Positions 1 to 32,000 of a stretch of 32,000 bases of DNA are shown here, one piece after another. Location of the stretch: contig CP001848.1 in assembly GCA_000025185.1 (NCBI GenBank), positions 5,040,001-5,072,000 on the forward strand. Direction: 5' to 3'. The notes under the pieces were generated by a model. It did no database searches. It was not told the DNA's origin and saw nothing but the letters and a program-made list of their open reading frames with translations. The stretch comes from Pirellula staleyi DSM 6068 (GTDB lineage Bacteria; Planctomycetota; Planctomycetia; Pirellulales; Pirellulaceae). The translations under genes were made by a program, and so were the position numbers. Every line of letters begins with the position of its first letter. Position 1 is the first letter of the stretch.

Positions 1-85
1 TACAATGGTGTGATAACTGCGCGACACTCTTAGCGCGGTCGATCGACCTTTTGCTTTGTGCGACGAACCTCTTGCGACTATCACC

Positions 86-637
86 ATGACTTCGCTGCAA
101 GGTCATTTCCTCGCTGCATCGCCCCACCTCGGCGATCCGAATTTCTTTCGTACCGTCGTGCTGATGATCAAGCACGATGCGCAAGGTGCGCTCGGTTTGG
201 TACTCACGCGCCCGATGCAAGAGACCGTAGCCGAGCTATGGCAACGCGTGACCGCTGAAACGATTGCCAACACTGGCTCGGTGCATCTGGGGGGTCCTGT
301 GAATGGTCCTTTGGTGGCCATTCATCGGATGGCATCTGCGGCGGAAGCGGAAGTGTTCGACGGGGTCTATTTTTCGGCCCATAGCGAGCAGATCAGCCGC
401 ATTGTTCATCAAACGAAGAAGCCATACCTGCTCTTCGCGGGCTATTCTGGCTGGTCGGGTGGTCAGCTCGAAGCGGAGCTCGAGCAGGGGGGCTGGCTCA
501 TCGCGCCCGCCACCACCGAGCTTGTGTTCTCCAGCACCGATGACCTTTGGGAACGTGTGGTTCAGTCGATCGGGCTAGCGGTTCTGTCGCCCGCGATTCG
601 TACGAAGCATGTACCGGAAGATCCGACACTGAACTAG
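86..637 (+). CDS. YqgE/AlgH-family protein (UPF0301/DUF179)
   Basis: ORF 56..637. The ATG at 86 gives MTSLQGHFLAASPHLGDPNFFRTVVLMIKHDAQGALGLVLTRP, the typical N-terminal block of this family. The TTG at 56 is a less likely start. Confidence 0.8.
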   Translation: MTSLQGHFLAASPHLGDPNFFRTVVLMIKHDAQGALGLVLTRPMQETVAELWQRVTAETIANTGSVHLGGPVNGPLVAIHRMASAAEAEVFDGVYFSAHSEQISRIVHQTKKPYLLFAGYSGWSGGQLEAELEQGGWLIAPATTELVFSSTDDLWERVVQSIGLAVLSPAIRTKHVPEDPTLN

Positions 638-676
638 CCGCGAGCATTCAGTGCGGCACGCATCAGGCTGATCGTC

Positions 677-3184
677 TTAGCTGCCGCGCAGTTTGGTGCG
701 AGGTAGCTCGAGTGTAAACTCGGCACCACCACCAGCAGCGGTTTTGTATGTCAAATTGCCCCCCAGTTGCCGCGCCATGCGCAAACAAAGGGCGAGCCCT
801 AAGCCGACACCAGGAGCAGTGTCGGCCGCTTCGTGAACGCTCTTGCTAAAGGGCTCGAACAGTCGCACTTGCCCTGCTTCGGGGATGCCTGGACCGTGAT
901 CGCGGATCACAAGTTTCGCCATCCCCCAAACTCCTTCGGCAGCGGTGAGCTGCAATGTGCGATCGGTCGCCGTTTTGGCGTATTTGCAGGCATTATCAAT
1001 CAAATTCGAGAGGATTTGATCGATCGCAGCGGGATCGGTGTCGACCATCATCCGTGCAGCTTCGGGGGACATCACGACATCGAGCTGCATATTCGATTCA
1101 CGAAGATGCGACGCCAGTCGCGAGCGACTACGATCGATGAGTGCGCCGAGCGCGATCGACTCTTTTCGGGTGGCTAGTCCCGTTCTTTCGAGCCTCGCAT
1201 ATTGCAGCACATTCTCGACCAGATGTGCGAGCCGATCGGCCTCGGTGCGGAGCGTATCGAGATACGACTTTTGCTGCTCGGGAGAACTGACCATTCCTTC
1301 CGCGAGCATTTCGGCATACATGCGAAAAGTGGTGAGTGGCGTGCGGAGTTCGTGGGTCACCGCAGCGACAAAAGCGCCGCGACGTTCACTAAGCTGCACA
1401 ACACGGTCGAGCAAAACTCCGGCCACCACAATCGCAACCAGGAGCGTGATCCAGGCGATGCCAAGCGCTGCGCGAATCGGTGTGAAACCGGGGGCTACCG
1501 CCTCAAGAGGTGGCAGCACCAGCTTGGCCGGAACGGTGGCGAGCAAGCGACCGAGGGGTGCTTCGGATTCGTCGTTCACCGGCACGAGCTTCGCGTCGGG
1601 TAAAAGGTCGGAGACTTCGCTCGACAAGCGCGATTGAATTGCATTCCAGTCGAGCCAACATCCTTGCACAATGGTTTCGCCGCGCACCATCACACGACGG
1701 GCCAAGATCAATTGACCTCGAATCCACAGAGGTCGGCTCACACCTTCCACGGCGGGAACCAGCGGCGAGATCCCTTCAAACGATTGGCGCTGCTCGAGGA
1801 CTTGCCGCTGTGCATAGGCCTGAAAAACCCGGTCGCGATTGGCGAGGTCGTTACTGCCGCGCGGCAGCGATTCGTAGAAGGTTCCGACCGAACTAGCAGG
1901 CTCGGCGCGCGACTGCGCTGCGCTAGGGACCATCCATCGAGGAGAAATATAGCCCGATCCCTGCTCGCCGGGACGACGCGGAGCTGTTGCACTGGATTGA
2001 TCATCGTAAGTGCCGGTTTGCGACTGTCCGGCGCTTGGTGCCTGAGAAGGTTCGGCGGGCCTTGGCTGATCGGGAACTTGCGACAGTTCACCCGTCTGCT
2101 GCTGAGGCCCGTCGTTCAGCTCTTTCTCTGGTCGGTCTTGCTCTTGCATCTCTCCCTCCGACGCACCCCCGGAGCCGAATGGATCTTGAATCACAGGACG
2201 AGGCGCACCGAGCGGTGTTGTGGGCTCGCTTAGCGGGGGTTCGCCAGGAACAGGAAGCCCGAAGGGATCGGCCGGAACTGGCGTTGGAGGCGTGACGTCC
2301 GAAGGAGCTGCGGTGGGTGGCCGTGTTACCTCGGAAAATCCTCCTGGCTGCGGGGCCGATGCGGTGTCTAAGGGTGGTGTGCTCGTCGGTGGAAATGGTG
2401 CCTGCGATGGCGAATTGGTCGAAGGAATTTCTACAGGTGGTCCCACTTCATTTTCGCGCATGGAACTTTGAACCGACGGGGATTGCGCTTGGTTGCGGTA
2501 ATTCGAGCGCGGCCCATAATCGCCTGCGTCGCCCCGACCCGGCAGCGACTGCTGCTTTGTGATCGCTTCATCGATCTGCTTGAAATTGTCGCTCCGATAG
2601 ACATTCGCAATCACCGGTGGATTGTTGTAACTCTGCAGCGGATCGGTGCGGGCAACGACCCCCGATGCTGGATCGGCTTCGAGATCGATCGATTCATTGG
2701 GAAGTTCCGCCAGCAATTCACTTGCGCGCAGCAGATCGGTCAATTGAGCCAAACGAATCGTCGACTCGGTGATCTGTTTTTCTGAAACACCCTGCTCGAT
2801 CGCTAGTTCGCGCGTTGGCCCTTGCGGCACTTGCGGCGAGGTGAGCCGTCCCCCTTCGCTGAGCTGGAAATGAATCAGCACAAATCCTGGAGGCTCTTTG
2901 AGGAGCGGAGAAAGCTCGAGCCCACCGCCTCGTGTTGCTGGAACCGTAAGGAGGGCGTGATAGACCGGTTCAGGACGCGCTGCTTCTTGCGCGAGGAGTG
3001 GTGTGAGAAGTGTATCCATCCGCCAAAGCGCGCGGCTGACATCCTGATCGAGTTCGGCATCTTGCCGAGCCTGCGATTGCTGCTGATCGAGTTCGAGCGC
3101 TTTGATCGTCAGCCAGCTGAACGTCGCGAGCACCAGCACCAGACCGGCGATGAACAAACTCCAAATCTGCCACGGACGCTTCAT
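677..3184 (-). CDS. Membrane sensor histidine kinase (HisKA + HATPase_c) with a very large extracytoplasmic region
   Basis: 835 aa. TM1 is at about aa 7-27 and TM2 at about aa 570-592. The H-box VTHELRTPL has its His codon at 1352-1354. N-box LSNLIDNACKYA, G1 box RDHGPGI and G2 box GVGLGLAL are present. The start overlaps the upstream regulator stop (ATGA at 3181-3184). Confidence 0.88.
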   Translation of the reverse strand: MKRPWQIWSLFIAGLVLVLATFSWLTIKALELDQQQSQARQDAELDQDVSRALWRMDTLLTPLLAQEAARPEPVYHALLTVPATRGGGLELSPLLKEPPGFVLIHFQLSEGGRLTSPQVPQGPTRELAIEQGVSEKQITESTIRLAQLTDLLRASELLAELPNESIDLEADPASGVVARTDPLQSYNNPPVIANVYRSDNFKQIDEAITKQQSLPGRGDAGDYGPRSNYRNQAQSPSVQSSMRENEVGPPVEIPSTNSPSQAPFPPTSTPPLDTASAPQPGGFSEVTRPPTAAPSDVTPPTPVPADPFGLPVPGEPPLSEPTTPLGAPRPVIQDPFGSGGASEGEMQEQDRPEKELNDGPQQQTGELSQVPDQPRPAEPSQAPSAGQSQTGTYDDQSSATAPRRPGEQGSGYISPRWMVPSAAQSRAEPASSVGTFYESLPRGSNDLANRDRVFQAYAQRQVLEQRQSFEGISPLVPAVEGVSRPLWIRGQLILARRVMVRGETIVQGCWLDWNAIQSRLSSEVSDLLPDAKLVPVNDESEAPLGRLLATVPAKLVLPPLEAVAPGFTPIRAALGIAWITLLVAIVVAGVLLDRVVQLSERRGAFVAAVTHELRTPLTTFRMYAEMLAEGMVSSPEQQKSYLDTLRTEADRLAHLVENVLQYARLERTGLATRKESIALGALIDRSRSRLASHLRESNMQLDVVMSPEAARMMVDTDPAAIDQILSNLIDNACKYAKTATDRTLQLTAAEGVWGMAKLVIRDHGPGIPEAGQVRLFEPFSKSVHEAADTAPGVGLGLALCLRMARQLGGNLTYKTAAGGGAEFTLELPRTKLRGS

Positions 3185-3894
3185 GACGACTGCTCCGCGG
3201 GCAACTGCGCAAACATATAGCCCTTTCCTCGCACGGTGAGCAACACGCGCGGCTGTGTGGGATCATCGCGCAACTTTTCGCGCAGTCGCGCAATCTGCAT
3301 ATCGATCGTGCGGGTGGGAAGTCCATCGGGGCTGATGCGCCACACGTTCACCAGCAGCTCATCGCGACTGATGGCGCGGCCAGCATGACTTGCCAAATAG
3401 CGAACCAACTCGCATTCGCGCTCCGATAGATCGAGCCGCTCCCCATCGGTGAAGCGGAGTTCGCGACGGGCCAGATCGGCAACTCCGCCAGGGACTTCCA
3501 CCGCTTGCACATCGGTGGGCCGCTGCGGTGATCGACGGAGTACAGCTTCCACACGCGCAAGAAGTTCTTTCACGCTGAATGGTTTTACGACATAGTCGTC
3601 GGCCCCCGCTTCGAGACCTTCCACCCGATCGGCTTCTTCCCCACGCGCGGTGAGTATGATCACCGGCAACAGCGGACGGACACTCCGCACGGTTCGCAAA
3701 ATTTCCATCCCACCACAACCGGGAAGCACGAGATCCAAGAGCAGCAGATCGCACGCTTGTTGCACCGCCATCTCGCGTCCTACTCGCCCACTGCCCGATT
3801 CCAAAACGTGGTAGCCCGAGAACCTAAGTGCATCGACGATCCCTCGGCGAATCGCACTGTCATCTTCGATCGTGAGGATGGTTTTCGTAGACAT
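3181..3894 (-). CDS. OmpR/PhoB-family response regulator (receiver + winged-helix DNA-binding domain)
   Basis: 237 aa. Receiver motifs are ILTIEDD, LLLLDLVLPG and VVKPFS. The C-terminal wHTH reads TRTIDMQIARLREKL...TVRGKGY. A 4-nt ATGA overlap with the kinase gene suggests translational coupling. Confidence 0.92.
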   Translation of the reverse strand: MSTKTILTIEDDSAIRRGIVDALRFSGYHVLESGSGRVGREMAVQQACDLLLLDLVLPGCGGMEILRTVRSVRPLLPVIILTARGEEADRVEGLEAGADDYVVKPFSVKELLARVEAVLRRSPQRPTDVQAVEVPGGVADLARRELRFTDGERLDLSERECELVRYLASHAGRAISRDELLVNVWRISPDGLPTRTIDMQIARLREKLRDDPTQPRVLLTVRGKGYMFAQLPAEQSS

Positions 3895-4171
3895 AAAGAG
3901 GTCCTGGAGAAGTTCGCCTCAAGCACTCGCCCCGAACTTGAGATTTCACTTCCTTCCAAGTGTACCCGACAACCTTGGCCAAGCACCTGCCAGAAAATGG
4001 GGAGAACGGCCCGCTGGGAGTAACTCGTTTGTAACGCCTAGCTTTCCAGCTACCTAAAAACACCCTCAAAAACGTGTGCGGCACTTCGATGTACAACGCG
4101 TTACACTAGGTGGGATCGCAGCGGCAACCTAACGCCCGCTCGCACTAATCCACTTCCGATCGCTAGGGGCT

Positions 4172-5842
4172 ATGCGGATGTTTGGGGTGAAATCGTTTCG
4201 CGCAGCTGAACTGTTTTTGACCTTAGCTATCGTGCTACCGGCGCTGCTGATTTCAGCCGGTTGTCGCGATCGCCTTGCTCCGGGACTGGCCGAGGCACCA
4301 CCCGACCCCAATGCCTACAAAAACCGCAAAATCCTCAAGCCGAAGGTCGAACAGCCGGTCGACGTTTCCGAGGAAACAGCGCTCATCGAAAAGGCCTACG
4401 AATCGTCGCGCACCGCGCGCCGCAACTTCGGATCGCAAGAGTCGGGTGGTGTTCGACTCGCCACCACCGCCATCGAATCGAATCTCGATATCGCCCCCAC
4501 GCTTGTCATTTGGCTCTTTGACGCATCACCAGCGAGCCAAAAGATGGCAATCGAATCAGTCTCGGCGGCCAAGGCTTATTACACCTCTCCCACGACGAAA
4601 TCGAAACTCGATGATCCCGAGCAGCCGCTGCTGACGGTGGTGGGACGATTCGCTGAATCGCTCGAACTGCTAACGCCGGAGCCAACTTCCACCGAAGCGG
4701 ATATCTCGGCGGCGCTCGACAAAGTGCTCGATGCTCCGCCGATCGAAGCAGCCACCACGCAGCCACTCACAGCTGCTCAGTCTGCTGCAGAAAAGTTTCT
4801 TTCCACGCGCACCGAGGGTGGCCGCCAAGTGCTGCTGGTGATGGTCACTGCGCAAGCTGGTAGCGACGATGCCAAAGCAGAAACACTAGCGCCGATGCTG
4901 CAGCGAATGGCGATACCTCTGTACGTGATTGGCACGGCGGCTCCTTGGGGTCAGCCAGGACCTCCGGCCAATGTCGGCGCACGCCCCAATGAACGTGAAG
5001 CTGCAAAACCGACGCGCTACGGTCCGGAGTCACGCTACAGCGAACGGGTGCTCGTCCACATGAGCGCCACGGGGAACTATCGCACCAACGAGAATCTAGC
5101 CATCGAATCGGGCTTCGGACCGTTTGGTCTTGAGTGGGTCGCACGAGCCAGTGGTGGGATGTTCTTTGCCTCACGACCTTTGACCAGCAGCTTTTCGAAC
5201 TTTCGTCACGGCAATACCTACACGGTTTGGCCCACCGGAAGTGAATGGCGTTTTGAGCCTAACGTCGCCAGCAAGTATGCCCCCGATTATGTCTCCGAAG
5301 CCGAATATCAAAAGCGACTCGGTAATGCAGCGGCTCGCGCGCTACATGAAGCTGCGAAACTTGGCGACTTGGTGATCGACGAATACCCGGCTCTCAACTT
5401 CGAACGGAAGTCGGAAGCGCAGATGGCTCGGTCACTCAGCACCGCGCAGCAGTATGCCGCTCGGAACGTTCCACCCGTCGATCGCCGCTACGATCTGCTG
5501 CTCGCAGGAGAATCGGGACGCGATTCGCTTCCGACCGCGCGCTGGCAAGTGCAGTACGATATCGCGATGGGACAAGTCCTCGCGGCGAAGGTGCGACTCG
5601 ATGGCTACAACGCTATGATCGCCGCGCTCAAGCGTGGCAAAACGCCGACCGATCCCGAGAGCAAACTGTGGCTGCTTGAACAATCCACCAACATCGAAAC
5701 GGGAAGCGCGATGCAGAAAATGGCGGAAAAGGCAACGATGTACCTCACCCGCGTGAAGCAAGAGCATCCCGGCACACCTTGGGCCAAACTCGCCGAAGAA
5801 GAGCTTCTATCACCACTGGGCTGGAGTTGGAAAGAAGGCTAG
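4172..5842 (+). CDS. Secreted/lipoprotein-like hypothetical protein with a vWA-like alpha/beta region
   Basis: 556 aa. The N-terminus FLTLAIVLPALLISAGC looks like a signal peptide with a lipobox-like Cys. An alternating beta-strand pattern (TLVIWLFDASPAS, LLTVVGRF, QVLLVMVTAQ, IPLYVIG) resembles a vWA fold with a degenerate MIDAS. No enzymatic motif recognised. Confidence 0.6.
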   Translation: MRMFGVKSFRAAELFLTLAIVLPALLISAGCRDRLAPGLAEAPPDPNAYKNRKILKPKVEQPVDVSEETALIEKAYESSRTARRNFGSQESGGVRLATTAIESNLDIAPTLVIWLFDASPASQKMAIESVSAAKAYYTSPTTKSKLDDPEQPLLTVVGRFAESLELLTPEPTSTEADISAALDKVLDAPPIEAATTQPLTAAQSAAEKFLSTRTEGGRQVLLVMVTAQAGSDDAKAETLAPMLQRMAIPLYVIGTAAPWGQPGPPANVGARPNEREAAKPTRYGPESRYSERVLVHMSATGNYRTNENLAIESGFGPFGLEWVARASGGMFFASRPLTSSFSNFRHGNTYTVWPTGSEWRFEPNVASKYAPDYVSEAEYQKRLGNAAARALHEAAKLGDLVIDEYPALNFERKSEAQMARSLSTAQQYAARNVPPVDRRYDLLLAGESGRDSLPTARWQVQYDIAMGQVLAAKVRLDGYNAMIAALKRGKTPTDPESKLWLLEQSTNIETGSAMQKMAEKATMYLTRVKQEHPGTPWAKLAEEELLSPLGWSWKEG

Positions 5843-5936
5843 TCTTTTCGCTGGCGCCAGAAATTGCTCGGCGCACTAGCCACTCGCCTTGCTTGAGCTA
5901 ACATTCAAAGCATCGTCACACGGAAATGGACTTCGT

Positions 5937-6908
5937 ATGTCAGTGACCATTACGCCGCGCGTTATCGCTTCGCATAACGGACTCGCAGGGGCCGAGCGAA
6001 CTTATGCGGAACTTCTCGCCGGTGCACGCCCGGTGGAAGCTTGTGTGCGCGGCGTGACGCTCATCGAAGACGATCCACTCGAGCACTCTGTTGGTATTGG
6101 CGGCATTCCTAACGAAGAGGGGGTCGTGCAACTCGATGCCGCTGTGATGGATGGAACGCTTCATCGTGGCGCAGGAGTCGCGGCTCTCGAGGGGATTCGT
6201 AACCCGGCTCAAGTCGCGCTCAAACTCCTCGAGCAAACGCATCGTGTGCTTCTCGTTGGCGAAGGTGCGCAAAAGTTTGCTCTCGCGAATGGCTTTCCTA
6301 CCGAGAATTTACTCACCGATAAAGCGCGACGCATCTGGATGCACTGGAAGCGTACGCGGTCGAACATCGACGACTGGAAGCATCCAGAACAGGTCGACGA
6401 CGATGTGGCCGAGTGGTTCCGCACGCAGTACACCGGCGCGTCGGGCTATGGCAAGGTCGGCACTGTGCATGTCGCTGCGATCGACGCCACCGGCCAGATG
6501 GGATGCTGCACCAGCACGAGCGGGCACTCGTTCAAATTGGCCGGAAGAGTAGGGGATTCCCCTATCCTTGGCGCGGGGCTGTTTGCCGATAGCGAAGCGG
6601 GGACCTGCGGCAGCATTGGGCACGGCGAAGCAAATCTCGAGAACTGCTCGTCGTTTGCTTGTGTCGAAATGATGCGTGGTGGAATGTCGCCGGAAGCAGC
6701 AGGCATGAAGATGCTCGAGCGTATCGCTCGGATCACACGCCCCGAACAAAAAGATGATCAGGGGCGACCGAAATTCAATTTATGGCTCTTTCTGCTGGCG
6801 CCCGATGGTCGCTATGCCGGCGTCACGATGTGGGGCCCGAAAACCTACGCCCTCGTCGATGCCGACGGCGCTCGGCTGCTCCCTTGCCGAGCGCTCTTTA
6901 CGCGCTGA
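5937..6908 (+). CDS. N4-(beta-N-acetylglucosaminyl)-L-asparaginase / asparaginase-2 family Ntn hydrolase
   Basis: Blocks VTLIEDDPLEHSVGIGGIPNEEGVVQLDAAVMDG, GTVHVAAID (autoprocessing Thr) and TSTSGHSFKLAGRVGDSPILGAGLFAD closely parallel bacterial glycosylasparaginases. ATG at 5937 is preferred over the TTG at 5889. Confidence 0.85.
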   Translation: MSVTITPRVIASHNGLAGAERTYAELLAGARPVEACVRGVTLIEDDPLEHSVGIGGIPNEEGVVQLDAAVMDGTLHRGAGVAALEGIRNPAQVALKLLEQTHRVLLVGEGAQKFALANGFPTENLLTDKARRIWMHWKRTRSNIDDWKHPEQVDDDVAEWFRTQYTGASGYGKVGTVHVAAIDATGQMGCCTSTSGHSFKLAGRVGDSPILGAGLFADSEAGTCGSIGHGEANLENCSSFACVEMMRGGMSPEAAGMKMLERIARITRPEQKDDQGRPKFNLWLFLLAPDGRYAGVTMWGPKTYALVDADGARLLPCRALFTR

Positions 6909-6941
6909 TTGTCTCGCAACTGCGAGCAGCGTTGGCGTGCG

Positions 6942-8267
6942 CTAGATTCCAAACTGATTGAGCACCAACTCGAACAGATCGGTGTCGGCGATGGGCCGTT
7001 CGACGAACACACCCTTTTGACTCGACAGTAGGACGGTCCGCTGAGCGTCGCTTACTGCTGGTGCGCCGTGCGATCCGCCAATCAGCGTGGCATCGAGCGG
7101 AATGCACTTGTTCGCGCGATCGAAGTGCAGCTCTACCGGGTCGTAGCCCGGTTTACGATGGATGTCGACGGTGCGGGCAAACTTCGGTGCCTTCGCGTCG
7201 TCGAGCCAGTAGTAGTAGGCCTGCCAGCTTTCAGCCGTGCTGATCAAAATCACTTCGCCGCTGCGCTCGTGATCCATGCCATATTTTTTACGTTCATCGC
7301 CCGCCAGAACTTCGGCAATCCCTGGCTTTCCTTTGAAAAGATCGACCACTTTCGCGATGTTCGCGCTATCGGCATCTTTCACAAACACGTGGCTGAACTG
7401 ATGGTCGACGAGCGCCCAAGCAGGCGTTTCGCCATACGCAATCACTTCGCCCGTGCCATCGTCGGTAACGCTTAGCAGGCCTGCTTCTCGGAGGAGACGA
7501 TTGGGGTAGGTGACGTGGTTGACCGGCGTGATGGCGTATTCGCCAGCCACGAGCCACAGTAGTCGATGGCCTTGATAAGCGGCTGCTGCATCGGTGGCGA
7601 GCTTGCCAATCACGTTATCGAGTTCGATCACCGCCTGCAGAGCGGCTGGCGAATCGGGACCAAGTTTTTGCGCGGCGTAGTCGAGCTGCGGCAGATAGAT
7701 ATGAAAGAAACGGGGCTTATACTTCTCCATCGCCAGCGCCGCGGAGTTGGCGATCCATGCGGTCGAGGCAATGCCAGCCATCGGCCCCCAGAAGTTCATC
7801 AGCGGAAAATGTCCGAGAGCGTCGCGCAGATCGCCGTAGTATTCCTTCGGCTTGGTGTAGCACCAGAGCGATTCGCTGCCGTCGGGATTATGCACTGGCG
7901 CGGGCATGCAGATGTAGTCGGCGCCACAGCCTTTGGTCAGCATCGGAAACCAAGTGGCCGACGTCAGCTGCGGATCGTGCTTGTGCAGCACGTCCCAAAT
8001 TTGCGGCTGCTGAATCTTGTCGTTCCAAGCGGTCCACATTTCCACTTTCGCGGTGTCACGCCAAAAGAAACCGTTGCCGATCACACCGGTTTCGCTCGGC
8101 AATTTGCCGGTGAGCATGGCCGTTTGCGAGGTCCAAGTGACCGCGGGAAAACTGGGGACCAGCGTCGCGATGTCGCCACCCGACGTGAGTGCTCGAAGCT
8201 GCGGCATCGAGGCCAGATCCTGCCTGCGCAAGCCCGGAATCGACAAATAAATCACGCAGTCGCTCAT
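6942..8267 (-). CDS. Alkaline-phosphatase-superfamily nucleotide pyrophosphatase/phosphodiesterase-like protein (EboF-like, tentative)
   Basis: The N-terminal block YLSIPGLRRQDL...LVPSFPAVTWTSQTAMLTGKLPSETGVIGNGFFW is typical of type I phosphodiesterase/AP-family proteins, with a nucleophile Thr in PAVT. ATG at 8267 is preferred; TTG at 8273 is the alternative. Confidence 0.72.
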   Translation of the reverse strand: MSDCVIYLSIPGLRRQDLASMPQLRALTSGGDIATLVPSFPAVTWTSQTAMLTGKLPSETGVIGNGFFWRDTAKVEMWTAWNDKIQQPQIWDVLHKHDPQLTSATWFPMLTKGCGADYICMPAPVHNPDGSESLWCYTKPKEYYGDLRDALGHFPLMNFWGPMAGIASTAWIANSAALAMEKYKPRFFHIYLPQLDYAAQKLGPDSPAALQAVIELDNVIGKLATDAAAAYQGHRLLWLVAGEYAITPVNHVTYPNRLLREAGLLSVTDDGTGEVIAYGETPAWALVDHQFSHVFVKDADSANIAKVVDLFKGKPGIAEVLAGDERKKYGMDHERSGEVILISTAESWQAYYYWLDDAKAPKFARTVDIHRKPGYDPVELHFDRANKCIPLDATLIGGSHGAPAVSDAQRTVLLSSQKGVFVERPIADTDLFELVLNQFGI

Positions 8268-8351
8268 CAGCAAAAACTCCGATTCGAAGAGGCAGTGGCG
8301 CGTCCGCTGCGAGCGCGCTACGACAAACTAACCAGGACCGAAAGTGCCACG

Positions 8352-9197
8352 CTACTTGCCCAGAGCGCGATTGAACAGAGGGGCGAGGAACTCCCACGCT
8401 TTTCGGGCGGCCTGCGGAGCCTCGTGACTATGCCGGCTCAGCTCGACATGCACGCCTCCCTGATAGCCGCACCGCGCGAGCGCCGCAATGATCGGCGGGA
8501 ACTCCATTTCTCCTTCACCGAACATCAAATGCTCGTGAACATCGGCGCGCATATCCTCCAAATGCACATTCACCATTCGGTCGGACCAGCGTGCCACATA
8601 GTCGGCGATCGGCAACTCTCCTTGGCAGTAAAGATGGCCGATGTCGAGCGTCAGCTTGAGATGCGTGTGATCGATCCACTGCAACAGTCGCGTGAAGCGA
8701 CTCATCGTGTCGATCACCATGCCCGGCTCGGGTTCAAACGCAATCCAAACGCCTGCCGCAGCGGCGCGATCGAGCACAGGAGCCAGCGACTCGGCAATAC
8801 GCTCGAGCAGCTGCTCTTCCGTAGCTTGATCGCGAGCAATACCCGACCAGAGTGACACCGACGAACTTCCAAGAGCACGCGCGGCATCGATTGCGCGGTA
8901 GTAGAAATCGATGCGACGCGACCGAGCTTCCGGCGCACTGCTGACGAGTGTCGGCTCGTGCTTCATTTTCGGATCGAGCAAAAATCGAGCGCCGGTTTCG
9001 ACAACGCTCGTCAGATTTCGCTCGTCGAGTAGCGCTCGAGTGCGGCGCAGTTCGTCAGGAAAGCGTACGTCAAACGGATTCAGCCGACCGTGATCGAGGG
9101 TAATCGCGATGCTCTGGTAGCCAAGGTTCGCAAGTTCTGCGATCGCATCGAGCGGATCGTGATGCGCCCAGCCGTTGGTGTTGTAGCCCAGTAGCAT
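8352..9197 (-). CDS. Xylose-isomerase-like TIM-barrel protein (sugar phosphate isomerase/epimerase family; EboE-like, tentative)
   Basis: 281 aa with an ATG start. It begins MLLGYNTNGWAHH and carries metal-ligand-type blocks WIAFEPEPG, LTLDIGHL and NVHLED, typical of AP-endonuclease-2/xylose-isomerase TIM barrels. Confidence 0.8.
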   Translation of the reverse strand: MLLGYNTNGWAHHDPLDAIAELANLGYQSIAITLDHGRLNPFDVRFPDELRRTRALLDERNLTSVVETGARFLLDPKMKHEPTLVSSAPEARSRRIDFYYRAIDAARALGSSSVSLWSGIARDQATEEQLLERIAESLAPVLDRAAAAGVWIAFEPEPGMVIDTMSRFTRLLQWIDHTHLKLTLDIGHLYCQGELPIADYVARWSDRMVNVHLEDMRADVHEHLMFGEGEMEFPPIIAALARCGYQGGVHVELSRHSHEAPQAARKAWEFLAPLFNRALGK

Positions 9198-9230
9198 GAT
9201 TGACGAAGCAGGGGGCGAATGGTGGTGCGA

Positions 9231-10226
9231 TTAGGTGGAGTAGATGAACCGCTGCAGCGCAAGGGTCGGGAGCATCAAAGCCACGATCGCCAGCGAATAT
9301 CCCGGGGTCAGCACGGTGAGAACGACGGCAGCGTGAAACATGATGAGAGACAGAATAGCCTGCTTGATCACTGGTTGCACGGTGCTCGGCTGTGGATCGG
9401 CAATCGCGCGGACACCTCGCAGCAAAATGCTGACACCCAGGCACGACATCAGCAGCATGAACATTTGCGCTGGTATCCGTTGACCAGGCAGAGCAAGGGC
9501 CTGATACACAACCCCTGCTACTCCGGAGAGCATCAGTAGCAGTCCGATGGTTAGTTGCCAGCGCGAGCTCTCCACTGCCTCTTGTCTCGAAAACCAAGTG
9601 ACGCCAGCGATATAAAGTCCGTAAGCGATCGCCAGCAGCAGCCACACCGCTGGGTATCCCATCACCACCGGCTCGCTTACGGCCGGCGCAAGGCTCATCC
9701 CCAGCAAAATGTTGAGCGTGCGACAGGCACCCATGGCAAAGGGGCCGGCGAAGGTGTGCTTCAGCCAGGCGTTGTAAAGCAGAATCATCCCGGCCAAGAG
9801 GGTCGCAACACCACCGCTGTGGAGCATCGAGATCGTCTCAGCTTGATAGGCAATGCCAACCACCCATGCCAGCAAGCATCCGAGCACCAGCAGACCGGCA
9901 CCAAATCGTTTGGCAAAGTCGAGCGAAACAGCGCCGCTGGGGAGTGGTCGCGTAGGACGCTCGACCCGATCGATTTCGATATCAAACACGTCGTTCAGCA
10001 CCATCCCTGCGGTGTAAAGCATCGCGCTGGCTATGGCGAGCGCGATGAGCCCCGGCAAGGGCTGAGCATCGCCCCGAGCGAGGAAAAAACCGAGCAGGAT
10101 ATCGGCTACTGACGTGAAGACATTCGACAGCCGACAGAGTTTCAGCAGTGGCAACAAGCTTCCACTGGGGCCGCGATCGGCCGCTTCAGGCAACGATTCG
10201 ATCGTGGGTGGAAGCTGACTGTTCAC
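9231..10226 (-). CDS. UbiA-superfamily integral-membrane prenyltransferase (EboC-like, tentative)
   Basis: 331 aa, polytopic and hydrophobic. The first Asp-rich motif is NDVFDIEIDRVERPTRPLPSG. GTG start at 10226. It lies 33 nt upstream of the TIM-barrel gene. Confidence 0.8.
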   Translation of the reverse strand: MNSQLPPTIESLPEAADRGPSGSLLPLLKLCRLSNVFTSVADILLGFFLARGDAQPLPGLIALAIASAMLYTAGMVLNDVFDIEIDRVERPTRPLPSGAVSLDFAKRFGAGLLVLGCLLAWVVGIAYQAETISMLHSGGVATLLAGMILLYNAWLKHTFAGPFAMGACRTLNILLGMSLAPAVSEPVVMGYPAVWLLLAIAYGLYIAGVTWFSRQEAVESSRWQLTIGLLLMLSGVAGVVYQALALPGQRIPAQMFMLLMSCLGVSILLRGVRAIADPQPSTVQPVIKQAILSLIMFHAAVVLTVLTPGYSLAIVALMLPTLALQRFIYST

Positions 10227-10295
10227 TCGCTCACTCGCAGTTCGCCGGCGGGCACTAGAATTCGCATCAGGGGAGGGGAGACTGACGGCGATATT

Positions 10296-11285
10296 CTACC
10301 GAGCGCCCGACTCTTGCGCGAGAGGTACGAGCCGTTTTGCGGCGAGCATTCGCTCGTCGGGAAGTTTGACATTCCAGGCGAGTCCCACGAGTTCCATGGC
10401 CCGAATGATCACCCAGCTGGTATCGAACTGCCACCACCGCAAACCGTGACGAGCCGACGTTGGAAACGCATGGTGATTGTTGTGCCACCCTTCGCCAAAC
10501 GCAAGAAAACCACAGAAAACGTTGTTGCGGGATTCGTCTCCCGAGTCGTATTCGCGCTGGCCAAAGACGTGGCAAATCGAGTTGATCGACCAGGTGACGT
10601 GGTGTGTCACGAAGATCCGTACAAACCCGCCCCACAGTAGCGCCAGCAGCGCCCCTTCGACCGTTCCTGTTGCCAAATAGCCGATCAGGGTTGGCAGCCC
10701 CAAGCTAACGACGACCCACAGATAATAGAGCCGGTCGACCGCCATCAGCCAGCGATCGGCCACAAGATCAGGAACGTAGCGCTGCACGCGCGGCGAGGTC
10801 CAGTAGCCTGTAAAAAGCCAGCCGGTGTGGGCATACCAAAGCCCTTGCAGCATCGCTCCGAGCCCATTGCCATGCAGATGAGGCGAATGGGGGTCGCCAT
10901 GCTGGTCGCTCAGTTCGTGATGCCGCCGATGCACAGCGCACCACGTGACTGGAGAGCCTTCGATCGACAAGCATCCCATCGCTGTCCAAAACATCCTGAC
11001 CCAGGGATAGGTTTCGAACGACCGGTGCGTCAGCATCCGGTGAAAGCCGATGGTGATCCCCGCGCCGGTGATCGCCCAGCCGCTCAAAAAGAGCCCCAGG
11101 TTAAGCCAGCCGACCATGCCGTATTGCCACAGTGTGGCCATCGCGACGAAGAGTGAAATGAACGGGAGAAAGACAATGCCCAGCATCACGATTTTGTGCG
11201 TGAGGGGCGCTTCGGGAAATTCGACCTGGAGCTGTCGTTCGCCGGTCGACGAAGGGTTGGTGGAGGGTGTACGAACTTCTGCCAT
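10296..11285 (-). CDS. Membrane acyl-CoA/acyl-lipid delta-9-type fatty acid desaturase
   Basis: Three histidine boxes are present: HRMLTHRSF, HRRHHELSDQHGDPHSP and GEGWHNNHHAFP. The ATG at 11285 gives a 329-aa protein of normal family size. The track ORF extends to a GTG at 11453. Confidence 0.85.
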   Translation of the reverse strand: MAEVRTPSTNPSSTGERQLQVEFPEAPLTHKIVMLGIVFLPFISLFVAMATLWQYGMVGWLNLGLFLSGWAITGAGITIGFHRMLTHRSFETYPWVRMFWTAMGCLSIEGSPVTWCAVHRRHHELSDQHGDPHSPHLHGNGLGAMLQGLWYAHTGWLFTGYWTSPRVQRYVPDLVADRWLMAVDRLYYLWVVVSLGLPTLIGYLATGTVEGALLALLWGGFVRIFVTHHVTWSINSICHVFGQREYDSGDESRNNVFCGFLAFGEGWHNNHHAFPTSARHGLRWWQFDTSWVIIRAMELVGLAWNVKLPDERMLAAKRLVPLAQESGAR

Positions 11286-11556
11286 ACGTGGCGTAAGGTC
11301 CCCATGATGTCGTGCCTCGCGGCGGCTCGACGTCTTGGTGGACTTGCTTCCTGTGAGTCTTCGAGACACTACACACCCTTGTTCAAACAGAGGAAACGAA
11401 CGGGCCGCCGAATCCGAAGGCGAGCCGAGTCGAGTGCGTGAGAGGTTGCTCACGCAAATTGGCGTCTACTGTGAGACTACCCGAAAACGAAAAAGTCTGC
11501 GCACCGTTTGACACAACTTTTGCGCGATCGAGCAAAATGAGGAGTGGTGGGCGCAG

Positions 11557-11591
11557 AAAAAAACCACGCGACCTGTTACCGGGTGGCGTGG
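11557..11591 (-). terminator. Rho-independent terminator downstream of the RRM gene
   Basis: On the minus strand the sequence reads ccacgccaccc-ggtaaca-ggtcgcgtgg followed by ttttttt. This is a 10-bp GC-rich stem with one mismatch plus a 7-U tract, about 160 nt after the stop at 11750. Confidence 0.6.
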
Positions 11592-11749
11592 CTGTTGTCT
11601 TTTGAAACCTGGACTGATTCTTGGCGAAGAATGAATCTTGGAGCGAAGAACGGAGCCTAAGGAAGAGCGGCTTTTAATCTGGGGGATATAAACAGCGATC
11701 AGACGAGGTTCAGCGGGATGACAAGCATCGGCCGAGGAACCGAGGTCGA

Positions 11750-12220
11750 TTAGTAGCGTCCGCCACCATCGCGACCACCACGGCCACCGCCGCCGCCGTA
11801 ACCACCTCCACCGCCACCACCGTATCCGCCTCCACCGCCACCACCATATCCGCCGCCGCCGCCGTAGCCGCCGCCATCGCGACCACCACCGCCGCCGCCG
11901 TAACCGCCACGACCACCGCCGTAACCGCCACGTCCGCCGCCGCCACCACCGCCGCCGCCAGCTGGACGGGGAGCGCGTTCGCGAGCTTCATTCACCACCA
12001 GGGGACGACCGTTGCAGTTGGTGCCATTGAGGCCATTCACAGCAGGTTCGCAATCGGCGTCGTTCGCCATCTGGACGAAACCAAAGCCGCGCGACCGGCC
12101 GGTTTCCCGGTCCATGATCACTTCGGCAGCTGCCACATCACCAAACGGCTTGAAGAGAGCTTCAAGGTCCGATGAGGAGTACGTCCAGGGGAGGTTCCCC
12201 ACATAGATCCGCTTCGTCAT
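11750..12220 (-). CDS. RRM (RNP-1) RNA-binding protein with a C-terminal Gly/Tyr/Arg-rich tail
   Basis: ATG at 12220. RNP2 is IYVGNL and RNP1 is RGFGFVQM. An RRM of about 85 aa is followed by a 69-aa tail, GGGGGGGGGRGGYGGGRGGYGGGGGGRDGGGYGGGGGYGGGGGGGYGGGGGGGYGGGGGRGGRDGGGRY. Confidence 0.92.
   Translation of the reverse strand: MTKRIYVGNLPWTYSSSDLEALFKPFGDVAAAEVIMDRETGRSRGFGFVQMANDADCEPAVNGLNGTNCNGRPLVVNEARERAPRPAGGGGGGGGGRGGYGGGRGGYGGGGGGRDGGGYGGGGGYGGGGGGGYGGGGGGGYGGGGGRGGRDGGGRY
11753..11959 (-). repeat. Low-complexity (GGN)n/(GGN-TAY) coding repeat encoding the Gly/Tyr/Arg tail
   Basis: About 207 nt are almost entirely ccgcc/ccacc/gtaacc units on the plus strand. This creates the spurious Ala/Val-rich ORF 11710..11991 in another frame. 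Confidence 0.9.
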
Positions 12221-12263
12221 TCGACAAGTCCTTAGAACAGAATCCAAAATCCCAGCAAGCTAG

Positions 12264-12295
12264 ATTGCCAGCCAAACCAATTGCCAGCCAAACCA
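12264..12295 (-). repeat. Perfect tandem duplication of a 16-nt unit in the RRM gene leader
   Basis: The plus strand reads attgccagccaaacca twice (12264-12279 and 12280-12295). On the mRNA strand this is uugguuuggcuggcaa x2, 44-75 nt upstream of the ATG. Confidence 0.9.
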
Positions 12296-12553
12296 AACCC
12301 AAACCGCAAACAGCTACCGAACCCAAAACCGCCAGAACGAGGCAGTCTTGTGCTGGAGCGCGGCAATCGCGGCACGTCGTTTCCTGGGACCCTATCGCTT
12401 GACGAATGGAACAAAACCCAATCAGCAAACTGGCAAGGGACTTTCAGCCGATGCGGACCACATGTACCAACCACTCGCGAAGCCAACTCCAAAGCGAGTC
12501 GGCAACTGTTCTTGATGGGAAATATACCCGGCCCGTTGTAGGGAAGAAAGAGC

Positions 12554-12585
12554 AGTTGACGGGAAATCGAGATTCACCGTCAACT
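12554..12585 (-). terminator. Candidate terminator hairpin downstream of the DUF1559 gene 12815..13729
   Basis: A 9-bp stem (agttgacgg / ccgtcaact) with a 14-nt loop. The minus strand continues gctctttcttccc, which is pyrimidine-rich but not a clean U-tract. Confidence 0.3.
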
Positions 12586-12814
12586 TCGAAAATGCCGCTG
12601 AAACACGGAGTTCTCGAGGTCCGTGCGCGTGCTCCATCACCCAGCAAATCAGGGTTTCGCTGCTCGCCCTACCAAGCCTCAAAGCTCGCCCAGTTTGGCA
12701 ATTTGGGGAGGGACACCACATCGCATCAGCACTCGTCGACGTGACGTATGGTTCGGCACCAAGCATGATCTCAAAAACGCTTGAACATGCTTCTTCGCCC
12801 CCTCTGCCAGCAAC

Positions 12815-13729
12815 CTACTTGGGAACCTGGGCTGGTTTACCGTCGTTTTTGCAGCCGAGGTAGTTGTAGGTCCAGTGATCGATGGTCTGCGGCAGGAAAT
12901 GGACCGAACCATCCCCCATCAGGAAATTCGCGCCACTTGGATGACGCGATTTGAAGGCGAGTTCCGTCGTCCAATTGCAGGGACGATTGCATGGGTTCGT
13001 TGCATTGGGATTGCACGAGTCGTAGTTGATCGGCACCAAGGTGCTGGTCAAACCACAGCCGTTGTTCGAACCGGCCCAGCCTCCGCTGTTGTGGTTGCTG
13101 CAGCCACGGCGGACTTCACCGAAGAAGATGGTGCTGGAGAGGCCGTCGGTGATGTCGGCAAATCGCGAGGTCGTTGAGTAGCGTGTGAAGGGACCGGCAA
13201 AGCTGGTGGTCGAACCATAGGGAGCCAGCTGATAGGTGTTCCAGCTGTTCGAGCAATCGCACGAGGGGGACGAAATGTGGCCCGTCGGGCCGATGCTCGC
13301 GGCGTAGTTATGAATCGCGCGGCCGTTGAGCAAGTTGTTGTTGTCGTCGCTCGGACAGATCAGGGTTTTGATGATCGTCGAGGCCAGGAGCACTCCACCG
13401 ACCGATTCGTTTTCCGGCGGCTGTGTGAACGTGAACTGATTGTAGAGAGGCTGCTGTTCGATGAACGGCAGCAAGTGCACGTAGATGCTGCCGCGATTAT
13501 TGGTCGATGCGCCAAACCAAATCGCCCCGGGTGGAAGTGTGCCGAGCACATCGTGGTAGTTGTGCAGGCCAATTCCGATTTGCTTGAGGTTGTTGACGCA
13601 CTGGGTACGTCGGGCAGCTTCGCGCGCTGCTTGTACCGCCGGGAGCAGAAGGGCTACGAGAACTCCAATGATGGCAATGACCACCAGGAGTTCTACGAGC
13701 GTGAAGCCTTTCGACGCGCTCTTGTTCAT
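12815..13729 (-). CDS. DUF1559-family protein with prepilin-type N-terminal cleavage/methylation leader and H-X9-DG tail
   Basis: The N-terminus is MNKSASKGFTLVELLVVIAIIGVLVALLLPAVQAAREAARRTQCVNNLKQIG. The C-terminal motif is HPSGANFLMGDGSVHFL. This family is greatly expanded in Planctomycetota. Confidence 0.9.
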   Translation of the reverse strand: MNKSASKGFTLVELLVVIAIIGVLVALLLPAVQAAREAARRTQCVNNLKQIGIGLHNYHDVLGTLPPGAIWFGASTNNRGSIYVHLLPFIEQQPLYNQFTFTQPPENESVGGVLLASTIIKTLICPSDDNNNLLNGRAIHNYAASIGPTGHISSPSCDCSNSWNTYQLAPYGSTTSFAGPFTRYSTTSRFADITDGLSSTIFFGEVRRGCSNHNSGGWAGSNNGCGLTSTLVPINYDSCNPNATNPCNRPCNWTTELAFKSRHPSGANFLMGDGSVHFLPQTIDHWTYNYLGCKNDGKPAQVPK

Positions 13730-13848
13730 GGAAAACTACTTTCACCAGCAGGAAATCAAAATATAAAGGGGCCCGAGAATCACCCGGGCCAAAAATCACT
13801 TTTTTATGAGCAGTCTGTACATGCGGCGCATCAAAAAACGAGCGCATG

Positions 13849-14307
13849 CTACTTCGAAGTCAGTTCAAGTTTCAGCGATGCCATGCCTGGTTCAATCGTG
13901 TACTCCAGGCCACTCGTGTCGGGCATCGAGTATTTTTTCGGCACCAGAAACTCTTCGCGAAATGCTGCCGGATTGAACGCACCACTCGTCCCATCTTCGT
14001 TCACCTCGACCCCATAGACCTTGGTCTTCACGACGGTGACACGATAGACGCCAGGCGCGACACCGTCGCCAGGCGTTTGTGTTTGAAGCAAAAAGTTACC
14101 AGTCGCATCGGTGTAGCCTTCAGCCGGTCGACCCTCGGCAGGCATGAACATCACAGCAGCCCCTTCGACAGGCTGACCATCGAGTGTCACAACGCCCGCC
14201 ACCTGCACCATGCCACTTGAGCCGCAGCCCGTGGTGATAAGCGCGAAACAAGCAACGAGGCCGATAACCACGGCGCGACGACCTACAGAACTAGCGAGCG
14301 ACCGCAT
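13849..14307 (-). CDS. Small lipoprotein with a carboxypeptidase-regulatory-like (Ig-like beta-sandwich) domain
   Basis: The ATG at 14307 gives MRSLASSVGRRAVVIGLVACFALITTGC (signal plus lipobox-like Cys), followed by VAGVVTLDGQPVEGAAVMFMP...TDATGNFLL...PGVYRVTV. Confidence 0.7.
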   Translation of the reverse strand: MRSLASSVGRRAVVIGLVACFALITTGCGSSGMVQVAGVVTLDGQPVEGAAVMFMPAEGRPAEGYTDATGNFLLQTQTPGDGVAPGVYRVTVVKTKVYGVEVNEDGTSGAFNPAAFREEFLVPKKYSMPDTSGLEYTIEPGMASLKLELTSK

Positions 14308-14590
14308 GAAGAGAGAGGCTTTCGGAGATGAACATACTGCCACCGCCACGGGAGTGGCTCAGCGGCCGGGGAGAGATTGGTGCGTCGCAAATGATCAGGT
14401 GTGCGGTATTAGGCACACCTGCATGCACTAGCATCGACTAAGAATGGCCGATCAACCCGATTTTTTCAAGCAAACCAATGGCTTTTTTGCTTGAAACACG
14501 GAGTTAAACGGACATAGTTCGGCGGGCGAAACCAGCCTAGCGCCAGCAGCGATCGGTGCCTTTACAAGAAACGGACCGAACGGCACCACA

Positions 14591-14619
14591 AGGCAATGGA
14601 AACAGACCTTCCATTGCCT
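14591..14619 (-). terminator. Candidate terminator hairpin after the beta-propeller gene
   Basis: A perfect 11-bp stem (aggcaatggaa / ttccattgcct) with a 7-nt loop, 86 nt downstream of the stop at 14705. No U-tract follows. Confidence 0.3.
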
Positions 14620-14704
14620 CGCGAAACAACAACTCGAAGGGGCCCAGAAGTCGCACTACCACCTGCAGCCCGGAGCTTTCTGGGTCGCTACCAAAGGGAT
14701 CGCG

Positions 14705-16174
14705 TTACTCGGGAATGTAGTTCAGCGTGTAGTACGCCTTGTTATGCAGCAGAGGCTTACCTTCTGCCGACTTCACACCGGCCATGGTGAATTCATGGAC
14801 GTGCCCTTCGACGATCTTGTCGATGTAGAGCCGAGCGCTGAGGCCATCAGCGGCAACTTCAACCTTGGTGATCGTCGGTTTCGTGTGATCGACTTCAGGG
14901 CTGCCATAAGCGGCCTGATAAATGTAGCAGTAGGTGCTTAGGTCATAGGACTTCGGATCACCAGCGGAGGCGGGATCGACCTTTTCGGTGAAGGTGAATT
15001 CGAAGCCATCTTTCTTGGCATGCATTTCGTGCACTTCAAACGGAACCTTGCCCGACCACATGATCCGATCGAGTGAGTGCGGCTGTGTCCCCCGCGACCC
15101 CCAACCACGATTGGTGCCGCCGACAAACAGCGCCCCTTCTTTGGTGAGGAGCAGCGAGAGCGAGCCTGAACCAATGCCACTGCGGAACGGGAAGCAAGCA
15201 CCTTGGTAGTGTCCCTTCACCTGTTCCATGTAGACCCGCATCACGGTGCTATGGGTCTGATCGCCCACGAAGAGTTGATTTTGGAACGGACCAAACTTGC
15301 CACCGGTGGTATCGCACATGATGCCCGAAGCCGACTGCCCCATTTTGTTGTAGGGAAAGTAAACCGCTGGAGGTTCAAGCTGGGGGATCTTTTTGGCTTC
15401 TACCATCATGCGACTACCCGACTGAGGTTCCGTCGGCTTTTCGCCAATCGCGCCACCAGCTACATCGAACCAGCGGAAGCCGCCGGGATGACCTTGGAAC
15501 GAGCCTGGCTTCAAATGTTTGATGCTGCAGGTTCCGTTCCAGGGACCTTGATTGTCGGTATAGAACATGTCCCCTGCGGCATTCATTCCTACACCGCCCG
15601 GCGAACGAAGTCCGCTGCAGGTCGGAATCACTTTTCCTTCGGGGGTGATGCGGAGGCACCAACCGCGATACTTGCTCTCGCTGCTGAACGACCCGGTGAG
15701 GCAAAGCGTGACCCAGATGTTTCCGTCTTTGTCGAACTTCGACCCGAAGGCGTATTCGTGATAGTCGCCGTTGATGCCCCAGCCATCGCTGACGGTTTCG
15801 AACAGATCGCCACGACCGTCGCCATCTTCATCCTTGATACGCGTGACTTCGCAGCGCTGAGTGGCGTAGAGCCAACCATCTTTTTCGGCGATGCCGAGCA
15901 CTTCATGCAGCCCCGATGCAAACTTGGTGAACTCGGCGTTTTCGGGGTTTTTGACAAACGGTTTGTCGAGCAGAAAGATATCGCCGCGACGGGTCGAGAT
16001 GGCGAGCTTGCCATCGGGCATCATTTCGAGTCCACCTGCTTCCAAATTGACAAATTCCGAGAGTGGAAACGCCACCAACGGATAGTAAGTCTCTTCGGTC
16101 TCTTGAGCGGCGGCAGAGCCGCACAGCAGGAGCAGGGCAGAGAGGAGCGAGCCAGTGAGGAGCCGAATATTCAT
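14705..16174 (-). CDS. Secreted beta-propeller protein resembling PQQ-dependent/soluble sugar (sorbosone/glucose) dehydrogenases, with a C-terminal Ig-like domain
   Basis: The signal peptide is [25 protein letters not shown]. Repeated propeller-blade-like segments include [51 protein letters not shown] and [13 protein letters not shown]. Confidence 0.72.
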
Positions 16175-16247
16175 CGTGATTTCCCTAGGAAATTAGGGGT
16201 TTCGTACCAACATGAAACGCGAGGACGTGCACTGCAAATCGGCGTGA

Positions 16248-18983
16248 CTACCAGTCGTAGGTTTGCGTGATCTGCGCCTTACCATTCTCGATCACTACCG
16301 GAACAAGGAGTTCCGATTTGCCGCCACTTGATCGGATGACCGGCTTACCGGCCGACGTAATCTTGGTGGTCCACTTGTCGTCGATCAGGTAGGTACCACC
16401 TTCCTTCGCTTCGATCTTGCTGGCAACGATCGCGCGGTAATAGAGCCCTTCGACTGCTCCGGGCGCTTCGAGCGTGAATTGCCGCGAGAAGTAGACTGCG
16501 TCGCTATCAGCCACCGGATTCACATAATCGCTGATCACCACATCCCCCATCGCGTAACGGAATGTGGGCTTGCGAAGCTCTCCGAGGCGATAGCCCAGAA
16601 ATCGATAGCCAGCTTGCTCGGCCGATTCACCGGGCCAAGCAGTGTCGGCCGCAGCCAATTTGGCAAACGCGATTCCTTCGGGAAATTTGAGGACGTTGTC
16701 GCCTAGTGGTGGTTCGTAGCCGACGCCACGTCCCGTCCAGTGACGAGCCGCATCGATGAACGAACCTTGCCAAAACATGGCCATTCGAACGTTGTTGGCA
16801 TCAAACGCGAGGTTCAGTTTTTCGGCATAGCCGACACCAATGGCCCGCGAACCTGCACCTTCGATGAAGTTGCGATACATCACCGCTTCATCAAACGCGA
16901 TGAGTTCCATCTTGCCAGTCACCAGACCAATCGGCAGGGTTGCCTGGTCCCCATCGGTCAGGTAGGCGTAGATCGACATGATCTGCTTATCGCTGTTGCC
17001 TTCGAGGATACTCGGAAGCTGCGAAACGCCCCCCGGCCAAGCGGCTGGCATGCGAGTTCCGGGGCGGAACTCTTGGGGGTTCAGCAGATAGTTATGGAAC
17101 CATTCAGGACGTAGGCGTTTGGTCATGGTGGTCATGCTGAGAGCCTGAATGCCGGTCGCCTTTTTATCGGCGAAGGTGTGGCACTTCACGCACGAGTAGC
17201 CTTGCGAGCCAACCAGTCGACGGCCTGCTGCCTTCAGCTTTTTGTCGGCGAGGTCGACGTCGACCTTCGGTGCCGCCTTGGCTTTGGCGAGATCGACTTC
17301 AGCGAGTTGATCGATCAGGGTGCCGACGTTTTCCAAGCCGAAGCGTGGCATGCGGGTGAACATGTAGGGACGATCTTTGGCACCCTCAGCAAAAACGGTC
17401 TTCAGCCATTCAGGCTGCAGCTTGGCACCGACACCTGTGAGCGCTGGAGGGATCCGACCTTCGTCTCCCATTTCAGGCATGTCGGAGAGGAAGTGGGGAT
17501 TGCGAGCTTGTTCGATGCCGCCGATTTCACCACGTGCGTGGCAGGCGTAGCAATTGAAGCGGGCCATTTGGGCCGAAATCAGTTCTTCTTTCGGCTGCTC
17601 GGCAGCGGGCTGTTTTGCGGCTTTGATTGCCTCCACGAGGGAGGTTCGCTGCACTGCTCCGAGAGCGTAGTAAGGAGTTTTGCCACGCGATGATTCGAGG
17701 CAACCACCTTCTCCCTTGAGGGCCGAAAGAGCAGGTGCCGTGGCTTTGGCAGCGACAGCTTCACCACCAATTTTCAGCTGATGGCAGTTGGCGCATCCAA
17801 CCGAAGCAAAGAGCTCGCGACCTTTGGCAGCCAGTTCAGGCTTCACGACGAACTCAGCCGGCGTTTCGCTCCCTGCGGCTGGTTTGGGGGCAGGAATGGC
17901 GACGAAATCCGACAGCGATTGCTGAGGATGACCTTCGCGCTCGACGAGCACTTGCAGCTGTTCTTCACCAGCAGCTTCGAAATATTCGACGACAAACGGA
18001 ATCAGCCCCGCTTTAAGTTTCAGCGGCTTTCGTTTTTGGCTGAACGGATGAACGCCATCGTTATCGATCAGCACCTTGCCATCGATTGAGAGTCGCGAGC
18101 CGTCGTCGGAGCCGATCAGGAAGAGGTAGTTTCCGTCGGCAGGAATTTGGAGCAAACCATCGAAACGCAAGGCAAAGTTTTCCTTGGCCTTCACGACCGA
18201 GACATCGATTACCGAGGCATCGCCGGTTGATTTGGGAGTCAACTTCGAGAAGTCGGGGAGTTTGTCCCAGGTTCCTTCGTAGTAGGCAAATTGCAGCCCC
18301 GATGCGAGTGGAAGATCGTTCAGCAGATACGAGGCGACATCGCGGGCATCGGTGCCATTAAGAAGATGGGGCATGCGGCCACCGGGGCGAACTTTTAGTG
18401 GATCGCTGAGGAATTCGGTGAGACCGGCGAGGGTGTACTTGCGCGAAGGAGTGCCGAGTGGAATCGACGTGGGGAGCGCGACTGCTCCTTCTTTGCGTGA
18501 ATCGTGGCAGGCAAGACAGCCGACTTCGTGATAGATCTTTTCGCCCCGCATGGCAGCCTGGCGAAGCGGGGAGGTCTCTTGCGTGGTACCGGTGGTGGCG
18601 AGGAAGTGCACAATCGCTTCCGCAGCAGCGGCCCGTTCGGCGTCGGGAAGAGTGTGCAGAACGCCGGGCATGGTGGTTCCTGGCTTCACCGTTTGCGGAT
18701 CGGCGAGGAACTTCATGAGATACTGCATTTTCACGCGATTGCCGACGGAATCGAGAATCGGCGCGGGTTTCTTTTGGACAGCGGAAGCAAGCGCGGCATC
18801 AGCTGCGTGACAGCTGGTGCAATTGAGTTCGCCCAGCAGCAGCTGACCACCACGGAGAGCTTGATCTCCCGACGCATGAAAACGTTCGTAGCCGATCACG
18901 CGCGGCGGCGCCTCTTGGGCCACAACCAGCGGGGCCCAAGCGAGCATCATGCTCAAAAACAAGAACGAGAAACCACGTCGCAT
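16248..18983 (-). CDS. Secreted multi-heme c-type cytochrome (5 CxxCH) with an inserted PA14 domain
   Basis: The signal peptide is MRRGFSFLFLSMMLAWAPLVVAQE. Heme motifs are CTSCH (aa 55), CLACH (156), CANCH (397), CYACH (478) and CVKCH (598). Met-ligand-type motifs are GTTMPG, GGRMPH, FTRMPRF and GTRMPAA. The PA14-like segment GLQFAYYEGTWDKLPDF...ADGNYLFLIGSDDGSRLSIDGKVLIDNDG spans about aa 228-345 (about 17949-18302). Confidence 0.87.
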   Translation of the reverse strand: MRRGFSFLFLSMMLAWAPLVVAQEAPPRVIGYERFHASGDQALRGGQLLLGELNCTSCHAADAALASAVQKKPAPILDSVGNRVKMQYLMKFLADPQTVKPGTTMPGVLHTLPDAERAAAAEAIVHFLATTGTTQETSPLRQAAMRGEKIYHEVGCLACHDSRKEGAVALPTSIPLGTPSRKYTLAGLTEFLSDPLKVRPGGRMPHLLNGTDARDVASYLLNDLPLASGLQFAYYEGTWDKLPDFSKLTPKSTGDASVIDVSVVKAKENFALRFDGLLQIPADGNYLFLIGSDDGSRLSIDGKVLIDNDGVHPFSQKRKPLKLKAGLIPFVVEYFEAAGEEQLQVLVEREGHPQQSLSDFVAIPAPKPAAGSETPAEFVVKPELAAKGRELFASVGCANCHQLKIGGEAVAAKATAPALSALKGEGGCLESSRGKTPYYALGAVQRTSLVEAIKAAKQPAAEQPKEELISAQMARFNCYACHARGEIGGIEQARNPHFLSDMPEMGDEGRIPPALTGVGAKLQPEWLKTVFAEGAKDRPYMFTRMPRFGLENVGTLIDQLAEVDLAKAKAAPKVDVDLADKKLKAAGRRLVGSQGYSCVKCHTFADKKATGIQALSMTTMTKRLRPEWFHNYLLNPQEFRPGTRMPAAWPGGVSQLPSILEGNSDKQIMSIYAYLTDGDQATLPIGLVTGKMELIAFDEAVMYRNFIEGAGSRAIGVGYAEKLNLAFDANNVRMAMFWQGSFIDAARHWTGRGVGYEPPLGDNVLKFPEGIAFAKLAAADTAWPGESAEQAGYRFLGYRLGELRKPTFRYAMGDVVISDYVNPVADSDAVYFSRQFTLEAPGAVEGLYYRAIVASKIEAKEGGTYLIDDKWTTKITSAGKPVIRSSGGKSELLVPVVIENGKAQITQTYDW

Positions 18984-19005
18984 GCGAAGAAGCTCCGAAG
19001 TCGGT

Positions 19006-19033
19006 GGGTTTGGGAGGGAGGGGAAGGAGGGAG
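19006..19033 (+). other. G-quadruplex-forming G-run motif in the cytochrome gene leader region
   Basis: The plus strand reads gggtttgggagggaggggaaggagggag: four or more G3 runs with loops of 1-3 nt. The cytochrome mRNA carries the C-rich complement, 23-50 nt upstream of its ATG at 18983. Confidence 0.5.
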
Positions 19034-19280
19034 CCTGAAGATCAGCGCCAACAACGATCGCGAACGATTCGCGCCGCTGTGATATCCATTCACCGCCGAA
19101 CCATGGTTACCTGCCATGCATCAAGGCCGGCCTATCATGCGAAGGGGAAGGGGCCGATGTCAACCTACAGGCGCGAGAAATGATTAGTTAATTTCCCTTA
19201 GCGCTCGAGAAACGTTCACACGCAAGGTTAGCAAAATCAGCGAGGGCGGCCCGCAGGCAAAGCTGCCACGAGCCCTATTC

Positions 19281-20180
19281 CTAGCTGCTGGCGCTGCGAT
19301 AGCCGCGCAGTGAAAGCTGGAAAACCCATCGCGACACGGCGAGGCAGGCGAGGGTCGCAAAAATGGCAAAAATCGCCAGTGGCCAAACCTGTTCACCCGT
19401 GGGACTCACCGGCCGCGCAATGATCCGGGCTGGCACGTTCACCACCACCAGCACCGGCAAAATGTAGGTGAAACCCATCCGCAGGGGAGTGCCGAGTCGA
19501 CCTTCGTAGATCTCCATCGGATAGCGGGCAAAGTTGGTGATGTAGAACCAAAAATCGTAGAGCGATCGGTTCTGCCCGAGCCAAATGCTGGTCGCCGCCA
19601 GCGCGATCATCAGGCTGTACATCACCGCCACGCCGCACAGCACGTATAGCAAATAGAGGACGTACGAAGCTGGCGCAATCACTAGCGGACTGGTTTCGCG
19701 CGAGGTGAGTTGCCACAGGCTATAGCTGAGCAGCACCGTGCCGGCCGCAACGTTCGACAGACTCGACCAGTCGATCTTCCGCATCGAGATGAGAAACTGA
19801 GTATCAATCGGCTTGAGGAGTGCGAAATCGAGTCCACCTGTTCGAATCAGCTCACTCACCTCTTCGCAGTTGGGCATGAAGAACGTTTCGACAAGTCCGT
19901 TCACCAGCATGGTGGTAGCGAGAAAAGCGAAGAACTCGTACTTGCCCCAGCCAGTGTTGGGGCCGATCGAGGTGGTGTAGTTGAAAACGATCAGATAGAG
20001 ACCAACGTTCATGCCGGTCCAAGTGATGCTCGAAAAACACTCGATCAAAAAATTCATGCGAAACGTCATGTCGCGCACGAGGCTGTTGCTGGCGAATGTC
20101 AGCAGCACACTCAGGTAGCGCGGATGGACCGCATCGCTAGCGATGGCGGAGCGTTTCGAGTTATCGATCGGAGGATTCAT
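19281..20180 (-). CDS. ABC-2-family transporter permease (COG3694-like)
   Basis: The ATG at 20180 gives MNPPIDNSKR...; the diagnostic block is ELIRTGGLDFALLKPIDTQFL, and about 6 TM segments are visible. The track ORF start at 20357 would overlap the upstream gene by 140 nt. Confidence 0.8.
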   Translation of the reverse strand: MNPPIDNSKRSAIASDAVHPRYLSVLLTFASNSLVRDMTFRMNFLIECFSSITWTGMNVGLYLIVFNYTTSIGPNTGWGKYEFFAFLATTMLVNGLVETFFMPNCEEVSELIRTGGLDFALLKPIDTQFLISMRKIDWSSLSNVAAGTVLLSYSLWQLTSRETSPLVIAPASYVLYLLYVLCGVAVMYSLMIALAATSIWLGQNRSLYDFWFYITNFARYPMEIYEGRLGTPLRMGFTYILPVLVVVNVPARIIARPVSPTGEQVWPLAIFAIFATLACLAVSRWVFQLSLRGYRSASS

Positions 20181-20217
20181 AAGGCGAGCAGGCCTGCCAA
20201 AGTACGAGAGTCTCGCG

Positions 20218-21033
20218 CTAACCACCGAAAGCCGAGTAGCGACGAACCCCACGCGAATAGAGAAGTCGCGAGAGGAACATGAACAGCAGCATCCACAAGA
20301 ACTCGAGCAACAACCCTTCCCACAGGTCGCGGCCTTGCACCTTGCCAAGCAGCACATTCGCCGGGAAATAGGCGAGGTACTGGAGCGGCATTAAGTCGAC
20401 AATCGTTCGCCACGGCTCACCGAGCATGTCGAGCGGGAACATATGTCCTGACAAGAAGAAATTGAAGAGCATGTAGATAAACAAAAGCGAACTGACCTCG
20501 AGCCACCAAAAACCGACGAGTCCCATGCAGGCTTCGAGATAGAATCCCAGCAAAAAACAGAGGACCAAAGCGAGAATGCCAGCGGCCAGAGTGCCCGGGT
20601 CGGGCCAGCCGTCGAAATAGCTGCGGCAAAGGAAAAAGACGAGGGCGAACGGGCCTGTGGCGATGGCAAAGTAGGCCAATTTATGAGCCACGCGGCCCAA
20701 GAGCAAAAAGGCGAGCAGATCGACCGGCTGGAGTAAGAACTTTTTGACTTCGCCACTCCGAATCTGGGCGGCGATGCCACTGGAGAGTCCCGGCATGCTC
20801 GAAAAAGCGCGCGAGACCATCGTCAGCAGGTAATAGGCGACGATTTGCTCGTAGCTGTAACCCGCGAGATCGCCACCTCCTCGGGCCAAGAACACAGCAT
20901 TCCACAGGAAGATTTGCGTGACGATCGGCAGAAAGCGCATCAGCGTGCCGAGCGCAAAATCGCCACGATAGACGAGCCGCTCCTGCAATGCGATTCGCAG
21001 GATGATCCACCACGTTATTGCCTGAGCAAACAA
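20218..21033 (-). CDS. ABC-2-family transporter permease (COG4587-like)
   Basis: 271 aa with a TTG start. The N-terminus has LQERLVYRGDF, the diagnostic block is QIRSGEVKKFLLQPVD, and multiple TM segments are visible. Confidence 0.8.
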   Translation of the reverse strand: MFAQAITWWIILRIALQERLVYRGDFALGTLMRFLPIVTQIFLWNAVFLARGGGDLAGYSYEQIVAYYLLTMVSRAFSSMPGLSSGIAAQIRSGEVKKFLLQPVDLLAFLLLGRVAHKLAYFAIATGPFALVFFLCRSYFDGWPDPGTLAAGILALVLCFLLGFYLEACMGLVGFWWLEVSSLLFIYMLFNFFLSGHMFPLDMLGEPWRTIVDLMPLQYLAYFPANVLLGKVQGRDLWEGLLLEFLWMLLFMFLSRLLYSRGVRRYSAFGG

Positions 21034-21168
21034 GCCACGCCTACCTTGCCTCGAGGGAGTGCCGCTGGGAAAGAATTTCCAGGGAGCGACACAAGTGTAC
21101 CAGCGAGGGCAAGTCTATCCCGACCGCTCTTGGGGCGGGAGTAGGCGACCAAAACCACTCGAGCCATG

Positions 21169-22212
21169 TTACGGCAAATCGACCGGTTGGGCATCGCAGC
21201 GGCTGTTCATCAGATACCACGCGCGCTGCGAGACGATCGATGCGACCCCACGGATCGAACCATCGCACATCGCCAGATTGCAGATGTTGCCGCCATGGAG
21301 GCTCCGGGCTTGTGCCTGCATGTTGTACCAGTCGGCATTCGAGCACCCCATCCGCTTCTTGGGGCCGAGATCAGCGGTCCAAAACTGGCTGCAGTTTTGA
21401 ATATCGTCGGCGTGGGGCAGATTATCGTTGGGATAGAGGCAGTCCCCAATTGCGTGCGCACAAACGATGCTGGCGCCGGGCAAACCGATGGCCCAAGTGC
21501 CACGGATATCCCGGGCTTCGACCCCGCTTCGAACTTCCGTGAACATCACGGTGTTGCTTGTTCCATCGGTGATTTCCGCCATCCGAGCCCCATAGTTGGC
21601 GCTCATCACCGCACCGGCTGGTCCCCAACCTGGATCGCTTTCAAAGCCACCTGCGGGAACTTGTCCGTTGGGGGTGAGATACCACCAAGTAGGTCCCGCG
21701 TTGGCGGCATAGCTGCCACGTGCCCAGCCACCTCCAGCGCCACTGAACTGCACATTATTGCCACCCGAGTCGCTGGGGCATTGATAGGTCTTGAGCACCA
21801 CCGATTTCAGGTTGCGCCAATTCTGCGAGCCGGTCTTGCGATAGCCATCGATATCGTTGCTGTCATACAGCGGCTTTTGCTCGACGTAGGGGAGCATCAA
21901 GACTGCCCAGTTGGGGCCAAACTGCTCGTTCACATCTTGTCCGGTGCCACGCTTTCCTTGAGGGGCAGTGAAGTAGCTCATCTGCACAGCTTCGGGAAAG
22001 GCTCCGAGTGTGTCGTGATGATTGTGAGCCCCCAGAGCGATTTGCTTCAGGTTGTTCGAGCACTGCGTGCGTCGGGCCGATTCGCGAGCCGCCTGAACTG
22101 CTGGCAACAGCAGAGCGACCAGGACACCGATAATTGCAATCACCACCAGCAACTCGACGAGTGTAAAACCTCGCCGCCATGCGTTGCTGTTTCGCCACGC
22201 TAAAGCATTCAT
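21169..22212 (-). CDS. DUF1559-family protein with prepilin-type N-terminal leader and H-X(9-10)-DG tail
   Basis: The N-terminus is MNALAWRNSNAWRRGFTLVELLVVIAIIGVLVALLLPAVQAARESARRTQCSNNLKQIA. The C-terminal motif is HGGNICNLAMCDGSIRG. A GGAGG ribosome-binding site lies 7-8 nt upstream of the ATG. Confidence 0.9.
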   Translation of the reverse strand: MNALAWRNSNAWRRGFTLVELLVVIAIIGVLVALLLPAVQAARESARRTQCSNNLKQIALGAHNHHDTLGAFPEAVQMSYFTAPQGKRGTGQDVNEQFGPNWAVLMLPYVEQKPLYDSNDIDGYRKTGSQNWRNLKSVVLKTYQCPSDSGGNNVQFSGAGGGWARGSYAANAGPTWWYLTPNGQVPAGGFESDPGWGPAGAVMSANYGARMAEITDGTSNTVMFTEVRSGVEARDIRGTWAIGLPGASIVCAHAIGDCLYPNDNLPHADDIQNCSQFWTADLGPKKRMGCSNADWYNMQAQARSLHGGNICNLAMCDGSIRGVASIVSQRAWYLMNSRCDAQPVDLP

Positions 22213-22470
22213 CTTGCACCTCCGCCTTAAAAAACAATCAATAATTTCACGAGCCCAAAAGACTAAATCCCATGCAAAACGGCTTTAGGAAAACCAGCCA
22301 CTCTTTGCGGCGGCCAAAAAAAGAAATGCAATGAAAATGCCGCCGCGAAGACTCGCAACCTAGGCCGATTCGAATCACAAACTACTGCAACAAACGCTCG
22401 CCACGAGGAACGACAACCGGCAGCTTCACCGGTAGGGATTCGCTCGGCCGACGTCTCCTCCAAAAAAAAT

Positions 22471-22896
22471 TTACTGGGTGACCTCAATCGGAGGAACTTC
22501 TGCATGGTCGGCTGTGATTTCGACAACGAGGGATGATTGACGTCCTTTGTAGGTTGGCAAAACAGCGACCGCCGTTTTGAGATTATCGCGCTGCGGTTCG
22601 ATGGAAACGGCGTACTTGCCGGGCGGGATGCCGTCTCCATCGCGGCCAATCACTTCGAAGGTTCCATCGTCGTTGATGATGGCTGGATAGGTATCCTCGA
22701 CAGCAGTGCCGACGGGATAAAAGATCACCATCAGCGGGTCGGAAGTTTTCTGATCGTAGGGACTACCTGCAACCAGAAGTTTGCCGCGTGGTTTGACAAT
22801 ATCCGAGCTGCCGCCGCACCCCACTAGAACTAGTGACGCCAAGCAGCAGGCAAGAACGAAACGAGCGCAGCGCGAGAAGTGGCAAGAGAAGTTCAT
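22471..22896 (-). CDS. Small lipoprotein, beta-sandwich-like; positional counterpart of 13849..14307
   Basis: The ATG at 22896 gives MNFSCHFSRCARFVLACCLASLVLVGCGG (lipobox LVGC), followed by DDGTFEVIGRDGDGIPPGKYAVSI. This resembles the ...TDATGNFLL...PGVYRVTV pattern of the other lipoprotein. Confidence 0.7.
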   Translation of the reverse strand: MNFSCHFSRCARFVLACCLASLVLVGCGGSSDIVKPRGKLLVAGSPYDQKTSDPLMVIFYPVGTAVEDTYPAIINDDGTFEVIGRDGDGIPPGKYAVSIEPQRDNLKTAVAVLPTYKGRQSSLVVEITADHAEVPPIEVTQ

Positions 22897-23106
22897 CGTG
22901 GGAGAAGGGGCGCGATCTTCGCGCTGAATGAAGTTAGCTGGGAGAAGTTGCAAGAGACGACAGAGCAGGTGACGCGAGTATGTTCCAAAGGGGGGATCGA
23001 TAGCAATGGATAATTGAAGAGCTTCCGAAAAAAGTTCGCCAGCACCCGCAGATGCGCCCCCATAAGCGTCAAGTCGTTAAGAGACGACCGTTAACGAATC
23101 CCCCTT

Positions 23107-23775
23107 TTACGAATCGTCTTGCACATCGGGATTGCGAGGGGGCGCAGGCTCGTCGCGATGCAATGGCTGTGGGGCATCCAAGGCGTGCCAGAGCGAAGAA
23201 ATAGCGACCTGCAGGAAACTGCCAGCGACAAACGCAACCATTCCACCAATCATGGCGAGGGCCAACACCCCCACACCGATGGTGAAAGCGTTTGCTTTGT
23301 CACCCCCGGAAACAATCGACCACCAGCCTCCCAAAGTGCCACCGATCATCACCCCCGACGCTGATATCGCCAAGATCGGCCAGCCGAGGCTCTTCGAGTG
23401 AGCCAACTGAGTAGGCTGAGCAAATCCGGCCTTCGGCGGGGCTGTTTTGGAGGTAATCACCACCGGATCGGGCTGTCCGTGAAGTTGTTGCCCTTGCTGT
23501 CGCAACTTCGTGCCGATCGCATTCCCGGCCACATGCCCCAAGATCGAGAGGGCGACAAAAAAGATCGCTGCCACGACAATCGGAGAGAACCACTGCGTCA
23601 ACGCAAGAATGACAGCCACCAGCGTGACTACCACCAGGAGTGTGCGAAGATTGAACTGCAGTGGAGCCGACTTTTCCGCAACAGGACTGCGAGCAGTTGC
23701 CGGTGAACGAGACGACGCAGCCCCCTCGGCCACTGGCGAGGTGCGTGACGAGTTCGAGGTGTCGTCGCTCTGCAT
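23107..23775 (-). CDS. Hypothetical integral membrane protein
   Basis: The ATG at 23775 gives MQSDDTSNSS... An S/A/P-rich N-terminus is followed by FNLRTLLVVVTLVAVILALTQWF and 3-4 further hydrophobic segments. No family recognised. Confidence 0.55.
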   Translation of the reverse strand: MQSDDTSNSSRTSPVAEGAASSRSPATARSPVAEKSAPLQFNLRTLLVVVTLVAVILALTQWFSPIVVAAIFFVALSILGHVAGNAIGTKLRQQGQQLHGQPDPVVITSKTAPPKAGFAQPTQLAHSKSLGWPILAISASGVMIGGTLGGWWSIVSGGDKANAFTIGVGVLALAMIGGMVAFVAGSFLQVAISSLWHALDAPQPLHRDEPAPPRNPDVQDDS

Positions 23776-23893
23776 CACTGGGGAGCCTACTGGGTCCGTG
23801 AAACGCCTCGGAAACTTAAGGCAAACTTTCCGTTTCCAATTCCAAATATCATTGTAGGCCCCCAGCAAGTTCTCGGCTCATTTTGAGCCGGTT

Positions 23894-25018
23894 TTAGTGT
23901 TTTCCTTTGCCGAGTAGCTCTTTGATTTCGACAGCCCGGTGCTCTTTCACCGAGAGATAGCAGGCGTCGACCAGGGCCATGGTCTTCAGGTTATCCAGCC
24001 CGCTGATGGTCGGCTGTTCGCCATTCTCGAGAGCGATCAACAGTTCGGCCATCGTTCCGCCAAAAGCGTCGGGGAACCAAACTTCTTTCCAGCGTGGAGA
24101 AAGCCAGTAGTTCCCTTGCTCGGTGGTTGTAAAGTCGAGTGTGCTGGGCGTTGGATGAGGATAGTCGGGCCAGCCGATCGTCCCCTTGGCAAGTCCCTTA
24201 AGCCCCTCGACGCGCCACTTGATACCAATGTCGGCCTGAGCCCCTTCGAGTGCCGGACCGGTCCAAACGTCGTCGCACGCCATGGCGCGGAGTCCGTTTT
24301 CGTACTCCAAGATGTAGAGGCAGATGCCGTCGGAATGCTCGAACTTCTTCGCCGTGCGAGGATCGGGTCTGACACTGGCAAATACGCGCACTGGATCGCC
24401 AAACAGATAGCGAAACGTATCGAGATGGTGAATCGACATGATGCGAAGCGTCACCCAACCTTGGCGCTGTTGCCACGGCATCCAGTGGGGAATGGCCCGC
24501 ATATCAATCGTCGCGAGCACCGCCTCGCCCAGCAGGTCGCGCTCGAGCAAACATTTGAGCGCGCGGATTGAGTGATCGAACCGCATGTTTTGATTCACGG
24601 CCAGTGTGACACCTGCTCGTTTGCAGAGTGCAACAATCTCGCGAGCCTGCTGCAAATTCGCGCCGAGTGGCTTTTGCGCAAGGATGCCGCGCACATGCTT
24701 TTTGTAAGCCAGAACGTTGCGAATCACTTCGATTTGCGTGTCGGGTGGCACTGCGATATCGACCACCTCGACCTTGCCACTGGCGAGCATTTCTTGATAG
24801 GTATCAAACGCCTCGAGTCCATGTTGCTCGGCAATGCGCTGCGCATGAGCAGGAGTGCGCGACGCAATCGCTACCGGATTGAAACCTGCTTTGCGATAGG
24901 CCACGAGATGACAATCGGCCATCACAAAACCACTACCAATGCAGCCGATCGGCGCCGATCGATCGCGAGGCATCGGGGGTAAATAATCGAGTTCGAGATT
25001 CAGCGACTTCTTGGCCAT
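23894..25018 (-). CDS. Gfo/Idh/MocA-family NAD(P)-dependent oxidoreductase
   Basis: ATG at 25018 (MAKKSLNL...). The Rossmann motif is IGCIGSGFV, and AQKPLG occupies the EKP-motif position. The alpha/beta C-terminal domain is typical of the family. Confidence 0.85.
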
Positions 25019-25059
25019 CGCAATCACTTTCAGAGAGGCAATCAGCGGCGCGTGCTCAG

Positions 25060-25881
25060 TTACTCGGCAAGCCCCGTGCGAGACATCAGCAAGCGTGTCG
25101 CTGCATACGCTTCGGTGACCCACTCGACAATTTTGTCGGGCTCGGGGGAGTACTCGAGTTCAATCGACATCGCGCCGTCGATCTGCAACGCGGCAAGCTC
25201 TTGCAAGTAAGGCTCAAAAGGAACGACACCACGTCCGGGTGGCAGATCGCCATGCTTTTTCCCATCGCAATCGCTGATGTGCACATGGGCCGCAAGCGAG
25301 CGAAGTTTTCGCAACTCTTCGGGCTGCACGCCTGCCAACAGCAAGTGCGAAATATCGATATTCGCCTTGATTTGCGGGTGATTGACGTCGCGCAGCAATT
25401 GCACCATGCGATCGACACTGTTGACCAGCGACAAGGGAAACGGTTCAAGTTCGATGGCGATCTCGACACCGAGCCCACCTGCATAATCCCCCAAACGTTT
25501 GCAGTTATCGACTGCGGTTTGCCACTGCTCGGCAGGTGCGATCACTTCCTGGTTCCAGACATACTCGCCAAGTACCAGCAGCACATTCTTGGCGTGATAC
25601 TCGTAGGCTAGATCGAGATACTCTTGCACTCGATCGACATGAAACCGCTGCACGCTCGGATTGAAATCCACAAGTCCGAGCGCCACACAGCAGAGCGAAA
25701 CAATCGGCAGATCGATTTCCGCACAGACCTTGGGAATAAGCCGGCGCTCGCGGATGTCGATATCGAGCGGATCGACAAACAGATCGACGTGATCGAAGCC
25801 AATTTCTTTAGTCTTACGAAGTCCGTATTCGGTAGGCTGACCAGCCTGAACCCAAGCCGAATTGATGAGTCCTAGTTTCAT
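25060..25881 (-). CDS. Xylose-isomerase-like TIM-barrel protein (sugar phosphate isomerase/epimerase family)
   Basis: 273 aa. It begins [10 protein letters not shown] and carries the blocks [16 protein letters not shown] and HVHISDCDG. Confidence 0.85.
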
Positions 25882-25938
25882 CGTCGTAGGCGCATTTCTC
25901 GAAAGGATGAATGGGAAACAGCAGCAGAGCGAAGTGCG

Positions 25939-26292
25939 TTAACGATAGTCGTCGCGAATCGGATGGAAGATATCAATCGCTTTGGCGGGATTCGCGCCGG
26001 CAACGACAGAATGCTCAATTCCCCCAGGAATTCGCCACATTTCACCCGGCCCGAGCGTTTGCACTTGGCCACCGATGTTGAAGGTCAGCTCACCTTCCAC
26101 GAGCACACCCACTTGCTCGTGTGGGTGCTGATGCGGAGCGACTTTCGAGTTTGGTTCGAACGTGACGATTGAAATCATCATCTGCTGCCCGGGCATGGTC
26201 GCGATGTCGACCCCTGGAAAAATCGTATGCTTCGAGCACTCGTCTAGCTTGACAAAGTAACTCTGTTGTTCGGGAGTAGTTCCTGAAGACAT
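25939..26292 (-). CDS. Cupin-domain protein
   Basis: 117 aa. Cupin motif 1 is APHQHPHEQVGVLVEG and motif 2 is GPGEMWRIPGGIEHS. Confidence 0.85.
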   Translation of the reverse strand: MSSGTTPEQQSYFVKLDECSKHTIFPGVDIATMPGQQMMISIVTFEPNSKVAPHQHPHEQVGVLVEGELTFNIGGQVQTLGPGEMWRIPGGIEHSVVAGANPAKAIDIFHPIRDDYR

Positions 26293-26364
26293 CGCTGCGA
26301 CTTCCTTTGTACTTCGCTACGGAGAACAAGCGTTTCGAGAGAACTTCCCCAGAGCAGCAAGGCG

Positions 26365-28485
26365 CTAGGGAGCATCTTCCGAAGACGAGAGAGGAGGGGA
26401 CGGGAGCTTTGATAGCCGATCGCGCGCTTCACTGACAGATGGAGCAGCATACGAGCGATCGCCATACAGCTTGATGATCGCTTCGTAGATGGCTCGCGAC
26501 TGAGTGGGGTCTGATGACTCAAGCGATTTGGCCTGAGCTAGTTTTTGCGCGAGCAGATTGCCGGTGCTGCTGGAGCTTTGTGCGTTTTGCGAGCGGAGCT
26601 GCGTGAGCTGTTGCCGCGCGAGTTGCAGGCATTGCTCGATGCGCCGCGACTCGACGAGCGAAAGATCCTTGACACTGGTTTGGTCGAAGATCACCAGCAG
26701 CGCGGCAAGACGTTCTGCAGCGAGCGGCGGATCGGCTGCAATGAGCGGCAACACTTCGAGGTAAGCCCGTTCGACCGGCAGCAAACCTTCGCTGCTCGAA
26801 GGCCGACGCGCACGAAGTTCAAAGCGACGCTGCAGCCGAAAAAGCTCCAGATCGCTCTCGAGTTTTCGAAACGCCTCGACGCGTGAATCCTCCGGAAATC
26901 TCGCAATGAAATTGACGAGGTCCTGCTCCGCCTCGGCCAGCTTCAGGGGGTCTTCATCCGCTGCCGCAGCTTCGATGCGCGCGGCCAATTGATCTGCCGT
27001 CGCCTGCCGCGTGGCAAAGTACACACCTGCCACCACCACGGCTGTTGCCAGGAGCAACATCGCGCCAACTTTCAGCCAGCCGATCATGGGAGATTCGTCG
27101 GCTTCTTCACGTCGCTCGCCGTGTCGCAATTGCGCTTCGGTCACTTGGGTGAAGTGCGTGCTGCGTGTCACCGGCGCGAGCTGTGGCTCGTCGCTCGACG
27201 CCCCTTCGAGAGGCGCGAGACTTGCGCCCTCATCGCTGGGGGCAACAGCGGTGCGCGATCGCGCTGGTGGAGCCGGATTCAAGAGCGAAGGGTTCCCTTC
27301 GGCGGTGATCATCGTCGGCATCTCGCCCGCCAGCGAAGGGAGCGAACTCCCCGTGCCCCCGCGAGTTACGGCGCTCGTGCTGGGTGTAAAAACGCCGGTC
27401 AGCGCCAAGCCATCTCCCTCGATTCGGTAATCCGCATCACCCGCCGCTGGCATCGGTCCTGTCGGACCCGCCGGGGGCACAGCGCGCGCGCCAGGCGCAA
27501 CTTGCGCAACATTTGGCGCGCCCCTCGGGGGCTGAACTTTCGAGGCCACCGTTTTTGATTTGTCGAGCCCCGCGCCGGCGGCTGTGCTAGGTGCAAGCGG
27601 CGCTAGTCGGAGTTCCCCCTCCTCCTGAACCTCGTCTTTGCTGACCGGCAGCGGACGGGTCTCGAGCGAAAGTGCGTGCTCCATCGCCTTCAGTCGATTC
27701 GCCACCGCCACCGCTGTCGGAATTCGTTTCGACGGATCTTTCTCGAGCAACTGCAGAATGATGCTCTCGAGCTCTTCCGGCGTATCCGGCGCAAGACGTC
27801 GAATCGGAATCGGCGGCTCTTTCCGAAGTCGCTCGAGCACCTCCGGCAGCGAGCGTCCATGAAATGGGGGCTTGCCACACAACAGCGCGTGCAGCACCGA
27901 ACCAAGCGAATAAAGATCGCAGCGGCTGGTCGTGTTCTTCCCCTCCGCTTGCTCGGGAGCCATGTAGTCGGCTGTCCCCATCACACTCCCGTCGCTCGTC
28001 ATGCTCGTGTTGCCATAGAGCTTGGCGATGCCGAAGTCGGTCAGCTTCACCTGGTCGCTCTTGTCGAGCATCAGATTCGCGGGCTTTAAGTCGCGATGCA
28101 CAATTCCTCGGTCGTGGGCATGCTTCAGCGCTCGGGCAATCTCGACCCCAATGCGCGTCACCTCGCGCCAGTTGAAACGCCGCCCGGCCGACAACTCTTC
28201 CTGCAGACTCTTCCCCTCGACCAGTTCCATCACGTAGTAGAGATGTCCCTCGTCCTCGCCATACCCTTGCAGCCGCACAATGTTGGGGTGGAGCAGCTTC
28301 TTCAGAGCCTCCACCTCACCTTTGAAGCGTTCGCGAAACGGCTCGTCGTCGGCGAGCATCGGCACCAGCACCTTCACAGCCACCCGTTCTTCGGATTCGA
28401 TGTGCCGCCCGACATACACCGCTCCCATGCCGCCGCGACCGAGCATTTTTTCGAGCCGGAAAGGGCCCAGCTTTTCGATGGCCAT
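26365..28485 (-). CDS. Membrane-anchored Hanks-type Ser/Thr protein kinase with an extracytoplasmic helical C-terminal domain
   Basis: ATG at 28485 (MAIEKLGPFRLEKMLGRGGMGAVYVG). Kinase motifs are VAVKVL, HRDLKPANL, DFGIAK and YMAPEQ. A Pro/Ala-rich linker and the TM segment IGWLKVGAMLLLATAVVVAGVYF are followed by a helical domain of about 215 aa. Confidence 0.92.
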   Translation of the reverse strand: MAIEKLGPFRLEKMLGRGGMGAVYVGRHIESEERVAVKVLVPMLADDEPFRERFKGEVEALKKLLHPNIVRLQGYGEDEGHLYYVMELVEGKSLQEELSAGRRFNWREVTRIGVEIARALKHAHDRGIVHRDLKPANLMLDKSDQVKLTDFGIAKLYGNTSMTSDGSVMGTADYMAPEQAEGKNTTSRCDLYSLGSVLHALLCGKPPFHGRSLPEVLERLRKEPPIPIRRLAPDTPEELESIILQLLEKDPSKRIPTAVAVANRLKAMEHALSLETRPLPVSKDEVQEEGELRLAPLAPSTAAGAGLDKSKTVASKVQPPRGAPNVAQVAPGARAVPPAGPTGPMPAAGDADYRIEGDGLALTGVFTPSTSAVTRGGTGSSLPSLAGEMPTMITAEGNPSLLNPAPPARSRTAVAPSDEGASLAPLEGASSDEPQLAPVTRSTHFTQVTEAQLRHGERREEADESPMIGWLKVGAMLLLATAVVVAGVYFATRQATADQLAARIEAAAADEDPLKLAEAEQDLVNFIARFPEDSRVEAFRKLESDLELFRLQRRFELRARRPSSSEGLLPVERAYLEVLPLIAADPPLAAERLAALLVIFDQTSVKDLSLVESRRIEQCLQLARQQLTQLRSQNAQSSSSTGNLLAQKLAQAKSLESSDPTQSRAIYEAIIKLYGDRSYAAPSVSEARDRLSKLPSPPLSSSEDAP

Positions 28486-28799
28486 CGGAGCACAACCTCG
28501 TCGACATGCGAGACAAGAAGTCAGAAACCCTCCGCGCAGCGAGCAGCCCGCCGGCAGAAGCTCGCATTGTAAATCGCTGCGCAGCAAACGGTCGAACGAA
28601 TTCCGTAAGGAGCCTGCAGCAGGCCGCTAGCAAAGCAAAACTTCTCCGCTCGCGACTTCGGCCCCTCCCTCTGCGAAAAATTCCTAACCACTTACATAAA
28701 AGCAGCTTACAACCTACAATCACGCCAGTCTGGGCCTGTTCTCCAGCGGCGATTTGGCCAGTTGTACGGAAAAAACCGCGACCCAGGCATAATCCCCAC

Positions 28800-28828
28800 T
28801 TGATAACCGGCAGGGTCGTCGGCATATT
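28800..28828 (+). promoter_or_regulatory. Candidate sigma-70-type promoter for rpsD
   Basis: TTGATA (28800-28805), a 17-nt spacer, then CATATT (28823-28828), about 50 nt upstream of the rpsD ATG. An AAGGAG ribosome-binding site lies at 28861-28866. Confidence 0.3.
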
Positions 28829-28876
28829 AAGGGGCTTGACTCAGTGTTTTTCGTTTGGTGAAGGAGTGGGTTGTCG

Positions 28877-29485
28877 ATGGCTCGATACCATGGTCCGAAA
28901 GCTCGCGTGAATCGTCGTCTCGGGGCACTCATTTATGAGGCAGCAGGTGCCGCCCGTGCGCTCGAACGTCGCGACAACCCGCCCGGCATGCACATTAAGG
29001 GTCGTCGCCTCTCGAACTGGGGTATGGCCTCGGCCGAGAAGCAGAAGATCAAGCACTACTACGGTTTGGGCGAACGCCAACTCCGTAAGTACTACCATAT
29101 GGTGGCCGCGAAGAAGGGTAACACCGGCGAACAGCTGCTCACCCTCTGCGAACGCCGCCTGGACAACGTGGTCCGCCGCGCTGGCTACACGAAGACCCGT
29201 CCCCAAGCCCGTCAGGGCATTGTGCACGGTCACTTCTTCGTCAACGGCGTGAAGGTCACGAGCCCCAGCTATCAGCTCCGCCCCGGCGACGTGATCACCA
29301 TCCGTCCGAAGGAAGCGATCTACGGTCTGTACAAGGGTGTGTGTGATAACCACGCTCCCCAGACTCCCGAATGGCTCACCTTCGACAGCGAATCGCTCCG
29401 CGCCACCATGATGGGCATTCCTGGTCCTGGCGATTACAGCCTGCCAGTGAACGTTGACATCGTGGTCGAATTCCTGTCGCGTTAA
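28877..29485 (+). CDS. rpsD: 30S ribosomal protein S4
   Basis: MARYHGPKARVNRRLG...EKQKIKHYYGLGERQLRKYY...GNTGEQLLTLCERRLDNVVRRAGY...ARQGIVHGHFFVNG is collinear with bacterial S4. The AAGGAG site lies 10 nt upstream of the ATG. Confidence 0.96.
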   Translation: MARYHGPKARVNRRLGALIYEAAGAARALERRDNPPGMHIKGRRLSNWGMASAEKQKIKHYYGLGERQLRKYYHMVAAKKGNTGEQLLTLCERRLDNVVRRAGYTKTRPQARQGIVHGHFFVNGVKVTSPSYQLRPGDVITIRPKEAIYGLYKGVCDNHAPQTPEWLTFDSESLRATMMGIPGPGDYSLPVNVDIVVEFLSR

Positions 29486-29587
29486 GCGACTGGATACTTC
29501 CTCGAGAGCTGCTCGATCAGCGTCGCGACGAACTGTCCCGACGCTCGGCACGTGGCTCCTCTCGAAGAGCCCCCGCCCGACACACCC

Positions 29588-29631
29588 AAAAACCGTTTGC
29601 TGCGACCAATCCTCGCGTCAAACGGTTTTTT
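29588..29631 (+). terminator. Rho-independent terminator after rpsD
   Basis: aaaaaccgtttgctgcga-ccaatcc-tcgcgtcaaacggtttttt forms a stem of about 17 bp (one mismatch, one G-U) with a 7-nt loop and a 6-T tract. The preceding A-run gives it a bidirectional shape. Confidence 0.78.
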
Positions 29632-29810
29632 CGTGCGCACTGACGATCATTTACCCTGCTTTCTGCGTGAATTTACCCCTGAATTCATCCACAACTGCAG
29701 CCGGCTGATCCTTGTTGGAACAATCGCTACGCGCTAAGATATTTCTAGCTGGCAGCGAATGCCCCAACCGATCAATCCCCACAAACTTTCAGCTTAGTAA
29801 GACACGCGCG

Positions 29811-31247
29811 ATGCACACCCCTTTGGTTGTTCTTGGTGGAGGTCCCGGCGGTTACGCCGCTGCTTTTCTCGCGGCCGACGAAGGGCTTGATGTCGTTCTG
29901 ATCGAAAGCGAACCACGACTCGGTGGCAGCTGCCTGCTGCGCGGCTGTATTCCGTCGAAAGCGCTACTGCATGTCGCCCGGGTTATCAGCGAAACCCGCG
30001 AACTGACAGCCGAATGGGGTGTCGAGTTTACCGATCCCAAGATCAGCGTCGACAAAGTCCGTGCCCGTAAAGACAAAGTGATCTCGAACCTTTCGACCGG
30101 TCTCAAAGGACTGGCGAAAAAGCGGAACGTGAAGGTGATCACCGGCAAGGGTGTTTTTGAAAACAGTACGACCATTCGCATCGAAGGGACCGATCCTTCG
30201 ATTCCTGAAGACCGGACCGTGACGTTCGACTATTGCATCGTCGCCACCGGCAGCTTCCCCACGATGCCGCCGAACTTCAACATCGGCAGCGACCGGGTGA
30301 TGGACTCGACCGGCGCCCTAGCACTCGCCGATATCCCCGAAACGATGCTGGTGATTGGTGGCGGCTATATCGGCCTCGAAATGGGGACGGTCTACGCCAA
30401 CCTCGGAACCAAGGTGAGTGTCGTCGAGCTAACCGACGGTCTGCTGATGGGTGCCGATCGCGATCTGGTGAAACCGCTCGCACGTCACCTCGACAAGCTG
30501 TTCGGCGGACGGATCTTCCTGAACACGAAAGTTGGCTCGATTGGCCTGCGTGGCGACAAAGTGGAAGTCGCTTTTGAAGGCCCGGCCAAGTACGGGACCG
30601 AGCAATACGACCGGGTTCTCGTGTCGGTAGGACGACGCCCCAACAGCCGCGGTTTCGGCCTCGAAAACACGCAGGTGGAAGTGAATCAAAAGGGGTTCAT
30701 CGTTTGCGATCGGTCGCAGCGCACCGCCGATCCCCACATCCTGGCGATTGGCGATATTGCAGGCGAGCCGATGCTCGCTCACAAAGCTTCGCACGAAGCC
30801 AAAGTGGCGGTGGAAGTGATCCTCGGCAAGAATGTAGTGTTCGATAAGCAAGCGATTCCAGCGGTGGTCTTCACCGATCCCGAAATCGCTTGGGCCGGTC
30901 TCACGGAAGATCAAGCCAAGCGCGAAGGTCGCAAGGTCGAGATCGCCATCTATCCTTGGGCCGCTTCGGGACGCGCTCAAGCGATCGGTCGTTTGGAAGG
31001 GCTCACCAAGTGGCTCATCGATCCTGAAACCGAACGGGTTTTGGGCTGCGGTATCGTTGGACCTGGAGCAGGGGAGATGATTTCGGAAGCAGCGCTCGCC
31101 ATCGAAATGGGCTGCGTGGTTCGCGACCTCACCGAGACGATCCACCCGCATCCGACGCTCAGCGAAACGATGATGAACGCTGGCGAAACGTTCTTCGGCA
31201 CCGCCACCGAGATCTACAAACCCAAACGCCACGCCGCCGAAGCATAG
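29811..31247 (+). CDS. lpdA: Dihydrolipoyl dehydrogenase (E3 component)
   Basis: ATG at 29811. The FAD motif is VVLGGGPGGYAAAF, the redox disulfide is GGSCLLRGCIPSKALL, the NAD motif is VIGGGYIGLEMG, and the C-terminal interface motif is HPHPTLSE. Confidence 0.93.
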   Translation: MHTPLVVLGGGPGGYAAAFLAADEGLDVVLIESEPRLGGSCLLRGCIPSKALLHVARVISETRELTAEWGVEFTDPKISVDKVRARKDKVISNLSTGLKGLAKKRNVKVITGKGVFENSTTIRIEGTDPSIPEDRTVTFDYCIVATGSFPTMPPNFNIGSDRVMDSTGALALADIPETMLVIGGGYIGLEMGTVYANLGTKVSVVELTDGLLMGADRDLVKPLARHLDKLFGGRIFLNTKVGSIGLRGDKVEVAFEGPAKYGTEQYDRVLVSVGRRPNSRGFGLENTQVEVNQKGFIVCDRSQRTADPHILAIGDIAGEPMLAHKASHEAKVAVEVILGKNVVFDKQAIPAVVFTDPEIAWAGLTEDQAKREGRKVEIAIYPWAASGRAQAIGRLEGLTKWLIDPETERVLGCGIVGPGAGEMISEAALAIEMGCVVRDLTETIHPHPTLSETMMNAGETFFGTATEIYKPKRHAAEA

Positions 31248-31330
31248 ACGCACTCGCCGACGAAATCGCCACAGCTCGAGCATGGGCTAGTGCTTGGCGC
31301 AGCTCAACAAAGCGAGGACTTTCTAGAGTT

Positions 31331-31365
31331 GCACACTGCTGGACAAGCCAGCTAGTAGCCACCCC
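31331..31365. repeat. Interspersed repeat, copy A (degenerate)
   Basis: gcacactgctggacaagccagc (31331-31352) is identical to 31701-31722, followed by tagtagccacccc versus agtgccacccc in copy B. Confidence 0.85.
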
Positions 31366-31401
31366 GCTTTGCCTGGCATTGATTGCTAGACAGACCTGTA
31401 G

Positions 31402-31427
31402 GTCAGGTCCCCTCTCAGGGACCTGAC
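31402..31427. other. Perfect 10-bp GC-rich hairpin
   Basis: gtcaggtccc-ctctca-gggacctgac. Confidence 0.8.
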
Positions 31428-31553
31428 GGGAGAGGAGTTCGCCAGCCGAGAGACCGTTGTGGTTTCGAGGCCCCGCGATCCGGGTCAGCGGATGCAATCA
31501 CACCGCATGAGAATAGTGCGGCGTCGTACTAAAATCGCCAAGCGGTTTGCCCT

Positions 31554-31645
31554 GCAGCATGCTTCTGCTGATTCATGCTGCTTGTTCGGTGAATCCGGAC
31601 CTACTTTCTGCAGCATGCTCCTGCTGCTAACGCGACAGGAGCATG
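31554..31645. repeat. Two related stem-loops built on a 19-nt direct repeat
   Basis: ctgcagcatgcttctgctg (31552-31570) and ctgcagcatgctcctgctg (31608-31626) differ at one position. Stem-loop 1 is gcagcatg/catgctgc (31554-31581) and stem-loop 2 is catgctcctg/caggagcatg (31614-31645). Both have 12-nt loops. Confidence 0.8.
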
Positions 31646-31697
31646 GCACCCAGATCAAACATAGAGTCCCTGTGTACTTCTCACTGGACAGAGCCCA

Positions 31698-31733
31698 GTG
31701 GCACACTGCTGGACAAGCCAGCAGTGCCACCCC
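31698..31733. repeat. Interspersed repeat, copy B (intact hairpin form)
   Basis: gtggcacactgctgg-acaag-ccagcagtgccac forms 13 bp with a 2-nt bulge. It shares the 22-mer with copy A. Confidence 0.85.
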
Positions 31734-31825
31734 GGCGCAGCTCAGCCAAGCTAGGGCCTTGCCTCGAAGTTCTTGTCCGGTGGAACCGGACCTACCCACG
31801 AGATTGGTTGCTAGATGAACTACGA

Positions 31826-32000
31826 ATGCTGGCATTGGCTCAGTTCCCGGGGATCGAGGAACTGGTGCCGATTGCAGGCTTACTTGCGGCAGTCGATGCG
31901 CCCGTAGTGAGCGATTCTGTGGCAACGCATCACTGGCTGCTGATCTCTGACACTAAACCCCTGGCATTCTTTCGCTTGGGGGTTTACAACAACGTGGCAA
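31826..32000 (+). CDS. Possible 5' end of a CDS running off the window (unknown function)
   Basis: This frame stays open from at least 31643 to the window end and is absent from the ORF track, presumably because it has no stop in the window. From the ATG at 31826 it reads MLALAQFPGIEELVPIAGLLAAVDAPVVSDSVATHHWLLISDTKPLAFFRLGVYNNVA. The start is uncertain and no family was recognised. Confidence 0.3.
   Translation, partial: MLALAQFPGIEELVPIAGLLAAVDAPVVSDSVATHHWLLISDTKPLAFFRLGVYNNVA

Follow-up and report, generated by a model that had tools for sequence, protein, structure and literature searches.

Gene organization of the locus

The window analysed here is a 32,000-nucleotide stretch of the Pirellula staleyi DSM 6068 genome (CP001848.1:5040001-5072000), in which four genes follow one another closely on the minus strand. 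These genes and the other features that bear on their interpretation are:

6942..8267, minus strand: EboF-type alkaline-phosphatase-superfamily (AP) hydrolase (PF01663, 158 bits; open reading frame to 8273)
8352..9197, minus strand: short xylose-isomerase-like TIM barrel, here called X (PF01261, 141 bits)
9231..10226, minus strand: EboC-type UbiA-superfamily prenyltransferase of a Pirellulales subfamily (PF01040, NF035940, orthologue in Blastopirellula marina)
10296..11369, minus strand: predicted delta-9 acyl-CoA/acyl-lipid desaturase (PF00487, 79.8 bits, histidine boxes; longest open reading frame 10296-11453)
11557..11591, minus strand: intrinsic terminator of the upstream RRM gene (hairpin and U7)
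11750..12247, minus strand: glycine-rich RRM RNA-binding protein (PF00076; NF058537, 99.3 bits)
19281..20180, minus strand: ABC-2 permease (PF06182, 133.8 bits)
20218..21033, minus strand: second ABC-2 permease of the same transporter (PF06182, 83 bits)

The open reading frames and their Pfam domains (PF00487, PF01040, PF01261 and PF01663, each scoring well over its gathering threshold) agree with the preliminary description of this DNA as a run of four same-strand genes with gaps of 69, 33 and 84 nt. The gap between X and the AP gene shrinks to 78 nt if TTG 8273 is taken as the AP start instead of ATG 8267, which gives a protein of 441 residues. Since the hairpin at 11557-11591 folds with -19 kcal/mol (z = -2.7) and none of 200 shuffled sequences folds as well, it can credibly be taken as the terminator of the upstream RRM gene, as had been described, and as the upper edge of the four-gene transcription unit. 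The fold test of the three internal gaps gave no terminator-like structure in any of them. The identical four-gene order recurs in three surveyed loci (L001, L007 and L013) and so reflects inheritance rather than chance. The block ends convergent with an asparaginase gene and is set among housekeeping genes (ruvABC, cysS, ispF and polA).

One boundary needs to be moved. The desaturase gene had been started at 11285, but its homologues begin to align at residue 28 of the 385-residue open reading frame and its closest relative, the orthologue in L001, has 357 residues. The start is therefore probably GTG 11369, 84 nt past 11285, with ATG 11285 and GTG 11453 as the alternatives.

The prenyltransferase and the hydrolase belong to ebo families

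Among the NCBIfam models, the EboC equivalog model NF035940 fits the window UbiA protein best and over its full length, with a score of 193 bits that lies below the cut-off of 250. The SCO3242 family comes second (138 bits), and the glycerol-ether prenyltransferase models reach only 44-72 bits. EboC is likewise the best model for nine other Pirellulales UbiA proteins tested (170-202 bits). The protein carries the NDxxDxxxD motif and is 28-32% identical to the annotated EboC or EboC-like prenyltransferases of Aureibacter, Bacillus and Haloferax. Its closest solved structure, the archaeal digeranylgeranylglyceryl phosphate synthase (PDB 6m31, E 1.8e-15), shares the UbiA fold and the first Asp-rich motif, but the match is confined to the N-terminal 100 residues, a third of the protein.

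NCBIfam holds no curated EboF model against which the AP protein could be scored. Its full-length alignment with Aureibacter EboF gives 35% identity (E 1e-91), its identity to the AP protein of the Bacillus ebo cluster is likewise 35% (E 2.5e-100), and an alignment across four phyla has invariant, active-site-type motifs (FPxVT, FWGP, LDYxxQ, DHQ, IHxKPG / DPxE and GSHG). By these comparisons the PF01663 protein is assigned to the EboF lineage. In three surveyed loci (L068, L077 and L080) the AP gene is followed by a gene for an EboB-like TatD protein that is 41-44% identical to genuine EboB.

The closest published counterpart is in Blastopirellula marina, whose ebo genes have been given as 'ba//CXF//E' with no eboD, C being WP_002651987 and F WP_002651989 (Yurchenko 2016 Table S2, Open Biol 6:160249). 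These accessions were recovered at one locus of the present survey (L089) in the order UbiA–PF01261–PF01663. The window has the same three genes as WP_002651987–WP_002651988–WP_002651989, in the same order and orientation, and the encoded proteins are 41% (over the full length of UbiA), 54% and 64% identical, respectively; on sequence grounds each is the orthologue of its B. marina counterpart. The claim that the UbiA and AP proteins are of ebo type is thus upheld. The remaining ebo genes of B. marina lie elsewhere in its genome. Upstream of its block there is an opposite-strand DUF6655 gene instead of a desaturase or RRM gene, and downstream a HEAT-repeat gene, whereas the window block comes after the RRM and desaturase genes.

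In the canonical eboABCDEF clusters (Aureibacter tunicatorum pAT1, Maribacter and Nostoc), EboC and EboF share motifs with the window proteins (28% identity for UbiA and 35% for AP, over the full length), but EboA, the TatD-like EboB, the sugar-phosphate cyclase EboD and a 400-residue EboE are encoded contiguously with them. The window has none of these: tblastn found no match in it at E <= 1e-3 to eboA, eboB, eboD, eboE, TatD or myo-inositol-3-phosphate synthase (MIPS), which bears out the reported lack of A, B and D. Neither eboA, eboB and eboD nor most of the six genes are clustered there, and in place of EboE there is a 281-residue TIM barrel of another orthogroup.

X is not EboE but a partner of EboC

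The preliminary description had the C, E and F types standing contiguously, which holds for C and F and fails for E. EboE proteins are TIM barrels of about 380-400 residues that match NF035939 (cut-off 250 bits). The window TIM barrel has 281 residues and scores 15.6 bits with this model, and its blastp match to Aureibacter EboE (E = 0.19) is confined to the EPEP motif; EboE is therefore ruled out for X. Placement against the Ebo family models, which had been suggested as a check, thus ranks EboC first below its cut-off and excludes EboE. Another PF01261 paralogue is encoded in the window at 25060-25881.

The relatives of X are found in a second type of ebo cluster, which lacks eboD and contains MIPS. 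In Nonomuraea gerenzanensis the order is Ino1–UbiA–TIM–EboA–EboB–EboE–EboF. The TIM barrel gene begins at the stop codon of the gene for UbiA, a SCO3242-family prenyltransferase, and its product is 45% identical to X (E 1.5e-62); the same cluster has a separate, true EboE. By this similarity X and the TIM barrel that comes after the EboC-like prenyltransferase of the actinomycete MIPS-type cluster form one orthogroup. A short PF01261 TIM barrel also follows UbiA in the clusters of a Bacillus cereus plasmid and of Haloferax volcanii pHV3, and the ebo-linked TIM barrels of these two share EPEP, DxGH, HLED, HxH..GxG and VEL motifs with X, which is predicted to be a sugar or cyclitol isomerase, epimerase or dehydratase. 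The AP-family proteins of the MIPS-type clusters are 35-42% identical to that of the window. Many Pirellulales loci have, in addition, a TIM barrel upstream that shares 45% identity with the barrel before EboC in Bacillus. The MIPS-type clusters differ from the window in having MIPS and TatD genes, and in Nonomuraea also EboA and EboE, beside UbiA; neither an ABC-2 transporter nor a desaturase is part of them.

The earlier suggestion of a D-less variant holds because X matches the TIM barrel after the EboC-like gene in the eboD-less Nonomuraea cluster; B. marina is without eboD as well. The ebo pathway in the lineage of the window is probably of the eboD-less type. X was scored as a non-ebo insert between eboC and eboF in 2016 (Yurchenko et al. 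2016, Open Biol 6:160249), and the same gene now turns out to be conserved alongside eboC in two phyla.

Neighbourhoods of eboC in Pirellulales

Gene neighbourhoods were surveyed at 83 Pirellulales loci, with downstream counts made over 70 of them and upstream counts over 63. X follows UbiA in 31 of the 70 and the AP gene lies downstream in 25. Upstream, a second TIM barrel is present in 21 of the 63 loci, and a full trio of ATPase and two ABC-2 permeases adjoins eboC in 22 of these 63. A part of the ebo pathway does cluster in many Pirellulales.

The desaturase has the PF00487 domain and the three histidine boxes (HRMLTH, HRRHH and HNNHH, of the pattern HRxxxH/HRxHH/HNxHH), and its close homologues carry the name stearoyl-CoA (delta-9) desaturase, from which its regiospecificity is predicted. 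It adjoins UbiA in 7 of the 63 loci, all within one clade. This adjacency is seen in the window, in L001 and L093, and in seven species-level genomes (six of them L007, L010, L013, L020, L031 and L055), and the pair is kept in two or three loci without X and eboF (L031, L055 and L093). The constant upstream neighbour throughout the clade is the RRM gene. The order RRM–UbiA, with or without the desaturase between them, occurs in the window, in L001, in 11 genome loci and in L093, and the desaturase is missing from it in L030, L034, L037, L069 and L078. Elsewhere orthologous desaturases of 61-64% identity stand alone (L092, L094 and L095); in Anatilimnocola (L092) some 4 Mb separate the gene from that genome's eboC. 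No desaturase occurs in the ebo clusters examined in other phyla. Thus the linkage, whose conservation had been proposed as a check, is kept within a single clade and is absent from most Pirellulales loci. The desaturase is an ordinary housekeeping delta-9 fatty-acid desaturase and not a conserved part of the ebo system. It is probably a neighbour, perhaps co-transcribed, rather than a pathway member; with no terminator in the 69-nt gap, its transcription may continue into eboC.

The ABC-2 exporter is the commonest neighbour of eboC and more widespread than the desaturase. Its ATPase is DrrA-like, in roughly a third of the Pirellulales its genes and eboC stand together on one strand as a single block, and the ABC-linked loci are scattered over the UbiA tree. 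The window permease at 19281-20180, whose start at ATG 20180 is placed where homology begins, is 56-69% identical to permeases beside UbiA in other loci, and that at 20218-21033 is 57-68% identical to its orthologues. The former is a candidate exporter subunit, with an orthologue directly upstream of eboC in many Pirellulales. In the window a 9-kb block, with the RRM and desaturase genes in it, lies between eboC and the two PF06182 permeases, and the window contains no ATPase gene of the transporter, the DrrA-like one of other loci included. Given the housekeeping genes around the block, the link between the transporter and eboC could reflect inherited synteny and not a common function.

Tentatively, the ancestral Pirellulales operon may have consisted of a DrrA-type ATPase, two ABC-2 permeases, the upstream TIM barrel, eboC, X and eboF, perhaps followed by eboB, although the case for it falls somewhat short of even. 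If it existed, the transporter would be the ebo product's dedicated exporter, and the two short TIM barrels together with inositol-phosphate synthase would form a bypass replacing EboD. The published picture of merely scattered planctomycete ebo genes would be incomplete, and the window would show a derived state, the exporter having been parted from eboC by insertion of the 9-kb block that carries, among others, the cold-type genes for the RRM protein and the desaturase.

Proposed function and alternatives

The ebo genes were long an orphan cluster, and the statement that their product is chemically undefined is now out of date. A preprint of May 2026 (bioRxiv 10.64898/2026.05.21.724671; not peer-reviewed) assigns them to thallusin, a picomolar morphogen and growth signal for green seaweeds: the planctomycete Stieleria maiorica makes no thallusin once eboB, eboC, eboE or eboF is deleted, and EboC proteins from three phyla farnesylate a 6,7,8-trihydroxyquinaldate ester. 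In that work the planctomycete ebo genes are dispersed, with eboA absent and EboD present in the producers. In contrast to these unclustered genes, eboC, X and eboF are contiguous in the window and often joined to the ABC-2 exporter in Pirellulales. S. maiorica belongs to the same order-level lineage, and its thallusin genes match the families of the window by name. Peptides translated from the published primers were available for comparison (Mal15_01440, eboC; Mal15_03990, eboF), and one of them, DVFDLEKDKAERKM, fits the pattern NDVFDxExDxxER, although it is short and the pattern does not discriminate between families. The tested Stieleria proteins are here assumed to be orthologous to the Pirellulales subfamily of the window.

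On balance, the explanation that we favour for 6942-10226 is that it is a Pirellulales block of eboC, X and eboF, one fragment of a dispersed ebo pathway that makes a thallusin-type metabolite. The locus is not a truncated ebo cluster, as had been supposed, but one piece of a system whose dispersal is reported to be usual in planctomycetes. Going by the published homologues, a cyclitol made elsewhere in the genome would be processed by TIM-barrel isomerase or dehydratase steps and combined with aspartate to give a hydroxylated quinoline carboxylate. EboC would transfer a farnesyl group onto this compound in the membrane and EboF would hydrolyze a phosphate ester or anhydride, the product being a secreted meroterpenoid of the thallusin/saccharoquinoline class. 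Gene neighbourhoods suggest that it may be exported by the ABC-2 transporter with the DrrA-type ATPase. X, the partial clustering and the exporter each offer a concrete deletion target in tractable planctomycetes.

It is unlikely, but worth weighing, that eboC, X and eboF, with the second TIM barrel and the ABC-2 transporter, yield instead a prenylated cyclitol or cyclitol phosphate, for example one that is anchored in the membrane and flipped outward by the transporter. ABC-2 systems with DrrA-type ATPases often transport lipophilic molecules, which would suit such a cargo. All tested members of the Pirellulales subfamily score below the EboC equivalog cut-off, which sets the subfamily apart, and the nearest solved structure is that of an archaeal lipid enzyme. 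The block, which has a fixed place among housekeeping genes, is present in at least 348 species-level genomes, and in this it resembles core physiology more than a niche signal. Against this, we know of no lipid of the kind, and the survey found no lipid-synthesis gene conserved beside the block. A prenylated cyclitol was indeed proposed as the ebo product (Yurchenko 2016), but thallusin production in a Pirellulaceae strain depends on the ebo core genes, and farnesylation of a hydroxyquinaldate has been shown for a planctomycete EboC (10.64898/2026.05.21.724671).

The preliminary description had placed the genes in a lipid context, as one operon whose two activities, desaturation of acyl chains and a D-less, ebo-like prenyl-cyclitol pathway, work together in making a membrane or carrier lipid. 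This is improbable. The common strand and the short, terminator-free gap speak for it, and a link between the desaturase and eboC is conceivable because their adjacency survives in loci that have lost X and eboF. Yet the adjacency is limited to one clade, several members of which have RRM–UbiA alone, orthologous desaturases are unlinked in other Pirellulales, ebo clusters of other phyla have none, and the order of permeases, 9-kb block ending in RRM and desaturase, and UbiA resembles a rearrangement of, or an insertion into, an older ABC–eboC unit. The survey removes the proposed link to membrane-lipid desaturation. Least probable is that X is an unrelated sugar-metabolism gene lying by chance between eboC and eboF, which would leave only two ebo genes. 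Its earlier labelling as a non-ebo gene and the many PF01261 paralogues of planctomycetes, including the further one in the window, would be in keeping with this, but X follows UbiA in nearly half of the loci counted, EboC of Bacillus and Haloferax has related short TIM barrels beside it, and in Nonomuraea, which belongs to another phylum, the gene immediately following the EboC-like one encodes a member of the same orthogroup.

Gene Organization of the Locus

The genes under study form a same-strand run in the window, each located as an open reading frame (ORF) with a Pfam match:

10296-11453 (longest ORF), minus strand: desaturase, PF00487
9231-10226, minus strand: UbiA-family protein (eboC-type), PF01040
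8352-9197, minus strand: TIM barrel protein X, PF01261
6942-8273, minus strand: AP-family protein (eboF-type), PF01663

The intergenic gaps of 69, 33 and 84 nt reported in the preliminary description are confirmed, the last being measured from an ATG at 8267, and folding of the three gaps reveals no terminator-like structure. The terminator at 11557-11591 also holds, with a hairpin and U7 tract at -19 kcal/mol, better than 200 of 200 shuffled sequences, and it ends the upstream RRM gene. The run was originally taken to extend from 6942 to 11285; the four genes stand, but the desaturase start at 11285 is probably wrong. Within the long ORF, the alignment of desaturase homologues begins at residue 28, and in the nearest relative the gene encodes 357 amino acids, so that a GTG at 11369 is the likelier start. 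Scans for Sigma-70 promoters (2 found, 1.4 in shuffles) and terminators (8 found, 6.8 in shuffles) stay at shuffle level, the internal "terminators" falling within coding sequence and being disregarded, and an Rfam scan of the whole window gave no family at gathering score and no riboswitch or leader. A 429-residue ORF at 7566-8855 (plus strand) runs antisense to the AP and TIM barrel genes and is a mere shadow of their GC-rich coding sequence.

Relationship to Published ebo Loci

In Table S2 of Yurchenko et al. 2016 (PMC5133447), Blastopirellula marina is entered as 'ba//CXF//E', without EboD, where EboC is WP_002651987, EboF is WP_002651989 and X is by definition a non-ebo gene; the paper describes planctomycete ebo genes as unclustered. 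The B. marina protein was found by a homologue search from a Blastopirellula MAG protein and matched WP_002651987.1 on exact look-up. Its locus has the order UbiA–PF01261–PF01663, the last two being WP_002651988.1 and WP_002651989.1, and the window UbiA has 41% identity to WP_002651987, X 54% to WP_002651988 and the AP protein 64% to WP_002651989. Because of this order and these identities, the window triad is the same 'C-X-F' block that was tabulated in 2016, and homology shows it to be orthologous to the published EboC, X and EboF. The layout of the block is already on record for B. marina, and the block belongs to a known, recently explained system.

Four reference ebo loci were obtained by a UbiA search of an annotated plasmid collection, followed by reading of the loci:

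Reference ebo loci (MIPS, myo-inositol-3-phosphate synthase, Ino1)
Aureibacter tunicatorum pAT1: canonical eboABCDEF operon
Bacillus cereus plasmid: TIM–TatD–TIM–EboC–AP–inositol-3-phosphate synthase
Haloferax volcanii pHV3: TatD–TIM–UbiA–TIM and a divergent AP–MIPS pair
Nonomuraea gerenzanensis: Ino1–UbiA–TIM–EboA–EboB–EboE–EboF

The top NCBIfam model for the UbiA protein is EboC, matched over the full length at 193 bits (cut-off 250) and followed by the actinomycete SCO3242 family at 138 bits. Its identity to EboC-type reference proteins is 28-32%, and the first Asp-rich motif is present. The assignment of the TIM barrel as EboE fails, with 15.6 bits for the NCBIfam EboE model (cut-off 250) and E = 0.19 against reference EboE; its likeness in NCBIfam is to generic sugar-phosphate epimerases and IolE. 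Its PDB sequence matches (UlaE, MJ1311 and IolE) indicate a general enzyme class only. Protein X instead shares 45% identity (E 1.5e-62) with the Nonomuraea TIM barrel whose gene begins at the UbiA stop codon, in a cluster where this orthologue coexists with a separate, true EboE. These comparisons show that X is not EboE and that, as judged by homology, it falls in an orthogroup tied to the eboD-less, MIPS-type cluster. The Stieleria eboC/eboE/eboF primers, translated in six frames, yield peptides of 8-14 residues, whose scores do not discriminate subfamily membership.

NCBIfam has no curated EboF model. Canonical EboF (E 1e-91) and the Bacillus AP protein (E 2.5e-100) each show 35% identity to the window AP protein over its full length, and a PDB sequence search with the window protein gave no matches. 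Alignment of 29 EboF-family sequences has the common motifs FPxVT, FWGP, LDYxxQ, DHQ, IHxKPG / DPxE and GSHG, and by this alignment the AP-superfamily-type motifs of the family are intact. Residues ~8-16 (YLSIPGL) of the window protein mark a variable site in the family, the other common AP-superfamily-type motifs being conserved; the site has Ser/Pro in Pirellulales and Asn/Val in Aureibacter, and in Bacillus and Haloferax an Asp stands two positions before it. It may correspond to the first metal-binding Asp of nucleotide pyrophosphatases (the "ISIDGLR"-type motif).

Conservation of the Neighborhood

The UbiA-family alignment, scanned against one genome per species, gave 348 relatives, and the best 80 of these 348 are all from Pirellulales. 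Window and reference proteins were mapped by tblastn onto 83 non-duplicate loci.

Neighbors of UbiA (denominators are loci with enough flank)
X directly downstream: 31/70
AP gene downstream: 25/70
Both X and AP downstream: 13/70
AP without X downstream: 12/70
Second TIM barrel directly upstream: 21/63
ABC-2 genes on the UbiA strand, no more than 3 kb upstream (a pair of PF06182 permeases and, in most cases, an ATPase gene): 22/63
Desaturase within 300 bp upstream: 7/63
Solitary UbiA (both flanks available): 7/55

Locus L008 is the fullest, with the order ATPase–permease–permease–TIM–UbiA–TIM–AP, and the upstream TIM barrel of Pirellulales loci has 45% identity to the one that precedes EboC in Bacillus. 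An EboB-like TatD gene, its product 41-44% identical to Aureibacter EboB and the Bacillus TatD, adjoins the EboF-type gene on its downstream side in three loci (L068 12931-13731, L080 12928-13728, L077 9264-10064), which therefore have the order ABC–eboC–eboF–eboB. Since ruvABC, cysS, ispF and polA often flank the eboC block, it has the appearance of a core locus passed on vertically rather than of a mobile cluster. Divergent ispF, cysS and ruvC lie ~3.3 kb upstream of UbiA, before the ABC–eboC block, in ~16 loci (L002 3604-4095 and 15 others); the ispF linkage is probably housekeeping synteny, though ispF, of the MEP pathway to isoprenoid precursors, supplies prenyl donors. Several top clusters in unbiased ORF clustering of the neighborhoods are antisense shadow ORFs typical of GC-rich DNA, and without these no additional conserved partner appears, housekeeping synteny aside (ispF, cysS, ruvC, ruvA, polA, DUF1501). 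Beyond the 2016 record and the thallusin preprint discussed below, the survey makes modest additions: X as a conserved eboC partner in two phyla, partial pathway clustering in many Pirellulales, and an ABC-2 exporter as the commonest eboC neighbor.

The ATPase of the eboC-linked ABC-2 genes is of the DrrA (daunorubicin-resistance) type, and ABC-linked loci are scattered over a neighbor-joining tree of the UbiA family. The window has the following counterpart on the eboC strand, 9 kb upstream of that gene:

19281-21033, minus strand: two intact PF06182 ABC-2 permease genes, 56-69% identity to permease orthologues of other loci

In other Pirellulales a DrrA-like ATPase gene comes before the permease orthologues and eboC directly after them, whereas their ATPase gene is absent within the window and a DUF1559 gene occupies its upstream position. 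The 9-kb block parting the permeases from eboC is formed by genes for a DUF7133 protein and for a multihaem cytochrome c protein with PA14 (14705-18983, minus strand); their synteny with RRM–desaturase–eboC holds in three genomes (also L001 1-3462 and L093 1-4109).

The Desaturase and the RRM Gene

The desaturase has delta-9-type His boxes, and close homologues are named stearoyl-CoA desaturase in the sources. It adjoins UbiA in the window, L001, L007, L010, L013, L020, L031, L055 and L093, with the RRM gene first in all. These loci form one clade of the UbiA tree, except for the long window/L001 branch, L093 being outside the tree sample; several genomes of the same clade have RRM–UbiA without the desaturase. 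X and eboF are missing from L031, L055 and L093, desaturase orthologues of 61-64% identity stand alone in three other Pirellulales, and in the complete genome of Anatilimnocola NA78 the desaturase is ~4 Mb from the eboC–X pair. In this lineage, transcription could read through from the desaturase gene into eboC.

The RRM gene (11750-12247, minus strand) encodes a glycine/tyrosine-rich RNA-binding protein, has a strong terminator and is preceded by ~570 nt of non-coding DNA (12248-12814). In one Pirellulales clade it is the most constant upstream neighbor of eboC, whether or not the desaturase is present. An RRM gene next to a desaturase gene is reminiscent of cold-induced genes of cyanobacteria.

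Proposed Function and Alternatives

Biosynthesis of thallusin, an algal morphogen, is reported in a preprint of May 2026 (10.64898/2026.05.21.724671) to be determined by the ebo genes. In the same work, EboC proteins drawn from three phyla, including one from a planctomycete, farnesylate a trihydroxyquinaldate, and in Actinomycetota Ino1 and two 'isomerases/dehydratases' take the place of EboD. The view of the ebo product as chemically undefined is therefore out of date. By analogy with published work on homologues, EboC would farnesylate a hydroxyquinoline carboxylate built from a cyclitol and aspartate, X may isomerize or dehydrate an inosose-type intermediate, EboF would hydrolyze a phosphate ester or anhydride and the product would be secreted; the neighborhoods suggest the ABC-2 system as its candidate exporter. 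Taken as a whole, the account of the triad as part of the ebo pathway to a thallusin-type secreted product seems rather probable.

The same genes might instead make a prenylated cyclitol rather than thallusin, which is a good deal less likely though still credible; against it stands the farnesylation of trihydroxyquinaldate by a planctomycete EboC. The lipid-linked four-gene operon of the preliminary description has the short gaps on its side, yet the adjacency of the desaturase is lineage-specific (7/63 loci), nothing indicates a common pathway, and no desaturase occurs in the ebo clusters examined from other phyla (Aureibacter, Bacillus, Haloferax, Nonomuraea); such a unit is improbable. That X is an unrelated insert between eboC and eboF is made very improbable by its partnership with eboC in two phyla.

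Other Features of the Window

A second PF01261 TIM barrel, IolO/epimerase-like, lies at 25060-25881 (minus strand) and is only 24% identical to ebo-linked TIM barrels. It adjoins a GFO/IDH/MocA oxidoreductase gene (23894-25123, minus strand) whose highest-scoring model, inositol 2-dehydrogenase IolG, gives 80.7 bits and falls short of the cut-off. Judged by these family matches, the pair at 23894-25881 could serve cyclitol metabolism or provide the missing cyclitol enzymes, though planctomycetes commonly carry such pairs. The window also encodes DUF1559/N-methyl proteins and PSCyt-type cytochromes, which are planctomycete content. A 556-residue protein at 4172-5842 (plus strand) matches nothing in Pfam and carries a signal/lipoprotein-like sequence at its N terminus, and L001 has a counterpart of 555 residues at the same position.

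Follow-up and report, generated by a model that had tools for sequence, protein, structure and literature searches.

Psta_3883 and Psta_3882 of Pirellula staleyi: a PA14-containing penta-heme cytochrome and its propeller partner as a putative periplasmic oxidoreductase

The locus described here raises the question of whether a secreted cytochrome with five heme sites and an embedded PA14 domain works together with the propeller protein encoded directly after it and, if so, on what kind of substrate. Both genes lie on the minus strand of a window of 32,000 nucleotides from Pirellula staleyi DSM 6068 (contig CP001848.1, positions 5,040,001 to 5,072,000), and all coordinates below refer to that window and strand. 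Gene A, Psta_3883 (WP_012912797.1, UniProt D2R153; 911 aa; 16248..18983), was taken from the list of open reading frames and is a 100% match to P0001. After a spacer of 73 nt (16175..16247), it is followed by gene B, Psta_3882 (WP_012912796.1, UniProt D2R152; 489 aa; 14705..16174), defined by the same list, Pfam and an AF2 model. These positions, lengths and gap are exactly those of the initial annotation, which had also predicted the secretion of both proteins. Indeed, both start with a Sec-type signal peptide, MRRGFSFLFLSMMLAWAPLVVA / QE in gene A (18918..18983) and 23 residues preceding QE in gene B (16106..16174), called by eye from the sequence and showing low pLDDT at aa 1-22 and aa 1-20, respectively.

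Domain architecture of Psta_3883

According to Pfam and the AF2 model (pLDDT 85.1, pTM 0.71), the signal peptide of gene A is followed by two cytochrome c domains, the PA14 domain, three further cytochrome c domains, and a DUF6797-like C-terminal domain. The heme sites are CTSCH (aa 55-59; 18807..18821), CLACH (aa 156-160; 18504..18518), CANCH (aa 397-401; 17781..17795), CYACH (aa 478-482; 17538..17552), and CVKCH (aa 598-602; 17178..17192). As had been noted from the start, four of them precede a Met-Pro motif, which provides the candidate distal ligands M105 (TTMP) for heme 1, M204 (GRMP) for heme 2, M545 (TRMP) for heme 4, and M645 (TRMP) for heme 5; no such motif follows heme site 3. This pattern is not due to chance, since 69 homologues all keep the five CxxCH and four Met-Pro motifs, and exactly five CxxCH are present in 117/117 full-length best matches. 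Rather than building a compact multiheme core, the hemes belong to five separate class-I-type domains distributed along the chain.

Thirty-one residues after heme site 3 there is a lone non-heme cysteine, Cys428 (17700..17702), invariant in 69/69 homologues. Of 202 penta-heme sequences, 201 have a cysteine 22-40 aa past their third CxxCH, most frequently at 31, and one has it at 62; in 42 of them, this segment contains neither Met nor His. Cys428 is a candidate axial ligand of heme 3, which would probably be a His/Cys heme. The conservation of this cysteine after a heme 3 without a Met motif is a new observation here.

The PA14 domain (aa 228-352; 17928..18302), with an invariant S292-D293-D294-G295 motif, is located between hemes 2 and 3, as anticipated, and is genuine. 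Pfam PF07691 covers aa 265-352 with 61.8 bits (cut-off 24), the AF2 model predicts a beta-sandwich at aa ~230-349, and a sequence comparison with the PDB retrieves 6qdi with an E-value of 1.7e-11. The closest PDB folds found by Foldseek are themselves PA14 domains, namely those of RsgI (6qdi/6qe7), MpIBP (6m8m), and KmBglI (3abz). The initial annotation went too far in calling a PA14 domain within a multi-heme cytochrome unusual, since the architecture of gene A is present in at least 402 species-level genomes, and fusions of PA14 to PVC cytochromes were already noted in freshwater Verrucomicrobia in 2017 (He et al. 2017, PMC5615132).

The non-heme C-terminal region, initially estimated at ~300 aa, is a real, beta-rich domain delimited by conservation and AF2 secondary structure (aa 686-911; 16251..16928). 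It is the best-conserved part of gene A and holds its densest invariant block (Y703 R704 N705 F706 ... D728 ... W738 F742 D744 A745 H748 W749 R752 G753 ... P759 L760 G761), and its profile retrieves 2447 representative proteins. Its core (aa 726-816; 16536..16808) is DUF6797-like, an identity newly assigned here: Psta_3883 itself matches PF20601 below the cut-off (E 0.0074), 13/13 tested members of the family match PF20601 and no other family (best 6e-9), and relatives score above the cut-off. We propose that this domain would dock on the propeller.

The propeller Psta_3882 and its pairing with the cytochrome gene

After its signal peptide, gene B consists of a six-bladed DUF7133 propeller (aa ~30-375; 15050..16087), defined by AF2, Foldseek and conservation, and a C-terminal Ig-like beta-sandwich (aa 376-489; 14708..15049), read from AF2 secondary structure. 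The proposed resemblance to PQQ/soluble sugar dehydrogenases holds at the level of the fold, but not at that of the sequence thresholds. The best folds for the AF2 model (pLDDT 87.8) are 3a9g and 2ism (E 2e-13), followed by sGDH, Asd, and AA12; the first 17 entries of the PDB fold list are PQQ sugar dehydrogenases, with Asd, AA12, and HHIP lower. In the profile scan suggested by the initial annotation, where PA14 was clearly recovered, gene B exceeds the cut-off for DUF7133 (34.3 vs 27 bits), but stays under those for GSDH (18.5 vs 25) and TIGR02604 (38.5 vs 122). It does not match the PQQ-dehydrogenase model TIGR03606, which, together with these two shortfalls, would count against a dehydrogenase. 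A search by sequence with the gene B profile found no solved structure.

The residues kept across three phyla and in a fused homologue are D115/D119/D123 (within a DxDGDxxxD loop), H139-E140, R190, D207, and W212-N213, with H139-E140 and R190 conserved even in the fused paralogue. In an hhalign comparison with E. coli YliI of only 3% probability, in which the catalytic His is 2-3 residues out of register, R190 aligns to the Arg of the IRNPQG motif. Numerous acidic residues are invariant, and no metal-site motif is conserved across phyla, the HxH of the Ig domain, Cys173, and Cys327 not being invariant. Median identity reaches 66% for gene B versus 47% for gene A.

The pairing of both genes is real. 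Gene B comes next after gene A on the same strand in 62/67 Planctomycetota loci with room for it (93%), spanning four planctomycetal orders, so the co-conservation that the initial annotation proposed to check is strong. The estimated spacer in related loci has a median of ~100 nt, and the larger gaps looked at contain mostly inserted mobile-type genes. Gene B was not found within 10 kb of gene A in 5/67 of these loci, nor beside one Opitutae variant. Apart from gene B, gene A has no conserved neighbour, and thus none that would suggest a nitrogen compound or another respiratory substrate.

The cassette formed by an electron carrier, PA14, and DUF6797 recurs in Verrucomicrobiota, Phycisphaerae, and Rhodothermales with either one heme or an azurin-like copper domain replacing the five hemes; in the copper variant, the type-1 site (His...Cys-x4-His-x3-Met) is intact. 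The same propeller gene usually adjoins these variants, including those of Verrucomicrobiota and Rhodothermales, at spacings from a 10-nt overlap, with overlapping start and stop codons, to 28 nt, and the orthologues beside azurin-type and one-heme variants are 50-59% identical to the P. staleyi protein. This swapping of the carrier suggests that electron transfer is the constant role. In paralogous architectures, PA14 is replaced or joined by Laminin_G_3 or by a 3-keto-disaccharide-hydrolase domain, which occurs in long variants. One copper-variant locus (L084) adjoins a nirK-like gene that is accompanied by SCO1, a gene of the FGE-sulfatase type, and an Rrf2 regulator.

In Verrucomicrobiales (locus L088), a single gene joins the lectin-like Laminin_G_3, cytochrome c, and DUF6797 (100 bits) to a B-like propeller, which aligns to gene B with 99.7% hhalign probability (E 3e-26) and likewise includes the Ig-like domain. 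The P. staleyi split falls at the A/B junction of this fusion, which backs the early view of the pair as a split version of the fused dehydrogenase/heme proteins of the PVC group. The cassette with its swapped carrier, the shared propeller partner, and this fusion are new findings; the cupredoxin and one-heme variants, the DUF6797-like domain, and the lone Cys after heme 3 were absent from the initial annotation.

Proposed function and alternatives

We lean slightly towards the view that Psta_3883 and Psta_3882 are two subunits of one periplasmic oxidoreductase, with a carbohydrate as the likeliest substrate. This view is based on their pairing, the variants that keep the partner, the carrier swap, and the L088 fusion, together with the dehydrogenase fold of gene B and the pattern of conservation, higher in gene B than in gene A and, within gene A, highest in the C-terminal domain. 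Gene B would be the catalytic propeller, with the fold of soluble glucose/aldose dehydrogenases, a conserved His-Glu / Arg / Asp pocket, and PQQ or another cofactor. Gene A would be its dedicated partner, forming a physical complex through its DUF6797-like C-terminus and offering in PA14 a putative lectin-type surface, most likely for a carbohydrate ligand. The five class-I heme domains, four of them His/Met and one probably His/Cys, would shuttle single electrons between the active site of gene B and the respiratory chain. In the likeliest direction, a sugar or glycan end would be oxidised at gene B, and the electrons would leave via the hemes to a terminal oxidase. The link to carbohydrates comes from the PA14 matches to sugar-binding lectins, the paralogues with Laminin_G_3 or 3-keto-disaccharide-hydrolase domains, and a TIGR02604 relative acting on lactose. 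Counting against this two-subunit oxidoreductase are the dehydrogenase and TIGR02604 models that gene B misses, the lack of a sequence match to any solved structure, the poor YliI alignment, the hydrolytic activity of the related propeller that has been tested, the varying second calcium/sugar loop of PA14, and the loci without gene B nearby.

It is conceivable, though doubtful, that PA14 instead serves as a structural spacer or mediates protein contacts inside the A-B complex, the substrate being small and non-polymeric. Other roles are known for PA14, such as the shaping of the KmBglI active site and that in anthrax protective antigen, both among the fold matches, and the second loop, which completes the calcium/sugar site of yeast adhesins, is variable among gene A homologues. 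The identity of gene B over three phyla would also suggest one universal simple substrate. However, the Asp-Asp motif shows no variation, the closest relatives with a solved structure are lectins or sense carbohydrates, and PA14 is replaced by other lectin-like folds in paralogous architectures.

We consider it unlikely that gene B is a glycoside-cleaving propeller, maybe with transient oxidation, in which case the hemes of gene A would be only auxiliary, regenerating, or regulatory, while PA14 holds the glycan. Its model would be Lac161_ORF7 (AGW45552; propeller, HEAT repeats, and cytochrome c), the sole biochemically tested member of the TIGR02604 family, which hydrolysed lactose with a Km of 1.8 mM instead of behaving as a dehydrogenase (PMC5342196); the family has also been counted among the putative glycoside hydrolases of the propeller type (PMC7397252). 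The plentiful invariant acidic residues of gene B and the 3-keto-disaccharide-hydrolase domain of long variants would fit as well. Nevertheless, gene B is only distantly related to TIGR02604, its top fold matches are dehydrogenases and not glycosidases, and a plain hydrolase would need no heme or copper domain kept and swapped across three phyla.

Electron flow in reverse, with gene A passing electrons from the respiratory chain to gene B for the reduction of a periplasmic substrate, sugar or not, is also improbable. Periplasmic reductases are commonly fed by class-I cytochromes c and azurins, and the arrangement could be likened to the supply of nitrite or nitrous-oxide reductase propellers by cytochrome c or azurin. 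A low-potential His/Cys heme would fit a reductive or gated role, and the nirK-like gene beside L084 would agree with it, but this neighbourhood is a single locus with that gene on the opposite strand. Moreover, no conserved neighbour suggests a respiratory substrate, the redox-active fold relatives of gene B are all dehydrogenases, and it has no metal-site motif conserved across phyla. Finally, that both genes are neighbours with independent functions is very hard to believe, for although gene B is absent from the 10 kb around gene A at a few loci and inserted genes part the two at others, their adjacency extends over four orders and to the divergent Verrucomicrobiota and Rhodothermales variants, some with start/stop overlap, and a fused homologue exists.

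Comparison with known systems

The PA14 domain of gene A shares its fold and Asp-Asp motif with sensors and lectins such as RsgI of C. clariflavum/thermocellum, MpIBP of Marinomonas, and Flo5/Epa1 of yeast, but none of these lies between heme domains, and their ligand-binding loops are not conserved with gene A. Closer in context are the PSCyt-CBM cytochromes of freshwater Verrucomicrobia, PVC cytochromes c with CBM-type domains including PA14, for which a role in carbohydrate metabolism and a periplasmic location were likewise put forward; they differ in having PSCyt1-3 with PSD domains and other unknown genes, not a DUF7133 propeller, as conserved partners (PMC5615132).

As in the PVC-type heme-binding CxxCH proteins (TIGR02604 propeller, HEAT repeats, and TIGR02603 cytochrome c, as in Lac161_ORF7), a periplasmic DUF7133/TIGR02604-type propeller is combined here with a c-type cytochrome, mainly in Planctomycetota and Verrucomicrobiota and linked to carbohydrates. 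Unlike them, the pair consists of two polypeptides without HEAT repeats, with five hemes, PA14, and a DUF6797-like domain, and gene B falls far under the TIGR02604 cut-off. With the soluble PQQ sugar dehydrogenases (A. calcoaceticus sGDH 1cq1, E. coli YliI/Asd 2g8s, P. aerophilum 3a9g, and T. thermophilus 2ism), gene B shares six blades, a periplasmic location, and an R-x-P-x-G motif, and they are its best structural matches (TM ~0.7 on target). It differs from them in its 12-20% identity, extra Ig-like domain, obligate gene partner, and GSDH score.

The fungal pyranose dehydrogenase CcPDH (AA8 cytochrome b, AA12 PQQ propeller, and CBM1) and cellobiose dehydrogenase also unite sugar-oxidising, heme, and carbohydrate-binding parts, and the AA12 propeller is among the fold matches of gene B (6jt5, 6h7t). 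In these eukaryotic enzymes, one polypeptide carries everything, with b-type heme and CBM1, whereas the P. staleyi system has two genes, c-type hemes or copper in its variants, and PA14; the likeness is an analogy and does not imply common descent. Lastly, in methylamine dehydrogenase-amicyanin, quinohemoprotein alcohol dehydrogenase-azurin, and methanol dehydrogenase-cytochrome cL, a propeller enzyme hands its electrons to a cupredoxin or a class-I cytochrome c. Although these quinoproteins have 7-8 blades, a different cofactor chemistry, and small, free acceptors without lectin or docking domains, the interchange of cupredoxin and cytochrome among their acceptors is mirrored between the lineages of the gene A cassette.

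The gene pair and its surroundings

Gene A (Psta_3883; 16248-18983, minus strand) encodes a 911-aa protein with 100% identity to WP_012912797.1 (UniProt D2R153, 'PA14 domain protein'). After a spacer of 73 nt it is followed by gene B (Psta_3882; 14705-16174, minus strand), encoding the 489-aa protein WP_012912796.1 (D2R152, 'DUF7133 domain-containing protein'). Together they constitute an annotated, functionally uncharacterised and widely conserved two-gene module, with no paper turned up by literature searches on DUF6797, DUF7133, Psta_3882/3883 or the accession numbers. This module would pair a propeller of dehydrogenase fold with an electron-transfer protein dedicated to it. All the elements of A and B described in the initial annotation were found in their places, and its interpretation stood in part: the PA14 domain, the propeller fold and the pairing held, whereas B missed the sequence thresholds of GSDH and TIGR02604.

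The pairing was followed by scanning relatives of A in one genome per species, where 402 stretches matched and 80 loci were retained. Nearly all of these are titled Planctomycetota, and they include the families Pirellulaceae, Gemmataceae and Planctomycetaceae and the genera Singulisphaera and Tundrisphaera. Among the 67 of the 80 loci with at least 1.7 kb downstream of A, 62 carry a co-directional B orthologue after A, at an estimated median distance of ~100 nt, which bears out the proposed co-conservation of the two genes. The five loci without B have intact five-heme A genes and are phylogenetically scattered, except for a small Schlesneria subgroup. B is the more conserved of the two proteins (median identity 66%, vs 47% for A). 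Of the wider A-B gaps examined (related loci L001, L011, L015, L050, L053, L061 and L062), most are occupied by small inserted genes with mobile or toxin character, among them a PIN-domain toxin, an IS200-like transposase and a Uma2-type nuclease. Insertion seems to recur in this spacer.

When the ORFs of the 80 loci were clustered, nothing besides A and B proved to be conserved in the neighbourhood; the recurrent DUF1501, DUF1553-type, RRM and DUF1559 genes were set aside as generic planctomycete content rather than partners. In P. staleyi, two genes for ABC-2 family permeases (19281-21033, minus strand) lie upstream of A on the same strand, an arrangement not conserved in other genomes; the listed start of the first one gives an odd Cys-rich N-terminus, probably as a result of an over-extended ORF call. 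The pair is flanked by genes for DUF1559 proteins with an N-terminal prepilin-type methylation motif (12815-14349 and 21169-22212, both minus strand), one of which is preceded by a gene for a small CarboxypepD_reg-like protein. Downstream of A-B lie the genes for the small CarboxypepD_reg-like protein, the pseudopilin-like DUF1559 protein and an RRM protein rich in glycine. DUF1559 and CarboxypepD_reg-like genes are typical high-copy planctomycete genes. The RRM-domain protein (11750-12247, minus strand) has a long Gly/Arg/Tyr-rich tail, and 9 of the 80 related loci have a similar gene (cluster 10) some kilobases beyond the pair on its downstream side, probably reflecting local Pirellulaceae synteny rather than a functional link. 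A GFO/IDH/MocA-family NAD-binding oxidoreductase is encoded ~5 kb upstream of the pair (23894-25123, minus strand); this family, for which sugar substrates have been proposed elsewhere, is very abundant in planctomycetes, and conserved linkage of the gene with A-B was not seen. The scan for promoters and terminators at A-B gave nothing in excess of shuffled expectation; one -35/-10-like site is located ~150 nt upstream of A.

The five-heme PA14 protein

Relatives of A at E <= 1e-5 numbered 1431 among the 5.8 billion proteins searched, and the best 120 are mostly ~900-950 aa long and nearly all combine PA14 with cytochrome c. Exactly five CxxCH motifs are present in all 117 full-length top matches, as in A itself (aa 55, 156, 397, 478 and 598), where a Met-Pro motif follows hemes 1, 2, 4 and 5 (M105, M204, M545 and M645) and none follows heme 3. 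The count of five heme sites and four Met-ligand motifs in the initial annotation was thus reproduced in the ORF, and these motifs, together with S292-D293-D294-G295 and C428, are invariant in an alignment of 69 sequences sharing 49-83% identity. A scores against the class I profiles Cytochrom_C (PF00034, 74.3 bits) and Cytochrome_CBB3 (PF13442, 57 bits) of Pfam. Such domains are defined by a CxxCH and a distal Met within ~80-100 aa, heme 3 being the exception in A, and the hemes occupy five separate class-I-type domains, not a compact multiheme core. The AF2 model built on the 69-sequence alignment (pLDDT 85.1, pTM 0.71) shows the cytochrome domains as helical, with aa 230-349 folded as a beta-sandwich and aa 700-910 as a beta-rich domain. 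An assignment to SoxX (TIGR04485) was rejected: its score of 71.7 bits, even though above the cut-off, is the sum of three short cytochrome stretches of a 78-position model, and the expected partner SoxA reached only E 0.18. Both A and B carry export signals and are predicted to be exported; attachment of c-type hemes requires the periplasmic side.

Heme 3 may be a His/Cys-ligated low-potential heme, with Cys428 as the candidate ligand. This residue (codon at 17700-17702, minus strand) is the sole non-heme cysteine of A and is invariant in 69/69 aligned sequences. Each of the 202 five-heme sequences collected has a cysteine in the stretch from the third to the fourth CxxCH; its distance from the third motif is 22-40 residues in 201 sequences (mode 31) and 62 in the other. 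No conserved Met or His that would act as an alternative ligand was found in either the 69 aligned or the 202 five-heme sequences, and in 42 of the latter the segment between the two motifs is devoid of any Met or His. Since no Met-Pro follows heme 3, the cysteine is always present and these 42 sequences offer neither of the other ligands, His/Cys ligation is the simplest reading. Hemes of this type are known among c-type cytochromes in SoxA, TsdA, PsbV2 and NaxLS.

The PA14 segment noticed in the initial annotation is supported by Pfam (PF07691, aa 265-352, 61.8 bits against a gathering threshold of 24), by the beta-sandwich of the model and by its fold matches. Foldseek gave a probability of 1.00 to 6qdi, 6qe7, 6m8m and 3abz, and all the PDB fold matches of A are PA14 domains, namely those of RsgI sensors (6qdi, 6qe7), the sugar-binding one from a Marinomonas adhesin (6m8m), the insert of KmBglI (3abz) and those of Flo5 and Epa1. 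The structure 6qdi is also the top PDB sequence match (E 1.7e-11). D293-D294, the Asp-Asp loop through which calcium-dependent carbohydrate binding would take place, is invariant in the family of A, but the second loop is variable. PA14 had been noted earlier among the carbohydrate-binding modules fused to PSCyt cytochromes of the PVC group (PMC5615132).

The densest invariant block of the 69-sequence alignment sits in the C-terminal domain of A (Y703 R704 N705 F706, R713, N724, D728, W738, F742, D744, H748 W749, R752 G753 and P759 L760 G761). In the P. staleyi protein this domain matches DUF6797 (PF20601) weakly, with 15.4-17.5 bits against a gathering threshold of 24.9 (aa 726-815, E 0.0074). 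Across the A family, 13/13 C-terminal domains have DUF6797 as their sole Pfam match (best 6e-9), and three variant proteins of A type (P0346, P0241 and P0345) score over its cut-off. The link between A and DUF6797 rests on these Pfam matches, since hhalign of the A C-terminal profile to the DUF6797 region of a fused homologue described below was not significant (0.85%). In a library clustered at 50% identity, this profile retrieved 2447 representative proteins, 514 of them below 1e-30.

The propeller protein

B matches DUF7133 (PF23500, aa 82-317) with 34.3 bits against a gathering threshold of 27, in agreement with the name given to D2R152 by UniProt. Its AF2 model (pLDDT 87.8, pTM 0.89) consists of a propeller and a C-terminal beta-sandwich, the former predicted to adopt the six-bladed sGDH/Asd fold. 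The first 17 PDB matches of this model are PQQ sugar dehydrogenases (E 2e-13 to 7e-9). These include 3a9g, 2ism, the sGDH 1cq1, 7cdy, 3das and the fungal AA12 enzyme 6jt5; the further members YliI/Asd 2g8s and AA12 6h7t, as well as HHIP, come lower down. The dehydrogenase-like propeller of the initial annotation is therefore upheld as a fold, but not by the sequence thresholds of the corresponding families: B stayed below GSDH (PF07995, 18.5 vs 25 bits), gave no match to TIGR03606 at E <= 1, and fell short of the trusted cut-off of TIGR02604 (38.5 vs 122.2 bits). It also has no CxxCH and, in sequence terms, is only a distant relative of the TIGR02604 PVC-type heme-binding CxxCH proteins. Against PDB sequences, B alone or as a 46-sequence profile retrieved nothing beyond individual NHL-like blades from designed 'Pizza' proteins, and the profile of B gave no match.

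In B, 144 positions do not vary among six split orthologues that represent three phyla, and 51 of these are also kept in the fused paralogue, including the D115/D119/D123 loop (DxDGDxxxD), H139-E140, R190, D207 and W212-N213. The hhalign comparison between the B profile and E. coli YliI, with a probability of 3%, was used only as a motif guide. In this weak alignment, 'GLRSPGG...DNQGPWN' of B lies opposite 'GIRNPQG...NEHGPRG', placing R190 on the Arg of the quinoprotein motif, and 'HEYAFG' adjoins 'NHFGG', with the candidate catalytic His H139 2-3 residues off register. This possible correspondence of R190 and H139 to a PQQ site is suggestive, short of proof. Two other candidates were dropped due to their lack of conservation across phyla: a Cys-derived built-in cofactor or disulfide (Cys173, Cys327), and a metal site at the His-x-His of the Ig-like domain.

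Carrier variants, a natural fusion and the proposed function

The cassette formed by PA14 and the C-terminal domain also occurs behind other carriers, and besides A-like proteins the profile search gave three further architectures. One architecture has a plastocyanin/azurin-type copper domain ahead of it (~530-610 aa), a second one has a single cytochrome c, followed by PA14 and DUF6797 (~520-540 aa), and a third places a 3-keto-disaccharide-hydrolase (DUF1080) domain ahead of an A-like five-heme protein (~1200 aa). The copper variants retain a complete type-1 site, with the His in 'HHNL' and 'YPYVC-x-x-PGH-x-x-x-M', and are common, with 1255 relatives returned by the search; those named by taxon belong to Verrucomicrobiales, Akkermansiaceae, Opitutae, Phycisphaerae and Rhodothermales. 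Azurins are frequent in Verrucomicrobia and Bacteroidetes and almost absent in Planctomycetes (PMC8779525), in keeping with a carrier chosen lineage by lineage. A DUF7133 gene (484-511 aa) comes next in 5/6 variant loci with room for it (L081, L082, L084/L085, L087 and L088), at distances from a 10-nt overlap to 28 nt, the Opitutae variant locus L089/L090 having no adjacent DUF7133 propeller. These B orthologues share 50-59% identity with that of P. staleyi.

In L083 (1260-6263), a ~1200-aa variant with the 3-keto-disaccharide-hydrolase domain and five hemes is preceded by a separate 303-aa 3-keto-disaccharide-hydrolase gene, and the contig ends before a propeller could appear; a long protein of this kind is called 'family 16 glycoside hydrolase' by NCBI. 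Upstream of the copper-variant pair of L084 (1-5553, GCA_964196025.1), genes on the opposite strand encode a nirK-like multicopper/cytochrome c protein, SCO1/SenC, an FGE-sulfatase-type protein and an Rrf2 regulator, with a cytochrome b/ferredoxin fusion further upstream on the strand of the pair. The link to nitrogen-oxide metabolism is unproven and concerns one locus only. L088, from a Verrucomicrobiales MAG (GCA_030747955.1), holds paralogous split and fused systems in tandem.

The fused gene (8434-11811 of L088) lies directly after the copper variant and its propeller and encodes more than 1126 aa, with Laminin_G_3 (aa 178-258), cytochrome c (340-416) and DUF6797 (502-606, 100 bits) followed by a propeller. 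The latter aligns with the B family in hhalign over 384 columns, Ig-like domain included (99.7% probability, E 3e-26). Since the fusion reads lectin-like module, heme, DUF6797 and propeller, as A and then B would, the P. staleyi pair looks like one such machine divided between A and B, as the initial annotation had suggested in calling it a split version of a fused protein.

In the mechanism that we propose, B would be the catalytic subunit, on which A would dock through its DUF6797-like domain, as conservation, co-occurrence and fusion suggest. A would further supply a lectin-type module (PA14, or Laminin_G_3 or DUF1080-type folds in paralogues), and its class-I hemes, or the copper centre in other lineages, would move single electrons. 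A carbohydrate substrate is supported by the nearest described families, the TIGR02604/TIGR02603 PVC-type heme-binding CxxCH proteins, since the one characterised member, Lac161_ORF7, hydrolysed lactose with a Km of 1.8 mM (PMC5342196) and the family has been counted among the putative glycoside hydrolase families of propeller type (PMC7397252). The same two observations keep alive the alternative that B is glycosidase-like rather than a dehydrogenase. Oxidation of a sugar or glycan end, with the electrons passing on to the aerobic chain, would be the most probable function.

The interest of the pair lies in the candidate docking role of DUF6797, the swapped carriers, the fused homologue and a probable His/Cys heme. 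A broader reading would make A-B a widespread class of periplasmic glycan-oxidising enzyme, present in the Planctomycetota-Verrucomicrobiota group and Rhodothermales. Here, a DUF7133 propeller, possibly with a non-PQQ cofactor, would be capped by a dedicated DUF6797 docking domain and served by lineage-specific carriers (a five-heme chain with a His/Cys heme, a single heme, or an azurin-like copper site), the lectin-type module and the propeller leading to oxidative glycan processing. That all these parts hold jointly is rather unlikely; if they did, polysaccharide breakdown would be coupled directly to respiration.

Among the main degraders of polysaccharides in aquatic and soil habitats are Planctomycetes and Verrucomicrobia, whose genomes contain dozens of cytochrome-fused propeller and lectin proteins of essentially unknown function. 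The A-B system is an unusually tractable one, with two genes, a self-contained neighbourhood and a putative catalytic subunit 50-59% identical across three phyla, and the naturally occurring exchanges of carrier (five hemes, one heme or copper), along with the fusion, show which parts form a unit. If its substrate and cofactor were identified, DUF7133 and DUF6797 would gain their first functional anchor, and it could be seen whether these bacteria pass electrons from sugar oxidation directly to the respiratory chain. Biosensor and biofuel-cell research would also take an interest in a sugar-oxidising enzyme that carries its own lectin and heme wire. The interchange of carriers before a constant cassette is the pattern of quinoprotein dehydrogenases with cytochrome or cupredoxin acceptors. 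If the joint reading were true, A-B would represent a bacterial counterpart of the fungal cellobiose and pyranose dehydrogenases.
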